From positions 896,001 to 960,000 of the forward strand of contig CAWGVS010000006.1 in assembly GCA_963826115.1 (NCBI GenBank): 64,000 nt of DNA. The letters run 5' to 3'. Below, piece by piece: positions 1 to 64,000 of this stretch. The notes below the pieces were generated by a model. It was given only the letters and a program-made list of their open reading frames with translations, searched no databases and had not been told where the DNA came from. The stretch is from an uncultured Candidatus Rokubacteria bacterium (lineage in GTDB: Bacteria; Methylomirabilota; Methylomirabilia; Rokubacteriales; DASRDR01). Numbering within the stretch: the stretch's first letter is position 1; every line of letters begins with the position of its first letter. The position numbers and the translations under genes are program-made.

Positions 1-1
1 C

Positions 2-589
2 GTGGACGGGAACGCCGTCGCTCCGGAGACCGCGCGCCGGGTGGGTGCGATCGTCGGCGCCGCGGGCGCCGAGCTGGTCGACGGCGGCATCATCGGCCCG
101 CCGCCTCACGAGGCCGGGAAGACCCGCCTGTACCTGTCGGGCCCACGCGCCCGCGAGGTGGCGGGGCTCTTCAAGGGGACCGCGCTCGAGGCGATCGTGA
201 TGCCGGGCGACGTCGGGGCGGCCTCGGCGCTCAAGATGGCCTACGCCGCGTGGACGAAGGGGTCGAGCGCGCTCCTGATCGCCGTGCGCGCGCTCGCGAT
301 CCACGAGGGGATCGACGGCGACCTCCGGGCCGAGTGGGAGCGCTCCCAGCCCGGTCTCGGCGCGCGCTCCGAGTCGGCCGTCGCCGGCACCGCGAGGAAG
401 GCGTGGCGCTTCGTGGGGGAGATGGAGGAGATCGCCCGGACGTTCGCGGCGGCCGGCCTGCCCCCGGGCTTCCACCAGGCGTGCGCCGCGCTCTACGGCG
501 GCCTCGACCGCTACAAGGACGCTCCGACGGCGCCCACGGTCGTCGAGGCGGCCACGGCCCTCGCCGGGCCGGGCGGGCGCCGGCCCTAG
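2..589 (+). CDS. NAD(P)-dependent oxidoreductase, 6PGD/3-hydroxyisobutyrate dehydrogenase-like with DUF1932 C-terminus (5' truncated by window)
   Basis: VDGGIIGPPP, ASALKMAYAAWTKG, AWRFVGEMEEIA motifs typical of the family. Confidence 0.75.
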   Translation: MDGNAVAPETARRVGAIVGAAGAELVDGGIIGPPPHEAGKTRLYLSGPRAREVAGLFKGTALEAIVMPGDVGAASALKMAYAAWTKGSSALLIAVRALAIHEGIDGDLRAEWERSQPGLGARSESAVAGTARKAWRFVGEMEEIARTFAAAGLPPGFHQACAALYGGLDRYKDAPTAPTVVEAATALAGPGGRRP

Positions 590-1206
590 GTGCCGAAGAG
601 CCGGTCGCCGAAGTCGCCGAGGCCCGGCAGGATGAACTTCCGGGCGTTCAGCTCGCGGTCGATCGCCGCCGTGTAGACGGTGGCGTCCGGCACCGCCGCC
701 TTCAGGTGGGCGAGTCCCTCCGGCGCCGCGACGATCGAGAGGAGCCGGACGCGCCGGGCGCCGAGCTCGGCGAGGCCCTCGATGGCCATCGCGGCCGACC
801 CGCCCGTGGCCAGCATGGGATCCAGCAGGAAGACGGACGCGTCGGCGAGGTCCTTCGGCACCTTCTCGTAGTAGCAGCGCGCCACCGCCGTCCGCTCGTC
901 GCGCTCGAGACCGAAGTAGCCGACCTGGGCCTGCGGGACCAGCTCGAGGAGCGCGTCGAGCATCCCCAGTCCCGCCCGCAGCACGGGCACCGCCACCACG
1001 CGCGCCGCGAGCCGCCGCACGGTCGCGCGCTCGAGCGGCGTCTCGACCGTGGTCTCGGCGAGGGGAAGGTCCCGCGTCGCCTCCGCGACCAGAACCAGGC
1101 TCACCCGGTGGGCGAGCTGGCGGAAGACGTCGCAGGGGGTGTCGCGGTCCCGGAGCGAGGCCAGGACGTTCTCGACCAGCGGGTGACGGACGACGTGGAC
1201 GTCCAC
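586..1206 (-). CDS. upp: uracil phosphoribosyltransferase
   Basis: VPVLRAGLGM, LDPMLATGGS PRPP loop, ILPGLGDFGDRLFGT C-terminus. Confidence 0.95.
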   Translation of the reverse strand: MDVHVVRHPLVENVLASLRDRDTPCDVFRQLAHRVSLVLVAEATRDLPLAETTVETPLERATVRRLAARVVAVPVLRAGLGMLDALLELVPQAQVGYFGLERDERTAVARCYYEKVPKDLADASVFLLDPMLATGGSAAMAIEGLAELGARRVRLLSIVAAPEGLAHLKAAVPDATVYTAAIDRELNARKFILPGLGDFGDRLFGT

Positions 1207-1216
1207 GCTCTCGACC

Positions 1217-2557
1217 TTACTCCATCGGGCCGATCCGGCGCAGCACCGGGGGGCCGGGCGGCCCGGCGGGCCCGTCGCCGACCGGAACGGCCAGCCGGAC
1301 CACCGCGGCGGCCTCGACCGCGTCGGCCATGGAGCGCGCGTGGACGACCGCGAGCGGCCGGTCCGCGCCGACCGGCTCCCCGGGACCCTGCACGTCCGCG
1401 AGGCCGACCGCGGAGTCGACGGCGTCCCCGGCGCGGCGCCGCCCGCCGCCCAGCGCCACGACCGCGAGGCCGAGGAGCCGCGCGTCCACCCGCAGGACGA
1501 CGCCGTCGCGGTCCGGCACGACGGGGAACCGCACCGGTGCCAGCTCGAGGTGGCGATCGGGATGCTCCAGGAGGTCGCTGGGACCGCCGAGCGCCACGAC
1601 CATCCGCGCGAAGCGCTCCGCCGCCGCGCCGGACTCGAGCGCCCGCTCGACCGGCCCGGAGGCCTCCGCGTGGTCGCGGGCGAGACCGCCCAGCACCAGC
1701 ATCTCCCGGGCGAGCGCGGCCGTGACGGCGTGGAGGCGAAGCTCGCGGCGGTGGCCGGTCAGGAAGTCGATGGCCTCCCGGATCTCGAGCGCGTTCCCCA
1801 CGTCGTGTCCGAGCGCCTGGTTCATGTCCGTCAGCAGCGCGACCGTCCGCAGGCCCGCGTCCGCGGCCACGGTGACCAGGCTCTCGGCGAGCGCCTGCGC
1901 GCTCTCGACCGACCCCGCGAAGGCACCCGTGCCCACCTTCACGTCCATGACCAGGGCGTCGAGGCCGGCGGCGAGCTTCTTCGAGAGGATCGACGCGGTG
2001 ATGAGCGGCACCGAGTCGACGGTGGCCGTGACGTCGCGGATCGCGTAGAGCCGCCGGTCCGCCGGGGCGAGCTCCGCGGTCTGCCCGACGATGGCGCAGC
2101 CGGCCTCCTTCACGGTCTTGCGGAAGCGGGCGAGGTCGGGCGCCACGTCGTAGCCGGGGATGCTGGCGAGCTTGTCGAGCGTGCCGCCCGTGTGGCCGAG
2201 CGCGCGACCGGAGATCATCGGCACGAAGGCGCCGCACGCCGCGACCAGCGGGGCGAGCACCAGGCTCACGGTGTCGCCCACGCCGCCGGTGGAGTGCTTG
2301 TCGAGGACCGGACCGTCGAGGCCGGCCCGGGACCAGTCGAGGACGAGGCCCGACCTCGCCATGGAGCGGGTGAGCGCCGCGCACTCCTCCCACGTCATCC
2401 CGCGGAAGTAGACGGCCATGGCGAAGGCGCCGACCTGGGCGTCGCTCACCGAGCCGTCGACGATCCCGCCGACGAGCGCCCCGATCTCGTCGGGGGTGAG
2501 CACCCCGCCGTCCCGCTTGTGGCGGATGAGCTCCGAGGGCACGGGCGGGCCGGTCAC
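1217..2557 (-). CDS. deoA: thymidine/pyrimidine-nucleoside phosphorylase
   Basis: DKHSTGGVGD, SGRALGHTGGTLDKL, YAIRDVTATV, SILSKKLA motifs; start placed at GTG 2557 where the family-like sequence begins. Confidence 0.92.
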   Translation of the reverse strand: MTGPPVPSELIRHKRDGGVLTPDEIGALVGGIVDGSVSDAQVGAFAMAVYFRGMTWEECAALTRSMARSGLVLDWSRAGLDGPVLDKHSTGGVGDTVSLVLAPLVAACGAFVPMISGRALGHTGGTLDKLASIPGYDVAPDLARFRKTVKEAGCAIVGQTAELAPADRRLYAIRDVTATVDSVPLITASILSKKLAAGLDALVMDVKVGTGAFAGSVESAQALAESLVTVAADAGLRTVALLTDMNQALGHDVGNALEIREAIDFLTGHRRELRLHAVTAALAREMLVLGGLARDHAEASGPVERALESGAAAERFARMVVALGGPSDLLEHPDRHLELAPVRFPVVPDRDGVVLRVDARLLGLAVVALGGGRRRAGDAVDSAVGLADVQGPGEPVGADRPLAVVHARSMADAVEAAAVVRLAVPVGDGPAGPPGPPVLRRIGPME

Positions 2558-2577
2558 CGTGGGTCGCTCCGCGCGCC

Positions 2578-3018
2578 TCAAGCCCCGGGCGATCCGTCGC
2601 CCGGGCGGAGGGGACCGAGGGAGTCGCGGCCGAACGCCAGCGGCAGGAGCTCGCCCAGGCTGACGGTGACGCGCACGCCTTCGGGGCCCGCGAGGTGGAC
2701 GGGCACGTCCGCGCCCGCGAACTCGGCCAGCTGCTGGCGACAGCGGCCGCAGGGCGAGCAGAGCTGGGCGCCCTCGGTCGCGACCAGCACCTCGACGATC
2801 TCGCGGTCGCCGGCGGTGACCATCGCGCCGATGGCGCTCGCCTCGGCGCACTGGCCGACGGGGTAGGCGGAGTTCTCCACGTTGCATCCCGCGTAGAGCC
2901 GACCGCTCGCCGCGCGGAGGCAGGCGCCGACGCGGAAGCGCGAGTAAGGCGCGTGCGCGTGGGCGAGGGCCCGCCGCGCGAGGTCCAGCATGCCTTCGAA
3001 CGCGCGTGTCACGGTCAC
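2578..3018 (-). CDS. cdd: cytidine deaminase (homotetrameric type)
   Basis: APYSRFRVGA, NVENSAYP, CAE and SPCGRCRQ zinc motifs; GGAGGGGG RBS before GTG 3018. Confidence 0.92.
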   Translation of the reverse strand: MTVTRAFEGMLDLARRALAHAHAPYSRFRVGACLRAASGRLYAGCNVENSAYPVGQCAEASAIGAMVTAGDREIVEVLVATEGAQLCSPCGRCRQQLAEFAGADVPVHLAGPEGVRVTVSLGELLPLAFGRDSLGPLRPGDGSPGA

Positions 3019-3069
3019 GTGTCCCCCTCCATGGTAGTGATGCGACATCCCGACCTCGGCGAAGAGGCG

Positions 3070-3236
3070 CCGGGCCTCCGACTCCTGTCGTGGAGCGCGC
3101 GGGCCAGGAGACCCTTGCCCGTCCCTGTCTCGCCCTGGATCAAGAGGGGCGGGCGTCGCCCGCGGTCGGGCTGTCCGGGCAGCCGCTCTACCTGAGCCCG
3201 CACGGCTGCCATCTGGGGGCTCGCTCCCAGGAGGAT
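3070..3236 (-). pseudogene. N-terminal relic of a sigma54-interacting AAA+ transcriptional activator
   Basis: ILLGASPQMAAVRAQVERL...LLIQGETGTGKGLLARALH (bEBP Walker A); similarity stops immediately after, no GAFTGA. Confidence 0.7.
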
Positions 3237-3557
3237 GCCAGTCCCGGGCGTCGGGCGGCATGTTACCCCGGAACGTCAGCGAGTGGCTGATTTCGGCCCG
3301 CCGCAGAGACCGACTGGTTGGGCGGAGAGACGTAAATAGCTGTATTTTCGAAATAGGATGCCACCCGTTGTTGGCATCTCGTTGCCACTCGCGTCCGTTC
3401 GACATGGACGGAGCACCGCTGCGGTCAGAGTTCCTTGACGTAGGGGACGCCGATGGCGCGCCGCGACCCGTGAGCCGCGCATCCGCTGGTCGAAAATCGA
3501 CCTCTCCAACCACGACGTGCTCGGCATGGCGCTCACTCCCACGAAGGAGGGTTACCA

Positions 3558-4361
3558 GTGAATTTCCGCCGATGCCTGCTCTTCCTGCTCCCGCTGGCGC
3601 TCGGCCTGCTACTTACCGCCACCCTCGCATTGGCCGAGACCGTCAATTGCACGGCGATCACCTCGGTGCCGTTCACGATCAGCGCTGCGGGTATCTACTG
3701 TCTGACCAAGGACTTGGACTACACCACCGGTAGCGCGGCCGCCGCCATCCAGATCGACGAGAGCCACGTCGTGCTGGACCTCAATGGATGGACGCTGAAG
3801 GGCGAATCGACCTACGGGGTCGCCGCGGGACCCGATGTGCGTCACGTCACCGTGAAGAACGGCACGATCCGAGGATTCCTGACCGGCGTGTATCTGGGAA
3901 ACGCCTACGATTCGGATTCCGGACGAACCTCGGGCGCGGTGGTGGAGTCGCTTCACGTCCTGGGGCCGTCGCGGGACACCCCGTCCGCGCCCCAGGGCAT
4001 TCTGGTCGGCCGCGGCGCGATCGTCCGGCGCAACGTGGTCACCGACCTGACGTTCACCCAGGAGAAGCAGGCCTATTCGGTCATCGGGATCCACGCCGGA
4101 CACGGGACCCGAGTGATCGAGAACGACATCATGCGGATCCGGGCGGTGGGGAGCTCGGCCGTCTGGGCCAACGCGGTCGGTATCTATCTGGAGAACGGCG
4201 CGATCGCGGTCGAGAACCGGATCTCCGACGTGTCGTCACCGGCCAGCGCGTTCGGGATCTCGTGTCTGCCATCCACGCCGATGTCCAGGATCCGGGGGAA
4301 CATCGTGATGTCGGCGGCGACGTCGTACACGGGGTGCAAGGACCTCGGAAACAACGACTGA
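3558..4361 (+). CDS. secreted right-handed parallel beta-helix protein
   Basis: AAGGAGG RBS, signal peptide ending ALA-E, CTAITSVPFTISAAGIYCL and VVLDLNGWTL, repeated G-I/V and N-x-I/V turns. Confidence 0.7.
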   Translation: MNFRRCLLFLLPLALGLLLTATLALAETVNCTAITSVPFTISAAGIYCLTKDLDYTTGSAAAAIQIDESHVVLDLNGWTLKGESTYGVAAGPDVRHVTVKNGTIRGFLTGVYLGNAYDSDSGRTSGAVVESLHVLGPSRDTPSAPQGILVGRGAIVRRNVVTDLTFTQEKQAYSVIGIHAGHGTRVIENDIMRIRAVGSSAVWANAVGIYLENGAIAVENRISDVSSPASAFGISCLPSTPMSRIRGNIVMSAATSYTGCKDLGNND

Positions 4362-4417
4362 CACGGGACGCCGCGAGGCGGGGATACCGAGTCGCGCGCC
4401 GGGCCCCCTGGCGGCGG

Positions 4418-5392
4418 TCAGCGCTCCTTCACGTAGGGAACGCCGATGGCCCGCGGCGCGACCGCGCGCCCGACGAAGCCGGCCAGGAGGCACACCGTCA
4501 AGACGTAGGGGATCGCCTGGATGAGCTGGACCGGGACCACGCCGACGACGGGCAGGGGCGTGCCCTGGAGCCGGATCTGGACCACGTCGGCGAAGGCGAA
4601 GAGGAGGCACGCCAGGAGGGTCGGCACCGGGCGCCACTGGCCGAAGATGAGCGCGGCGAGCGAGAGGTAGCCCTTGCCCGCCGACATGTCTCGGATGAAC
4701 CCGGAGTGATGCGCGATGGAAAGGTACGCTCCCGCCAGCCCGCAGAGGACGCCGCCCGCCGCGAGCGCCTTGTAGCGGGTCGCGGCGACGGAGATGCCGG
4801 CGGTGTCGACCGCGCCTGGGTTCTCGCCGACCGCGCGGAGGCGCAGGCCGAAGCGCGTCCGGTAGACGAGCCACGCCACGACCGGGGCCGCGACCGCCGC
4901 CATGTACACGAGCGCGTTGTGGCCGCTCACGACCTCCGTGTACAGGAGGCCGAGGATGGGGACGCCCGCGAGGCTCGTCGCGCCCGGCAGCGCGATGGGC
5001 CCGAAGCGCGCGGTGTCGGCGAGAAGCGGCGTCTGGCCGCCCTGCTGGAACCACGCGAAGCCGAGGACCACCGTCAGGCCCGACATCAGGATGTTGAGCG
5101 CCATGCCCGACACGACCTGGTTGCCGTGGTAGGTGACGCTGGCGAGGCCGTGGACCATGGCCAGCGCGACCGCCGCGGCAACGCCGGCGCCGAGCCCGAG
5201 CCACGCCGAGCCCGTGACGGCCGCGGTCGCGGCCGCGGCGAACGCCGCCGCCAGCATCTTGCCCTCGAGCCCGATGTCGACCACGCCGGAGCGCTCCGCG
5301 AACAGGCCGCCGAGCGCCGCGAGGACCAGGGGCGCGGCCTCGCGCACCGTCGCCGCGGCGAGGAGCGCCACGAGGAGGACGGCGTCGTTCAC
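4418..5392 (-). CDS. nucleoside ABC transporter permease (NupC/YufQ-like)
   Basis: ERSGVVDIGLEG, LRLRAVGENPGAVDTAGISV, AGKGYLSLAALIFG; GTG start overlaps upstream stop. Confidence 0.88.
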   Translation of the reverse strand: MNDAVLLVALLAAATVREAAPLVLAALGGLFAERSGVVDIGLEGKMLAAAFAAAATAAVTGSAWLGLGAGVAAAVALAMVHGLASVTYHGNQVVSGMALNILMSGLTVVLGFAWFQQGGQTPLLADTARFGPIALPGATSLAGVPILGLLYTEVVSGHNALVYMAAVAAPVVAWLVYRTRFGLRLRAVGENPGAVDTAGISVAATRYKALAAGGVLCGLAGAYLSIAHHSGFIRDMSAGKGYLSLAALIFGQWRPVPTLLACLLFAFADVVQIRLQGTPLPVVGVVPVQLIQAIPYVLTVCLLAGFVGRAVAPRAIGVPYVKER

Positions 5393-5853
5393 CGGGGCCG
5401 CGCCGTGTCCACCGCGCGATGCCGCGTGCCGCGGGCGGGCGTGATGAAGAGGAGGTCGCTCGGCCGGCGGACCACGAGCCGGTGCCACGTCCCGCGCGGG
5501 ACGAGACAGGCCTGGCCGCCCCGGAGGGGGAAGCGGCGCTCGCCGCGAGGCTCCTCGAGAATCACCTGGAGCGCGCCGGTCACGAGGTAGAGAAGCTCGT
5601 CGCCGGCCGGGTGCATCTCCCACTCGTCCGCGTGGAAGTCGGCGGGCACGGCGCCGTGCTTCATTCCCACCAGGCGGTCCCGGTCGGTCGTTCGGAGCCG
5701 CCGGAAGACACCGCGCGTCCACGCGATCGGGAGCGCCCGGCCGTTCCCCCGGAGGCGTACCAGCGTGGCGAACGGATCGAACGCCGGCCGGCGGGCGCGC
5801 GGGCGCGCCCGTCCCGCGCCTGCGCGAGACCGCGCGGAGCCGGCGCCCGTCAT
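5389..5853 (-). CDS. cupin domain protein
   Basis: WEMHPAGDELLYLVTG and VPRGTWH cupin metal motifs; coupled to neighbours by ATGA/GTGA overlaps. Confidence 0.8.
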   Translation of the reverse strand: MTGAGSARSRAGAGRARPRARRPAFDPFATLVRLRGNGRALPIAWTRGVFRRLRTTDRDRLVGMKHGAVPADFHADEWEMHPAGDELLYLVTGALQVILEEPRGERRFPLRGGQACLVPRGTWHRLVVRRPSDLLFITPARGTRHRAVDTARPR

Positions 5854-6182
5854 GCGCGCCGCGCCTCCTGGGCCTCGGTCACGACGGCGGTCCCGTAGCA
5901 GAGGACCTCCGCGGCTCCGACCATGGGGCCGGTGTCGTAGCGGACGCCGACGACCGCGTTGGCGCCGAGCTCCCGCGCGTGCGCCACCATCAGCCGGAAG
6001 GACTCGTCGCGGGCGGTCTCGCAGAGGTCGGTGAAGATCCCGGCCCGGCCGCCGAAGAGCATCCGCAGGCTGCCGAGGATGGTGACCGGGAGGGACCGCG
6101 TCCGGACCGTGAGCCCCCGGACCAGCCCGAGACACCTGACGGTCCGGGCGCCCGGTACCTCGAACGTCGTGCTCGTCAGCAT
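5850..6182 (-). CDS. YbjQ/UPF0145 family protein
   Basis: LGLVRG, A..LGANAVVGVRYD, EVLCYGTAV. Confidence 0.88.
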   Translation of the reverse strand: MLTSTTFEVPGARTVRCLGLVRGLTVRTRSLPVTILGSLRMLFGGRAGIFTDLCETARDESFRLMVAHARELGANAVVGVRYDTGPMVGAAEVLCYGTAVVTEAQEARRA

Positions 6183-6198
6183 GATGCCTCCTGTCCGG

Positions 6199-7323
6199 TC
6201 AGGTCCCCTGGGACCGCGCCGGCCGGCGGAACAGGGCCTCGATCGGTCCGCGGAGCGCGTACTCGAGCGCGCCGCAGACGAGGATGATCAGGCCCTGGAT
6301 GACGACGACCATGTCCCGGGTCAGCTTGGGCATGTCGAACGACAGCTCGGATCCGCCCTGGTAGAGCGCGCCGAACAGCACGGCGGCCAGCACGATGCCC
6401 GCCGGGTGGTTGCGCCCCATCAGCGAGACGGCGATGCCGACGTAGCCGGCGCCGCCAACGAAGTTGAGGAGCAGGCGGTGCTGGACGCCGGTGATCTCGT
6501 TCAGGCTCACGAGCCCCGCCAGCGCGCCCGAGATCGACATGGCGACGATGATCGTGCGGGCGGGCGAGATGCCCGCATAGACCGCGGCCGTCTCGTTGAG
6601 GCCGAGGGCGCGCAGCTCGTACCCCCAGCGTGTGTGCCAGAGGTAGAACCAGACGAGCACGCATGCCGCGAGGGCGAAGACCGCCGACAGGTTGAGCGGC
6701 GACCGCCCGATCTCCACCCCGACCGCGCGGAGGACCTCGTGGACCTGCGGGAGCCAGGTGTTCGGATCGAACTCCCGCGTTTCCGGCGACTGCTGCCCCG
6801 GCTTGATGAGGACGTTCACGAGGAGGTGCGTCATGACCGCGGCCGCGATGAAGTTGAACATGATCGTCGTGATCACGACGTGGCTGCCGCGCCGGGCCTG
6901 GAGCCACGCCGGCACGAACGCCCACGCGGCGCCGCCGGCCGCCGCCACGACGATCGTGGCCGGGATGACCAGGAGCGTCGGCCAGCCCCCCGCGCCGAGA
7001 CAGAGGAGCGCCACGCCGAGGCCGGCGATGTAGGCCTGGCCCTCGGCGCCGATGTTGAAGAGCCCGCCGTGGAACGCCACGGCGACCGCGAGCCCCGTGA
7101 ACACGAAGTTCGTCGCGTAGTAGAGCGTGTAGCCGATGGCCTCCGCGTTGCCGAAGGCGCCGGCGGTCAGGAGCCTGAGCGCGCGCACGGGGTTCTCGCC
7201 CACCAGGAGCACGACCACCCCCGACAGGAGGAGCGCCAGGGCGAGGTTCGCGGCGGGCACGAGCGCGACGCTCACCCAGGCGGGCGGCCGCCGCGCGATC
7301 CCGGAGGTGGCCGGCGCCTTCAC
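6199..7323 (-). CDS. nucleoside ABC transporter permease (NupB/YufP-like)
   Basis: GLFNIGAEGQ, VITTIMFNFIA, GYELRALGLNETAAVYAGI, GRNHPAGI. Confidence 0.88.
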   Translation of the reverse strand: MKAPATSGIARRPPAWVSVALVPAANLALALLLSGVVVLLVGENPVRALRLLTAGAFGNAEAIGYTLYYATNFVFTGLAVAVAFHGGLFNIGAEGQAYIAGLGVALLCLGAGGWPTLLVIPATIVVAAAGGAAWAFVPAWLQARRGSHVVITTIMFNFIAAAVMTHLLVNVLIKPGQQSPETREFDPNTWLPQVHEVLRAVGVEIGRSPLNLSAVFALAACVLVWFYLWHTRWGYELRALGLNETAAVYAGISPARTIIVAMSISGALAGLVSLNEITGVQHRLLLNFVGGAGYVGIAVSLMGRNHPAGIVLAAVLFGALYQGGSELSFDMPKLTRDMVVVIQGLIILVCGALEYALRGPIEALFRRPARSQGT

Positions 7324-8897
7324 GGAGTCGACGCGCTCTCGGCCGTCGCCGGCACGCCGGCCATCATGAGGCCGATCTCGCGCTCGGTGGCGGTCGCCTG
7401 CGGCACCTCGCCCACGATGCGCCCGTCGTGCATCACCAGGATGCGGTCGGAGAGCGCCAGGATCTCGTCGAGCTCGACGGAGACCAGGAGGATCGCCTTC
7501 CCGGCGTCGCGGAGCGCGACCAGGCGCCGGTGGATGAACTCGATCGCGCCGATGTCCACCCCGCGCGTGGGCTGCCCGACGAGGAGGAGGTCGGGATTCC
7601 GGTCGAGCTCGCGGGCCAGCACGATCTTCTGCTGGTTGCCGCCCGAGAAGGCCGACGTGGGGAGGCTGCCGTCCCCCGGGCGGACGTCGTACTCCGCCGC
7701 CTGACGGCGGAAGCCCGACGCGACCGCGCCCCGGCGCAGGCGGAGGCGGCGGTTGTACGTCGGCTCGTCGTGGTAGCCGAGGATCGCGCTCTCGCGGGCC
7801 GTGAAGGGGATGACGAGGCCCGTCCGCTGCCGGTCCTCGGGCACGTGGGAGAGCCCGAGCCAGCGCATGCCCCGGGGCGAGCGCGTCTTCTCGTCGGTGA
7901 TGTCCTGGCCCCGCCAGCGGATCCGGCCCGACTTCACGGGGTGGATGCCGGCCAGCGCCTCGAGGAGCTCCGACTGGCCGTTGCCGGCGACGCCGGCGAT
8001 CCCGACGATCTCGCCGCGCCGGACCGCGAAGCTCACGCCCTTCACGCGCGTCACGCCGAGCCCGTCCTCGACGACGAGGTCAGAGACCTCCAGGACGGGC
8101 TGCCCGGGTCGAGCGGGCGTCTTGTCGACGCGCAGGCTCACGCGGCGGCCCACCATCATCTCCGCGAGCTGCTCGGCCGTCGTCTCGGCGGTCGGCAGGG
8201 TCGCGACGATCTGCCCCTGGCGCATCACCGTGACCGTGTCCGTGACCTCGCGGATCTCGCGGAGCTTGTGCGTGATCAGGACCACGGTCTTGCCCTCGCC
8301 GCGGAGCGCGCGGAGGATGCGGAAGAGGTGGTCCGCCTCCTGGGGCGTGAGGACGGCGGTCGGCTCGTCGAGGATGAGGACGTCGGCGCCCCGGTAGAGC
8401 GCCTTCAGGATCTCGACGCGCTGCCGCTGGCCCACGCCGAGGTCGCCGACGCGCGCGTCCAGGTCCACCTCGAGGTGGTACTCCCGGCCGAGCCGGAGGA
8501 GCTCGGCCCGTGCGCGCGCGAGTCCGCGCCGCAGGAGGAAGCCGCCCTCCACGCCGAGCACGACGTTCTCCACCACCGTGAACGGCTCCACGAGCATGAA
8601 GTGCTGGTGGACCATGCCGATGCCCGCCGCGAGCGCGTCCTGTGGGCTCCGGATGGCCGCCGGCTGCCCGCGCACCAGGATCTCGCCCTGGTCGGGCAGG
8701 TGATACCCGTACAGGATCCCCATCAGGGTGGACTTGCCCGCGCCGTTCTCGCCGACGATGCCGTGGACGGTGCCGGGCCGGATGGCGAGCGAGACGTCGC
8801 GGTTCGCGTGGACCGCGCCGAACCACTTGTGAATGCCGCGAAGCTCGATGACGGGCGGCGGCGACCCGCCGCTCGAAACCATCGCGCGGTCAGACAC
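7320..8897 (-). CDS. nucleoside/sugar ABC transporter ATP-binding protein (tandem ABC domains)
   Basis: GENGAGKST, MVHQHFML, LILDEPT, SGGNQQK, QPTRGVD; start may be the ATG 15 nt downstream. Confidence 0.92.
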   Translation of the reverse strand: MSDRAMVSSGGSPPPVIELRGIHKWFGAVHANRDVSLAIRPGTVHGIVGENGAGKSTLMGILYGYHLPDQGEILVRGQPAAIRSPQDALAAGIGMVHQHFMLVEPFTVVENVVLGVEGGFLLRRGLARARAELLRLGREYHLEVDLDARVGDLGVGQRQRVEILKALYRGADVLILDEPTAVLTPQEADHLFRILRALRGEGKTVVLITHKLREIREVTDTVTVMRQGQIVATLPTAETTAEQLAEMMVGRRVSLRVDKTPARPGQPVLEVSDLVVEDGLGVTRVKGVSFAVRRGEIVGIAGVAGNGQSELLEALAGIHPVKSGRIRWRGQDITDEKTRSPRGMRWLGLSHVPEDRQRTGLVIPFTARESAILGYHDEPTYNRRLRLRRGAVASGFRRQAAEYDVRPGDGSLPTSAFSGGNQQKIVLARELDRNPDLLLVGQPTRGVDIGAIEFIHRRLVALRDAGKAILLVSVELDEILALSDRILVMHDGRIVGEVPQATATEREIGLMMAGVPATAESASTP

Positions 8898-9379
8898 TAT
8901 CGCGTGAACTCCTGTCGGAATTCGTCTCGGGTCATGATGCGAGTCTTGAACTCTCGTTCCAGCTGCTCGCGCCTGCCGGCCCGAACGAAGCCTCGCATGT
9001 CGTTCGTCACGAAGATGTGTCTGCCCGCCTGCACGTGTGCGCAGAAGATCATCGCGTCGCGCAGCTGGCGGCGCTGACCGTCCGTCAGACTCGAGCGTTG
9101 CCCGGCTGGCGGGAAGCTCCCGGCGCTGATGATAGCCAGTACCCCTTCGAGACAGTCACTACTGGCGGGATCCCCCCACGTGGCGTTGCCCCACTGAGAT
9201 TCGCCCCATACGGCGGTTTCGACAGTACGTTTCACAGATGTTGGTGCCGCTCGCTGGGCAAGGCCTCCGACTTCGCGGTCCGTGACTGAGACGATGGAAA
9301 ACTCGAGCTCGGCGGGGCGCACTGCGGCAAGTAGATCGTCAATCGGGAGGACATTCGTGTCGACTGTTACGAGAAGTAC
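8897..9379 (-). CDS. PIN-like domain protein (start codon uncertain)
   Basis: VTVDTNV first strand, RDAMI and IFVTND acidic motifs; GGAGG precedes GTA at 9379; lower GC. Confidence 0.55.
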   Translation of the reverse strand, partial: VLLVTVDTNVLPIDDLLAAVRPAELEFSIVSVTDREVGGLAQRAAPTSVKRTVETAVWGESQWGNATWGDPASSDCLEGVLAIISAGSFPPAGQRSSLTDGQRRQLRDAMIFCAHVQAGRHIFVTNDMRGFVRAGRREQLEREFKTRIMTRDEFRQEFTR

Positions 9380-9398
9380 GCTCGCCTCCGCGGTGCTG

Positions 9399-9653
9399 CT
9401 AGCCAAGGATCTGGTCGTAGTCCGAGTGGCTGCCGATCCAGAACCACACGAGGCCATCGGCGGCTTCGACCGCGAGTGCTCGATGACGATTTCCAACGCG
9501 AGCAGACCAGAAACGACCCACCTTCTTGAAGTGAAGGGAAGGATGGTGCGGGTCGTGCTTCAAGTGGGCATAGGATCGATCGGCGAGCTTTTGGACCTCC
9601 GGCGACAGCGATCGGTAGCAGGCCCAGAAATCGGGTGACGCGTGGTGAGTCAG
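9399..9653 (-). CDS. ParE/RelE-like type II toxin (84 aa, CTG start, absent from ORF track)
   Basis: Hand translation: LTHHASPDFWACYRSLSPEVQKLADRSYAHLKHDPHHPSLHFKKVGRFWSARVGNRHRALAVEAADGLVWFWIGSHSDYDQILG; HPSLHFKK and WIGSHxxYD are family motifs. Confidence 0.85.
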   Translation of the reverse strand: MTHHASPDFWACYRSLSPEVQKLADRSYAHLKHDPHHPSLHFKKVGRFWSARVGNRHRALAVEAADGLVWFWIGSHSDYDQILG

Positions 9654-9850
9654 AAGGGCTTGGTCTTCCCGGCTGCGTGGTCACGAAGGGCTTTGTCGGC
9701 AAGGCGATCCAGCTTGCCAGCCTGGACGTCACGCTCGAGCTGACGGTCCCACTCGGCCCAGTCGTACTCCAGAAACCAGGCCCGAAATTGCGCAAGCTCC
9801 TCGGGAGAGAGCGCCCGGACGTCCTGCTCGATCCTTTCGACGTTGCCCAT
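9650..9850 (-). CDS. putative antitoxin of the ParE-like toxin
   Basis: 66 aa, WDRQLERDVQAGKLDRLA motif; stop overlaps the toxin start (CTGA). Confidence 0.78.
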   Translation of the reverse strand: MGNVERIEQDVRALSPEELAQFRAWFLEYDWAEWDRQLERDVQAGKLDRLADKALRDHAAGKTKPF

Positions 9851-9870
9851 GACCGCGTACCGGCACCGCT

Positions 9871-9879
9871 AGTCTAGCA
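9871..9879 (-). promoter_or_regulatory. extended -10 promoter (TGcTAGACT) for the TA cassette
   Basis: TGnTAnnnT match 20 nt upstream of antitoxin ATG. Confidence 0.4.
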
Positions 9880-9949
9880 TCCGACCCCGTTTCGACGCGT
9901 CTGCGGCTTCGGCCTGCGCCCTCCGTCAGGGGGGCCGCAGGCGGGCGGC

Positions 9950-10954
9950 CTACTTCGCCATGTAGTCGGTGACCTTGAGCTTGCCGGCCACGATGTCGGC
10001 GCGCGCCTGCTGGAGACGCTTCTCCATCTCCGGCGTGATCAGCTTCCGGTTGTGCTCGTCGATCGAGTAGCCCACGCCGTTCTCGGCCAGGCCGAGGTTC
10101 CGGACGCCGGCCTTCCACGTGCCGTCCTTCGCCGTCTTGAACGTCTCGAAGATCGCGACGTCGACCCGCTTGATCATGGAGGTCAGGATCGTGCCGGGGT
10201 GGAGATGGTTCTGGTTCGAGTCGACCCCGATCGCGAGCTTCCCCTTGTCCTTGGCCGCCTGCAGCACTCCGAGGCCGGTCGCGCCCGCCGCCGCGTAGAC
10301 GACGTCGGCGCCGCGGTCGAACTGGCTCCGCGCCAGCTCGCCGCCCCGCGTCGGATCGTTCCAGGCCGCCGGCGTCGTCCCGGTCATGTTCTGGAAGATC
10401 TCGATCTTCGGGTTGACGTACTTCGCGCCCTCCTCGTAGCCGAGGGCGAAGCGGCGGATGAGCGGGATGTCCATCCCGCCGACGAAGCCGACCTTGCCGG
10501 TCTTCGACGCCATGGCCGCCGCCATCCCGACCAGGAACGAGCCCTCGTGCTCCTTGAAGACGATCGACTGGACGTTCGGCAGGTCCACGACCGCGTCGAT
10601 GATGGCGAACTTCAGGTTCGGGAACTCCTTGGCCACCTTCTCCATGCCGGTCGCCTGCGCGAAGCCGATGCCCACCGTGATCTGGGAGCCGCGCCGCGCC
10701 ATGTTGCGGAGCGCCTGCTCGCGCTGGGCCTCGTTCGTCACCTCGAACTCGCGGTACGCGATCCCGGTTTCCTTCTTGAATCGCTCCGCGCCGTTGAACG
10801 CGGCCTCGTTGAAGGACTTGTCGAACTTCCCGCCCATGTCGAACACGAGGGCGGGGGCGAACTCCTGGGCGGAGGCCACCCCGGCCGGGCCGCCGGCCAG
10901 CGCGACGAGCAGGAGCACGAGGACGGCCACGATGGATCTCCGCGGATGTGTCAT
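9950..10954 (-). CDS. BMP/PnrA family nucleoside ABC substrate-binding protein
   Basis: GGKFDKSFNE, EHEGSFLVG, AAGATGLG, IGVDSNQ, TSMIKRVD; signal peptide. Confidence 0.92.
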   Translation of the reverse strand: MTHPRRSIVAVLVLLLVALAGGPAGVASAQEFAPALVFDMGGKFDKSFNEAAFNGAERFKKETGIAYREFEVTNEAQREQALRNMARRGSQITVGIGFAQATGMEKVAKEFPNLKFAIIDAVVDLPNVQSIVFKEHEGSFLVGMAAAMASKTGKVGFVGGMDIPLIRRFALGYEEGAKYVNPKIEIFQNMTGTTPAAWNDPTRGGELARSQFDRGADVVYAAAGATGLGVLQAAKDKGKLAIGVDSNQNHLHPGTILTSMIKRVDVAIFETFKTAKDGTWKAGVRNLGLAENGVGYSIDEHNRKLITPEMEKRLQQARADIVAGKLKVTDYMAK

Positions 10955-11186
10955 GTCGAGCGCCCCCCGTTCAGTCGCGATGGTGTGGACGACGGCGGGC
11001 GAGCCGAGCGCCCGCGTCGGTTCCGGCGCCCCGATGATACCCATCCGCCCGGGGTTAGCCTAGCCCGTGTCCGGGTCCGCAGCCGCCGGCGTCGACCCTA
11101 TCCGGCCCGGCCCCGGCGCCGTCGTCTGGCGAGGCCGGCGCGATTCGGCTAAGCTCGATGCCGGCCTGGAGGCGGGCGAGCCGACG

Positions 11187-11735
11187 ATGAGCGCCAAGGT
11201 CCGGATCTACCTGGCGGGTCCACTCGGCTTCTCCGAGGCCGGCCGGCACTTCTACAACACGGTCCTCGTGCCCCACGTGCGGGCGCTCGGCTACGAGGTC
11301 CTCGATCCCTGGACGCTCACGGACGCCCGGCGGATCCGGGCCGTCCAGGACCTGCCGTACGGTCCCGCGAAGCGCGAGGCGTGGCGCGCGCTCAACCTCG
11401 AGATGGGGGCGACGAACCGGACGGCCATCGATTCCGCCCGGGCGGTCGTCGCGGTCCTCGACGGCACCGACGTGGACAGCGGGACCGCCGCGGAGATCGG
11501 CTACGCGTTCGCGCGGGGCAAGCTGATCGTCGGCTACCGGGGCGACTTCCGCCTGAGCGCCGACAACGAGGGCAGCACGGTCAACCTGCAGGTCGAGTAC
11601 TTCATCCGCGAGAGCGGTGGTACGATCGTCGATCGCTACGAGGACCTCGGTCGAACGCTGCGCGCGCTGCGGACGCCGAGCCGGCCGCGCCGCGCGGCGT
11701 CTCGCCGCCGCGAGCGTCCCCGAAGCGTGAGATGA
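11187..11735 (+). CDS. nucleoside 2-deoxyribosyltransferase / nucleotide N-glycosidase family protein
   Basis: IYLAGPLGFS, LDGTDVDSGTAAEIGYA (catalytic Glu), NLQV. Confidence 0.85.
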   Translation: MSAKVRIYLAGPLGFSEAGRHFYNTVLVPHVRALGYEVLDPWTLTDARRIRAVQDLPYGPAKREAWRALNLEMGATNRTAIDSARAVVAVLDGTDVDSGTAAEIGYAFARGKLIVGYRGDFRLSADNEGSTVNLQVEYFIRESGGTIVDRYEDLGRTLRALRTPSRPRRAASRRRERPRSVR

Positions 11736-11807
11736 TCGCGTGAGAGGATCGGTGGTGCGCGCTGCGCGCGTCGGGCCCACGTCGATGAGCGTCACGGGAG
11801 GAGTCGC

Positions 11808-12731
11808 ATGAGAGCCAGGATCGCGAGACACCCCATGGCCAGCTGGTTGATCGTCCTCACCCTGATCGCGGCGATGGGATGCGCCGCGCAGGCCCCGGCC
11901 CCGGCGGCCAAGGCTCCGGCTCCCGCGGCCGCGCCGGTTGCCGCCGCACCGGCAGGCCCACCCCAGCACGATCTCCTCGACGCGGTCCTCTGGATGCAGA
12001 AGTCCGTGGAGTACAAGGCGGCGACCATGGCCGCCTACGCGCTGGCCAAGCTCCGCCTCGACCAGGCCCTGGCCGATCCCAGCTGGACGGCCCTCGTGCC
12101 GAAGGAGCAGTCGGGCAACTACCAGTCGCTGCCGCCGGCAGTGATCCTGGACGTCGACGAGACGGTGCTCGACAACTCCGGGTACCAGGCCTGGAACGCG
12201 ATCAAGGACACGACCTTCGACTCGAAGACCTGGACCGCCTACGTGAACTCGGAGACGTCGCTGCCGATTCCCGGCTCCCTCGAGTTCGCCAAGTACGCCG
12301 CCTCGAAGGGGGTGAAGGTCTTCTACGTCTCGAACCGCACCGCCGAGGAGGAGCCGGCGACGCGGAAGAACCTCGAGAAGTACGGGTACCCGCTCGACGG
12401 CGGCATCGACACGGTGCTGACCTCGCGGGAGAAGCCGGACTGGACCTCCGCGAAGAGCACGCGCCGCGCGTACGTCGCCAAGGATTACCGGGTGCTGCTG
12501 AACCTCGGCGACAACTTCGGCGACTTCGTCGACGAGTACCGGGGCACCGAGGCCGAGCGTCTCGCCGTTCTGGAGCGGCACCAGGGCCGCTGGGGCCGCG
12601 AGTGGATCATGCTCCCGAACCCGACGTATGGGTCCTTCGAGTCCGCGCCGTACAAGCATGACTTCAAGCTGTCCGAGGCGGACAAGCGCAAGGCGAAGCG
12701 GGACGCGCTCCAGCCCTGGCCCGGTCCCTGA
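11808..12731 (+). CDS. class C acid phosphatase / 5'-nucleotidase lipoprotein e(P4) family
   Basis: Lipobox-like MGC, Ala/Pro linker, ILDVDETVLDNS, VSNR, GDNFGDF, LPNPTYG. Confidence 0.9.
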   Translation: MRARIARHPMASWLIVLTLIAAMGCAAQAPAPAAKAPAPAAAPVAAAPAGPPQHDLLDAVLWMQKSVEYKAATMAAYALAKLRLDQALADPSWTALVPKEQSGNYQSLPPAVILDVDETVLDNSGYQAWNAIKDTTFDSKTWTAYVNSETSLPIPGSLEFAKYAASKGVKVFYVSNRTAEEEPATRKNLEKYGYPLDGGIDTVLTSREKPDWTSAKSTRRAYVAKDYRVLLNLGDNFGDFVDEYRGTEAERLAVLERHQGRWGREWIMLPNPTYGSFESAPYKHDFKLSEADKRKAKRDALQPWPGP

Positions 12732-12765
12732 GGGGCCCGGCGTCCCACGGGATGGCGTCCTCCCG

Positions 12766-13239
12766 GTGAGGAGCGAGCGCGCGCGGGTGGCCCTGGTCGG
12801 CGGGGCCGGGACCTTCCTCGCGCTGCGCGCGCTCCGCCTCCCGTCCTGGGCGGTGGCGGCCGCTCTTCCGGAGGTCGTCGTCTACAAGAGCGCCACCTGC
12901 GGGTGCTGCGCGGAGTGGGTGTCGCACCTCCGGCGTCACGGGTCCCCCGTGAAGAGCACGGACGTCTCCGACCTCCAGGCGGTCAAGGCGCGACACGGCG
13001 TCCCCGCGGATCTCCAGTCGTGCCACACCGCGCTGGTCGCGGGCTACGTCGTGGAGGGGCACGTCCCGGCCGACCTGGTCGGGCGTCTGCTCCGCGAGAA
13101 GCCGCGCGTCCTCGGTCTCGCCGTCCCGGGGATGCCGGCCGGATCGCCCGGGATGGAGACGGCGGACGGGCGCGTCGACCGCTACCAGGTCCTCACGTTC
13201 GATCGGAGCGGGAAGACGGCGGTCTTCGCGACGCGGTGA
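12766..13239 (+). CDS. DUF411 (CopG-like) metal-binding protein; start uncertain
   Basis: [32 protein letters not shown]. Confidence 0.85.
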
Positions 13240-13268
13240 CACCCTCGGGCCCTCCCGGCGGACCGCCG

Positions 13269-15764
<2,496 letters not shown>

Positions 15765-15776
15765 AGGGGAGCTGGC

Positions 15777-16280
15777 CTAGACGGACGACGGAACGCCGAG
15801 CGCCGCCGCGACGTCGCGGATCGCGCGGGTCTCCGCCTCGCTCACGCGGACCCCGCCGATCCCGAGGATGCCACCCTCTTTCGCCGCCTCGGCGGTCCGG
15901 TGGGCGATCGACAGGAGCCACCGCTTGACCTCGTCGGCCTCGTCGCGGGGCGCCTTCCGGTCGACGAGCGCAGCGAACGCCCGGCAGGCATCGAGCGCCT
16001 GTGCCCGGAGCTGTTCGACCGCGACCCCCCGGAGGTCGCCGGCGTCCACCGACGCACGCCCGTCCGGCGAGGCGAGGTCGACGACGAGCGCCCGCAGGAG
16101 CGCGCCGTGACCCTCGGGGCGCGCCTTCGTCTCGGCCACGACCTTGCCCACGGCGAACATCTCGCGCAGCACCCCGAGGGGGCCGCTGGGGCTGGCGGCC
16201 ACCACCGCCAGCCCCGCCATCAGAGGGGCCTTGAGGACGATCTTCCACTCGTCGGCCGAGTAGTCGGTCTTGCTCGACAC
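15777..16280 (-). CDS. hypothetical protein (helical)
   Basis: Coherent 167 aa ORF in operon, AEAAKEGGILGIGGVRVSEAE C-terminal motif. Confidence 0.65.
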   Translation of the reverse strand: MSSKTDYSADEWKIVLKAPLMAGLAVVAASPSGPLGVLREMFAVGKVVAETKARPEGHGALLRALVVDLASPDGRASVDAGDLRGVAVEQLRAQALDACRAFAALVDRKAPRDEADEVKRWLLSIAHRTAEAAKEGGILGIGGVRVSEAETRAIRDVAAALGVPSSV

Positions 16281-16307
16281 GGCGAGTCCCTCGTTACCGG
16301 CGATGCC

Positions 16308-16898
16308 TCAGGACTTGGCGGCCGGCGGCACCGGCATGCCGAGCGCCTGGAGCGCCTCGACGGTCTTCGCCTTGACCGTGTTCGCCTTGGCGACGGCGTC
16401 CGCGACATTGCCGCCGGTGTACGCGGCCATCGCGTCGGCCCAACCCTGGGTCGCCGCGGCCACGTCGGTCTTCGCGGTCTCGAACTGCTCCTTCGTCACG
16501 TTCGCGGGGAGCTTCTTGCTCTTGGAGAGGATGTCGACGCGGGACTTGACGGCCTCGATCATCTTGGGCAGGCCGGCGCTCATCTCCTCCCAGCTCTTGG
16601 TCAGTTCCGCCTTCTTCGCGGCGGCCGCCGCGGCGACGCTCTTCGCCTGGGTCGCGAGCGCCGGCGCCTCGGCCAGGACGGCCTTGTAGTCGCCCTTCGC
16701 GAACTTGTCCTTCACGGCGGCCAGGGAGGTGTCCAGCGCCCGCATCTGGTCCGGGATCCACTTCGCGGCCTCCGCCTTGACCTCGGCGATCGCGGCCTCG
16801 GCCCCCTTGATCGCCTGCTCCGCCGGCGCCTTGTCGCTGGCGCAGGCCGACAGGAGCGCCAGGGCCGTCGCGCAGATGACACCTCTCACGCCTCGCAT
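16308..16898 (-). CDS. Ala/Lys-rich helical lipoprotein
   Basis: LLSAC lipobox, AGGAG RBS, coiled-coil-like composition. Confidence 0.75.
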   Translation of the reverse strand: MRGVRGVICATALALLSACASDKAPAEQAIKGAEAAIAEVKAEAAKWIPDQMRALDTSLAAVKDKFAKGDYKAVLAEAPALATQAKSVAAAAAAKKAELTKSWEEMSAGLPKMIEAVKSRVDILSKSKKLPANVTKEQFETAKTDVAAATQGWADAMAAYTGGNVADAVAKANTVKAKTVEALQALGMPVPPAAKS

Positions 16899-16941
16899 CG
16901 TCGTCTCCTCGCGTCGGGTGATGTGCTTCGGCCAGCCGGGC

Positions 16942-17151
16942 TCAGGGGATGCGGAGTCGCTGGCCGATCTTGATCTTGTCCGGATCCTTCAGCACGTCGC
17001 GGTTGGCCTCGAAGATCTTCGGGTAGAGGCTCCCGTCGCCGTAGTAGCGCTCGGCGATCTTCCACAGGGACTCGCCCTTCGCCACCTCGTGCCACTGCTC
17101 GGCGCTCCACGCGTCCCCGCCGCCCTGCACCGCCTCCATCCTGTCGCTCAC
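16942..17151 (-). CDS. stand-alone LysM domain protein (Kbp/YgaU C-terminal-like)
   Basis: VAKGESLWKIAERYYGDGSLYPKIFEANR...PDKIKIGQRLRIP; AAGGAGG upstream. Confidence 0.88.
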   Translation of the reverse strand: MSDRMEAVQGGGDAWSAEQWHEVAKGESLWKIAERYYGDGSLYPKIFEANRDVLKDPDKIKIGQRLRIP

Positions 17152-17293
17152 GCTTCGCCCTCCTTTTCCTCACGCCGTTGTGCTCGCCGCGTCTCGACCT
17201 CGCCCATCCAGGCCGCGGGACGACCAGCGGCCTCGGGGCGGCCGACCGCGCGCCACTGATCTCAGACTCCGACACCGGCATGGGCCTGCGCAA

Positions 17294-17309
17294 TACGACC
17301 TTGGTCGTA
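17294..17309. promoter_or_regulatory. perfect 7-2-7 palindrome TACGACC-TT-GGTCGTA, candidate regulator site
   Basis: Seen directly in the divergent intergenic region. Confidence 0.5.
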
Positions 17310-17433
17310 CAGAGTCTTCCGGGCCCGATGGTGGCCGGGGGGACGGGTCCCATGGCGTGGGCGCCGTGCTACGATACGCCCCGCCTCGACCGGGGCGGTC
17401 CATGCCCGCGAGGACGTCGAAGGAGGCCCCACG

Positions 17434-19032
17434 ATGAGCGCACGGTTCCCCGTCCCCGCCCTCGTCCGGTTCACCGTCGCGGCCCTGGTCGCGGGGCTGG
17501 CGGCCCTGGGGCTGGCCGCCGACGCCGGCGCTCAGGCCCTGGTCGTCGGCGCCAACTTCGTCGTCAAGAGCCTCGATCCCGCGCGCACCGTCGAGACGAC
17601 CAGCAACATGGTCAATCACTCCGTCTACGACTCGCTGGTCACCTTCGACGGCGAGGACCTCACGACCCCCAAGCCGTCGCTGGCCACGGACTGGACGGTC
17701 TCGCCGGACGGCCGGACGTACACGTTCCGGCTCCGGCGCAACGTGCGCTTCGCCAGCGGGAACCCACTGACCTCGGCGGACGTGAAGTGGTCGCTCGACC
17801 GGGTGCGGTACATCAAGAGCAACCCCGCCTTCTTCCTGAACTCGGTCGAGGACATCCAGGCCCCGGACCCCTACACCGTGGTCCTCAGGCTGAAGGCGCC
17901 GAACCCGGCGCTCCTGCCCATCCTGTCGAGCTCGAGCCTGGGCGCGGTGGACAGCAAGCTCGTCGCCCAGAAGGGCGGGGACGCCAGCCCGGACGCGAAG
18001 GACAAGGACAAGGCGGAGGCGTTCCTGATCGCGCAGTCCGCCGGTACCGGCGCCTACCTCATGGAGCGCTACGTTCCGGACCAGGAGATCGTCCTCGTCC
18101 GGAACCCGAGCCACTGGCGCGGGCCCGCGAAGGTCGAGCGCATCGTGATCCGCAACATCACCGAGCCGGCCGCCCAGAAGCTCCAGCTCGAGCGGGGCGA
18201 CCTCGACATCGCCACCGGGCTCGATCAGGACCAGATGCGCGCCATCCGGACCGCGAGCGGCGTCACCGCCAAGGCGAGCCCGGCCGCCACCACCTTCTAC
18301 GTCCTCATGAACGCCGACCCCCAGATCGGGGGCCCGTTCGCGAACCCGAAGGTGCAGCAGGCCGTGCGCTACGCGCTCGACTACGACGGCATCCTGGCGC
18401 TGGCCGGGCCGGGGGCCGTCCGGATGGCGGGCGTCATCCCGACGGTGTTCTCCGGCGCCATGGATCCGCAGCAGGGCGCGCGGATCGACCGCGACCGGGC
18501 CCGCGCGCTCCTGAAGGAGGCGAACCTGGGCGAGGTGAAGGGCGCGCTGAGCTACGCGAGCGACTCGACGATCTTCGGCGTCCAGATGAACCTGCTCGCC
18601 CAGAAGATCCAGGCCGACCTCGCCGCGGTGGGCATCACGCTCAGCCTGAACGGCCTGCCGCGCGCGACGGCGCTCCAGCTCTACCGGGACGGCAAGAACC
18701 AGATCAGCGCCTGGAGCTGGGCCGCGGACTATCCGGACGGCCAGAACTTCCTCGTCTACGCGCCGGGCCGGACCGTCGGGAAGCGGGCGGGCTGGCTCCC
18801 CGAGGCGAGCCCGGAGGCGCGGGAGCTCGCCCAGATCGCCGCCGACGCCGAGACCGAGCGGGATCCGTCGAAGAGCGCCGGCCTCTACCGGAAGCTCGAC
18901 GAGCGCATCGCGCAGGTCGGGCCGTACGCGCCGCTCTTCCAGCCCGCGGTGCCCTACGCCTTCCGCTCCAACGTGCAGGGCGTGACCTACAGCAGCGTGT
19001 GGGGCGTGGATTTCTGGACGGTGAGCAAGTAG
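17434..19032 (+). CDS. peptide/nickel-type (family 5) ABC substrate-binding protein
   Basis: SLDP, LATDWTVSPDGRTYTFRLR, GTGAY, WAADYPD. Confidence 0.9.
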   Translation: MSARFPVPALVRFTVAALVAGLAALGLAADAGAQALVVGANFVVKSLDPARTVETTSNMVNHSVYDSLVTFDGEDLTTPKPSLATDWTVSPDGRTYTFRLRRNVRFASGNPLTSADVKWSLDRVRYIKSNPAFFLNSVEDIQAPDPYTVVLRLKAPNPALLPILSSSSLGAVDSKLVAQKGGDASPDAKDKDKAEAFLIAQSAGTGAYLMERYVPDQEIVLVRNPSHWRGPAKVERIVIRNITEPAAQKLQLERGDLDIATGLDQDQMRAIRTASGVTAKASPAATTFYVLMNADPQIGGPFANPKVQQAVRYALDYDGILALAGPGAVRMAGVIPTVFSGAMDPQQGARIDRDRARALLKEANLGEVKGALSYASDSTIFGVQMNLLAQKIQADLAAVGITLSLNGLPRATALQLYRDGKNQISAWSWAADYPDGQNFLVYAPGRTVGKRAGWLPEASPEARELAQIAADAETERDPSKSAGLYRKLDERIAQVGPYAPLFQPAVPYAFRSNVQGVTYSSVWGVDFWTVSK

Positions 19033-19044
19033 CAGGGTCGCGAC

Positions 19045-20070
19045 CTGACGAGCCTCCGGCTGTTCGTCGCCCGCCGGCTTCTCTTGCTGGCGCCGATGCT
19101 CGTCGGCATCACGCTCCTGACATTCCTGCTCTCGCACGCCGTTCCCGCCGACCCGGTCACCGCGAGCCTCGGCGAGCAGGCGGCGGCGGACCCCGCCGTC
19201 GTGGCGGCGTTCCGCCGGGAGTGGGGGCTCGACCGGTCCCTGCCCGAGCAGTACGGGATCTACCTCTGGAACCTGGTCCGCGGTAACTTCGGCGTCTCGA
19301 TCTCCACCCGTCAGCCGGTCTGGCTCGACCTCCGTCAGACCTTCCCGGCCACGGTCGAGCTGGCGGTGGTCGCCATGAGCCTGAGCATCCTTGTCGGGAT
19401 CCCGCTCGGGATTCTCTCCGCGGTGAAGCGCGACCGCCTCGTCGACCAGGTGGCGCGCGTGGTCTCGCTGGTGGGCGTCTCGATGCCGATCTTCTGGCTG
19501 GGACTCGTGGCCTTGGTGGTCTTCTACGCGCGGCTCGGCTGGGCACCGCCGCCGGGACGGCTCTCGGCGACGCTCGCGGCGCCGCCCATGGTCACGGGCT
19601 TTCTCCTGGTGGACTCGCTCCTGGCCGGCCGGCCCGCCGTCGCGCTCGACGCCGTCCGCCACCTGATCCTGCCGGCCGCCGTGCTCTCGACCTACAACCT
19701 CGGCATTCTGACCCGCATGATGCGGGGGAGCCTGCTCGACGTCCTCGGCGAGGACTACGTCCGGACAGCCCGGGCCAAGGGCCTCGCGGAAGGGGCCGTG
19801 ACTCTCCGCCACGCGGCGCGGAACGCGCTCATCCCCGTGGTGACGGTCATCGGGCTGAGCTTCGGCCGGCTCCTGTCGGGCGCCGTCATCATCGAGAGCG
19901 TTTTCGCCTGGCCGGGGCTTGGCCTGTACGCCTTCCGGACCGCGACCTCGCTCGACTTCCCGGCCATCATGGGCGTCGGGATCGTCGTGGCCACGATCTA
20001 CGTGGTCGCCAACCTCCTGGTCGACGTCGCCTACGCGCTGATCGACCCCAGGATCCAGGTCGGGTCGTGA
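19045..20070 (+). CDS. peptide ABC permease (DppB-like); start CTG 19045 or TTG 19084
   Basis: GLDRSLPEQY, FPATVEL, EDYVRTARAKGL EAA loop. Confidence 0.88.
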   Translation: MTSLRLFVARRLLLLAPMLVGITLLTFLLSHAVPADPVTASLGEQAAADPAVVAAFRREWGLDRSLPEQYGIYLWNLVRGNFGVSISTRQPVWLDLRQTFPATVELAVVAMSLSILVGIPLGILSAVKRDRLVDQVARVVSLVGVSMPIFWLGLVALVVFYARLGWAPPPGRLSATLAAPPMVTGFLLVDSLLAGRPAVALDAVRHLILPAAVLSTYNLGILTRMMRGSLLDVLGEDYVRTARAKGLAEGAVTLRHAARNALIPVVTVIGLSFGRLLSGAVIIESVFAWPGLGLYAFRTATSLDFPAIMGVGIVVATIYVVANLLVDVAYALIDPRIQVGS

Positions 20071-20876
20071 GGCTCTCCCCGCTCGCCGCCGCGGCCTTCG
20101 CGGTGGTCTTCCTGTGGCTAGCGCTGGCCGCGGCGGCGCCGCTGCTCGCGCCGTACGAGCCGCTCGGGCAGGACATCGCGGGCCGGCTCGCCCCGCCGAG
20201 CGCGCGCCACTGGCTCGGGACGGACGCGCTCGGCCGCGACATCCTGAGCCGCGTCCTTCACGGCGCGCGCATCTCCGTCCCCGTCGGGCTCGCCGCCGTG
20301 TCGCTGGCCGCCGTGCTCGGGGCGCTGATCGGCGGCGTGGCCGGCTTCGTGGGCCGCTGGCTCGACGACGTCACGATGCGGGTGACCGACCTCATGTTGG
20401 CGTTCCCGACCGTCATCCTCGCGCTGGTCATCACCGCCGCGCTCGGGGTCGGCATCCGGAACGCCGTCATTGCCATCATGGTCGCCTGGTGGCCCACCTA
20501 CGCGCGGCTGGTTCGCGGGCTCGTGCTGGCCGTGCGCGAGCGCGAGTACGTCCAGGTGGCGTACGCGCTGGGCGCGTCGGACGGGCGCGTGGCCTGGCGG
20601 TACGTCGCGCCCAACGTGGTGTCGTCGATCATCGTCCTCGCCACCCTCGACGTGGGCCACGCGATCCTCACGTTCGCGTCGCTCTCGTTCCTCGGGCTGG
20701 GCCCGCCGCCCGAGGTGCCGGAATGGGGGTCGATGATCGCCGCCGGCCGGAACTACCTCGACCAGTGGTGGATCGCGACCTTCCCGGGGCTCGCCATTCT
20801 GAGCCTGACGATCGCGTTCAACGTCGTCGGCGACAGCCTCCGGGACTTCCTGGATCCTCGCCTCCGCAAGCTGTGA
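20067..20876 (+). CDS. peptide ABC permease (DppC-like)
   Basis: HWLGTDALGRDILSR, LSFLGLG, PEWGSM, GDSLRDFLDP. Confidence 0.9.
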   Translation: MRLSPLAAAAFAVVFLWLALAAAAPLLAPYEPLGQDIAGRLAPPSARHWLGTDALGRDILSRVLHGARISVPVGLAAVSLAAVLGALIGGVAGFVGRWLDDVTMRVTDLMLAFPTVILALVITAALGVGIRNAVIAIMVAWWPTYARLVRGLVLAVREREYVQVAYALGASDGRVAWRYVAPNVVSSIIVLATLDVGHAILTFASLSFLGLGPPPEVPEWGSMIAAGRNYLDQWWIATFPGLAILSLTIAFNVVGDSLRDFLDPRLRKL

Positions 20877-21104
20877 CGGCGGCACGGATCGGACGACCCG
20901 GCCGGCCATGCTGCGGTCGTCTCGGGGGCGTCGCCGCCCATGCGTGCCGGGCGGTAGCCGGGCGCCTCGTGCACGGCACGACCGGCTTCGAGTCGCTGCG
21001 GTCCACTGTCGGAGCGGCATGAGCGACCGGAGACGGCTCCCGCGCGGCACGTGCGGAACCGAACGCGCTGCCGGGCTCGATGTCCGCGATCGCGGGGATC
21101 GTCG

Positions 21105-22310
21105 GTGATCCCTCGCCTGACCGTGCTTTGCATGGGCGTGTCCCAGCTCGTGTGCTGGGGCGTCACCTACCATCTGATCGGCGTGTTCGGCGAGCCGATC
21201 GCCGCCGATCTCGGCTGGAGCCGTCCGCTTGCGTATGGCGGCCTGACGACCGCGCTCGTCGTGACGGGCGTGTTTTCGCCCCTGGCCGGCCCCATGATCG
21301 ACCGCCACGGCGGACGGCCCGCGATGGTGGCGGGATCCATTCTCGGCGCGATCGGATGTGTCGGAATCGCGATGGCCCACGATGTCTGGGTCTACTACGC
21401 CGCCTGGGTGTGCCTTGGCCTCGCGATGCGCCTCACCCTCTACGAGGCGGCGTTTGCGGCGCTCGCCCGGATCGGTGGCGCGGAGGCCCGGCGGCCGATC
21501 TCGCAGATCACGCTCCTGGGGGGTCTCGCCTCGACCGTGTTCTGGCCGATCGGGCATGCGCTCGGCGAGCGTCTTGGCTGGCGGGGCGCCGTGTTCACGT
21601 ACGCGGCCCTCGCTCTCCTCACCATCCCGCTCCACCTCACGATTCCGAGCGTCCGCTACGGAGAAGCGCGCGGGGAGCCATCCGGCCCCAAGCACGTTCC
21701 GCTCGCCCGGACCGAGCGGGAGCGGTTCGTCGCCGGAAGCCTCTATGCGCTGATCGCCACCCTGGCCGGCTTCCTCAATTCCGGCATCTCGCCGCACCTC
21801 ATCGGCCTGCTGATCGGGTTCGGGCTGGCGGGCTCTCTTTCGGTCTGGATCTCGTCGCTCCGAGGCGTCGGCCAGTCCTCGGCGAGGATCTGCGAGATCC
21901 TGTTCGGAAGCCGGGTCCATCCGCTCACGCTCAACCTGATCGGCGTGCTCGTCCTGCCGGTCTGCTTCGCCGTCGGTCTTCTGAGCGGGCGTTTCGTCGT
22001 CGCGGCGGTCGTCCTGGCCTTCCTGTCCGGCGCGGGCAACGGGATCGTCGCGATCACTCGCGGCACCCTGCCGCTCGTCCTGTTCGATCCCCGCACCTAT
22101 GGCGCGGTCACCGGCCGTCTGCTCGTGCCGAGCCTGCTCCTGGCCGCCGCGGCGCCCCTGACGTATGCCTTCGTCATCGAGCGATTCGGCGAGAGCGGCG
22201 CCCTCTACCTGTCGGTCGCGCTCGCCACCGCCGCTCTCGTCGCGGCAATCGCCCTCAAGGCGATGTTCCCCGTCACGGCGATGCCGGAGAGGGCGACCGC
22301 GAGGCGCTGA
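21105..22310 (+). CDS. MFS transporter
   Basis: About 12 hydrophobic segments, IDRHGGR loop, LYEAAFAAL, GGLASTVFWP. Confidence 0.85.
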   Translation: MIPRLTVLCMGVSQLVCWGVTYHLIGVFGEPIAADLGWSRPLAYGGLTTALVVTGVFSPLAGPMIDRHGGRPAMVAGSILGAIGCVGIAMAHDVWVYYAAWVCLGLAMRLTLYEAAFAALARIGGAEARRPISQITLLGGLASTVFWPIGHALGERLGWRGAVFTYAALALLTIPLHLTIPSVRYGEARGEPSGPKHVPLARTERERFVAGSLYALIATLAGFLNSGISPHLIGLLIGFGLAGSLSVWISSLRGVGQSSARICEILFGSRVHPLTLNLIGVLVLPVCFAVGLLSGRFVVAAVVLAFLSGAGNGIVAITRGTLPLVLFDPRTYGAVTGRLLVPSLLLAAAAPLTYAFVIERFGESGALYLSVALATAALVAAIALKAMFPVTAMPERATARR

Positions 22311-22379
22311 CCGGGCGAGGCACGTCGGTCGGGCGGGGGAGGAACACCTTGTTCGTCAGGCAGGGTGATCGCTTCCAGG

Positions 22380-22586
22380 CTACGCGGGGAGGATGCGCGC
22401 CTCCGGAACCTCCACTCGCCTGACCCCCTTGAAGCTGAAGAGCAGCTCGACGAGGTAGACCGGCGGCTCCGCGGACGTCTGCTGGACGATCGTCCCCAGC
22501 GCCTCGCGAACGTTCTGGCTGAACGCGACGCCCTGCACCACCATCCCGGAGAGATCGACCTTCACGCGCTGGCCGGGAGCAAGCAT
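22380..22586 (-). CDS. small hypothetical protein (beta-rich, SH3-like)
   Basis: 68 aa, 5 nt after the TPR gene, typical codon usage. Confidence 0.55.
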   Translation of the reverse strand: MLAPGQRVKVDLSGMVVQGVAFSQNVREALGTIVQQTSAEPPVYLVELLFSFKGVRRVEVPEARILPA

Positions 22587-22591
22587 GCTCG

Positions 22592-22921
22592 TTACTGGGC
22601 CTGCGTCTCGAGGCGACGGAGGAAGACCTCGATCTCCTTCTTGGTCTGGAGATCCCCGTTCCGCGTGGCGACGTCGAGCCCTTTCGCGTACGCCGCCCTC
22701 GCCTCGTCGAGACGCGCGACCCGCTCGAGGGAGCGCCCGAGCCCCCGGTACGCCGCCGAGTAGTCGGGCTTCAGGCGTATGGCTTCCCGGTACTCCGTCA
22801 CCGCGCTCTCGAACTGTTCCGCGGCCAGGTACGCGCCGGCGAGGCCGAAGCGGACGTCCGGATCCTCGGGCATGAGCTCCAGGACCTCCAGGAACTCGGC
22901 GATACGATCAGGCTCGGTCAT
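22592..22921 (-). CDS. tetratricopeptide repeat protein
   Basis: AIRLKPDYSAAYRGLG, EARAAYAKGL TPR pattern; GGAAGGA RBS. Confidence 0.85.
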   Translation of the reverse strand: MTEPDRIAEFLEVLELMPEDPDVRFGLAGAYLAAEQFESAVTEYREAIRLKPDYSAAYRGLGRSLERVARLDEARAAYAKGLDVATRNGDLQTKKEIEVFLRRLETQAQ

Positions 22922-22947
22922 GTCGGATTCCTTCCTGGCTCGCTCTC

Positions 22948-22971
22948 GAAGTGAGCGCCGGCGCTCACTTC
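22948..22971. promoter_or_regulatory. 24-bp perfect palindrome GAAGTGAGCGCCGGCGCTCACTTC (operator or hairpin)
   Basis: Exact self-complementarity, just upstream of the TPR gene RBS. Confidence 0.5.
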
Positions 22972-23023
22972 CCGAACATCCCGCGGAGGTTCGCGAATTC
23001 CGCCGGTGGGCTCCGAGGCGACC

Positions 23024-24325
23024 CTAGGCGCGGCGGTCCACGACGATCCGTCCCTCGCGCATCACCACGAGGATGCGCGCCGGGTCCTGCAGGACGCGGA
23101 CGTCACGGTCCGGCTCGCCCGCGACCACGAGCAGGTCGGCGAGCTTGCCGGGCTCGAGGGTGCCCAGGCGGTCTCCCGCGCCCAGCGCCTCGGCGGCGTT
23201 CCGGGTGGCGGTCAGCAGCGCCTGCTCCGGCGACAGGCCGCGCTCCACCATCAGCTCGAGCTCGTAGGCGTTCTTCCCCCAGTAGTCGCGGAGGGACCGG
23301 TAGGTGTCCGTCCCGAGCGCCATCCGCACCCCGGCCTCCGAGGCGCGCCGGAACCACTGGTCCCCGATAGCGGCGACGCGCTGGTATTTCCGGACGACCT
23401 CGGCGGGTGCCTGGCCGGCGGCGCGCCCCGTTCTCGCGCGCTCGGAGCGAATCGAGATGGTCGGCACCATGAACGCGCCGGTCTCCAGGAAGAGCGCGAG
23501 GCACTCCTCGTCGAGCTCGGTGCCGTGCTCGATCGTGTCGACGCCGGCCCGGAGCGCCCGCTTCGTGGCCTCCGCGGTGTGGCTGTGGACGGCCACCCGC
23601 TTGCCCACGGCGTGCGCCTCATCGACGAGGGCGGCGAGCTCCTCGGCCGTGTAGTTCCGCCACCAGAGCTCCTCCTTGTGGCCGGCGGCCCCGCCCGACG
23701 CGGACGTCTTGAAGAGGTCGACGCCCAGTCGGATCTCGGCGCGCACCAGCCGGCGCACCGCCCAGGGCCCGTCGGCGTACACCGACTCGTTCCGCGGCCA
23801 GGCGTCCGGGAGGGGAAGATCAGAATGGCCGCCCGTCTGCCCCACCCAGCCCGCCACGAAGATGCGCGGGCCGGGCACGAGCCCGATCGCGATCGCGCGC
23901 CGGAGGGCCAGCACCTCGAGGTTGAGGGGATTGATGGGGCCCGCGAGGTCGCGCACGGTGGTGAAGCCCGCCTCCAGCATGAGCCGCGCGTTCTTCGCCG
24001 CGTGGAGCGTGAGGAGCTGGGTGCGGGCGCCCACCTCGGCCCAGATCGCGTTCGGCTCGTCGGGGTCGACCACGCTGACGAGGTGGACGTGGAGGTCCAT
24101 GAGCCCGGGCATGACGGTGGCGCCGGCGACGTCCAGGCGCGGGCCAGTCCAGTCGGCGAGCTCGCTGGCCGGTGCCACGCGCTCGACGCGGCCGTCCCGG
24201 ACGAGGAGCGCCGCGTTTCGCCGGGCCCCGGTCCCCGTGCCGTCCCAGAGGCGACCGGCCACGAGGAGGAGGTCGGCCGACGCGGAGCCGTGTGGTGCGG
24301 CGTCGTGACGGACGGGATCCGGCAT
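23024..24325 (-). CDS. metal-dependent amidohydrolase (Xaa-Pro dipeptidase-like subgroup)
   Basis: PGLMDLHVH, GFTTVRD, QTGGH, VAVHSH, IEHG, LGTD. Confidence 0.88.
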   Translation of the reverse strand: MPDPVRHDAAPHGSASADLLLVAGRLWDGTGTGARRNAALLVRDGRVERVAPASELADWTGPRLDVAGATVMPGLMDLHVHLVSVVDPDEPNAIWAEVGARTQLLTLHAAKNARLMLEAGFTTVRDLAGPINPLNLEVLALRRAIAIGLVPGPRIFVAGWVGQTGGHSDLPLPDAWPRNESVYADGPWAVRRLVRAEIRLGVDLFKTSASGGAAGHKEELWWRNYTAEELAALVDEAHAVGKRVAVHSHTAEATKRALRAGVDTIEHGTELDEECLALFLETGAFMVPTISIRSERARTGRAAGQAPAEVVRKYQRVAAIGDQWFRRASEAGVRMALGTDTYRSLRDYWGKNAYELELMVERGLSPEQALLTATRNAAEALGAGDRLGTLEPGKLADLLVVAGEPDRDVRVLQDPARILVVMREGRIVVDRRA

Positions 24326-24434
24326 CGGCCGCTAGCTTGCCTCACGCGGGAATCGCGGCACAAGGGCCCGCACGATGCGAGTACAGCCAGGCGATGACGG
24401 CCGCCGGACCGTGCGGCACCGCGTCACGGCGAGG

Positions 24435-25382
24435 CTAGGCGCCGGGATCGTTGCGGTAGATGTCGGTGCTCAGGTAGCGCAGACCGGAATCGATGATGAT
24501 CGTCGCGACCGTGGCATCGGGCCCGAGTCGCTCGGCAACCCGGATGGCCGCGACCACGTTCGCTCCGGACGAAGCGCCTGCGAAGATGCCTTCCTCGCGC
24601 GCCAGTCGCCGGGCCATCTGCTTCGCGTCGCCCGTGGTGACCGTCTGGATCTCGTTGACGAGCTCCGGCTGCCAGAGCGGAGGGGTGAATCCGATGCCGA
24701 TTCCTTCGATCTTGTGCGAGCCCGACGGCCTTCCCGAGAGCACCGCGGACTCCGCCGGCTCGACGGCCACGATCAGGATCTGCTTGTTGTGATTCCACAG
24801 GGCCCTCGTCACCCCATGGATCGAATGCGCCGTGCCCACGGCGTGGACGAATGCGTCGATCCGCCCGTCGGTCTGCCGCCAGAGCTCCTCCCCGAGCGGG
24901 AGGTATCCTTCGATGGCATCGTGGTTGTTGAGCTGATCGCAGTACCAGTGCCCCGGCCGCCGGCTCACTTCCGCGGCCACGCGGATCATGTCCTTGATCA
25001 GGGCCTCGCTGATCATCTTGTTGACGCTCGGCACGTCGGTCACGCGCGCGCCGAACGCCTGCATCGTGCGCCGCTTCTCGTCGCTGAACGCGTCCGAGAA
25101 GACGATCTCGATGCCGTACCCCTTCGCGGCGCATACCAGGGCCAGGGAGATGCCGGTGGTTCCCGAGGTGTACTCGACGACCGTGCCCCCGGGCCGAAGC
25201 CGCCCGTCGGTCTCCGCGCGCTTGACCGCGGCGTCCGCCATGCGGTCCTTCATGCTCCCCGTCGGATTCGCCCACTCCAGCTTCGCGACGACGCGCGCGG
25301 AGCCGCGCGGCAGGACGTGGCGCAGCTGGACCAGCGGTGTATTGCCGATCCCACCCAGGACATTCGGGCCAATGGAGTCCAA
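24435..25382 (-). CDS. PLP-dependent cysteine synthase family protein (atypical motifs)
   Basis: IGNTPLV, KLEWANPTGSMKDR (PLP Lys), HKIEGIG, GASSG, DSGLRYLST. Confidence 0.85.
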   Translation of the reverse strand: MDSIGPNVLGGIGNTPLVQLRHVLPRGSARVVAKLEWANPTGSMKDRMADAAVKRAETDGRLRPGGTVVEYTSGTTGISLALVCAAKGYGIEIVFSDAFSDEKRRTMQAFGARVTDVPSVNKMISEALIKDMIRVAAEVSRRPGHWYCDQLNNHDAIEGYLPLGEELWRQTDGRIDAFVHAVGTAHSIHGVTRALWNHNKQILIVAVEPAESAVLSGRPSGSHKIEGIGIGFTPPLWQPELVNEIQTVTTGDAKQMARRLAREEGIFAGASSGANVVAAIRVAERLGPDATVATIIIDSGLRYLSTDIYRNDPGA

Positions 25383-25540
25383 CGCTACCTCCTGTGCGGA
25401 TGGTGCCGGCGGCGGCCGCGCCTGCGAATCATCGGGAATGGCCGTACGCTTCTGAGCTGTCTGCCGAGATCCTGACGAGCCTCGATTTCAATCCGCCGAG
25501 CGGCTCGGTTCCCAGGTCACGGAATCTGGAGCCGGCCGCT

Positions 25541-26350
25541 CTACGGCCCGAAGTAGAGGCCGCCGTTGACGTCGATGGTGGCGCCGGAGACGTAGGCGCC
25601 CTGGTCGGAGCAGAGGAGCGCCACGACCCCGGCGATGTCGTCCGGACGCCCGAGGCGCCCGAGCGGGATCGCGCGGAGCAGCGCCTCGTGCTGCCCGGGC
25701 TCCCGGCGACCCCAGGACATGGCCGCCATTCGCTCCGTGTTGATGAAGCCCGGTGCGATCGCGTTCACCGTGATGCCGTGGGGGCCGAGCTCGAGCGCCA
25801 GGGTCTTCGTGAGCCCGATCACGCCGCCCTTGGCGGCGGCGTAGTGGACGCCCACGCGGTCGCTGCCGCGTCGGGCGGCGATCGACGTGAAGTTCACGAT
25901 GCGCCCGGACCGCCGAGCCTTGAGCGCGGGGACGAAGGCGCGGCACACGAGGAACGCGGTCGTGAGGTTGCTCGCTACGATGCGCGCCCAGTCGACGTCG
26001 TCGATCTCCTCGATCGGAGCCGCGCGAGTCTGGAGCGGCGGGAGCTGATCCTCACGGCTCGGGGCGACCGGTCCGCCGGCAACGTTGACGAGGAAGCTCA
26101 CGTCGCCGACCTCCCCGAGCACCCGCTTGGCGAGATCCATGACCTCGTGGGGGTCGGTCAGGTCGGCGACGTACGACTCGGGTGCCGCCGGGCCGAGCTC
26201 ACGGGCGAGCTCCTGCAGCCCCGCCTCGTAGATGTCGACCGCCGCGACGCGGACGCGCTCCCCGACCAAACGGCGCACCACGGCCCCGCCGATGCCGCTG
26301 GCGGCCCCGGTCACGACCGCCACTCGCTCCGCGAGCCCGGTCAGCTGCAT
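25541..26350 (-). CDS. SDR family oxidoreductase
   Basis: TGAASGIG, YAAAK, VNAIAPG. Confidence 0.9.
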   Translation of the reverse strand: MQLTGLAERVAVVTGAASGIGGAVVRRLVGERVRVAAVDIYEAGLQELARELGPAAPESYVADLTDPHEVMDLAKRVLGEVGDVSFLVNVAGGPVAPSREDQLPPLQTRAAPIEEIDDVDWARIVASNLTTAFLVCRAFVPALKARRSGRIVNFTSIAARRGSDRVGVHYAAAKGGVIGLTKTLALELGPHGITVNAIAPGFINTERMAAMSWGRREPGQHEALLRAIPLGRLGRPDDIAGVVALLCSDQGAYVSGATIDVNGGLYFGP

Positions 26351-26360
26351 CGATACGTCC

Positions 26361-27203
26361 TCACGCCGTGTACGAGGCCCCGTTGACGTCGAGCGTCACG
26401 CCCGTCATGTAGCTCGTCTCGTCGGTGCAGAGGGCGACTACGAGCCCCGCCACCTCATCTACCGTGGCGAAGCGCCGGAGCGGGACGCTGGCCGCCATGC
26501 CCTCCGGCCCGCGCTGGTCCCCGATCGTGGCCATGAGGCGCGTCGCGCGCCCGCTCAGGACGACGCCGGGCGCCACGCAGTTGACACGGACGCCGTCGGC
26601 CCCGAGCTCCAGCGCGAGCTGCCGCGTGAGCGCCATGATCCCGGCCTTCGCGACGGCGTACGGGCCGCTGCTGCCCTCGCTCCCGGGCGCGAGGCCCTTC
26701 CGCGCGGCGACCGACGCGAAGTTCACGATCGCGCCGCCCCGGGACGCGCGGAGGTACGGTGCCGCGGCCCGGGCGCAGTAGAAGGCGCCGTCCAGGTTCG
26801 CGCCGAGGATCGTCCGCCAGTCGCCGAGGCTGCAGTTCGTGAGGCCCACGAACCCCCGGCGGGGCGGCGCGGTGAGGTCCTCCGGCGTGATGCCCCAGCT
26901 CCCGCCGACGGCGTTGACCAGGATGTCGATCCGTCCGAGCTCGCTGGCGGCTTCCTTCACCATCGCCTCGGCCGAGGCGGGGTCGGCCACGTCGGTCCGG
27001 ATCGAGCGGGCCCGCCGCCCGGCGGCCTCGATCGCGCGCGTGACCTCGGTGAAGCCGGCCTCGTAGAGGTCGGCCACGACGACGTCGGCGCCCTCGCGGG
27101 CGAGCCCGAGAGCCACGGCGTGGCCGATGCTGTCCGGCTTGGCGGCGCCGGTCACGATGGCGACCCGGCCGGCGAGCGGCGGCGGCCCCTCCACGCGGGT
27201 CAC
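26361..27203 (-). CDS. SDR family oxidoreductase
   Basis: TGAAKPDSIG, YAVAK, VNCVAPG; GTGA overlap with upstream stop. Confidence 0.88.
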   Translation of the reverse strand: MTRVEGPPPLAGRVAIVTGAAKPDSIGHAVALGLAREGADVVVADLYEAGFTEVTRAIEAAGRRARSIRTDVADPASAEAMVKEAASELGRIDILVNAVGGSWGITPEDLTAPPRRGFVGLTNCSLGDWRTILGANLDGAFYCARAAAPYLRASRGGAIVNFASVAARKGLAPGSEGSSGPYAVAKAGIMALTRQLALELGADGVRVNCVAPGVVLSGRATRLMATIGDQRGPEGMAASVPLRRFATVDEVAGLVVALCTDETSYMTGVTLDVNGASYTA

Positions 27204-28057
27204 CTCGCGAGCGCCGCCCGCCGCGCCGCGCCGGTGGGCCCGCCCCACATCTCCTGGACGTGCGGGTCCAGGGCGTCGCGGATCGCGTCGCCGACGAGGT
27301 TGAACGCGATCACCGTCAGGACCAGCGCGACGCTCGGAAACACGGTGAGCCAGGGCGCCTCACGCAGCACCAGGCGGCCATTGTCGATCATGTTGCCCCA
27401 GGTCGGGGTCGGCTCGGTGATGCCGAGGCCGAGGAAGCTCAGCATCGACTCGGTGAGGATCGCCGCGGGGACCAGGAGCGTGCAGAGGACGATGACCGGG
27501 TCGACGCCGTTCGGCAGCACGTGCCGCAGGAGGATGCGTCCGGTGCTCGCGCCGGCGGCGCGCGCCGCCTCGACGTACTCCCGCTCGCGCACGGCGAGGG
27601 CCGCCGCCCGCGTGACCCGGGCGAACTGCGGGACGTAGCCGAGGCTGATGCCCGCGATCACGGTGCCGAGGCCGGGGCCGAGGGCGGTCACGATGGCGAG
27701 CGCCAGGATCAGCGCCGGGAAGGACTGGAGCACGTCGACGCCCCGCACGAGGAGGTCGCTCGCGGGACCCCGGAAGTATCCGGAGGTGAGGCCGACGACG
27801 GTGCCGGTGACGGCGCTGATGACCACGACGGCGGCGCCCACCGCCAGCGACACGCGCGCCCCCCAGACCACGCGGCTCAGGATGTCGCGCCCCAGCCGGT
27901 CCGTGCCGAGGACGTGCTCCGCGGAGGGCGCCTTCAGCCGGCGGACCACCGACTGGGCGGTCGGACTCTTCACAGGGAGGCCGGGCGCGGCGAGGGCGAC
28001 CACGACGACGCTCGTGATGAACAGGCCGCTCAGGAGCACGGGGAGGCGGAGCCTCAC
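27200..28057 (-). CDS. peptide ABC permease (DppC-like)
   Basis: LGTDRLGRDILSR, EYVEAARAAGA, LSFLGLG. Confidence 0.9.
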   Translation of the reverse strand: MRLRLPVLLSGLFITSVVVVALAAPGLPVKSPTAQSVVRRLKAPSAEHVLGTDRLGRDILSRVVWGARVSLAVGAAVVVISAVTGTVVGLTSGYFRGPASDLLVRGVDVLQSFPALILALAIVTALGPGLGTVIAGISLGYVPQFARVTRAAALAVREREYVEAARAAGASTGRILLRHVLPNGVDPVIVLCTLLVPAAILTESMLSFLGLGITEPTPTWGNMIDNGRLVLREAPWLTVFPSVALVLTVIAFNLVGDAIRDALDPHVQEMWGGPTGAARRAALAR

Positions 28058-28986
28058 GTCGCGCGCACCCTAGGGTCCGCGAGCCCGTAGAGAAGGTCGA
28101 CCACGAGGTTCAGCAGGAGCACCGCAAAGGACGAGATCAGCACCACGCCCTGGATCACCGGGTAGTCGCGGGCCAGGATGGCGTCGAGGGCCAGCCGCCC
28201 GATGCCCGGCCGCGTGAAGACCGTCTCGGCCACGACGGCGCCCGACAGGAGCGTACCGACGTTCAGCCCGATGACGGTCAGCACCGGGATGATCGCGTTC
28301 CGGAGCACGTGGCGGCCAACCACCGCGCGCTCGCCGAGCCCCTTCGCGCGGGCCGTCCGCGCGAAGTCCTGGTTCAGCATCTGGAGGATGCTCGCGCGTG
28401 TGATCCGCGAGACGACGCCCGCCAGGAAGAAGCCGGTGGCGATGGCCGGCAGAACGAGGGCGCGCAGCATCTCGCCGAGCGTTGCGCCGGCGCCGGAGGT
28501 CGGGAACACGCGCCAGTGGAGGCTGAACGCCAGCAGGAGGACGAGGCCCCAGACGAACACTGGCACCGAGACCCCGAGGAGCGCCCCCACGCTGGCCGCG
28601 TAGTCGAGCCAGGTGCCGCGCCGGAGGGCCGCGACGGCACCGAGCGGCACCCCGATCGCCGCCGCGACCAGCGTCCCGCCGACCGTGAGGAGGAGCGTGT
28701 GGGGCACCGCGTCGAGCACCAGCCCCGTCACGGGCGCGCGGAGCGCAAGGGACTGCCCGAGGTCGAGCCGGAGGACACCCCCGAGGTATGCGGCGAACTG
28801 TTCGGCGAGCGGGCGGTCGACGCCCAGGTCGCGACGGAGCGCCGCCACGGCGTCGGGCGTGGCCGCGGTGCCGAGCAAGGCGATCGCGGGGTCGCCGGGG
28901 AGGACGCGCATCACCAGGAACACCAGCACGAGCGCCCCGAGCATGGTCGGGAGGATCTGGCCGAGCCGACGGGCGAGGTGCCGCAT
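28054..28986 (-). CDS. peptide ABC permease (DppB-like)
   Basis: LPGDPA, DFARTARAKGL, RDYPVIQG. Confidence 0.9.
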   Translation of the reverse strand: MRHLARRLGQILPTMLGALVLVFLVMRVLPGDPAIALLGTAATPDAVAALRRDLGVDRPLAEQFAAYLGGVLRLDLGQSLALRAPVTGLVLDAVPHTLLLTVGGTLVAAAIGVPLGAVAALRRGTWLDYAASVGALLGVSVPVFVWGLVLLLAFSLHWRVFPTSGAGATLGEMLRALVLPAIATGFFLAGVVSRITRASILQMLNQDFARTARAKGLGERAVVGRHVLRNAIIPVLTVIGLNVGTLLSGAVVAETVFTRPGIGRLALDAILARDYPVIQGVVLISSFAVLLLNLVVDLLYGLADPRVRAT

Positions 28987-29035
28987 GCGTGCCGTCTACG
29001 CCCGGTCCGTCATCACTCGAACGTGCTCCTGTCCA

Positions 29036-30022
29036 CTACTGGATGACCTCGGCTGCCCGCGCCAGCACGGCCGGGGGGATCGTGAGGCTCAGGGCCTTGG
29101 CGGCCTTGAGATTGATGACTAGGTCGAACTTCGTCGGCTGCTCGACGGGGAGGTCGGCGGGCTTGGCGCCCTTGAGGATCCGGTCCACGTACCCGGCCGC
29201 TCGGCGCCAGTTGTCGCGGACGTCGGCCCCGTACGCCATCAGGCCGCCCACGTGCGCGAACTCCAGGGGCCCGTACATCGCCGGCAGACGTCTCTGGGCC
29301 GCGAGCTCGACGAGCCGGAGTCGGTGCGCGAAGAACAACGAGCCACCCAGGACAACGATCGCGCCGACCCGCTCCCGCGTCGCCGCCGCGAACGCACCTT
29401 CGAACCCGCTTGGGGCCCGCGCTTCCAGGACCTGGAGCTGCATCTTCAGGAGGCGCGCCGAGGCCTCGATCTCTCTCACGGAGAGCGAATGGGACGGTAT
29501 GGTCGGATTCGACAGAACAGCCGCGCGGTCGAGGCTGGGCAGGGTCTCCTTGAGCAGCTGGAGTTGTTTTCCAGCGAGCTCCGGTCCGACGGAGGAGATT
29601 CCCGTGACATTGCCCCCCGGTCTCGCGAGGCTCGACACGAGCCCGCTCGCCACGGGATCGGGATGACTGGCCATGACGATGGGGATCGTCGATGTGGCGC
29701 GCTTGGCCGCCTCGGGTGAGGGGGCCGTGCCCGCGACGATCACGTCGACCGGGAGCCGCACGAGCTCGGCCGCGAGGGCGGAAAGATCTTCGGGGCGGTT
29801 TCCGTACCATCGGCCCTCGATGACGATGTTCCGCCCCTCGACGTAGCCGAGGTCTCGTAACACTTGGAAGAATCCACCCCAGAGATGCGCGGCCTCCGGG
29901 CTGTTCGGGGGCGAACCCCCGAGGAGGCCAATTCGATGGACCTTCGTCGCCGGCTGCGCCGTCGCGCCCGCCGGGCCGGCGACCACGCCGACCGCGCCCG
30001 CCAGGAATGCCCGTCGGTCCAC
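29036..30022 (-). CDS. orphan ABC substrate-binding protein (PF04392-like)
   Basis: VDRRAFL leader, LGYVEGRNIVIE, SLARPGGNVTG, RILKGAKPADLPVEQPTKFDLVINLK. Confidence 0.88.
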   Translation of the reverse strand: MDRRAFLAGAVGVVAGPAGATAQPATKVHRIGLLGGSPPNSPEAAHLWGGFFQVLRDLGYVEGRNIVIEGRWYGNRPEDLSALAAELVRLPVDVIVAGTAPSPEAAKRATSTIPIVMASHPDPVASGLVSSLARPGGNVTGISSVGPELAGKQLQLLKETLPSLDRAAVLSNPTIPSHSLSVREIEASARLLKMQLQVLEARAPSGFEGAFAAATRERVGAIVVLGGSLFFAHRLRLVELAAQRRLPAMYGPLEFAHVGGLMAYGADVRDNWRRAAGYVDRILKGAKPADLPVEQPTKFDLVINLKAAKALSLTIPPAVLARAAEVIQ

Positions 30023-30095
30023 CAGACGATCCTCTCGTTCAGCGCCCCCGACGTTCCGAGGGCCGCGGTCGATGCCGGCAGTCACCGCCGCCGCG

Positions 30096-31625
30096 CTAGT
30101 TGAACGTCAACCGCGTGATGTCGAGGCCCCAGATCGGCTCGAGGCTCGGCAGGCCCTGGAGCTTCGGGGAGTGGAGCATCGCCTCGGGGCGCATCATGAG
30201 CGGGATCATCGGGACGTCTCGCATCAGCTTCCGCTGGATCTCGTGGTACAGCTGCTCGCGCTTCTTGGGATCGAGCTCCCGGCGCGCGGGGATCAGGTCC
30301 GCTTCGAGGTTGTACTTGCTGACGGCGATCGCGCCGCCCGCGGGCGTGAAGGCGTCGGTCAGCCAGATGTCCGGATCGGGCTGGCGGACACAGCAGTGGA
30401 TGGCGAAGTAGACGCCCTGGCCGCGGAACATCCGTCCGAGCCACGTCGGCTGGTCCAGGAGCTCGAGCTTGACCGTGATGCCGGCGGGCTTCAGCTGCTC
30501 GGCGATCACCTCGCCGCCCAGCTTGTTCTCGTCGTAGTTCACCATCGTGACCTCGAGGCCGTTCGGGTAGCCGGCCTCGGCCAGGAGCTGCTTGGCCTTC
30601 TGGACGTCGTGCTCGTAGCGGGGGAGGTTGTCGGTCACGAAGGGGTACCCCTTGGGGATGGGCGAGAACCACGGCTCGCCGATGCCGTTGTAGCCGAGCT
30701 CGATGAGCTGCTTCCGGTCGATCGAGTGAGCGATCGCCTGGCGCACCTTGACGCTGTCGAAGGGCTTCACGGTCACGTTCATCATGAGGACCTGCGGCAG
30801 GTTCCGGTGGACGAGCGTCTCCTTGAAGCCCGCCCGCTTCAGCCGGTCCGCCACGGCCTGCTCGCGGACCTGCGAGTAGATCAGGTCGTACTCGCCGTTC
30901 TCCAGGCCGATCACCTGGGCGTTGATGTCGGTGACCGTCCGGAAGACCACCTTCTTGATGGCCGGGGCGCCGCCCCAGTACTTCTCGTTGGCCCGGATCA
31001 CCGCCTCGCGGTTGGGGATCCGGCTCTCGAACACGTACGGCCCCGTCCCGATGGGATCCCACGCGTAGCCCTGGCCCTTCTCCGCCACCGCCCGCGCGTT
31101 GACGATGGGGCCGGCCCGGTAGGGCGTGAGCAGGTAGAGGAAGCCGGCGTAGGGCTCCTTCAGGACGAGCTTCACCGTGTAGTCGTCGACGACCACGGCC
31201 TCCTTCAGCATGCGCATGCTGCCGGCGAACGGGGACTTGGTGTTCGGATCGAGCAAGCGGTCGAACGAGCCCTTCACGTCGGCGGCGGTCAGCTTCCCGT
31301 AGCCCTTGTGCCACTCGACGTCGCGGCGGAGCTTGAACGTGTACTCGAGGCCGTCCTTCGAGGCCGTCCAGGACGTCGCCAGGTCCGGCTCGAACTCGAT
31401 GCTGTTCGGCTTGAACTTGACGAGCGCGTTGTAGATGTTGCGGTTGAAGATCAGGTCCTGCGTGGTGATCGCGAAGTGCGGGTCGAGCGTGGCCTGGTGG
31501 ACGCCGGCGACCACCGAGAGCGTGTCCTTCGTCGACTTCTGGGCGTCCGCGGACGGAGTGGCGACGCCCACGACCAGGGCGACGGCCAGGAGCATCCGAC
31601 CGGCAAGCGCGGCGTTACACCTCAT
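30096..31625 (-). CDS. family 5 ABC substrate-binding protein
   Basis: AAGGAGG RBS, signal peptide, TLDPH, PDLATSW, PIGTGPY, VRQAIAH. Confidence 0.9.
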   Translation of the reverse strand: MRCNAALAGRMLLAVALVVGVATPSADAQKSTKDTLSVVAGVHQATLDPHFAITTQDLIFNRNIYNALVKFKPNSIEFEPDLATSWTASKDGLEYTFKLRRDVEWHKGYGKLTAADVKGSFDRLLDPNTKSPFAGSMRMLKEAVVVDDYTVKLVLKEPYAGFLYLLTPYRAGPIVNARAVAEKGQGYAWDPIGTGPYVFESRIPNREAVIRANEKYWGGAPAIKKVVFRTVTDINAQVIGLENGEYDLIYSQVREQAVADRLKRAGFKETLVHRNLPQVLMMNVTVKPFDSVKVRQAIAHSIDRKQLIELGYNGIGEPWFSPIPKGYPFVTDNLPRYEHDVQKAKQLLAEAGYPNGLEVTMVNYDENKLGGEVIAEQLKPAGITVKLELLDQPTWLGRMFRGQGVYFAIHCCVRQPDPDIWLTDAFTPAGGAIAVSKYNLEADLIPARRELDPKKREQLYHEIQRKLMRDVPMIPLMMRPEAMLHSPKLQGLPSLEPIWGLDITRLTFN

Positions 31626-31660
31626 GGAGCCCTCCTTCGGGATGGCCGGCGGCCTCGCGG

Positions 31661-32809
31661 TCAGGGGAACTCGGCCCGCAGGGCGGGCATCACCTCGCGC
31701 GCGAACAGCGTCATGTTCTTCGTCGCCAGCTCGTGGGGCATGCTGCCGACCTGGAAGATCCCCTGGACGATGCCGCAGCCCGTCTGCTTCAGGACCTCCC
31801 GCATGCGGTCGCGGACGGTCGCGGGGCTCCCCACGACCGCGTACATGCCGTCCTCGACCTCGCTCCAGGAGGTGAGGGTGGTGACGAACTTGCGCTTGCC
31901 GCCGGTCACCCGCGTCAGCGACTCCACCGACGTGTGGCCGGGCGGGTACATGAACTCCCGCGGCATGCGGAGACTCTTCTTCGCGAGGTACCAGAAGTGC
32001 GGCTCGAACTCGGCCCGCGCCTTCTCGTCCGTCTCGGCGACGTACACGAGGACGGGCCACCCGAGCTGCGAGGACGGCACCTCGTAGCCGAGCTTCGACG
32101 CCGCGTGCTCGCGCAGGAGCGCGTAGTGCTCCTGCATCACCTGGTACGGCGAGAAGGGGAGCGCGATGAAGGGATAGCGGCGCTCGGCGACCCAGCGGAT
32201 CGTCTCGACGCTTCCCGAGCCCGGGACCCAGATGGGCGGGTGAGGCGACTGGAGCGGGCGCGGCCACACGTTCACGAACCGGAAGTCGTAGTGCTTGCCC
32301 TCGAAGTGGAACGGCCCGGGCCGGGTCCACGCCTCGACGATGAGGTCGTGGGCCTCGCGGTAGCGCTCCCGGAAGAAGGTGGGGTTGACCTCGTAGGTGT
32401 AGGCCTCGACGCCGAGCCCCACCACCATGCCGGCGATGATCCGGCCCCCGCTGATCACGTCGAGCATCGCCAGCTCCTCGGCGACCCGGAGCGGGTGGTC
32501 GTAGAGGGGGAGCGCGTTGCCGAGGATCAGGATCTTGACCCGGCGCGTGCGCTGGGCGAGGCACGCCGCGATGATGTTGGGCGACGGCATGAGGCCGTAG
32601 GCGCTCTGGTGGTGCTCGTTCACCCCGACGGCGTCGAAGCCCAGCGTCTCGGCGAGCGCGAGCTGGTCGAGATACTCGCCGTAGAGCGCGTGCCCGCGGG
32701 CGGGATCGTAGACGCTGTTGGGCAGGGTCAGCCACGCGGTCTCGTGACGCTGCTCGAAGTCGGCCGGGAGATGCGGCCACGGCATGAAGTGGAAGCAGAC
32801 GAACAGCAT
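31661..32809 (-). CDS. LLM class flavin-dependent oxidoreductase
   Basis: NEHH, PLRVAEELAMLDVISGGR, WPRPLQSPHPPIW. Confidence 0.9.
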   Translation of the reverse strand: MLFVCFHFMPWPHLPADFEQRHETAWLTLPNSVYDPARGHALYGEYLDQLALAETLGFDAVGVNEHHQSAYGLMPSPNIIAACLAQRTRRVKILILGNALPLYDHPLRVAEELAMLDVISGGRIIAGMVVGLGVEAYTYEVNPTFFRERYREAHDLIVEAWTRPGPFHFEGKHYDFRFVNVWPRPLQSPHPPIWVPGSGSVETIRWVAERRYPFIALPFSPYQVMQEHYALLREHAASKLGYEVPSSQLGWPVLVYVAETDEKARAEFEPHFWYLAKKSLRMPREFMYPPGHTSVESLTRVTGGKRKFVTTLTSWSEVEDGMYAVVGSPATVRDRMREVLKQTGCGIVQGIFQVGSMPHELATKNMTLFAREVMPALRAEFP

Positions 32810-33607
32810 CTAGGCTCCGTCCAGGAAGCCGAGCGCGAGCTCGGCGAAGCGCTCGGGGCGCTCGAACGGCGGGAGATGCCCGCAACGATCGAGGACCTCC
32901 AGCCGCGCGCCCGGGATGCCGCGCGCGTACGCCTCGCCGTAGGCGAGGGGGATGAGCCGGTCCTCGCGGCCCCACACGACGAGCGTCGGCGCGGCGATCC
33001 GCCAGAGCCGGCTCGTGAGCTTCCGGTACTGCTGGGCCGGGTTCCAGAGGAGCCGGGCCGCGGCCTCGCGCCCCCGGAGCACGACCTCGAGCCGCTCCGG
33101 AGGCGGCGCGTCTGGCAGGATGGCCTTCGCGACGGGCGACGCGGGGTCGTGGAACATGAGCTCCCGGACCTTGGGCGGCGTCAGCATGAAGGGGTTGCCC
33201 ATCTCCACGCCGGGGAGACGCACGCCCGCGGCGTCCACCAGGACCAGCCGGCCCACCCGGGCGGGATGGCGGAGCGCGAGCTCGGCCGCCAGCCAGCCGC
33301 CGAGCGAGAGGCCCACCACGTCGACCCGGTCGAGCGCGAGGGCGTCGAGCACGTCGAGCGTGTGGAAGACCAGGTCCTCGATCGACTCGATCGCGTCGAG
33401 CCCCTCGGAGGCGCCGAAGCCCGGGTGGACGGGCAGAAGGACCCGGCGGCGCGCCGCGAGGAGATCGTGCACCGGCATCCACCAGAACGTCCCGGCGCCG
33501 TGGAGATAGAGGAGGGGCCGGCCGGCGCCGCCCTCGAACAGCTGGACGCTCCGTCCGTGGACGGCGAGTGCGCGCTCCCGGCCGGGCGAGGCTACGGCGT
33601 GTTCCAC
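32810..33607 (-). CDS. alpha/beta fold hydrolase
   Basis: LHGAG, PGFGAS, GLSLGG nucleophile elbow, WGRED, CGHLP; start approximate. Confidence 0.88.
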   Translation of the reverse strand: MEHAVASPGRERALAVHGRSVQLFEGGAGRPLLYLHGAGTFWWMPVHDLLAARRRVLLPVHPGFGASEGLDAIESIEDLVFHTLDVLDALALDRVDVVGLSLGGWLAAELALRHPARVGRLVLVDAAGVRLPGVEMGNPFMLTPPKVRELMFHDPASPVAKAILPDAPPPERLEVVLRGREAAARLLWNPAQQYRKLTSRLWRIAAPTLVVWGREDRLIPLAYGEAYARGIPGARLEVLDRCGHLPPFERPERFAELALGFLDGA

Positions 33608-33827
33608 GGCGTCTCGATCGCGCGCGAGGGTCCGAACACGAGCTGGGTGATCGACATTCCCTCTCGTGGCTGAGGTGGCGCCTACCATACCACACCGTCC
33701 GGACGGCCCGGCGCCCGCCGGCGTCGCCGGCGCGGCCGGCGCCGGCTATACTGCGCGCGAGCCGGTCGCCGCGCCCGCGTGGCGCGCGCCGTCCGAGCCC
33801 GGACCCATCGGCGGAGAGGCGGTGTGG

Positions 33828-34862
33828 ATGCTCTTCCTCACGACGCTCGTCGGCAGCTACCCCCAGCCCGACTGGCTGATCGACCGCCAGCGCCTGGCCG
33901 GCCGGTTCCCGCCGCGCGTCAGGGCGCGCGAGCTCTGGCGGGTGGCCGAGCCCTGGCTCCGCGAGGCGCAGGACGACGCGACCCTCCTGGCCATCCGCGC
34001 GCAGGAAGCGGCGGGGCTCGACGTCGTCACCGACGGCGAGATCCGGCGCGAGAGCTACTCGAACCGCTTCGCGACGGCGCTGGACGGGGTCGACGTCGAC
34101 AACCCGGGCACCGCCCTCGATCGCTCCGGCCATCCGAACCCGGTGCCGCGCATCGTCGGGCCGGTCCGGCGCCGGCACCCGGTCGAGGTCGAGGATGTGC
34201 GATTCCTCCGCGCGCACACGGCGAAGCCGATCAAGATGACCGTGCCGGGGCCGTTTACGATGAGCCAGCAGGCGCAGAACGACTACTACCCGAGCGAGGA
34301 GGCGGCGGCGATGGACTACGCCGCCGCGGTCAACGAGGAGATCCGGGACCTCTTCGCCGCCGGCGCCGACGTCGTCCAGGTCGACGAGCCCTACCTGCAG
34401 GCGCGGCCGGAGAAGGCCCGCCAGTACGGGCTCCGCGCGCTCAACCGCGCGCTCGAGGGCGTCGGCGGCCCGACCGCAGTCCACATCTGCTTCGGCTACG
34501 CCGCGATCATCCATCAGCGCCCCTCGGCCTACTCGTTCCTGCCCGAGCTGGCCCGCTGCTCGTGCCAGCAGGTGTCGATCGAGACCGCGCAGTCCGGGCT
34601 CGACTGCGCGGTCCTGGCCGCCCTGCCGGACAAGCAGATCATGCTGGGGTGCCTCGACCTGAGCGATCCCACCGTCGAGACGCCGGAGACCGTCGTCCGC
34701 CGCGTGCGGCGCGCCCTCGACCACGTTCCCGCGGAGCGCCTCATCCTGGCGCCCGACTGCGGGATGAAGTACCTGCCGCGAGACGCCGCGTTCGGCAAGA
34801 TGCAGGCCATGGTGGCCGCGGCCCGGATCCTCCGGGCGGAGCTTTCCCGGGAGGCCCGATGA
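33828..34862 (+). CDS. cobalamin-independent methionine synthase-like protein (MetE C-terminal barrel only)
   Basis: VGSYPQP, TDGEIRRESY, QVDEP, HICFGY, APDCG zinc ligands. Confidence 0.85.
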   Translation: MLFLTTLVGSYPQPDWLIDRQRLAGRFPPRVRARELWRVAEPWLREAQDDATLLAIRAQEAAGLDVVTDGEIRRESYSNRFATALDGVDVDNPGTALDRSGHPNPVPRIVGPVRRRHPVEVEDVRFLRAHTAKPIKMTVPGPFTMSQQAQNDYYPSEEAAAMDYAAAVNEEIRDLFAAGADVVQVDEPYLQARPEKARQYGLRALNRALEGVGGPTAVHICFGYAAIIHQRPSAYSFLPELARCSCQQVSIETAQSGLDCAVLAALPDKQIMLGCLDLSDPTVETPETVVRRVRRALDHVPAERLILAPDCGMKYLPRDAAFGKMQAMVAAARILRAELSREAR

Positions 34863-35872
34863 AGATCGACGTGTTCCCGCACATCTTCCCCAAGCGCTTC
34901 TTCGACCGGATGTGCGAGGTCGTCTCGCCCTCGCACTACATGCAGAAGCGGACGCGGGCGATTCCCGTGCTGACCGACCTCGACCTCCGCTTCCGGATCA
35001 TGGATCGCTACGAGGGCTACGTGCAGGTGCTGACGCTCTGCTCGCCCCCGATCGAGGCGTACGCCGCGCCCGATCTCGCGGCGGACCTCGCGCGTCTCGC
35101 CAACGACGGCATGGCCGAGCTCGTCGAGCGGTACCCGGACCGGTTCCCGGCCTTCGTGGCCTCGCTCCCGATGAACGATCCCGACGCGGCCCTGCGCGAG
35201 ATCGACCGGGCCATCCGGGATCTCGGGGCCACCGGCGTCCAGATCTTCTCGAACGTGAACGGCGCGCCGCTCGACGCGCCGGAGTACCGGCCCATCTTCG
35301 ACCGGATGGCCCAGCACCGGCTCCCGATCTGGATGCACCCGGCCCGCCCGGCCTCGTTTCCCGACTACCGGGGCGAGGCGCGGTCGAAGTTCGACATCTG
35401 GTGGGCCTTCGGCTGGCCCTACGAGACGACCGCCGCCATGGCCCGCCTGGTCTTCGACGGTCTCTTCGAGCGCCACCCGGACCTCCAGATCATCACGCAT
35501 CACATGGGCGCGATGGTGCCGCACTTCGAGGGGCGGGCGGGGTACGGGCTCGACCAGCTGGGCACGCGGACCGACGATCCGGACGACGTGACGGCCGCGC
35601 ACGGGCTCACCGGCCGGCCGGTCGACCACTTCCGGAAGTTCTACGGCGACACCGCGTTGTTCGGGGCGTCCCACGCCATGGAGTGCGGCCTCGCCTTCTT
35701 CGGCGCCGATCGCATCCTGTTCGGCACCGACATGCCCTTCGACCCCGAGCGGGGGCCCGGGTTCATCCGCGAGACCATCGCCGCGATGGAGCGCATGCGG
35801 GCGACCCCCGCGGAGAAGGCGAAGATCTACGAGGGGAACGCCCGCCGGATGCTCCGCCTGCGGCTCCGATGA
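34859..35872 (+). CDS. amidohydrolase_2 family (ACMSD-like decarboxylase/hydratase)
   Basis: IDVFPH, WMHP, FGWPYETT, HHMG, LFGTDMPF. Confidence 0.85.
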   Translation: MKIDVFPHIFPKRFFDRMCEVVSPSHYMQKRTRAIPVLTDLDLRFRIMDRYEGYVQVLTLCSPPIEAYAAPDLAADLARLANDGMAELVERYPDRFPAFVASLPMNDPDAALREIDRAIRDLGATGVQIFSNVNGAPLDAPEYRPIFDRMAQHRLPIWMHPARPASFPDYRGEARSKFDIWWAFGWPYETTAAMARLVFDGLFERHPDLQIITHHMGAMVPHFEGRAGYGLDQLGTRTDDPDDVTAAHGLTGRPVDHFRKFYGDTALFGASHAMECGLAFFGADRILFGTDMPFDPERGPGFIRETIAAMERMRATPAEKAKIYEGNARRMLRLRLR

Positions 35873-35990
35873 CCGCGCGGCCCGGGCGCCGCGCGGGGCT
35901 GGTATGATCGAGGCGGCCGGGGTCGCGCGGTGACCGACGCGCGGCGCCCGACTGCGGACGAGCCCGCGGCACGCTGAAGGAGAACCCGAC

Positions 35991-36902
35991 ATGCCGGTCA
36001 GAGCCCTTCTCCACTACGCCCTCGAGGTGCCGGACCAGACGGTCGGTGAGACGTTCTATCGCACGTTCGGGCTCGTCGACCGCCCGTCGCGGGACGGCGC
36101 GGTGCACCTCCATCCCGGCGGGCCGGGACGCGAATGCACGCTGCTCTACGAGGGTCCGCGGAAGCGACTCCACCATCTGGCCTTCGGCGCGCCCGGCGGG
36201 GAGCTCGAGGCGGTGCGCGAGTCGCTGCGGCGGGCGGGCGTGCGGGAAGTCGATCCGCCGCGGGGCGCGCCCGACGGCGGCTTCTGGGTGCGCGATCCCG
36301 ACGGCCACCACGTGAACGTCCGGCCCGAAGGGGCCCCGGACCCTCCGCCCGATCCACCGCTCGCGACCAACAGTCCCGGCCACATCCAGCGCGAGGTCCG
36401 GCGCGGGAGTCCCGATCGCGCGCTCCACGCGGCGCCCCGGAAGCTCGGCCACGTCCTCCTCTTCACGCCGGACGTCGACCGCCAGGTCGACTTCTACACG
36501 CGGGTCCTCGGCCTCAAGCTGTCGGACCGGGTGAAGAGCATCATCGCCTTCACGCGCTGCAGCACCGACCACCACAACCTGGCGTTCCTCGCGTCCAAGG
36601 GGCCGGGGTTCCACCACGCCTCGTTCCAGGTGGGCTCGGTCGACGAGATCGCGATCGGCGCGGCGAAGATGCGGGACTCGGGCTGGCAGATGGGGTGGGG
36701 GCTCGGCCGCCACGTCATCGGGTCGAACTACTTCTATTACACGCGCGACCCCTGGGGGAGCTTCGCCGAGTACTACCACGACCTCGACTTCATCCCCGAG
36801 AACTGCGCGTGGGTCCCCCGGGACTTCCCGGAGGAGGACTCGCTCTACGTCTGGGGCCCGCCGGTGCCGCCGGAGTTCGTCGAGAACGCCGAGCTGACCT
36901 AG
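35991..36902 (+). CDS. VOC-family extradiol ring-cleavage dioxygenase
   Basis: Two VOC domains; LGHVLL, DHHNL, HHASF, GLGRH, DPWGSFAEY metal/catalytic residues. Confidence 0.85.
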   Translation: MPVRALLHYALEVPDQTVGETFYRTFGLVDRPSRDGAVHLHPGGPGRECTLLYEGPRKRLHHLAFGAPGGELEAVRESLRRAGVREVDPPRGAPDGGFWVRDPDGHHVNVRPEGAPDPPPDPPLATNSPGHIQREVRRGSPDRALHAAPRKLGHVLLFTPDVDRQVDFYTRVLGLKLSDRVKSIIAFTRCSTDHHNLAFLASKGPGFHHASFQVGSVDEIAIGAAKMRDSGWQMGWGLGRHVIGSNYFYYTRDPWGSFAEYYHDLDFIPENCAWVPRDFPEEDSLYVWGPPVPPEFVENAELT

Positions 36903-37024
36903 GTCCGGCCCGCTCCGGCCGAGAGGCCGCGAGCGCGCCCCGCCGGCACGTCCGGGCCCACCGCGCGCCCCCCGCCGCGGGGGCCCGCGTGCACCTCCGC
37001 AAAGCGGGCCGTATACTGCGCGCC

Positions 37025-38263
37025 GTGCCCGAATTCCCCTGGCTGCGCCTGGTCGCGCTGATCGCGTTCGTCGGCAGCTACCTTGGCCTGGCCCTCGGGC
37101 GTCTCCCCGGCTTCCGCGTCGACCGCACCGGCGTGGCCATCATCGGCGCCACCGTCATGGTCGTGTCCGGGGTCCTGCCGTGGGACAAGGCGGTCGCCAG
37201 CGTCGACGTGCACACGCTCGTCCTCCTGTTCGGCATGATGATCGTCGCGGCGTACCTCCGGCTGTCCGGGTTCTTCCATCTGGTGACGCACTGGGCGGTC
37301 CGGCGCGCCCGGGGACCGATCGGGCTCCTGGCGGTGGTCGCGCTCGCATCCGGCGTCCTCTCGGCGCTCTTCGTCAACGACGTGATCTGTCTCGTGCTCG
37401 CGCCGGTCGTGCTGGCCGTCGTCCGCCAGCTCCGCCTGCCGCCGGTGCCGTACCTCCTGGCGCTCGCGACCGCGGCGAACGTCGGGAGCGTCGCCACCCT
37501 GACCGGGAACCCGCAGAACATGCTGATCGGGAGCTTCTCGGGGATCGGCTACCGCGCGTTCCTCGCGCGGCAGGCGCCGGTGGCCGTGGTCGGACTCGCC
37601 TGCGTCGTCCTCGTGCTATGGCTCGTCTACCGGCGGGAGCTGCCGAAGGCGCTGCCGTCGGCGAACCTCGCGGCGAACTTCCCGGTCCACGCGGCGCTCA
37701 TGACGAAGACGATCGTGGCGGTGTGCGTGATGCTCGTCGCGTTCTTCGCCGGGGTGCCGATCGCCCTGGTGGCCGTGGGCGGCGCCGCCGTCTGCCTCCT
37801 CACGAGGCGCGTCAAGCCGGAGAAGGTCTACCGGGAGATCGACTGGCATCTCCTCGTCCTCTTCACCGGGCTCTTCGTCGTGATCGGGGGGGTCGAGGCG
37901 GCGCACCTGACCGACTACCTGTTCAGCGTCGCGAACCGGCTCGCCCTGTACCGGCCGGCCGTGCTGACCCTGGTGACGGCAGTCCTGTCGAACCTCGTCT
38001 CCAACGTCCCGGCGGTGCTTCTGTTCAAGACGATCATCCCGGGCTTCGGCGAGCCGGTGCGCGCCTGGCTCATCCTGGCGATGGCGTCCACGCTCGCCGG
38101 CAACCTCACGATCGTGGGCTCGGTGGCCAACCTGATCGTGGTGGAGGCCGCCCGCGAGGAGCGGGTGGCGATCGGATTCTGGGAATACGCCCGGATCGGC
38201 GTGCCCATCACCCTGGTGACGCTGGTCCTCGGCTGGGCCCTCCTCGTGCTCCTGCCGGCGTAG
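37025..38263 (+). CDS. ArsB/NhaD/CitMHS (YbiR-like) anion permease
   Basis: SALFVND, ANVGSVATLTGNPQN, SNLVSNVPA, STLAGNLTIVGSVANLIV. Confidence 0.88.
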   Translation: MPEFPWLRLVALIAFVGSYLGLALGRLPGFRVDRTGVAIIGATVMVVSGVLPWDKAVASVDVHTLVLLFGMMIVAAYLRLSGFFHLVTHWAVRRARGPIGLLAVVALASGVLSALFVNDVICLVLAPVVLAVVRQLRLPPVPYLLALATAANVGSVATLTGNPQNMLIGSFSGIGYRAFLARQAPVAVVGLACVVLVLWLVYRRELPKALPSANLAANFPVHAALMTKTIVAVCVMLVAFFAGVPIALVAVGGAAVCLLTRRVKPEKVYREIDWHLLVLFTGLFVVIGGVEAAHLTDYLFSVANRLALYRPAVLTLVTAVLSNLVSNVPAVLLFKTIIPGFGEPVRAWLILAMASTLAGNLTIVGSVANLIVVEAAREERVAIGFWEYARIGVPITLVTLVLGWALLVLLPA

Positions 38264-38324
38264 CAGGACGCGACGACTCGACGCGGGCCCGGTCCCCCGG
38301 GCCGCGTGTGCTACCGTGGAAGTC

Positions 38325-38639
38325 GTGGCCGGAGTCCGCTGGCTCTTCGTGTTCCTCCTGTGGGCGGCCCTCGACCTGTCCGGGCCGGTTCTCTTCGTCT
38401 CCGTCGAGGCCTTCGAGGAGTCCGAGGAGGCAGCGCACCGGGCCCAGGCCCGCCGGCGCGAGCGCCAGGCCGCGGTCCAGGCGACGCCGGCCGGGTGGCG
38501 CATCCGCGCCGCGGTGACCCGCCCATCGCCCCTCGCGGCCGCCGCGCCGCGCCACCGGGGGCCCGAGACGGGCAGGGGTGACGTGCTGAAGTTGCCGCCG
38601 TCCGGCCCCGGTTCCGATTCCGCTCCCGACGACCACTAG
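38325..38639 (+). CDS. small membrane-anchored protein, candidate regulatory leader ORF
   Basis: Hydrophobic N-terminus, acidic then basic linker, Pro-rich tail ending APDDH; GTG 7 nt after extended -10 TGTGcTACCGT (alternative start 38316). Confidence 0.55.
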   Translation: MAGVRWLFVFLLWAALDLSGPVLFVSVEAFEESEEAAHRAQARRRERQAAVQATPAGWRIRAAVTRPSPLAAAAPRHRGPETGRGDVLKLPPSGPGSDSAPDDH

Positions 38640-38755
38640 CTCTCCCCGATCCCCGTCGCTCACCTGAAGGCGCCGCTCCGTCCGCGACGGGCCTCTGCCC
38701 CGTCGCGCGCCCGGAGCGTGCCAGCCCGTTCTCGTCACCGATCAAGGGGGAGAGC
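38639..38755 (+). promoter_or_regulatory. structured intergenic RNA sequestering the usp Shine-Dalgarno
   Basis: GCTCTCCCC (38639-47) is the exact complement of GGGGAGAGC (38747-55); inner stems GCTCCG/CGGAGC and CGCGACGGG/CCCGTCGCG. Confidence 0.6.
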
Positions 38756-38756
38756 C

Positions 38757-39341
38757 ATGGACACGCACCGTCAGCTCGATGTCCGTACCGAGGCCGACCA
38801 CCGAGCCCGCCGGGTTCTCGTCGTCGTGCACGGCCGGGAGCCGGCCGGCTGGGCCCTCGACGTCTCGCGCGCCCTCGCGGCCTCGCCCGGCGCCACGGTC
38901 GAGGTCCTCGCCGTGGTCGAGACGCCTTCTCCGCCCTCCGCGTCGCTGCTCCCGGCCGCCCGGCGTGCTCGCGCCCGGGCCCGCGCCGAATGGCGCCGGC
39001 TCGAGGCGGAGAGTGTCGCCCTGGGAGTCGAGGCCCTCCTCGCCTGCCTGGTCGAGCGGCCCGGGGTGACGTGGGTGCACGTCGCCGACGCCGATCCCGG
39101 CCGGGCGATCGTGGACCGAGCGAGGGCGTGGCCCGCGGCGGACCTCATCGTCGTCGGCGTGGACCGGACGAACTGGCTCCGGCGCCGGCTCCTCGGGCCC
39201 ATCCACGAACGGGTCGTCGCCCGCGCCGGCTGCCCCGTGCTGGTCCTGCCGCCTCCCGGGTGGACCGCTCTCGGCGTGAGGGACGACGTGCCGACGGCGG
39301 GATCCGGCGGGCGGCCGGTCGCGGCCGAGGGGGGCGCCTGA
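38757..39341 (+). CDS. universal stress protein (divergent)
   Basis: RVLVVV, ADLIVVG, LLGPIHERVVARAGCPVLVL. Confidence 0.78.
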   Translation: MDTHRQLDVRTEADHRARRVLVVVHGREPAGWALDVSRALAASPGATVEVLAVVETPSPPSASLLPAARRARARARAEWRRLEAESVALGVEALLACLVERPGVTWVHVADADPGRAIVDRARAWPAADLIVVGVDRTNWLRRRLLGPIHERVVARAGCPVLVLPPPGWTALGVRDDVPTAGSGGRPVAAEGGA

Positions 39342-40384
39342 TGGCCACCCTGTTCCCGTTCGGGGAGTACTGGTGGCTCTACGCGGCCTTCACGGGCGGC
39401 GTGCTGCTGCTGCTCCTGCTCGATCTCGGGGTGCTCCACCGGGACGAGCACGAGGTAGGGTTCCGGGAGGCCGCGCTGTGGAGCGCCGCGTGGGTGACGC
39501 TCGCGCTCCTCTTCAACGCCGGCCTGTACGCCTATGCCGTCACCACGTTTCCGGACAACCCCCGGCTCGCCGCGATCCCGGGGTTCGACCCGGAGGCGGC
39601 AGCCTGGCAGGTCGCGCTCGAGTTCCTCAGCGGGTACGTCGTGGAGTACTCGCTGTCCGTCGACAACATCTTCGTGTTCGTCCTGGTCCTCCGGTACTTC
39701 GGCGTTCCCGCGCGGTACCAGCACCGAGTGCTCTTCTACGGCATCCTGGGCGCGCTCGCCTTCCGCGGGATCTTCATCTCCCTGGGCGCCGTCCTCATGC
39801 AGTTCCACTGGGTCGTGTGGGTGTTCGGGGCCTTCCTCGTGATCACGGGCCTCCGGATGCTGCGCGGCGGGGAAGAGACCGTCGACCCGCACCGCAACCC
39901 GCTGATCCGTGTCGTCGCCCGGGTGCTCCCGGTCACCCACGAGCTCCTGGGGCGCCGGTTCTTCGTGCGCAAGGAGGGACGGCTCTGGGCTACACGCCTC
40001 CTGGTCGCACTGCTGTGCCTGGAGACGAGCGACATCGTCTTTGCCATCGACTCCGTGCCCGCGATCTTCGCGCTCACGCGGGAGCCGTTCATCGTCTTCT
40101 CGTCGAACGTGTTCGCGATCCTCGGGCTCCGGTCGATGTACTTCATGCTCGGGGGCGCCGTCGAGCGGTTCCACCTGCTCCGCTACGGCCTGGCGGTGGT
40201 GCTCGTGTTCGTGGGTCTCAAGATGGTCTGGCTCGACGCGTGGTCCGGCGGGAAGTTCCCGATCGGGATGTCGCTCGCCATCATCGGGGTGGCGCTCGGC
40301 ACCTCGGTCGTCGCCTCGCTGGTCTATCCCCGACGGCATGACCCCGCGCTGGCAAGTGCGCGGCCGGAGGAGGGCTCGCGGTGA
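39341..40384 (+). CDS. TerC/Alx family metal (Mn) homeostasis membrane protein
   Basis: EYSLSVDNIFVF, QHRVLFYGILGA, DIVFAIDSVPAI, SNVFAILGLRSMYF. Confidence 0.92.
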   Translation: MATLFPFGEYWWLYAAFTGGVLLLLLLDLGVLHRDEHEVGFREAALWSAAWVTLALLFNAGLYAYAVTTFPDNPRLAAIPGFDPEAAAWQVALEFLSGYVVEYSLSVDNIFVFVLVLRYFGVPARYQHRVLFYGILGALAFRGIFISLGAVLMQFHWVVWVFGAFLVITGLRMLRGGEETVDPHRNPLIRVVARVLPVTHELLGRRFFVRKEGRLWATRLLVALLCLETSDIVFAIDSVPAIFALTREPFIVFSSNVFAILGLRSMYFMLGGAVERFHLLRYGLAVVLVFVGLKMVWLDAWSGGKFPIGMSLAIIGVALGTSVVASLVYPRRHDPALASARPEEGSR

Positions 40385-40479
40385 CCCGCCGGGGGGGCGA
40401 CCCCGTCGTCCGCCCCGGCGCGCGCCTTTGACGGTCCGGGGGGACCGAAGTAGCCTGGCGTCCGGTAGCGACCAGGCGC

Positions 40480-41730
40480 GTGCGAACCAACGATGACAAC
40501 CCGAGGACGACCTCCGAGTTCCCGGCGTCCTCCGTCCGGCTCGCGGTGACGCCACCGAAGCAGGTTCTCATCGTGGCGCCGGACGTGCCGTACCCCGACG
40601 ACTACGGGGGTGCCCGGGACATGTGGCATCGGATCCGGCTGCTGGCGGGCCGCGGCCACACCGTGTCCCTGATCGCGACGTACCGGCACGAGGAGCGGCG
40701 CGCCGCCTTCGAGTCGGCCCCGGAGTCGGCCACGTTCCGGCGGCGCGCGCTCTTCCCCATGCGGCTCTGGCGCGGGGTGGTGACGCCGCTCCCGTACGCG
40801 GTGGGCTCGCGGATGCTCGCGCGGCCCGCCGTCGCGGCCGCCGGGTTCGAGGGGACGACCTTCGACGTGGTCGAGATCGAGGGCCTCCAGGCGGTCGGTA
40901 CCTTTCTCCAGATCCGGCGTGGCCTCTCCTACCGCCGGGCGCTGGTGCGGCTGTTCAACCGGGAGAGCGCCTACCAGCGGAATCAGGCCCGGAGCGAGCC
41001 GCGCGTCCTGAGGCGCGCCCTGCTCGCCGCCGACGCGGGCCGGTTCTTCCTGTTCGAGCGGTTCGGCCGGTGGAAGCGCGCCGTCGACGCCGGCCTCTTC
41101 ATCTCACGCGACGAGCTGGACCATCCCAACTTCGCCGGCATCGCGCGGCGCGTCCTGGTGGCTCCGCTCGTTCCGGTCGACGGCTCCCCGGCGCTCCCCG
41201 ACGACTTCGCCCGGCGGGACGACCTGCTCCTCTACGTCGGGAACTTGAGGCTGCCCGACAACCGCGCGGCGGTGCTCGCCGCTCACCGCGAGCTGGGGGA
41301 CCTCCTCCGGCGGCACGACTGGCAGCTGGCCGTGTGCGGACGGTCCGACGACCCCGGCGCCCTGGCCGAGCTGAGGGACGATCCCCGGGTTCGCCTCGCG
41401 TTCAACGTGACCGCGGACGAGCTCGAGCGGCTTTACGCGCGCGCCAAGGTCTTCGTCGGCTTCTCGGAGAACCGCGCGGGCGCGAAGCTCAAGCTCCTGG
41501 AGCCGCTCCAGCGCGGGATCCCGGTCGTGGCCACGGAGGACGCGGTGGCAGGGAGCGACCTGGGACCGGCGGTCGTCCTGTGGAGGGACGGGGGTGGCGA
41601 GGCCCGTCGGACGCTCGTGGAGCTGATGACGGTCGCGGAGCGCTGGCAGGCGTTCCGCGTTGCCGCGTACCGACTCTGGCGCGAGGCCAACGCGCGCGCG
41701 ACTGCGGCGTACCTCCAGGCCTTCGAGTAG
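40480..41730 (+). CDS. glycosyltransferase (GT4-like); start may be GTG 40546
   Basis: PYPDDYGG N-terminal motif, AGAKLKLLEPLQRGIPVVAT donor-binding motif. Confidence 0.7.
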   Translation: MRTNDDNPRTTSEFPASSVRLAVTPPKQVLIVAPDVPYPDDYGGARDMWHRIRLLAGRGHTVSLIATYRHEERRAAFESAPESATFRRRALFPMRLWRGVVTPLPYAVGSRMLARPAVAAAGFEGTTFDVVEIEGLQAVGTFLQIRRGLSYRRALVRLFNRESAYQRNQARSEPRVLRRALLAADAGRFFLFERFGRWKRAVDAGLFISRDELDHPNFAGIARRVLVAPLVPVDGSPALPDDFARRDDLLLYVGNLRLPDNRAAVLAAHRELGDLLRRHDWQLAVCGRSDDPGALAELRDDPRVRLAFNVTADELERLYARAKVFVGFSENRAGAKLKLLEPLQRGIPVVATEDAVAGSDLGPAVVLWRDGGGEARRTLVELMTVAERWQAFRVAAYRLWREANARATAAYLQAFE

Positions 41731-41795
41731 GTCGCTCCGGCGGGCCGTCCATTGATCGACGGTGACGGGCCGGGGAGCCGGCGGTCGCCGACCGG

Positions 41796-42941
41796 CTACG
41801 ACCAGAACTCGCGCGTGGCGATGCGGGCGCCCTCGGCGAGGCTCTGGAGCTTGGCCCAGACGACGCCGGGATCCACCGCGGCCTGCCCGACCCAGGTCCC
41901 GTAGCCGCAGTCGCTGCCGGCGATCACGTTCTCGCGACCGACCAGCTTCGCGTAGCGGCCGATCCGCTGGGCCACCAGCTCCGGGTGCTCGATGTAGTTC
42001 GTCTTGGACTCGAGCACGCCGGGGATGAGGATCTTGCCCTCCGGGAGGCGCACCCGCTCGAACAGGCGCCACTCGTGGGCGTGGCGCGGGTTGGCGGCCT
42101 CGAAGGACACGCCGGCGGGCCGCGCGGCGAACACGATGTCGACGATGTGCTCGAAGGGCACGTCGTAGTGGTGGGGTCCCTCGTAGTTTCCCCAGCAGAC
42201 GTGCATGCGCACGCGGTCGGGCGGCACGCCCGCCAGCGCGTGGTTGAGCGCCTCGACGTGCAGGCGCGCCATCCGGCGGAACTCCTCGAGCTCGAGCCCG
42301 GCGAACTGGATGTGCCGGCCCATGGCGAGGTCCGGACAATCGACCTGGAGGACCAGCCCCGCGCGCACCACGGCCTCGTACTCGTGCCGCATGGCGTCCG
42401 CGATCGCGAAGAGGTAGGCCTCGTGGCTCGGGTAGTGGTCGTTGCGGAAGAAGAGCGAGATCACCCCCGGCGAGGCCGCGGTCAGGAACCCCTCGGTCGC
42501 CTGGACGGCGCCGAGCGCCGCCTTCAGGTTCCCGGCGTCCGTCCGGGCCGCCTCGGCGTCCCGCACCGCGATCGGCCCGTTGCAGGCCGGCGTCTTCCGG
42601 CGGGACCGTCCGGGGTCGCCGAAGACCCGGCGGGCCAGCTCGGGGAAGTCCACCAGGTCGCGGTACTGGAGGGGCTGGCTCGTGCCGCCGAATCCGGTGA
42701 GCCGGTCCTTGACGTAGGTCGCGTAGCTGGGCTTGCTCATCTCGCCGTCGTCGATCACGTCGACGCCGGCGTCCGCCTGCTTCCGGACGACCTCGGCCAC
42801 CGCGGCGCGGGTGCGGGCCGCGAGCGCGACGGCGTCCACGGGCACGCCTTCCTCCCGGGCGAACATCGCCCGCACGAGGTCCTCTGGCCGCGGGAGGCTG
42901 CCGGTGTGCGTCGTGAGGAAGCGGTCCTGGCTCTGTCGCAT
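41796..42941 (-). CDS. cobalamin-independent methionine synthase II-like / epoxyalkane:CoM transferase-like zinc protein
   Basis: THTGSLPRP, DGEMSK, HVCWGNYEGPH, EAANPRH, AGSDCG. Confidence 0.85.
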   Translation of the reverse strand: MRQSQDRFLTTHTGSLPRPEDLVRAMFAREEGVPVDAVALAARTRAAVAEVVRKQADAGVDVIDDGEMSKPSYATYVKDRLTGFGGTSQPLQYRDLVDFPELARRVFGDPGRSRRKTPACNGPIAVRDAEAARTDAGNLKAALGAVQATEGFLTAASPGVISLFFRNDHYPSHEAYLFAIADAMRHEYEAVVRAGLVLQVDCPDLAMGRHIQFAGLELEEFRRMARLHVEALNHALAGVPPDRVRMHVCWGNYEGPHHYDVPFEHIVDIVFAARPAGVSFEAANPRHAHEWRLFERVRLPEGKILIPGVLESKTNYIEHPELVAQRIGRYAKLVGRENVIAGSDCGYGTWVGQAAVDPGVVWAKLQSLAEGARIATREFWS

Positions 42942-43098
42942 CGGGTCGCGTCTCGGACGGCCCGTAGGCTACCATGATCGGGGCCCGGGCTCGGACCGGG
43001 CCTTTTCCGCCGCGGCCCCGCTGGTATAGAGTCGGGACCGCACGGGCCGATCGGGCCCGGCGCACGCTTCGCCGCCACAAATCGAGAGGAGGTCCGCC

Positions 43099-44307
43099 AT
43101 GACACGCTCGCCCCGCGTGCTGGGCACGCTGGCCCTCGTCGTGCTGCTCGCCCTCGCCGGGCCCGGGGCGGGATTCGCCGCTCCGAGCGGGCCGCCGGTC
43201 CGCATCGGCAGCACGCTGGCCCTGACCGGGCCCCTGGCCGCGACCGCCCTCGTGCACAAGATCACGGGCGAGATCTACGTCGAGGAGCTGAACAAGCGGA
43301 ACGGGCTGCTCGGCCGCCCGGTCGAGTGGGTGCTGCTGGACGACCAGTCCAAGCCCGACCTCGCCCGCACGCTCTACGAGCGCCTCGTCACCGTGGACAA
43401 GGTCGATCTCCTGCTCGGCCCCTACGCGACCGGGTCGATCCTGTCCGCCATGGCCGTCGCGCAGCGCTACGACAAGCTCCTCGTCCACCACACCTTCGGG
43501 ATGCCGCATCTCGCGAAGTACGAGCGGCAGTTCCCGACGTGGGCGATGGGTCCCGAGCCTGGCCGCACGCTCCCGAACCTCCTCTTCGACGCCCTCGCCG
43601 CCGCGCCCAAGCCGCCCCAGTCGATCGCCATCGTGACCGACAAGTTCCCGTCGGTGCACTTCATGTCGACGGGCGCCCGGGAGGTCGCGCAGAAGCGCGG
43701 GCTCCGCGAGGCGCTCTACCTCGAGTTCGAGTTCGGCACGCGGGACTTCGGGCCGATCGCGGCGCGCATCAAGGACGCCAACGCCGATCTCCTGTGGGTC
43801 GGCGCGATCGGGCTCGACGGGAACCAGATCCTGGACGCGCTCAAGAAGATCGACTACGCGCCGAAGCATCACTTCTACCTCTATCCGGCGCCCGGTCCGC
43901 TCGCCAAGGCGCCCGAGGGGAAGGGCGCGCTCTCGACGACGATCTTCGAGGAGCATCCGCCGTTCACGAGCTACCCCGGGGCGGCGGAATTCGTGCGGCT
44001 CTTCCGGGACCGCGCGACCAAGGCTGGCCTCCCCTACACGGCCGTGGACGTGCAGGCGGCCGCCTCGTATACCGCCTGGCAGCTCCTCGAGGCCGCGACG
44101 ACGGCGACGAAGAGCCTGGACGACAAGGTGCTGGCCCAGTGGCTCAAGAGCAATCGAGTCGACACCATCATCGGCAAGGTCCGTTTCGACGGGCCCAGCA
44201 ACTACGGGGACGACCTGTCGAAGATCAAGCAGGTGCAGGACGGGAAGTGGGTCGTGGTGTGGCCGAAGGAGTTCGCGCCGCCGGGAGTCCAGCTGCTCGC
44301 CCCGTGA
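43099..44307 (+). CDS. branched-chain amino acid-type ABC substrate-binding protein
   Basis: AGGAGG RBS, signal peptide, LTGPLA, GLLGRPVE..LLDDQSKP, LLGPY. Confidence 0.88.
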   Translation: MTRSPRVLGTLALVVLLALAGPGAGFAAPSGPPVRIGSTLALTGPLAATALVHKITGEIYVEELNKRNGLLGRPVEWVLLDDQSKPDLARTLYERLVTVDKVDLLLGPYATGSILSAMAVAQRYDKLLVHHTFGMPHLAKYERQFPTWAMGPEPGRTLPNLLFDALAAAPKPPQSIAIVTDKFPSVHFMSTGAREVAQKRGLREALYLEFEFGTRDFGPIAARIKDANADLLWVGAIGLDGNQILDALKKIDYAPKHHFYLYPAPGPLAKAPEGKGALSTTIFEEHPPFTSYPGAAEFVRLFRDRATKAGLPYTAVDVQAAASYTAWQLLEAATTATKSLDDKVLAQWLKSNRVDTIIGKVRFDGPSNYGDDLSKIKQVQDGKWVVVWPKEFAPPGVQLLAP

Positions 44308-44469
44308 CGGCGGGGCTGGGCCCGGTCGCGCTTCCGCATCCCCGGCCCGCACCGGCGCTCGGCGCGCGCGACGGGCGCGCCGCGCCGGCGCGGGGCTCCG
44401 TCCTCGAGCGGCCCGGGCCACGGCCCGATCGCGTGGCCGGGTAGCCCGGGCGCCTGACGGGCGACCGTC

Positions 44470-45321
44470 GTGCCGAGCGCCACGCTCCTCGCGCAGTCGA
44501 TCCTGTCCGGGATCTTCGTCGGCGGACTGTACGGGCTCCTCGGGCTCGGCCTGAGCCTCTCCTGGGGGCTGCTCCGCCTCATCAACCTCGCCCACTTCGC
44601 GCTGGCGTTCCTCGGCGCCTACCTGACCTTCACGCTCGCCTCGGTCTTCGGTCTCGACCCCCTCTGGAGCCTCGCGCTCGTGCCGCCCGTGTTCTTCGCG
44701 ATCGGCGTCCTGAGCCAGGCGGTCTTCGCCCGGTTCGGCGTCACGCAGTTCGGCTCGCTGCTCGTCACGTTCGGCCTGACCGTGATGGTGGAGAGCCTGA
44801 TCCAGTGGATCTGGACCGCCGACTACCGCCGCCTCGAGTGGGCCTGGGGCGCGACCTCGTGGCGCGCGGGCCCGCTCTTCGTGCCGAAGCCGGAGCTCCT
44901 GGCGCTCGCGACGGCCGCGACGCTCGCCGGCCTCGTGTGGGCGTGGCTCCGTTTCACCTGGGTGGGCAAGGGGCTCCGCGCGTGCGCGGAGGACCCGCAG
45001 ATTGCCGCCGCCTTCGGCGTGAACCACCGGCGTCTCGCCCTCCTGCTGTCGGGGCTCTGCGCCGCCCTCGCCGGCGTCGCCGGCACCTTCGTCGCGCTGG
45101 TCTATACCCTGGCGCCGTCCCAGATCTACGCGTGGATCGGGGTGGTCTTCGCGGCGGTGATCCTCGGGGGCCTCGGCAATCCGCTGGGCCCTCTCCTGGC
45201 GGGACTGGTCATCGGCGTGACGGAGGCGCTCACCATGGCGCTGACCGCCCCCGCGTGGGCGCCGCTCGTGTCGTTCTCGCTGCTCGTCCTCCTGCTCCTG
45301 CTGCGCCCGGACCGAGTGTAG
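44470..45321 (+). CDS. LivH-like ABC permease
   Basis: GLYGLLGLGLSL, INLAH, ILGGLGN. Confidence 0.88.
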   Translation: MPSATLLAQSILSGIFVGGLYGLLGLGLSLSWGLLRLINLAHFALAFLGAYLTFTLASVFGLDPLWSLALVPPVFFAIGVLSQAVFARFGVTQFGSLLVTFGLTVMVESLIQWIWTADYRRLEWAWGATSWRAGPLFVPKPELLALATAATLAGLVWAWLRFTWVGKGLRACAEDPQIAAAFGVNHRRLALLLSGLCAALAGVAGTFVALVYTLAPSQIYAWIGVVFAAVILGGLGNPLGPLLAGLVIGVTEALTMALTAPAWAPLVSFSLLVLLLLLRPDRV

Positions 45322-47070
45322 ATGCGGCGCCCGGGCGCGCCGCTCGCCGTCGCCCTGATCGGCGTCGGGCTCGCCGTGCTGCCCGCGGCGCGGCTGCCCG
45401 CGTTCTACGAGTCCTTCCTCTACCTGGTCTTCCACTGGATCGCGCTGGCGACCAGCTGGACGATCCTGAGCGGCTTCTCGGGCTACTTCAGCTTCGGTCA
45501 CGGGGCGTTCTTCGGGGCCGGCATCTACGCGGCGGCCGTCCTCCTGACGGCGGGCCTGCCGTTCTTCCCGGCCTTGCCGCTGGCCGGGCTCGCGGCGGCG
45601 CTCCTCGGGGTCGGGGTCGGCGCGATCGTGTTCCGGGTGCGGCGGCTCCGCGGCGAGCTGTTCGCCCTCCTCACGCTCGCCGTCACGTTCGTGCTGGCGA
45701 CGATCGTGCTCAACACGCCCATCGACGGCGGGCCCGGCGTCTACCTGAATGCGGTGCCGCTGCCGCGGGTCGGCGGCTCCCCCACGACGACGCTCTACCT
45801 CCTCGGCCTCGGGGTCGCCGCGGCGAGCGTCGCCACGGCGTGGGTCGTCCACCGCGCTCGGTGGGGCGCGGGGCTCTTCGCGATCCACGACGACGAGGAC
45901 GTGGCGGAGGTGCTCGGCGTCCCGACCTACCGGTACAAGCTCCTGGCGCTGGGGCTGTCCTCGGGGCTGGCCGGCGTCGCGGGCGGGATCCACGCGATGT
46001 TCGTCACCTACGTCACGGTGGCCGAGACCTTCTCGATCGTGGTGCCCCTCTTCGTCGTCCTCATGAGCGTGGCGGGCGGGGCCCGGCACTGGCTGGGCCC
46101 GGCGATCGGCGCCACGCTGATCACCGCGCTGATGTACGGCGTCACCGGCGGGCAGACCGCGGTGGCGGGGCGGGCGCTGGTCGGGCTCACGCTGATGCTG
46201 GTGATCCTCTTCCTCCCCGAGGGCCTCATGGGCATCGGGACGCGCCGGCGCGCGGTCCGGCCGTCGCGGGTGGCGCCGCCGTCCCCGTCGGCCCCGGCGC
46301 CGCCCGAGCGCCCCGAGGTCCCGTCGATGCCCGGCGCGTCGCGCGCGCCGCTCCTCGTCTGTGACGGCGTCCAGAAGGGATTCCGGGGCGTCCAGGCGCT
46401 CGGCGGGGTGAGCTTCGAGGTGCGCGACGGGGAGATCCTCGGGCTCGTGGGGCCGAACGGGTCGGGGAAGTCGACGCTCATCAACGTGATCAGCGGCCAC
46501 CACCGCGCGGACGCGGGCCGGATCCGGGTCGGCGGCGTGGACATCGCCGGCCGCCCCGGCCACACGATCGCCGGGCTCGGCGTGTCGCGCACCTACCAGA
46601 TCCCGCGCCCCTTCGGTCACCTGACGGTGCGGGAGAACGTCGCCGTCGCCCTCATGTTCGGCCGGCTCGGCCGGGACCGGCGCGCCGCGGAGCGCGAGGC
46701 GGAGCGCTGGCTGGAGTTCACCGGCCTTGCCGACCGCGCGGACGCGCTGCCCGCGACGCTGAACCTCCACCAGCGGAAGTTCCTCGAGCTCGCGCGGGCG
46801 CTCGCCTCCGGGCCGCGGCTCGTGATGCTCGACGAGGTGCTCTCGGGCCTCACGCCCACGGAGATGACCAGCGCCACCCGGCTCATCCGGGAGATTCGCG
46901 ACGGCGGGGCGACCGTGGTGTTCGTGGAGCACATCATGCGGGCCGTCATGGCGGTGGCCGATCGGATCGTCGTCCTGGACGCGGGCCGCCTGATCGCGAG
47001 CGGCGCGCCCCAGGAGGTCATGCGGGACCCGGCGGTCGTGGAGCGCTACTTGGGGAAGGCTCATGCTTGA
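45322..47070 (+). CDS. LivM-LivG permease-ATPase fusion
   Basis: SFGHGAFFG permease half, Pro-rich linker, GPNGSGKST and MLDE ATPase half. Confidence 0.88.
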   Translation: MRRPGAPLAVALIGVGLAVLPAARLPAFYESFLYLVFHWIALATSWTILSGFSGYFSFGHGAFFGAGIYAAAVLLTAGLPFFPALPLAGLAAALLGVGVGAIVFRVRRLRGELFALLTLAVTFVLATIVLNTPIDGGPGVYLNAVPLPRVGGSPTTTLYLLGLGVAAASVATAWVVHRARWGAGLFAIHDDEDVAEVLGVPTYRYKLLALGLSSGLAGVAGGIHAMFVTYVTVAETFSIVVPLFVVLMSVAGGARHWLGPAIGATLITALMYGVTGGQTAVAGRALVGLTLMLVILFLPEGLMGIGTRRRAVRPSRVAPPSPSAPAPPERPEVPSMPGASRAPLLVCDGVQKGFRGVQALGGVSFEVRDGEILGLVGPNGSGKSTLINVISGHHRADAGRIRVGGVDIAGRPGHTIAGLGVSRTYQIPRPFGHLTVRENVAVALMFGRLGRDRRAAEREAERWLEFTGLADRADALPATLNLHQRKFLELARALASGPRLVMLDEVLSGLTPTEMTSATRLIREIRDGGATVVFVEHIMRAVMAVADRIVVLDAGRLIASGAPQEVMRDPAVVERYLGKAHA

Positions 47071-47770
47071 GGCCGACGGCCTCCAGGTGGCCTATGGCGA
47101 CGCCGTCGCGCTATGGGACGTGTCGATGACGGTGGGCGAGGGCGAGCTGGTGGCCGTCGTCGGCCCGAACGGGAGCGGCAAGACGACCCTGATCAACACG
47201 ATCGCGGGCCTCTTGCCCGCTCGCGGCGGCCGGCTTCGCTTCGGCGGCGAGGACCTCACCCGTCTGGCGGCCCACGAGGTCTCGAGCCGCGGCATCGCGA
47301 TCGTGCCCGAGGGGCGGCGCCTGTTTCCCGGGATGACGGTGGAGGAGAACCTCGAGATCGGCGCCTACGCGCCGGCCGCACGGGCCGCTCGCGGCGCCCG
47401 GCTCGAGCGCGTCTACGCGATGTTCCCGATCCTGCGCGCGCGCCGCCGGCAGGCCGCGGGGACGCTCTCGGGGGGCGAGCAGCAGATGGTCGCGATCGGG
47501 CGCGCCCTGATGGCCGGCCCGCGCCTCCTGCTCCTCGACGAGCCGTCGCTGGGGCTCGCGCCGGCGGTCGTGGACCACGTCTTCGAGACGGTGGAGACGC
47601 TCCACCGGTCGGGCACCAGCGTGCTCCTCGTGGAGCAGAACGTCGCGAGGGCGCTGGCGGTCGCCGGCCGCGCCTACGTGCTGGTGGAGGGACGCACGGT
47701 CTCGGCCGGCACGCCGGAGGCGCTCCTCCGGGAGCCCCACCTCCGGAGCGCGTACCTCGGCGATTCCTGA
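47063..47770 (+). CDS. LivF-like ABC ATPase
   Basis: GPNGSGKTT, VPEGRRLF, LSGGEQQM, LLDEPSLGL. Confidence 0.92.
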   Translation: MLEADGLQVAYGDAVALWDVSMTVGEGELVAVVGPNGSGKTTLINTIAGLLPARGGRLRFGGEDLTRLAAHEVSSRGIAIVPEGRRLFPGMTVEENLEIGAYAPAARAARGARLERVYAMFPILRARRRQAAGTLSGGEQQMVAIGRALMAGPRLLLLDEPSLGLAPAVVDHVFETVETLHRSGTSVLLVEQNVARALAVAGRAYVLVEGRTVSAGTPEALLREPHLRSAYLGDS

Positions 47771-47821
47771 GCGACCGCGCCACCGGGCGGGCCGCGGATT
47801 TCTGCTATCCTCGACTCCACC

Positions 47822-48889
47822 ATGACGGCTCCGACGCCGATCGGCGGCGCCTCGGCCTGGCGCGGCGACGAGATGGCCCGCTCGTCCCGCTGGATCCGGA
47901 GGCTCGACGCGCGCGCGATCGCCGAGATCGACGGCGCGCTCGCCACGGCCCGCGCCGCCGGGCTCGCCTGGCACGAGACGACGCGCGAGCGCTTCCCGCT
48001 GCCGGGGCTCGCCTCGACGCTCGCCGACGTGGCGCGGGAGCTGGAGGACGGCGGCGGCCTGGTCGTCCTCCGCGGCCTCCCTGTCGAGCGCTACGACCCC
48101 GACGAGCTGCGCCAGCTCTGGTTCGGGATCGGGAGCCATCTCGGCCGGCCCGTGTTCCAGAACCGCTCCGGGGAGCTGATGCGCGAGATCCGTGACGAGG
48201 GCCGGGCCGTCGGAGAGCGATACGGTCAGATTCCCGCCGGGGGCGGCGGCACCGGCGCCGTGCTGTCCTCGTACGCCCGCACGCTCTCGAACGGTCCGCT
48301 GCGCTACCACACGGACCGCTGCGACGTGGTCGGGCTCCTGTGCGCGCGCCAGGCGCTCGCGGGCGGGGTGAGCAAGCTGGCGAGCTCGGTCGCGGTCCAC
48401 GACGAGATGGTCCGGCGCCGGCCGGAGCTCGCGGCGGCGCTCTACCAGGACGTGTACCGGAGCCGCTTCGGCGAGGAGGCGACCCGCCACGAGGCCGTGT
48501 ACCCGCTGCCGATCTTCGGCGTGCGGGACGGGAAGTTCACCAGCCACTACTCGCTGACCTTCATCGAGGTCGCCCAGATGGTGCCGGGCGTGCCGCCGCT
48601 GACCGCGGCCCAGCGGGACGCGATCGACCTCCTGATGGCGCTGGCCGACGAGCTCTCGTTCTCGATGCGCTTCGAGCCGGGCGACATGCAGCTCGTCAAC
48701 AACCACGTGATCTATCACGCGCGGACCGCCTTCGAGGACGACGCCGACAGCGGGCACGTGCGCCTCCTCTACCGGCTCTGGCTCTCGATGCCGAACAGCC
48801 GGGCGCTGCCGGCGGGGCACGAGGTCCTGTGGGGCTCGATCGCGGCCGGGGCCACCCGGGGCGGGATCGCCCAGGTGTCGGCCGCGTGA
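47822..48889 (+). CDS. TauD/TfdA family Fe(II)/2-oxoglutarate dioxygenase
   Basis: YHTD...NNHVIYHAR facial triad, RLLYRLWL. Confidence 0.85.
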   Translation: MTAPTPIGGASAWRGDEMARSSRWIRRLDARAIAEIDGALATARAAGLAWHETTRERFPLPGLASTLADVARELEDGGGLVVLRGLPVERYDPDELRQLWFGIGSHLGRPVFQNRSGELMREIRDEGRAVGERYGQIPAGGGGTGAVLSSYARTLSNGPLRYHTDRCDVVGLLCARQALAGGVSKLASSVAVHDEMVRRRPELAAALYQDVYRSRFGEEATRHEAVYPLPIFGVRDGKFTSHYSLTFIEVAQMVPGVPPLTAAQRDAIDLLMALADELSFSMRFEPGDMQLVNNHVIYHARTAFEDDADSGHVRLLYRLWLSMPNSRALPAGHEVLWGSIAAGATRGGIAQVSAA

Positions 48890-48933
48890 GCCGGGCCGCC
48901 GGCCGCGACCGCGTGGTCTGAACTGGAGGCTCG

Positions 48934-49767
48934 ATGGCCGAGATCGTCGCCGCCGCGCTGACGTCCCACGCGCCCCTCATCACGGGGAAGCCCGAGGTCG
49001 AGAGGCCCGACCTGCGGGATGGCTTCTACGCAGGCTACCGGGAGATCCGCCGGCGACTGGTCGCCGCCCGTCCGGACCTGATCGTGATGTTCGTGAACGA
49101 CCACCTCCAGAACTTCCCGTACAGCAACATGCCCGCCTTCTGCGTGGGATTGGCGTCGGCCTACGACGCGCCGAGCCCCGGCGGCTCCCGCCTGATGCGG
49201 CTCGAGGCCCGGAAGGTGCCCGGCGCCCCGGACTGGAGCATGGCGCTCCTCGAGAGCGGACTCGCCGCCGGCTTCGACCTGGCGTACTCCTACGAGATCG
49301 AGAGCTGGGACGAGATCTCGGTCCCGCTCCATTTCCTCCTGCCGGACGCCGACGTCCCGATTGCCCCCATCTACACGAACTGCGGGGCGCCGCCGCTCCC
49401 GTCGCCGCGCCGTTGCCACGAGCTCGGCGGGTTCGTCGGCGCCTTCATCCGGTCCCGGCCGGCGACGGAGCGCGTCGCGGTGCTCGCCACCGGCGGCCTG
49501 TCGCACTGGGTGGGCACGCCGGAGAACGGGCGGATCAACCCGGAGTGGGATCACTGGGTGCTGGACCACGTGGCGCGCGCCGACGCCGAGACGCTCGCCC
49601 GCCTGACCCACGCGGAGATCGAGCGCGACGGGGGGAACGGGGGGCAGGAGATCCGGAACTGGATCGCGCTCCTCGGCGCCGTGCCGGGCTGGAAGGGCGA
49701 GCTCCTCGCCTATGCGCCGGTGGCGGAGTGGATCACCGGCTGCGCGGCCGTGTGGATGCACCGATGA
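48934..49767 (+). CDS. LigB-type (class III) extradiol dioxygenase catalytic subunit
   Basis: SHAP, NDH, GGLSH, INPEWD, GGQEIRNW. Confidence 0.85.
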   Translation: MAEIVAAALTSHAPLITGKPEVERPDLRDGFYAGYREIRRRLVAARPDLIVMFVNDHLQNFPYSNMPAFCVGLASAYDAPSPGGSRLMRLEARKVPGAPDWSMALLESGLAAGFDLAYSYEIESWDEISVPLHFLLPDADVPIAPIYTNCGAPPLPSPRRCHELGGFVGAFIRSRPATERVAVLATGGLSHWVGTPENGRINPEWDHWVLDHVARADAETLARLTHAEIERDGGNGGQEIRNWIALLGAVPGWKGELLAYAPVAEWITGCAAVWMHR

Positions 49768-49982
49768 CCGCGAAGACGTCGTACGCCCTCAACAAGCTCC
49801 TGACCGCCCTGGCGAAGGAGCACGCGACCCGTGAGCGCATCACGGACGAGGATCTCTCCGGCCATGCCCTGAACGCCGACGAGCGCGCGGCCCTCCAGTC
49901 GGGAGACATCACGCGCCTGTACCACCTCGGCGCCAACCCATACCTCATCCGCCGGGTGTTCCGCCCCCGCTTCAAGGTCTGA
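49764..49982 (+). CDS. LigA-like small subunit of ring-cleavage dioxygenase
   Basis: SYALNKLL, LNADERAAL..GDI..LYHLGANPYL; ATGA overlap with the ligB-like gene. Confidence 0.7.
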   Translation: MTAKTSYALNKLLTALAKEHATRERITDEDLSGHALNADERAALQSGDITRLYHLGANPYLIRRVFRPRFKV

Positions 49983-50032
49983 CGCGGGGACGGCGTGTGG
50001 GGAGCGCTCACCCCGGGCTCGGGTCCACGCGG

Positions 50033-51007
50033 ATGAAGGCTCTGGGAGCCACCGTGATGCTGCTGGGCCTCCTACTCGGGCCCGTTGCCGGAGAGGCTCA
50101 GCCGGCCCAGCATACCCCCCGCGTCGGGCTTCTCATCCGCGGCATGCCCGGGCCCGCCAACCTGGATGCGTTCATTCAGGGACTGAGAGAGCTCGGGTAC
50201 GTCGACGGACAGAACGTCATCGTCGAGTCCCGGTCTACCCAGGGCCAGGACGACCAGCTCCCCACGCTGGCTGCGGATCTGGTGAGCGCGCGTGTCGACG
50301 TCATCGTCGCCTGGGGTGGCGAAGCCATCAATGCCGCCCAGCGGGCCTCGCGCGAGATTCCCATCGTGATTGCCTACACCGGTGACCCCGTGAAGTCCGG
50401 CTGGGTGATGAGCCTCGCCCGTCCCGGCGGTCAGGTGACCGGCTTGTCGGCGAACGCTCACGAGACCGCGGCCAAGCGGCTCGAGCTCCTCAAGGAGATC
50501 GTGCCGGACGCACTGCGCGTCGGCGTCCTGTTCCAGCGGACCGATAAGGCGAGCGCCGAGCAGGTGAGCGGGCTGGAGCAAGCCGCGCGCACGCTGGGCG
50601 TGACCCTGCGTGCCTGGGACGTGGAGCGCGCACCCGAGGTGGGACCCGCGTTCGCCGCCATGGCGGATGTCGCCGTGAATGCGCTCGTGGTCGTGCACAA
50701 CGCCTTCATGCTCGGACAGCAACGGGAGATCCTCCGCCTCGCCGCGACCCGACGACTGCCGGCGATCTACCAGCTCCGGCAGTGGGTGGACGCCGGCGGT
50801 CTGCTGGCCTATGGGCCGAACCCGGCCGACATGTCACGACGCGCGGCGCGCTACGTCGACCGCATCCTCAAGGGCGCCAAACCGGCCGACCTGCCAGTGG
50901 AGCAGCCCACCAGGTTCGAGCTCATCGTCAACCTGAAGACGGCCAAGGCTCTGTCGCTCACGATTCCGCCGGCCGTGCTCGCGCGGGCCGACGAAGTGCT
51001 CAGGTAG
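50033..51007 (+). CDS. orphan ABC substrate-binding protein (PF04392-like)
   Basis: GLRELGYVDGQNVIVE, SLARPGGQVTG, RILKGAKPADLPVEQPTRFELIVNLK. Confidence 0.88.
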   Translation: MKALGATVMLLGLLLGPVAGEAQPAQHTPRVGLLIRGMPGPANLDAFIQGLRELGYVDGQNVIVESRSTQGQDDQLPTLAADLVSARVDVIVAWGGEAINAAQRASREIPIVIAYTGDPVKSGWVMSLARPGGQVTGLSANAHETAAKRLELLKEIVPDALRVGVLFQRTDKASAEQVSGLEQAARTLGVTLRAWDVERAPEVGPAFAAMADVAVNALVVVHNAFMLGQQREILRLAATRRLPAIYQLRQWVDAGGLLAYGPNPADMSRRAARYVDRILKGAKPADLPVEQPTRFELIVNLKTAKALSLTIPPAVLARADEVLR

Positions 51008-51140
51008 TGTCCACGTCGAGGAGGGGGCCGCGGCGGACCTCGCGACGACGATGGTGCGCGGCGCGTGCCACGGCGCGCCTCGTCGCCCGGGACGATGCGG
51101 CGGACCTCGGTCGGATAGCATGGATGCGGGGGAGTCATTC

Positions 51141-52247
51141 ATGGACGCAGACGCGGTCGTGACGAGCGCTTCGGCCGGCGACGTGGACACGTTCTACCGG
51201 GAGCTCGAGCGGAACCACCTGGTGGCGCTGTGGAACGTCAACAAGAGCCTGCTCCCCAAGGAGCCGCGGAGCCGCTGCATCCCGCACCTCTGGCGGTGGG
51301 AGACCATGCTGCCGCTGGTCCGGCGCGGCGCGGAGGTGGCGCCGCTGAGCCGGGCCGCCGAGCGGCGCGTCCTTGGCTTCATCAATCCCGGGCTACCCGA
51401 TCGGTTCGGGGCGACCCACACGATCTGGGCGGGCTTCCAGTACGTGCTGCCCGGCGAGGTGGCGCCGGCGCACCGGCATTCCCCCGCGGCGATCCGGTTC
51501 GTCATCGAGGGCGAGGGCGCGTTCACCACGGTGGACGGCGACAAGTGCGTGATGGGGCGGGGGGACCTCGTGCTCACGCCCCCGTGGACCTGGCACGACC
51601 ACGGCAACGACAGCGACCGGCCGATGCTGTGGCTCGACGGACTCGACCTGCCGATGGTCGGGGAGCTGGAGGCCCAGTTCTACGAGCCCTTCGGGGAGGA
51701 AGCCCAGCCGATCGGCAAGCCGGTGGGGGACTCCGAGCGGCGCTACGGAATCGGCCAGCTCCGGCCGACGTGGGACACGTGGACGGCGTCGCACTCGCCG
51801 CTCCTCAACTACAAGTGGGACCGGACCGAGGAGGCGCTCCGGCGCCTCGCGTCCGTCGCCGGCCGCGCGAGCGCCCACGACGACGTGGCGATGGAGTACG
51901 TCAACCCGCGGACCGGCGGGCCCCTCATGCCGACGATGGCGTGCTGGATCCAGCTCCTGCGCTCCGGGGTCCGGACGACGGCGCGCCGGCAGACCGGCAG
52001 CGCGGTCTACTTCGTCTTCGACGGGCGCGGTCAGAGCGTCATCGATGGCCAGCGCTTCGAGTGGGGCAAGGGCGACCTCTTCGTCGTCCCGACGTGGGCC
52101 TGGCACGAGCACGCGAGCCTCGACGGCGAGGCGATCCTGTTCTCGGTGCGCGACACTCCGGTCATGCGGGCCCTGGGGCTCCACCGCGAGCAGAGCTACG
52201 CCGAGCACGGAGGCCACCAGCCGGTCACCCGCGTCTTCGAGGCGTAG
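51141..52247 (+). CDS. gentisate 1,2-dioxygenase-like bicupin
   Basis: ERRVL..NPGL, APAHRH, TPPWTWHDH, WLDGLDLP, VPTWAWHEH. Confidence 0.85.
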   Translation: MDADAVVTSASAGDVDTFYRELERNHLVALWNVNKSLLPKEPRSRCIPHLWRWETMLPLVRRGAEVAPLSRAAERRVLGFINPGLPDRFGATHTIWAGFQYVLPGEVAPAHRHSPAAIRFVIEGEGAFTTVDGDKCVMGRGDLVLTPPWTWHDHGNDSDRPMLWLDGLDLPMVGELEAQFYEPFGEEAQPIGKPVGDSERRYGIGQLRPTWDTWTASHSPLLNYKWDRTEEALRRLASVAGRASAHDDVAMEYVNPRTGGPLMPTMACWIQLLRSGVRTTARRQTGSAVYFVFDGRGQSVIDGQRFEWGKGDLFVVPTWAWHEHASLDGEAILFSVRDTPVMRALGLHREQSYAEHGGHQPVTRVFEA

Positions 52248-52253
52248 CGGGCC

Positions 52254-53102
52254 GTGCGCCTCGTCGTCTTCGACGACAGCCGGGTCGGGCTCCTGCGGGA
52301 CGGCGCCGTCGTCGACGTCAGCGACCTGGTCGGGGCGGGCAGCGGCCGGTGGCCGCCCGTCTTCCTCCTCGGCGCGATCGCCGACTTCGACCGCCTCCGC
52401 CCGCGGCTCCTCGAGGCGCTCCGGGATCGGCCCGGCGTCCCGGCCGACCGCGTGCGGCTCCGCGCGCCGGTCGTCTTCCCGAGCAAGGTGATCGCGGCGC
52501 CGGTGAACTACCGGCTCCACATCGAGGAGATGCGGCCCCTGGTGAAGGGCGAGCTCCACGCGATCGAGCGCTACGGGCTGTTCCTGAAGGCCCCGTCGTC
52601 CATCGTGGGTCCGGACGCCACCGTCGAGCTGCCGTTCCCCGAGCGCCGGACGGACCATGAGGTGGAGCTCGGCGTGGTGATCGGCCGGACCGCTCGGAAC
52701 GTGGCCATGCGCGACGCCATGAGCCACGTCTTCGGGTACACCGGGGTCATGGACGTCACGGTGCGCGGCGACGAGGACCGCTCGACCCGGAAGTCCTTCG
52801 ACACGTTCACGCCGGTCGGTCCGGTCCTGGTGACGGCGGACGAGATCCCGGACCCCCACGCGCTCCAGCTCCAGCTCTGGGTCAACGGCGAGCGCCGCCA
52901 GAACGGCAACACCCGGGACATGATCTGGAACGTGCCGAAGCTCGTGGAGTATGCCTCCCACGTCATGACCCTCAATCCCGGCGACCTCCTGTCCACGGGG
53001 ACGCCGGACGGCGTGGGGCCGCTCAGACCCGGCGACGAGGTGACCATGGAGGTCGAGCGCGTCGGGCGCCTGTCGGTGCGAGTGGAGCTCCGGAAGCCCT
53101 GA
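52254..53102 (+). CDS. fumarylacetoacetate hydrolase family protein
   Basis: VNYRLH, DHEVEL, KSFDTFTPVGP, TGTPDGVG. Confidence 0.9.
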   Translation: MRLVVFDDSRVGLLRDGAVVDVSDLVGAGSGRWPPVFLLGAIADFDRLRPRLLEALRDRPGVPADRVRLRAPVVFPSKVIAAPVNYRLHIEEMRPLVKGELHAIERYGLFLKAPSSIVGPDATVELPFPERRTDHEVELGVVIGRTARNVAMRDAMSHVFGYTGVMDVTVRGDEDRSTRKSFDTFTPVGPVLVTADEIPDPHALQLQLWVNGERRQNGNTRDMIWNVPKLVEYASHVMTLNPGDLLSTGTPDGVGPLRPGDEVTMEVERVGRLSVRVELRKP

Positions 53103-53234
53103 TCGGCGCGGGGCCGGCGCCCGGGAACCATCCGCCGGCGTGTCGGGGTTTTCCCTAGTGCGGGCACGCCGCGGCCGGGTCCCGGCGGCGGCGCGCGGCC
53201 GCGTCCGACCCTCCACGGCGTACGGAGGACCCTC

Positions 53235-53723
53235 ATGCGAACCGTCGTGTCCATCGTTTCGATCGTGACCGGGCTGATGCTCGCCCTGACCGGGTCGAGC
53301 CTGGCGCAGGCCCCGCCGGCGTACGGACCGGCCATCACACTCGAGCAGGCGCTGAAGGTCGTCGCCGGCGCGGAGGCCGAGGCCCGGAAGAACAACTGGC
53401 CGATGGCGATCGCGGTGCTGGACTCGAGCGGCTACCTGGTCGCCCTTCACCGCCTCGACAACACGCAGTTCGGGAGCATCGAGGTGGCCCGACAGAAGGC
53501 GTGGAGCGCGGTCGCCTACCGGCGCCCGACCAAGGTGTTCCAGGACGCGGTCGCGGGCGGGGGAGCCGGCCTGCGCACGCTGGCGCTCGAGGGAGCCGTG
53601 CCGATCGAGGGCGGACTGCCCATCCTGGTCGATGGGAAGGTCGTGGGGTCCATCGGAATCTCGGGAGGCACCGGCGAGCAGGACGGGCAGGTCGCCGCGG
53701 CGGGAGTCGCCGCGCTCAAGTAG
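53235..53723 (+). CDS. GlcG/HbpS family heme-binding protein, exported
   Basis: GGAGG RBS, signal peptide, KAWSA, GGLPI, GISGGTGEQD. Confidence 0.88.
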   Translation: MRTVVSIVSIVTGLMLALTGSSLAQAPPAYGPAITLEQALKVVAGAEAEARKNNWPMAIAVLDSSGYLVALHRLDNTQFGSIEVARQKAWSAVAYRRPTKVFQDAVAGGGAGLRTLALEGAVPIEGGLPILVDGKVVGSIGISGGTGEQDGQVAAAGVAALK

Positions 53724-53733
53724 GCTAGCGGGA

Positions 53734-53760
53734 GCGGGCGCCGGCTCGACCGGCGCCCGC
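53734..53760 (+). terminator. GC-rich 11-bp stem hairpin after the glcG-like gene (no U-tract)
   Basis: GCGGGCGCCGG-CTCGA-CCGGCGCCCGC. Confidence 0.4.
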
Positions 53761-53798
53761 CTCGGGTTGGAGAACGGCCGGCAGGAGGGAGGCGTGCG

Positions 53799-54383
53799 GT
53801 GAGGAAGCGCCTTGTCGAAGCGTCCCTCCTGTCGTCCTGTCTCGGGCTCGGCCTGCTCCTCGCGGTCGGGCGGCCGGCCGCGCCCGCGGACGGATCGCCG
53901 TGGGACGCGCTCCGCACGCCCGGCGCGGTGGTCGTGTTGCGGCACAGCTACGCGCCCGGCGGGTTCGATCCGCCCGGGGCGCGCCTCGACGACTGCGCCA
54001 CCCAGCGGAACCTCGACGACAACGGGCGGGCGCAGGCCCGGCGGATCGGCGCCGCGTTCCGGGAGCGCGGCATCACGCCCGGCGCGGTCCTGTCGAGCCC
54101 CCGCTGCCGGTGCCTGGACACCGCGCGCCTCGCGTTCGGGAAGGTCGAGGCGTGGGAGCCGCTCCAGGGGGCGCTCGACGACGCTGCCCGTCGCAAGCAC
54201 CAGGTGGCCGAGATCCAGCAGCGGGTCGCGACCCACCGCGCCGGTCCGCCGCTCGTGCTCGTCACCCACGGGAGCGTCGTCACGGACCTGACCGGGCGGA
54301 ACATCCGGATGGGCGAGCTCGTGGTCCTGACGCCCGCGACCGCGGGCGGCCACGCGGTCGCGGCCCAGCTCTACGTCGACTGA
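53799..54383 (+). CDS. histidine phosphatase family protein, exported
   Basis: LRHS, QRNL..GR.QA, SSPRCRCLDTA, LVTHG. Confidence 0.82.
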   Translation: MRKRLVEASLLSSCLGLGLLLAVGRPAAPADGSPWDALRTPGAVVVLRHSYAPGGFDPPGARLDDCATQRNLDDNGRAQARRIGAAFRERGITPGAVLSSPRCRCLDTARLAFGKVEAWEPLQGALDDAARRKHQVAEIQQRVATHRAGPPLVLVTHGSVVTDLTGRNIRMGELVVLTPATAGGHAVAAQLYVD

Positions 54384-55741
54384 CGGGCGGCCCGCCCATC
54401 CTGCCGGCGATCCTCGCCCAGGCCTGGCCGATCCTCCTCGGCCAGTTCGCCGCCGTCGCGTACAGCGTCATCGACACGATGATGACGGGCCATGCCTCGC
54501 CCGCCGACCTGGCCGCGATGGGGCTCGGCGCGAGCGTCTACTCGAGCGTGTTTCTCGCGCTGACCGGCGTGGTCAGCGCGCTGAACCCGATCATCGCGCA
54601 CCACTACGGCGCGCGGCGCTGGGACGCGATCGGCCCGAGTTACGTCCAGGGCCTGTGGCTCGCGCTCCTCCTCTCGCTGGTCGGGATGCCGGTGCTCGCC
54701 TTTCCCGGACCTTGGCTCGCGCGCCTGGGGGCCGATCCGGCCGTGGAGGCGCTCGCCACGCAGTACCTGCGCCTTCTGAGCCTCGGGCTCCCGGCCGCGC
54801 TGATGTTCCGCGCCACCTATGCGCTCAACGTCGCGATCTCACGGCCGAAGGTGATCATGGCGATCCAGGTCGCCGGACTGGTCCTGAAGGTCGCGCTGAA
54901 CGACGTCCTCATCTTCGGGCACTTCGGCCTGCCCAGGCTCGGGGCGGTCGGGTGCGGTCTGGCGTCCTTCATCGTCTACTGGGTGCTGTGCCTGATGGCC
55001 TTCGGGTACATGCACTACGACGAGCGATACCGCCGCTACGCCATCGGACGCGCGGCCCCGCGCGGGCCGGCGCTCGCGGAGCATCTCCGGCTCGGTGTCC
55101 CGATCGGGCTCGCGTACGCGCTCGAGACGACCTCCTTCACGTTCATGTCCCTGCTGGTCGCGCGCCTCGGGACCGGCGTGCAGGGAGGCCACCAGATCAT
55201 CGCCAACCTGGCGGGCATCGCCTACCAGATCCCGCTCGCCCTGTCGGTTGCCACCGCGACCCTGACGGCGCAGGCGATCGGGGGCGGCGACTCGCGGCGG
55301 GCCCGGCGCGCCGCCTTCACCGGGATCCGCGCGGCGGTGGGGGCCGCGGTCGTCACCGCGGCGGCGTTCTGGACGTTCCGGCGGGGGATCCTCTCGCTCT
55401 ACACGACGGACACCGCCGTCACGGCGGTGGCGCTGTCTCTGATCGGCTACATGGTTGCGTTCCACGTCTTCGATGCGTTCCAGAGCACCGTCAACTTCGT
55501 CCTGCGCGCGTACCGCGTCGTGGTCGCGCCGATGCTCGTCTACGCCGTCGCGCTGTGGAGTCTCGGCCTGGGCGGCGGGTACGTCCTCGCGTTCCACGGC
55601 GGGTTCGGCGAGCCGCGGGGGGTCGCGGGGATGTGGCTCATGCAGGCGATCGCGCTCGGCCTGACGGCGGCGCTCCTGCTCGGTCTGTACCTCTGGGTGC
55701 TCCGGCAGGAGGGGCCGGCTGCGGGGCCGACTTCGGGCTGA
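54380..55741 (+). CDS. MATE family efflux transporter (NorM-like), probable CTG start
   Basis: AWPILLGQ, IDTMMTGH, LIFGHFGLPRLGAVGCGLA, LGVPIGL; no in-frame ATG/GTG between the upstream stop and the first TM helix. Confidence 0.88.
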   Translation: MTGGPPILPAILAQAWPILLGQFAAVAYSVIDTMMTGHASPADLAAMGLGASVYSSVFLALTGVVSALNPIIAHHYGARRWDAIGPSYVQGLWLALLLSLVGMPVLAFPGPWLARLGADPAVEALATQYLRLLSLGLPAALMFRATYALNVAISRPKVIMAIQVAGLVLKVALNDVLIFGHFGLPRLGAVGCGLASFIVYWVLCLMAFGYMHYDERYRRYAIGRAAPRGPALAEHLRLGVPIGLAYALETTSFTFMSLLVARLGTGVQGGHQIIANLAGIAYQIPLALSVATATLTAQAIGGGDSRRARRAAFTGIRAAVGAAVVTAAAFWTFRRGILSLYTTDTAVTAVALSLIGYMVAFHVFDAFQSTVNFVLRAYRVVVAPMLVYAVALWSLGLGGGYVLAFHGGFGEPRGVAGMWLMQAIALGLTAALLLGLYLWVLRQEGPAAGPTSG

Positions 55742-55750
55742 GGGCCGCGC

Positions 55751-57874
55751 TCAGGAAGCCGGGCGATCGCCGGGCCCGGCCAGTGTTCCCCGGGCATCGA
55801 CGGCGACCACCCCCGAGGGCGTCGCCACCAGGGGATTGAGCTCCACTTCGAGGAGATCGGGCCAGTCCGCGGCGAGGCGCGCGAAGCGGGCGATCGCGCC
55901 CGTGAGGGCCGCCCGGTCCACCGGCGGCTCGCCCCGCGTTCCCCGGAGGAGGGCGGCCATCTGGAGCTCGTCCAGCATGCGGTCCGCCTCGGCGGGCGTG
56001 ATGGGCGCCAGACGCGTCGCCGTGTCCCGCAACACCTCCACGTAGACACCGCCGAAGCCGACCATCACCAACGGCCCGAACTGCGGATCGCGCACCGCGC
56101 CGAGCAGCAGCTCCTTGCCCGGGACCGCCATCGGCTGGACGAGGAAGCCCTCGATGGCCGCGTCCGGCCGCCGCGCTCGCACGCTGGCGAGCATGGCCGC
56201 TGCGCTCCGCGCGACGTCCGCCGGCCCGGCCAGGCCGAGCGCGACGCCACCGACGTCGGTCTTGTGGCTGATGTCGGGGGACAGGATCTTCAGCGCCACC
56301 GGCCCACCGAGCCCGGCCGCCACCGCCGCGGCCTCATCGGCGCTCCGGGCGACCCGCGGCATCAGGAGCGGAATGTCGTACGCGCCGAGGAGCGGCGCGA
56401 GGTCGAGAAGACCGAGCTGCTGGACGCCCGTGGCCCGCAGCCGCTCGAGCGCCGCGAGTGCGGCCGGCGGCGGCGCGGGGGTCGCGGCGCGCTCGGCGCG
56501 GCCGCGCTCGGCGACCCGGGCCATCCCGGCGATCGCCGCGACCGCGGGCTCCGGGAACGGGTAGCAGGGCACGCCTCCGTCCTCGAGGACCCGCACGCCC
56601 GGCGCGACCCGGTCGCCGCCCACCAGGGCGGCCACGATAGGGCGCGCCCAGTCGCGGGTGGCGCCGAGGACCGCCCGGGCGACGCCGACGGCGTCGGTCG
56701 TCGCCTGCGCCGTCATGATGACCAGCGCGGCGTCCACGCCGGCCCCGGGACCGACGGCGAGGAGCGCGTTCGCGTAGCGGGCGGCGTCGGCGTCGCCCAC
56801 GAGGTCAATGGGGTTTCCGAGGCTCGCGGTGGGTGGCAGGACAGCCTGGAGCCGCATCTTCAGGGCGGCGTCGACGGCAGCCAGCTGGAGGCCGGCGTCG
56901 CGCGCGGCGTCGGCGGCGATCACCCCGAGGCCGCCGCCGTTGGTAACGACCAGGAGTCGACGCCCGCCGGGGAGAGGCTGAGTGACGAGGCAACGCGCCA
57001 GGTCGAACAGCTCTTCGACGCTCCGCGCGCGCACGGCGCCCGCCTGACGGACGGCGGCGTCGAACGCGGCATCCGAGCCCGCGAGGGCGCCGGTGTGGGA
57101 GGAGATGGCCCGCCCGCCCTCGGGCGTGCGTCCGGCCTTCAGGATGACCACCGGCTTCTGGGCGGCCGTCGCCCCGAGCGCCTCGAAGAAGCGCCGGCCG
57201 TCGGCCAGGCCCTCCAGGTACGCGACGACCACCCGCGTCTCGGGGTCGTCGGCGGCGGCCTCGAGGAACTCCGACTCGGTCAGGTCGGCCTGGTTCCCGA
57301 GGGTGGCGAAGAAGGAGAAGCCAAGCCGCCGGGCGCGCGCCCAGTCGAGGATCGCGGTGGCGAGCGCGCCCGAGTGCGAGATGAAGGCGATGCCGCCGGC
57401 GGGCGGCATCCCGGGCGCGAACGTCGCGTTCAGCCGGCGCGACGGACGGATCCAGCCGAGGCAGTTCGGGCCGAGGAGGCGGATGGGCGCCGTCCGGAGC
57501 CACGCCCGGAGCTCGGCCTCGCGCGCGGGCCCGGGGTCGCCCGTCTCGCGGAATCCGGCCGAGATCACCACCGCGCCCGAGATGCCCTTGGCGACGCAGT
57601 CCCGGAGCGTCGCCAGCACCGCGGGCGCCGGCACCGTGATCACGGCGAGGTCGACGGGCGAGTCGATGTCGAGCAGGGATGCGACCGCCGGCAGGCCCTG
57701 GACCGTGCCCGCCCGTGCGTTCACGGGCCACACGCGACCCGGGAAGCCCGCCGCGCGCAGGTTGGCGATGACGCTACCGCCGACCTTGGCGGGATCGCGC
57801 GAGGCGCCCACGACGGCGACGGCGCGCGGGTCGAAGAACGCGGCGAGGTTCCCGGGCGCTCGGGCGACGCTCAT
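55751..57874 (-). CDS. ADP-forming acetate/acyl-CoA ligase (alpha-beta fusion)
   Basis: VAVVGAS, GPNCLG, SHSGA, SHTGALAG (phospho-His), NPIDL, HKTDVGGV, DPQFGP, ELNPL. Confidence 0.88.
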   Translation of the reverse strand: MSVARAPGNLAAFFDPRAVAVVGASRDPAKVGGSVIANLRAAGFPGRVWPVNARAGTVQGLPAVASLLDIDSPVDLAVITVPAPAVLATLRDCVAKGISGAVVISAGFRETGDPGPAREAELRAWLRTAPIRLLGPNCLGWIRPSRRLNATFAPGMPPAGGIAFISHSGALATAILDWARARRLGFSFFATLGNQADLTESEFLEAAADDPETRVVVAYLEGLADGRRFFEALGATAAQKPVVILKAGRTPEGGRAISSHTGALAGSDAAFDAAVRQAGAVRARSVEELFDLARCLVTQPLPGGRRLLVVTNGGGLGVIAADAARDAGLQLAAVDAALKMRLQAVLPPTASLGNPIDLVGDADAARYANALLAVGPGAGVDAALVIMTAQATTDAVGVARAVLGATRDWARPIVAALVGGDRVAPGVRVLEDGGVPCYPFPEPAVAAIAGMARVAERGRAERAATPAPPPAALAALERLRATGVQQLGLLDLAPLLGAYDIPLLMPRVARSADEAAAVAAGLGGPVALKILSPDISHKTDVGGVALGLAGPADVARSAAAMLASVRARRPDAAIEGFLVQPMAVPGKELLLGAVRDPQFGPLVMVGFGGVYVEVLRDTATRLAPITPAEADRMLDELQMAALLRGTRGEPPVDRAALTGAIARFARLAADWPDLLEVELNPLVATPSGVVAVDARGTLAGPGDRPAS

Positions 57875-57896
57875 CCTCCGCGCGCCCCGGGTGCCC

Positions 57897-59549
57897 TCAC
57901 CAGACCCGGAAGCCCGGCACGTTGAGCGGGGTCGTGACGATCAGGTGCGCGAGCGACGGCCCGTAGGCGATGAGGATCAGCACCGCCGCCACCGCGAGCC
58001 AGGGCCGCCAGCGATCGAGGACGGCCGGCGCGTGATCGGGGCCGGAGAGCGCCTCCGCGAAGGGCGGGATCTCCGGCGCCGGCCCCCGGGACCAGGCCAG
58101 CGTCCCGACGATGTTGAGGAAGTAGAGGAGGGCGCTCAGGAACAGCCCGGTGCCGCCGATCCCGACCCACATGAGGTCCGAGTGCCACTCGGGGCGGACG
58201 TACGGGGCCGCGCTCAGCATCGTGCGCCGCGGCGCGCCGGCCAGCCCGAGGCTGTGCTGAGCGTGCGAGAAGACCGCCATCGCCACGAACCAGAGCCACG
58301 CCTGGACCAGCGCCAGGCGGCGGCTCCAGAGCGCGCGGCCCCGGAGCACGGGGACCAGCCAGTAGGTGATGCCCATGAACGAGAGGGTGACGGCCGTGCC
58401 CACCGTCAGGTGCAGGTGGCCGGGGATCCAGGCGGTGTTGTGCACGACCAGGTTCAGATTGTAGGACGCGTTGATCAGCCCGCCCACCCCGCCGAAGACG
58501 AACAGGAGCATGGCCAGGACCTGCGCCGCGACCGACGGGTCGCCCCACGGCAGTTTGCCGAACCACGCGACCCAGCCCCGCCCGCCGCGAGCCCGCGCGC
58601 CGCTCTCCAGCGACGCGACCACGTTGAAGAAGGTGAGGAGGCTCGGAAAGAACACCGCGAAGGTGAGGAACGCGTGGACGAGCTTCCAGAGGTGATGGAT
58701 CCCGGGATCGGCGTACTGGTGGTGGAAGCCGAGGGGCGTGGAGAGGACCAGGAACAGGATGAACGAGGTGCGAGCCAGCGGGTCGCTGAAGAGCTTGCCG
58801 CCCGCCTGGCGCGGCACCAGCGTGTACCACGACATGTACGCCGGCAGGAGCCAGAAGTAGACGATGGGATGGCCCGTGAACCAGAAGAGCGCCCGCGCGA
58901 GGAGGGGATCGGTGCCGCTGACGAGGCCGAGGGACCACGGGATCAGCATGAACAGCATCTCGGAGGCGATCCCGATGGACGCGATCGACCACATCGCGAA
59001 CGTCACCATCGCCATGAAGGCCGCCAGCGGGGTGCGCTCGCCGGGGTGCCCGGCCCGCCAGGCTCGCAGCGTGAGGGCCAGGTTCAGCGTGACGAGCCAC
59101 GTGCCGGCGACGACCACGGTCAGCCCGACGTAGAAGGCCCAGTGCGCCTTGAGCGGCGGGTAGAAGGTGAACATGACGGTTGCCGCGTTGCCGAGGAGCG
59201 GGATCGCCGCGAGGACGAGCCCGGCCGACATCAGCCAGAAGGTGCCCCAGGCGAGGGGACCGCTCCAGAGTGGGCGCCCGAGCGCCCGCGCGGCCAGGAG
59301 CGGGACGAAGCCGCAGATGAAGAACGTCGTGAAGACGAGGACGTTCAGGACGCCGTGCAGCGTGAGCCCGTGGTAGTAGGAGCGGATCACGGGAGACAGC
59401 GCCGGATAGAGGTTCAGGCCCGCGTGCTCCAGCGCCTGGAAGAGGCCCACCGTCACGCCGACGAAGAGCGCCGAGAGGGCCACGCCCAGGTTCGCGCCGG
59501 CAACGCGGCGCTCCACCGACAGGGCAACGGTCGGCTCGGCGGGGGTCAT
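57897..59549 (-). CDS. cbaA: ba3-type (B-family) cytochrome c oxidase subunit I
   Basis: YYHGLTLHGVLN, LFWFTGHPIVYFWLLPAY, GFHHQYAD, HNTAWIPGHLH. Confidence 0.93.
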   Translation of the reverse strand: MTPAEPTVALSVERRVAGANLGVALSALFVGVTVGLFQALEHAGLNLYPALSPVIRSYYHGLTLHGVLNVLVFTTFFICGFVPLLAARALGRPLWSGPLAWGTFWLMSAGLVLAAIPLLGNAATVMFTFYPPLKAHWAFYVGLTVVVAGTWLVTLNLALTLRAWRAGHPGERTPLAAFMAMVTFAMWSIASIGIASEMLFMLIPWSLGLVSGTDPLLARALFWFTGHPIVYFWLLPAYMSWYTLVPRQAGGKLFSDPLARTSFILFLVLSTPLGFHHQYADPGIHHLWKLVHAFLTFAVFFPSLLTFFNVVASLESGARARGGRGWVAWFGKLPWGDPSVAAQVLAMLLFVFGGVGGLINASYNLNLVVHNTAWIPGHLHLTVGTAVTLSFMGITYWLVPVLRGRALWSRRLALVQAWLWFVAMAVFSHAQHSLGLAGAPRRTMLSAAPYVRPEWHSDLMWVGIGGTGLFLSALLYFLNIVGTLAWSRGPAPEIPPFAEALSGPDHAPAVLDRWRPWLAVAAVLILIAYGPSLAHLIVTTPLNVPGFRVW

Positions 59550-60034
59550 GGCCGCGCCTCCACGATCACCTTGCCCCACATGGTGTGATGGGCGACGCCG
59601 CAGTACTCGTGGCAGACGAACGGGTACTCCCCGGGCCGGTCGAAGCGAGCGGTGACCCGCGCGATCTGCCCCGGGAGCAGCATCACGTTGACGTTGTGGC
59701 GGTCGACGTGGAGGCCGTGGACGATGTCCTTGCTGGTCGCGACGAAGGTCACGGTCGATCCCGCCGGTATGCGGACCTCGTTCGGAGCGAAGCTCCAGAT
59801 CCCGGCGACCATCCGGACCTCGTAGCGTCCGGGCCCGGTCTCGACGACGCCGGGGTGGTCGAAGGGGGGCGTCTCGGCGACCCGCGTGACGTCGACGCGG
59901 CCGGCGTCGCTCGGGAGGTGGATCCCGACGCCGAAGGCCGTGACGGTCAGCGCGACGAGCATCCCGACCGGGATCGCGATGCTCGGCAGGATCCACGCGA
60001 GCTCGTAAAGATAGACGGTCGTGCCCTGCCTCAT
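59546..60034 (-). CDS. cbaB: ba3-type cytochrome c oxidase subunit II (CuA)
   Basis: Single TM, SKDIVHG, CHEYCGVAHHTM CuA motif. Confidence 0.92.
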   Translation of the reverse strand: MRQGTTVYLYELAWILPSIAIPVGMLVALTVTAFGVGIHLPSDAGRVDVTRVAETPPFDHPGVVETGPGRYEVRMVAGIWSFAPNEVRIPAGSTVTFVATSKDIVHGLHVDRHNVNVMLLPGQIARVTARFDRPGEYPFVCHEYCGVAHHTMWGKVIVEARP

Positions 60035-60041
60035 GGCGCCC

Positions 60042-60149
60042 TCACCGCGTCCAGAGCTTCAGGTACATGTTGGTCCACATGAAGGCGAGCAGCGCCAGGT
60101 AGACCAGCATGAAGACCAGCGCGCCCTTCGGATGGTCGTTCTCGTTCAC
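60042..60149 (-). CDS. cbaD: ba3-type oxidase subunit IIa (35 aa, absent from ORF track)
   Basis: AAGGAGG RBS then MNENDHPKGALVFMLVYLALLAFMWTNMYLKLWTR; PKGAL...W...Y...R pattern like Thermus CbaD; position upstream of cbaB. Confidence 0.85.
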   Translation of the reverse strand: MNENDHPKGALVFMLVYLALLAFMWTNMYLKLWTR

Positions 60150-60195
60150 TCGACGCCTCCTTCTCCGGGAGCCGGGCTCCCGGAGCGTGGCGTGA

Positions 60196-60211
60196 AGCAA
60201 TCGGGATGCCA
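60196..60211 (-). promoter_or_regulatory. sigma54 -24/-12 promoter for cbaDBA
   Basis: TGGCATCCCGATTGCT, GG-N10-GC. Confidence 0.78.
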
Positions 60212-60293
60212 CGGGACGTCGCGCTGGCGGCGTGCGAAACGGGCGTCGCGATGGTCGTTCCGGCCCGCCGCCCGCTGCCGGCGCCCTGCCGGA

Positions 60294-60332
60294 TGGGGCG
60301 CTACCGTCCCACCCTGGGGCGCTCCGGCCCCA
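60294..60332. promoter_or_regulatory. tandem upstream activator boxes TGGGGC-N6-GYCCCA
   Basis: TGGGGCgctaccGTCCCA (60294-60311) and TGGGGCgctccgGCCCCA (60315-60332), 21 bp apart. Confidence 0.65.
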
Positions 60333-60377
60333 TGGCCTCGCGCTCAGGGTCGAGCCGGTCGGCCGGCTGGAGCGCGA

Positions 60378-61262
60378 TCACGAGTCGGACGGCGCGGCGG
60401 GGCGCGGGCGCAGGTAGACGAGCCAGTAGACGAGGCCCACCAGGATCGCGCCGCCGATGACGTTGCCGAGGGTGACGGGCAGGAGGTTGTCGCGGAGGAA
60501 CCCCTCCCACGTGAGGAGCGCGCGCGGCGGCCCCGGCGTCGCGGCGGCGGCGAAGCCGGGATCGAGCCGGGCGATCAAGAGGGCGAAGGGAACGAAGTAC
60601 ATGTTGGCGACCGAGTGCTCGAACCCGGCGGCCACGAAGGCGCTGACCGGCGGCACGATCGCCAAGATCCGATCGGCGGTGGTGCGCGCGGAGAGCGTGA
60701 GCCACACGGCCAGGCAGACGAGCGCGTTGCACAACACGCCCAGCGCCACGGCCTGCGTGAACCCGAGCTCGAGCTTCGCCCGGGCGATGGCGAGCGCGGC
60801 GGCGCCGAACGCCCCGCCCCCGCCACGGTGCGTCCCGGCGAGGTAGACGAGGAGGGCGGTGCCACCGGCGCCCGCGAAGTTCCCGGCGAAGACGGTCAGC
60901 CAGTTGCGGAGGAGCGCGGCCGTGGACACGCGCCGGCTCGCCCAGGCGATGACGATCAGGCTGTTGCCCGTGAAGAGCTCGGCGCCGCCGACCAGCACGA
61001 GGACGAGGCCGAGGCTGAACGTCACGCCGGCCAGCACGCGGACCGGCCCCCAGGGCGCCGCCCCGGTCCCCGCGAGGGCGGTCGTCGAGAAGACCCCGCC
61101 GAGGGCGATGAAGGCGCCGGCGAGGACGGCGAGCGCGAACGTCGTCGCGACGTCCAGTTCGGCCTTGCGCACGCCCACCTCCTCGGCCCGGCGCGCCATC
61201 TCCGGCGGCAGGAGGGCGTCGAGCTGCGGCGGGCCGGCCGATGTCAAGGTGGCCGGTCTCAT
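60378..61262 (-). CDS. formate/nitrite transporter (FocA-like)
   Basis: LAVLAGAFIALG, GAELFTGN, CNALVCLAVW, GFEHSVANM, VTLGNVIGG. Confidence 0.92.
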   Translation of the reverse strand: MRPATLTSAGPPQLDALLPPEMARRAEEVGVRKAELDVATTFALAVLAGAFIALGGVFSTTALAGTGAAPWGPVRVLAGVTFSLGLVLVLVGGAELFTGNSLIVIAWASRRVSTAALLRNWLTVFAGNFAGAGGTALLVYLAGTHRGGGGAFGAAALAIARAKLELGFTQAVALGVLCNALVCLAVWLTLSARTTADRILAIVPPVSAFVAAGFEHSVANMYFVPFALLIARLDPGFAAAATPGPPRALLTWEGFLRDNLLPVTLGNVIGGAILVGLVYWLVYLRPRPAAPSDS

Positions 61263-61699
61263 CCCGGGCTGCCATCGGCCTTGAGCGCGGCCATCAGATC
61301 TCGCCGCGTGATCACTCCGACAATCACTTTTCCGCCCGCGGCATCGTTCACCACCGGGATGGTGCGGATTCGATACTCCACCATCAGGGCCATTGCCTTG
61401 ATCGCCGGCTCGACGGGGTACAGCGTGATCACGCTCGGACTCATGATGGCGCCGACGGAGGAGACCCAGGCGCTCTCCATCGCGGGGATGAACCGAGGGT
61501 AAGGCTCGAGATGAAGCTTGAACAGATCGAGCTGGGTCACGATTCCCTGGAGGACTTGAAGGCCGTCGACGACGGGCAGCCCGTTGTACTCGTACTCGAC
61601 GAAGATCCGAGCCAGCTCATCGACCGTCGTCTCGGGCTTCACGGTGAGGGCCGGCGCCGACATCAGCTCGCCCACGGGAATCTGGATGATCCTGCGCAT
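61259..61699 (-). CDS. CBS domain pair protein
   Basis: VGELMS, GLPVVD, GIVTQLDL, IPVVN, GVITRRDL. Confidence 0.88.
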   Translation of the reverse strand: MRRIIQIPVGELMSAPALTVKPETTVDELARIFVEYEYNGLPVVDGLQVLQGIVTQLDLFKLHLEPYPRFIPAMESAWVSSVGAIMSPSVITLYPVEPAIKAMALMVEYRIRTIPVVNDAAGGKVIVGVITRRDLMAALKADGSPG

Positions 61700-61747
61700 G
61701 AATGCTCCCTTTCGAGTCTGATGACCGGCCGCGAGGGTTCGCCCGGG

Positions 61748-62203
61748 TCACGGATAGGAGATCACGATGTCCAGCTCGGGGTGCTCCGGCACCTCGGTTC
61801 CCGCGATACTGCGCAGGACGTCGATCTCCGTGAGCATGCCGACGACCCGTCGGCCCTCGACCACGAGCAGGGAGCCCACCTTGTCGCGCCGCATCCGCTC
61901 GGCGGCCTCGGCTACCTCGGCGGACGGCCCGATGCAGCGGACCGGCGCGGACATGACGCTCCGGACCGGCGTATCCCGCAGGAGCGCGCTGACCGGAACT
62001 TTGCCGATCTGCGAATAGACCTCGGATGAAAAGAGGCGGTGCCGGAGATCTCGATCGGTGACGAGGCCCACCAGCGAGCCGTCCGGGGCGAGGATGGGGA
62101 GGTGGCGGACCTTCCGGTGGCACATCGCGTCCACCGCCTCGAGACAGGTGGCGTCCTGGCCGATCGTCATCACGCTGCGGGACATCAAGTCGCGCACTTT
62201 CAT
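61748..62203 (-). CDS. CBS domain pair protein
   Basis: MKVRDLMS, RHLPI, GLVTDRDL, GMLTEIDVL. Confidence 0.88.
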   Translation of the reverse strand: MKVRDLMSRSVMTIGQDATCLEAVDAMCHRKVRHLPILAPDGSLVGLVTDRDLRHRLFSSEVYSQIGKVPVSALLRDTPVRSVMSAPVRCIGPSAEVAEAAERMRRDKVGSLLVVEGRRVVGMLTEIDVLRSIAGTEVPEHPELDIVISYP

Positions 62204-62235
62204 GGCTGCCCTCGCATGCAGGTGAGGATGGCGCT

Positions 62236-62577
62236 TCAGCGGAGCGACGCCAGGTAGGCGGCGAGCGCGCTCGCCTCCGGCTCCGTCAGGCGGAGGTCTG
62301 GCATGTGGCGAGTGGGCTCCTGGGCGGCCGGGTCTCGGAGCCAGCGCGCGAGCGCGGCCTCCGGATACCGTGAGGCCGCTCGGCGGAGGTCCGGCCCGAT
62401 CGGCGTGCCGACGGCTCCGACCGTGTGACAGTCCAGGCAGCCCTTGTCGGTGAAGACCTGTCGTCCCTGCGCGACGAGAGCGTCCCGGCTCTGGGCGGAG
62501 AGCCATACGCCACCGAGCCCCAGACCCGCGAGGAGCACCGCGATGAGCGAGAGGGTTCCGCGACCGAGGCCGGCCAT
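62236..62577 (-). CDS. monoheme class I cytochrome c
   Basis: Signal/anchor, CLDCH, GPDL, distal HMP. Confidence 0.88.
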   Translation of the reverse strand: MAGLGRGTLSLIAVLLAGLGLGGVWLSAQSRDALVAQGRQVFTDKGCLDCHTVGAVGTPIGPDLRRAASRYPEAALARWLRDPAAQEPTRHMPDLRLTEPEASALAAYLASLR

Positions 62578-63215
62578 CACTCGCGCCGCGTCTGCCGGGT
62601 GCTGAATCCTCGCGTCTGCAGCAGCGAGATGGCCGGCACCGGGTTGATCGTGCGGATGCGGACCACCACTTCCTTGAAGCCGCCGTCGCCGGCCAGGGTC
62701 ACGAGGCTCGAGATCTCCGCGCCCGCCGCCTCGAGGGCCTGGACCACCTCGGCGAGCGCGTGCGGCCGATTCCCGACGACGACGTCCAACCGGGTGGACG
62801 GCTCGAAGGCACCCATCGCCCGGGCGAACAAGCCGAGAACGTCGGTCTCCGTCACGATCCCCACGAGCTGGCCGGCGTCGATGACGGGGAGGGCGCCGAT
62901 CTTTTCCTGGAGCATGATCCGCGCCGCGGCCTCGATCGGGAACATCGGCGCGATCGTGATGACCGTCCGCGTCATGATCTCGTCCACGCGGAGTCGGTCC
63001 AGGAGGTAGTTGAGCTCGTGGACCTCGAGGCTCGTGGCCGAGGAGGCCATGGCCCGCTTGAGGTCTCGATCGGACAGGATGCCCACCAGGCGATCGCCGT
63101 CGACCACGGGAAGGTGGCGCACCCCGCGCTGGGCGGTGAGGCGAAGGGCCTCGGACAAGGTGGTCGCCGGCGTGACCGTGAGGAGCTTGGTCTGCATGAC
63201 GTCCTGGACCAGCAT
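62577..63215 (-). CDS. CBS + ACT domain protein (AcuB-like)
   Basis: RHLPVVD, GILSDRDL, GALPV, GIVTETD, C-terminal NRPHALAEV ACT domain; GGAGG RBS. Confidence 0.85.
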   Translation of the reverse strand: MLVQDVMQTKLLTVTPATTLSEALRLTAQRGVRHLPVVDGDRLVGILSDRDLKRAMASSATSLEVHELNYLLDRLRVDEIMTRTVITIAPMFPIEAAARIMLQEKIGALPVIDAGQLVGIVTETDVLGLFARAMGAFEPSTRLDVVVGNRPHALAEVVQALEAAGAEISSLVTLAGDGGFKEVVVRIRTINPVPAISLLQTRGFSTRQTRRE

Positions 63216-63290
63216 GTTTCCCTCCGACCTCGCCCGAGCGGTTCCGGCGGAGGCGTCGGTGCCGCATCGGGCGGTCTCGTCGACTGAGAG

Positions 63291-63306
63291 AGCAACGACG
63301 GTGCCA
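63291..63306 (-). promoter_or_regulatory. sigma54 -24/-12 promoter for the acuB-like operon
   Basis: TGGCACCGTCGTTGCT. Confidence 0.8.
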
Positions 63307-63376
63307 GGGGGCGCGCCCCGGGATGCGCGAAGTTCCGGGCCATTTCGTGCGATCGGTGAGGCGCGGCAGGCCCGTC

Positions 63377-63394
63377 TGGGGCGGCAGTGCCCCA
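63377..63394. promoter_or_regulatory. upstream activator box TGGGGC-N6-GCCCCA between divergent sigma54 promoters
   Basis: TGGGGCggcagtGCCCCA, same motif as at 60294-60332. Confidence 0.65.
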
Positions 63395-63446
63395 CGTCCC
63401 GCGGCGCGCCGCCATCGGCTCGCGCGGGGGCAGGCGTATCTCGCCG

Positions 63447-63462
63447 TGGCATCCTGGTTGCT
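63447..63462 (+). promoter_or_regulatory. sigma54 -24/-12 promoter for the kinase-like gene
   Basis: TGGCATCCTGGTTGCT followed by GGAGG RBS. Confidence 0.75.
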
Positions 63463-63482
63463 CACGCCTGGAGGGCGGCGAC

Positions 63483-64000
63483 GTGAACGGGACGACGGCG
63501 GACAACCAGCGGGTGGGGTCGTTGCTCGACGACCTCCAGCGTCCGGAGGCCTACCCCGAGCCCCGGCCCTCGCGCGTCACGCTGGTCACGACCCACATCT
63601 CCTGGGTCTTCCTGACTGACGGCGAGGTTTGGAAGGTCAAGCGCCCGGTCAACTATGGGTTCGTGGACTACACGACGCTCGACCGGCGCCAGCGTTTCTG
63701 CGAGGACGAGGTCCGCCTGAACCGGCGCCTCGCCGCGGACGCCTACCTCGGGGTGGTCCCGGTACGGCTGGGGTCGAAGGGCCACTGGTTCGGCCCCGAC
63801 GGCGAGATCGTCGACTACGCCGTCCGCATGCGGCGACTACCCGACGATCGCAGCGCGGAGGCGCTCCTCCGACGGGGCCTGCTGGGCTCGGAGCATCTCG
63901 CCCGTCTGGCGGAGCGACTTACCCGGTTCTTCGCGGAGGCCGCTCCGGCGCCCGCCGCGGGCGCCGTCGCCGCGATCCGCGACAACGTCGTCGAGAATTT
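63483..64000 (+). CDS. Rv2004c-like aminoglycoside-phosphotransferase/AAA kinase protein (3' truncated by window)
   Basis: Hand translation: THISWVFL, KVKRPVNYGFVDYTTLDRR..FCEDEVRLNRRLA..YLGVV, DYAVRMRRLP. Confidence 0.85.
   Translation, partial: MNGTTADNQRVGSLLDDLQRPEAYPEPRPSRVTLVTTHISWVFLTDGEVWKVKRPVNYGFVDYTTLDRRQRFCEDEVRLNRRLAADAYLGVVPVRLGSKGHWFGPDGEIVDYAVRMRRLPDDRSAEALLRRGLLGSEHLARLAERLTRFFAEAAPAPAAGAVAAIRDNVVEN

Follow-up and report, generated by a model that had tools for sequence, protein, structure and literature searches.

A Small Leader ORF Ends at a Conserved Predicted Helix over the usp–terC Ribosome-Binding Site in Uncultured Rokubacteria

The usp-terC gene pair of an uncultured Rokubacteria bacterium is preceded by a small open reading frame (ORF) that is coding and conserved. 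Since this leader ends exactly where a predicted RNA helix hides the next ribosome-binding site (RBS), its translation probably switches on a stress protein (Usp) and a TerC/Alx metal-homeostasis protein. The window, i.e., the whole stretch of DNA that was analysed, comprises 64,000 nucleotides, and the comparison covered 251 Methylomirabilota genomes, 20 of which carry a leader homologue; the relatives are kin, so that locus counts overstate their independence.

Alx/TerC genes are textbook targets of the Mn riboswitch. In a whole order of this uncultured soil phylum, a translated leader stands where that riboswitch usually precedes them. An earlier note on this DNA, made from the sequence alone, had proposed that the leader is an arrest peptide standing in for the riboswitch, and had named a conserved C-terminal motif, a fixed stop-to-stem spacing, co-variation of the stem and conserved downstream ion-transport genes as the features by which this could be judged. 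The elements of the locus are as follows.

38307..38317, + strand: extended -10-like element TGTGCTACCGT, with TG at 38309-10 and the hexamer TACCGT at 38312-17
38325..38639, + strand: small leader ORF of 104 aa, with a GTG start at 38325 and a TAG stop at 38637-39
38639..38651, + strand: 5' arm of helix P1, the anti-SD sequence GCUCUCCCC followed by GAUC; its first base is the last base of the leader stop codon
38652..38739, + strand: nested inner hairpins of the spacer, varying in length and sequence between lineages
38740..38755, + strand: 3' arm of P1, consisting of GAUC, a bulged AAG and GGGGAGAGC, the Shine-Dalgarno (SD) region of usp, from the sequence and the minimum free energy (MFE) fold
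38757..39341, + strand: usp, 194 aa, ATG at 38757; Pfam Usp PF00582 at E = 4.9e-18, 66.5 bits against a cut-off of 24
39341..40384, + strand: terC of the Alx subfamily, 347 aa, whose ATG overlaps the TGA of usp

The Helix at the Leader Stop

In P1, G38639-CUCUCCCC-GAUC (38639-51) pairs with GAUC (38740-43) and GGGGAGAGC (38747-55), with AAG bulged, and the 13 bp so formed close the nested hairpins. An arm beside the stop that is complementary to the SD of usp, with two nested stems in between, had been proposed from the letters, and the fold bears it out. The locus folds with an MFE of -63.4 kcal/mol (z = -2.96), a value equalled by 2 of 200 shuffles, and none of 100 shuffles of the G000 spacer reached 13 such pairs. 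P1 is also retained in the DNA contig of a relative (38485-38799), where a change of C38755 to T gives a G-U pair.

Across the 20 loci, the 18 nt that follow the leader stop pair with the next RBS window in every MFE structure (5-13 pairs, at least 7 in 18 loci); 23.9% of shuffled spacers reach at least 7 pairs. The stem begins at the stop codon in 20/20 loci, which is the fixed spacing that had been looked for, and in the 19 usp-type loci the 5' arm starts between -2 and +4 of the first base of the stop. Spacer lengths run from 59 to 123 nt, the short forms (59-65 nt) being without inner hairpins. Cognate arms pair at a mean of -21.8 kcal/mol and non-cognate arms at -18.3 kcal/mol, a result that none of 20000 permutations matched. 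The flanks of the GGAG:CUCC core switch among C-G, G-C and U-A. The expected co-variation was found in that the arms differ between the two families carrying the leader and yet still pair, and it consists mostly of that one split. A global MAFFT alignment of 19 spacers was dropped for pair counts because the arms were out of register. A covariance model of the seven spacers of the window's genus gave its own seven 116-155 bits and those of the other family 13-24 bits; the latter were mixed with antisense and spurious matches, and the model alignment was therefore not used for covariation counts.

Pairing of this kind was also scored in a crude set of 990 co-directional gene pairs from this genome, by counting the MFE pairs that join the first 18 nt past a stop to the RBS window of the following gene. 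At least 7 pairs were found in 22% of them and at least 9 in 12.8%, and 10% of the 990 had a duplex of -23 kcal/mol or lower. When windows are ranked as partners of the RBS, the one after the stop reaches the top three in only 8 of 19 loci and comes 5th to 63rd of 304-395 windows in the remaining 11. Taken alone, such a helix is no rarity in a genome this rich in GC, and the argument is carried by its conservation.

A ribosome reaches about 12 nt past its A site. When the stop codon and 12 nt were masked, the mean cost of opening the RBS fell from 16.3 to 10.6 kcal/mol, with a decrease in 19 of 20 loci. With the arm masked, opening is still predicted to cost 8-13 kcal/mol, and masking is of no help in G050. 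Read-through of the UAG, which would fuse the leader to Usp, was also considered, as the window's 117-nt spacer keeps one frame and holds no stop. It was rejected as not conserved, because in the closest relatives the spacer length is 116 or 118 nt.

The Leader Gene and Its Neighbours

The ORF of about 104 aa with a GTG start and a hydrophobic N-terminus that had been read from the sequence has the composition of a gene: its GC content by codon position is 0.80/0.57/0.92, similar to that of usp (0.84/0.60/0.90). Its frame and length are maintained across relatives at 27-80% identity. The protein family comprises 178 clusters at E<=1e-3 in a library of 1.84 billion proteins. Searches of Pfam and NCBIfam returned no family match, a PDB sequence search returned no chain match (one chance match at E = 1), and all named members are annotated as 'hypothetical protein'. 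The leader is a previously unannotated family of membrane peptides of about 100 residues from uncultured Rokubacteria. A scan of metagenomes for further loci yielded one locus only, and a scan of genome contigs yielded four, each a duplicate of G008, G013, G014 or G011. A 280-aa relative (P0101) was rejected as a leader-Usp fusion; it reads as a frameshifted call.

The downstream terC matches Pfam TerC at E = 1.9e-48 and the NCBIfam model TIGR03718 (R_switched_Alx) at E = 5.2e-117, with 390.6 bits against a cut-off of 246.4. The order small ORF-usp-terC (Alx-type) is kept in 19/19 usp-type genomes with differing flanking genes. In the 20th genome (G027), a mini-ORF of 31 codons and a terC of the YjbE type come after the small ORF, and the helix rule holds there as well. 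The small ORF thus adjoins terC in all 20 carriers, and the conserved ion-transport gene that had been anticipated downstream is present in 20/20 loci. An Alx-type terC (E<=1e-60) occurs in 7 of 41 relatives, all 7 of which carry the small ORF; G033 has one Alx-type paralogue without a small ORF upstream.

The start codon at 38325 comes 7 nt after the TACCGT hexamer of the extended -10, where the earlier note had placed it, and no SD precedes it. In 19/19 relatives the start codon is preceded, at a distance of 6-10 nt, by a TANNNT, with no SD-like motif beyond the hexamer itself; in G027 the arrangement is TACAAT, 7 nt and ATG. The spacing of the -10 together with the missing SD suggests that the leader mRNA is leaderless. 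A consensus promoter scanner reported no sigma-70 sites in the leader region. A second GTG, at 38316, overlaps the -10-like hexamer.

The leader stops are TAG in 17 loci, TAA in three and TGA in none. TGA makes up 66.6% of stops in the genome background and is the usp stop in the 18 loci with an intact usp frame. The path from UAG to UGA takes two mutations, so the lack of UGA counts for less than the background frequency implies. The Glu codon at leader position -3 is GAA in 10/10 cases, so that no SD-like GAGGA arises beside the anti-SD; Glu further upstream in the last nine residues is encoded by GAG (5/5).

The Leader Protein

Three segments of the protein stand out.

38337..38405, + strand: R5 and the hydrophobic segment W6-V27, with conserved D17 and P21 in mid-segment; helix in the AF2 model, Kyte-Doolittle mean 1.94
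38406..38438, + strand: acidic cluster ending in His, EAFEESEEAAH; E28, E32 and E34 are nearly invariant in the leader alignment
38589..38636, + strand: C-terminal module KLPPSGPGSDSAPDDH, with the family consensus RKxP-x12-[ED][DA]H followed by the stop

The AF2 model places a helix over residues 2-53, with pLDDT values of 94 and 90 in the first two 10-residue blocks, and W6-V27 probably serves as a signal anchor or transmembrane helix. Among the 72 pattern-matching relatives, 70 have R-11 hydrophobic residues-D[LFI]. This residue-specific conservation (D17, P21) hints that the peptide is possibly a working membrane protein too. The acidic-His cluster is a possible metal-binding site; its strict pattern is satisfied in 56/150 relatives, and Cys is absent in 105/150. 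About half of the leader is predicted to be disordered, with a linker rich in R, A and P. Between D17 and the end the length varies little despite the variable linker sequence (interquartile range 84-87, n = 43), and D17 lies a median of 71 residues from the K of RKxP.

The last three alignment columns hold the most information in the family. His is the last residue in 134/150 relatives and [ED][DA]H the last tripeptide in 123/150, so a conserved C-terminal motif does exist, as the arrest proposal had anticipated. About 8 of 150 relatives have one or two residues beyond the motif (EDQG/P/S, DDHLA, EDHS). RKxP is present in 99 relatives, and in 76 of them its K is 16 residues from the end. The Pro-rich tail that had been pointed out is present in the window protein and is not what the family conserves: the last 15 residues contain PP in this protein and in 87/150 relatives. 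A polyproline/EF-P stall at KLPPS was rejected as a conserved feature because only K-x-P is conserved; a ribosome paused there would stand 12 codons short of the 5' arm (hand count), which also counts against it.

Coupling by Unfolding and Its Alternatives

It seems somewhat probable that translation of usp-terC depends on ribosomes reaching the leader stop, via RNA-unfolding coupling, and this is the explanation that is preferred here. The three genes would form a Rokubacteria module made up of a leaderless small ORF acting as a translational gate, usp and an Alx-type terC. The usp RBS would be locked in a helix whose opposite arm starts at the last base of the leader stop. A ribosome finishing the leader would keep the 5' arm in its mRNA channel, the SD would be free as long as the ribosome stays at the stop, and usp would be initiated; terC would then follow via the overlapping stop and start. 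The predicted folds do pair the downstream RBS and place one arm where a ribosome completing the upstream ORF can reach it. The conserved acidic-His C-terminus, the restriction to UAG/UAA and the C after the stop suggest that the dwell time at termination is the tuned step. We infer both the dependence of usp on leader translation and the slow termination; the peptide may additionally be a functional membrane protein. The earlier note had attributed the uncovering of the usp SD to a ribosome stalled at the stop. The RNA anatomy of that proposal stands, and coupling by unfolding explains it without a stall.

Two alternatives give the peptide no part in the matter. The helix could be without regulatory function and reflect GC-rich operon structure, due to mRNA stability or chance, with usp initiated independently. 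The similar pairing in 13-22% of control gene pairs speaks for this, as do two loci that are not above their own shuffles (G205, 56/100; G174, 29/100). It is nevertheless improbable, as the helix is kept at the stop in 20/20 loci, through all spacer lengths from 59 to 123 nt, the change of downstream gene in G027 and the differing arms. It is less credible still, to the point of being very improbable, that the spacer is a ligand-binding riboswitch with P1 sequestering the SD, the ORF being there incidentally. In the long forms P1 does close a multi-stem structure. Against this, neither yybP-ykoY (RF00080) nor any other Rfam family matched 37800-39400 at E<=10, and RF00080 had no match in the whole genome either, where control genomes do match; the earlier note's failure to recognise this riboswitch was thus well founded. 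The 59-65 nt spacers have no inner stems, the genus-level model gives the other family's spacers only 13-24 bits, and the ORF is clearly under protein-level selection.

The other two alternatives turn on the peptide itself. It is possible, if not the expected outcome, that the peptide is a stable single-pass membrane protein acting together with TerC and/or Usp (as a subunit, metal-handling partner or substrate), the helix tying their synthesis together and the conserved termini being binding or metal sites. The specific residues conserved within the hydrophobic segment (D17 and P21, with exactly 11 residues between R and D), the acidic cluster with its His, the confident N-terminal AF2 helix and the presence of the small ORF beside terC in all 20 carriers fit such a role. 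Against it, the leader evolves much faster than TerC (27-55% versus 67-82% identity among genome loci), about half of it is predicted to be disordered in an R/A/P-rich linker whose length is nonetheless tightly conserved, and the G033 paralogue does without a leader. A rather doubtful proposal, on the evidence available, is that the nascent chain, its N-terminus in or through the membrane, slows termination at [ED][DA]H-stop upon a signal (metal, pH, TerC-dependent translocation or metalation), whereupon P1 stays open and usp-terC is induced like cutO by CutF and yidC2 by MifM. The architecture of the leader is consistent with this by analogy. Three of the four search criteria in the available text of PMC10987492 describe the leader (a hydrophobic N-terminus, a conserved C-terminus and more than 30 aa between them), and the same text describes ribosomes arrested while a stop codon occupies the A site, at NSP-stop, NAP-stop and DGMK-stop. 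In the leader, conservation peaks in the three residues directly before the stop, RKxP stands a fixed 16 residues from the end, the D17-to-end distance is tight in spite of linker variation, and the stops are UAG/UAA only. According to the parts of the literature available, the exported CutF protein is small and combines a metal motif with a stalling motif at its C-terminus, a stem-loop covering the RBS of the following gene, and TerC proteins co-purify with SecY and SecDF. The nearest named ESM Atlas clusters are SecM_small (0.89), 'DUF2946 domain-containing' (0.88) and SecM (0.87), all below the 0.9 line and hence leads only; the 'DUF2946' cluster is auto-named, its Pfam family being PF20558 (DUF6769). 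On the other hand, Pfam SecM (PF06558, PF10818) and DUF2946 match 0/27 members at E<=1, no PDB chain matches the leader, PP is not conserved, some relatives carry residues past the motif, an N-terminus that served for targeting alone would not usually be conserved at specific residues, no Sec or YidC component is encoded downstream, and the two-mutation path weakens the argument from missing UGA. In its most specific form, which is held only tentatively, [ED][DA]H-stop would be a new class of termination-site arrest peptide, read by RF1 and acting as a monitoring substrate for TerC. With the ribosome at the stop and the nascent chain running through the membrane, release would await TerC-dependent metal handling or translocation, or Mn/pH at the acidic-His cluster. 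The stalled ribosome would meanwhile hold the anti-SD arm open, a feedback on usp-terC, and the leader would be a protein-based replacement of the Mn riboswitch.

Comparison with Known Systems

A precedent for RNA-unfolding coupling is rpmI-rplT (+52 nt), which the available text of PMC12548453 gives for that model. In rpmI-rplT and in phage f1 VII-IX, as described there, structure silences the downstream RBS and upstream translation removes one arm without occluding the RBS, as is proposed here. The Rokubacteria loci differ from both in their longer spacing (59-123 nt) with the arm exactly at the stop codon, and in the upstream gene, an apparently leaderless small ORF specific to this family whose final tripeptide is highly conserved. 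According to the same source, coupling efficiency usually falls with distance, and structure just after the stop correlated negatively with coupling in one screen (PMC12548453). Mycobacterial leaderless short ORFs that attenuate operons resemble the leader in that a leaderless first cistron governs downstream genes; in the available accounts they are short and sense amino-acid supply via codon runs, whereas the leader has about 100 codons and encodes a conserved protein (PMC4633059, bioRxiv 10.1101/834739).

With yybP-ykoY the locus shares a 5' cis element governing access to an Alx-type terC, and the difference is that a translated ORF takes the riboswitch's place.

Monitoring-substrate arrest peptides, as presented in the available part of PMC10987492, are built like the leader, with a variable linker between an N-terminal signal or transmembrane segment and a conserved motif at the C-terminus. 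Their SD-sequestering stem-loop opens when a ribosome halts close to the end of the ORF, in some classes at the stop, as P1 would. Here, the downstream genes are usp-terC and not secA, secDF or yidC, the motif is unrelated to RAPP/RAGP, and arrest is putative. TerC is absent from the supplementary text of that study, in the part available, and its genome list includes Rokubacteriales (PMC10987492). CutF of Rhodobacter capsulatus and the CutF-like/CruR (DUF2946) proteins are likewise encoded by ORFs shorter than 150 aa, with a hydrophobic N-terminal signal, a candidate metal-binding stretch, a Pro-containing conserved C-terminus, a stem-loop over the next RBS and a metal-homeostasis gene downstream, as far as the accessible texts describe them (PMC9973294; bioRxiv 10.1101/2025.02.05.636593). 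The filters given in the available text of PMC9973294 ask for fewer than 150 aa, an N-terminal signal, a same-strand neighbour within 1000 nt and PP in the last 15 residues; the leader is short enough, has a hydrophobic N-terminus and has such a neighbour, and PP is present in the window protein but in only 87/150 relatives. It differs in having no Pfam DUF2946 match and no Cys motif: when compared with the CutF-type Cys/His motif, which is exposed outside the membrane, it offers an acidic cluster and one His after the hydrophobic segment. It conserves the terminal [ED][DA]H and not a PPP stretch, its mRNA is apparently leaderless, and usp and terC are absent from the neighbour classes that the available text of PMC9973294 lists. 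With PepNL and TnaC the leader would share a regulatory event that falls with the stop codon in the A site. PepNL, in the part of PMC11890864 available, is a short peptide whose arrest occurs at UGA, with RF2, whereas the leader has about 100 aa, UAG/UAA and a putative arrest.

If coupling is all that takes place, the locus is a clean, conserved natural case of long-range RNA-unfolding coupling from a leaderless cistron. Should termination be stalled by the peptide, nascent-chain sensing as in SecM, MifM and CutF would extend to TerC and a new stop-codon arrest motif would be added. TerC has recently been tied, in the portion of the literature available, to the Sec translocon and to the metalation of exported enzymes, and no publication in the library searched combines 'TerC' and 'arrest peptide'. 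None of the public sequencing runs contains half of the searched sequence words; one public RNA run matches the locus, with a single contig over 39234-39450 at about 94% likeness.

Organization of the leader-usp-terC locus

The window has a G+C content of 72%, and the named metagenome-assembled genomes nearest to it carry the labels Candidatus Rokubacteria or Methylomirabilota. The open reading frame, the -10 element and the helix described in the earlier note were all read in the sequence, and the description of the locus is correct. Its features are as follows.

38261–38263, +: stop codon of a CitMHS-type transporter gene, which ends at 38263
38283–38305: imperfect GC-rich inverted repeat, GCGGGCCCGG / CCGGGCCGC, with a 4-nt loop, between the transporter stop and the leader -10 element
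38307–38317, +: -10-like element, TGTGCTACCGT
38325 to TAG at 38637–38639, +: leader open reading frame, 104 codons, GTG start
117 nt: spacer between leader and usp
38757 (ATG), +: usp (Pfam Usp, E = 4.9e-18)
39341 (ATG, overlapping the usp stop), +: terC (Pfam TerC, E = 1.9e-48; NCBIfam R_switched_Alx, E = 5.2e-117)

Judging from its sequence, the inverted repeat, which has no U tract, may act as a terminator of the upstream transcript.

The downstream terC is conserved, one of the checks that the earlier note had proposed. The order small ORF, usp, Alx-type terC occurs in 19 genomes, while the flanking genes vary. A further genome (G027, locus L063) has, behind the small ORF, a hydrophobic mini-ORF of 31 codons (starting MTINKYEG) and then a YjbE-type terC. 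The mini-ORF takes the place of usp; it has its own Shine-Dalgarno (SD) sequence, which together with the AUG forms the 3' arm of a helix, and its UGA overlaps the terC SD. Of 41 relatives, 7 yielded an Alx-type terC at E ≤ 1e-60, and all seven carry the small ORF. The negative tallies take in two unpublished genomes (G038 and G055), on which no positive claim depends. One relative (G033:C45, L071) has a second Alx-type terC, with 69% identity over residues 3–187, directly behind another gene and with neither small ORF nor usp upstream. At four loci (L047 in G013, L050 in G050, L054 in G250 and L060 in G169) the terC or usp frames are split or over-long, which probably stems from the assemblies and not from biology.

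The earlier note had proposed that the leader stands in for the yybP-ykoY Mn riboswitch (RF00080), and a search of the whole genome of the window indeed returned no RF00080 match. This genome encodes three TerC-family genes, so that the other two must also be under some other control.

The leader gene and its product

The G+C content of the leader at codon positions 1, 2 and 3 (0.80/0.57/0.92) resembles that of the neighbouring genes, and the leader is a real gene. A leader profile searched against 251 genomes of the phylum matched once in each of 20. These belong to a single order: 5 of 20 in the family of the window (its own genome being additional) and 14 of the 159 genomes of a second family, with none of 71 in eleven other families. 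Against 1.84 billion representative proteins, the same profile gave 178 clusters at E ≤ 1e-3, and the named members, all from Rokubacteria, are annotated "hypothetical protein" throughout. Searches of Pfam and NCBIfam with the leader protein gave no family match. One database member (P0101) has a frameshift past the acidic cluster, probably an assembly error rather than biology.

The consensus begins with M-x-x-L-R, a hydrophobic segment with nearly invariant Asp and Pro, and an acidic cluster ending in His. A variable linker rich in R, A and P follows, then RKxP-x12-[ED][DA]H and the stop. The C-terminal motif that the earlier note had sought in homologues is conserved: the C-terminal residue is His in 134 of the best 150 relatives, [ED][DA]H closes the sequence in 123, and the final three columns hold the highest information in the alignment. 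The motif RKxP is present in 99 relatives, and in 76 of them its Lys lies 16 residues before the C-terminus, and the distance from Asp to the end has an interquartile range of 84–87 in the 43 relatives fitting all three strict patterns. The AF2 model predicts a single long N-terminal helix (residues 2–53, pLDDT >90 over the first 20), the rest being disordered.

At the 5' end, a TANNNT hexamer ends 6–10 nt ahead of the start codon in 19/19 loci (6–7 nt in 13), and these start regions contain no SD-like motif besides the hexamer itself. This combination suggests an mRNA that is leaderless or nearly so. The second family adds a TGGAC/TGGAA element 17 nt upstream, and G027 has TACAAT, 7 nt and ATG. 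A consensus promoter scanner reported no promoter at the leader start.

The stop codon is TAG in 17 of 20 loci, TAA in three and TGA in none, against a background of 66.6% TGA, 30.3% TAG and 3.1% TAA in 4240 ORFs of the genome; the usp stop is TGA in all 18 intact loci. The next base is C in 19/20 loci, and this base also belongs to the helix arm. CUCC occurs within 14 nt past the stop in 19/20 leader loci, compared with a genome-wide frequency of 7.3% of genes. GAA encodes every Glu at position -3 (10/10), and GAG the Glu residues further upstream within the last nine (5/5); the GAA codon avoids GAGGA beside the anti-SD arm. UAG and UAA are decoded by RF1, and in E. coli termination is weakened by acidic residues near the C-terminus and by a C after the stop.

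Conservation of the helix at the leader stop

In the window, the last base of the TAG and CUCUCCCCGAUC pair with GAUC/GGGGAGAGC in the usp SD region, closing nested hairpins (helix P1). The fold has an MFE of -63.4 kcal/mol (z = -2.96), a stability equalled by 2 of 200 shuffles. The predicted helix is conserved across loci whose spacers range from 59 to 123 nt: the MFE fold from stop to usp start joins the 18 nt past the stop to the RBS window by 5–13 pairs in 19/19 usp-type loci, and in G027 the bases after the stop likewise pair with the SD and AUG of the mini-ORF. At least seven such pairs form in 18/20 loci vs 23.9% of shuffled spacers. As to the stop-to-stem spacing proposed as a check, the 5' arm starts at -2 to +4 relative to the first stop base in the 19 usp-type loci.

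The arms read CUCUCCCC:GGGGAGAG in the family of the window and mostly CCUCCGCG:CGCGGAGG in the other, and the flanks of the GGAG:CUCC core alternate among C-G, G-C and U-A. Cognate arms have a duplex energy of -21.8 kcal/mol vs -18.3 for non-cognate arms (0/20000 permutations as good). RNAalifold of the genus of the window gave a P1 of 9 bp, where one compensatory and three wobble changes occur together with two mismatches. The co-variation of the arms reflects mostly one split between the two families. Masking the stop and 12 nt lowered the mean predicted cost of opening the RBS from 16.3 to 10.6 kcal/mol; the cost fell in 19/20 loci and was abolished in none. The evidence for the helix is also limited by its background: in the GC-rich genome of the window, 22% of 990 crude control gene pairs have at least seven such pairs and 12.8% at least nine. 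Moreover, the after-stop window ranks among the top three partners of the RBS in only 8/19 loci.

Two further pairings were noted. CCA at 38633–38635, which belongs to the final sense codons, is complementary to UGG at 38758–38760 of the AUGG usp start and could lengthen P1 over the start codon; this pairing is uninformative because it is invariant in all seven genus sequences, and since most loci of the other family start AUGA or AUGAU, the extension would not form there. Just past the anti-SD arm, columns 25–38 of the genus alignment (38655–38668) hold a small stem-loop whose loop is rich in U and C; it reads GUCG-UUCCU-CGAC in most members and GUUC-GUUCCU-GAAC in G250. This hairpin offers a second anti-SD-like sequence, and it is degenerate in the window itself.

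Probable translational coupling or possible nascent-chain arrest

The simplest account of leader-usp-terC is translational coupling by RNA unfolding, for which a model and examples are given in PMC12548453. A ribosome at the leader stop would keep the anti-SD arm inside its channel, leaving the usp RBS free; lying about 100 nt downstream, the RBS would not itself be occluded. terC would be translated next through the overlapping usp stop and terC start. Expression of usp-terC would then be tied to translation of the putatively leaderless cistron and, probably, also to the duration of termination.

By analogy with arrest peptides, the leader might instead sense through stalling of its nascent chain, as the earlier note held; this is less likely. 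The architecture lends this reading real support: three of four search criteria in the survey PMC10987492 apply to the leader, and the leader mirrors CutF. SecY and SecDF also co-purify with TerC proteins according to PMC10550928. By sequence, none of 27 leader proteins matched the Pfam families of SecM or DUF2946 at E ≤ 1. There are also some signs against arrest: PP is not conserved among relatives, a few of them have extra residues past the C-terminal motif, and the N-terminal segment is conserved at specific residues. A third and compatible reading would make the peptide a working partner of TerC.

The leader would act as a coupling device mediated by structure or, less likely, as a new nascent-chain sensor. 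The arrest-peptide survey covered only regions ahead of sec and yidC genes, and TerC does not appear in the supplement text examined. A literature search did not find TerC together with an arrest peptide, and one on TerC with an upstream open reading frame gave nothing on TerC/Alx regulation among the matches listed, which dealt mostly with eukaryotic RNA biology and in one case with bacterial ABCF resistance factors.

In the window, at 38637–38757, leader and usp share one frame and the 117-nt spacer holds no further stop, so that UAG read-through would yield a leader-spacer-Usp fusion. The shared frame looks accidental, since the closest relatives have spacers of 116 or 118 nt.
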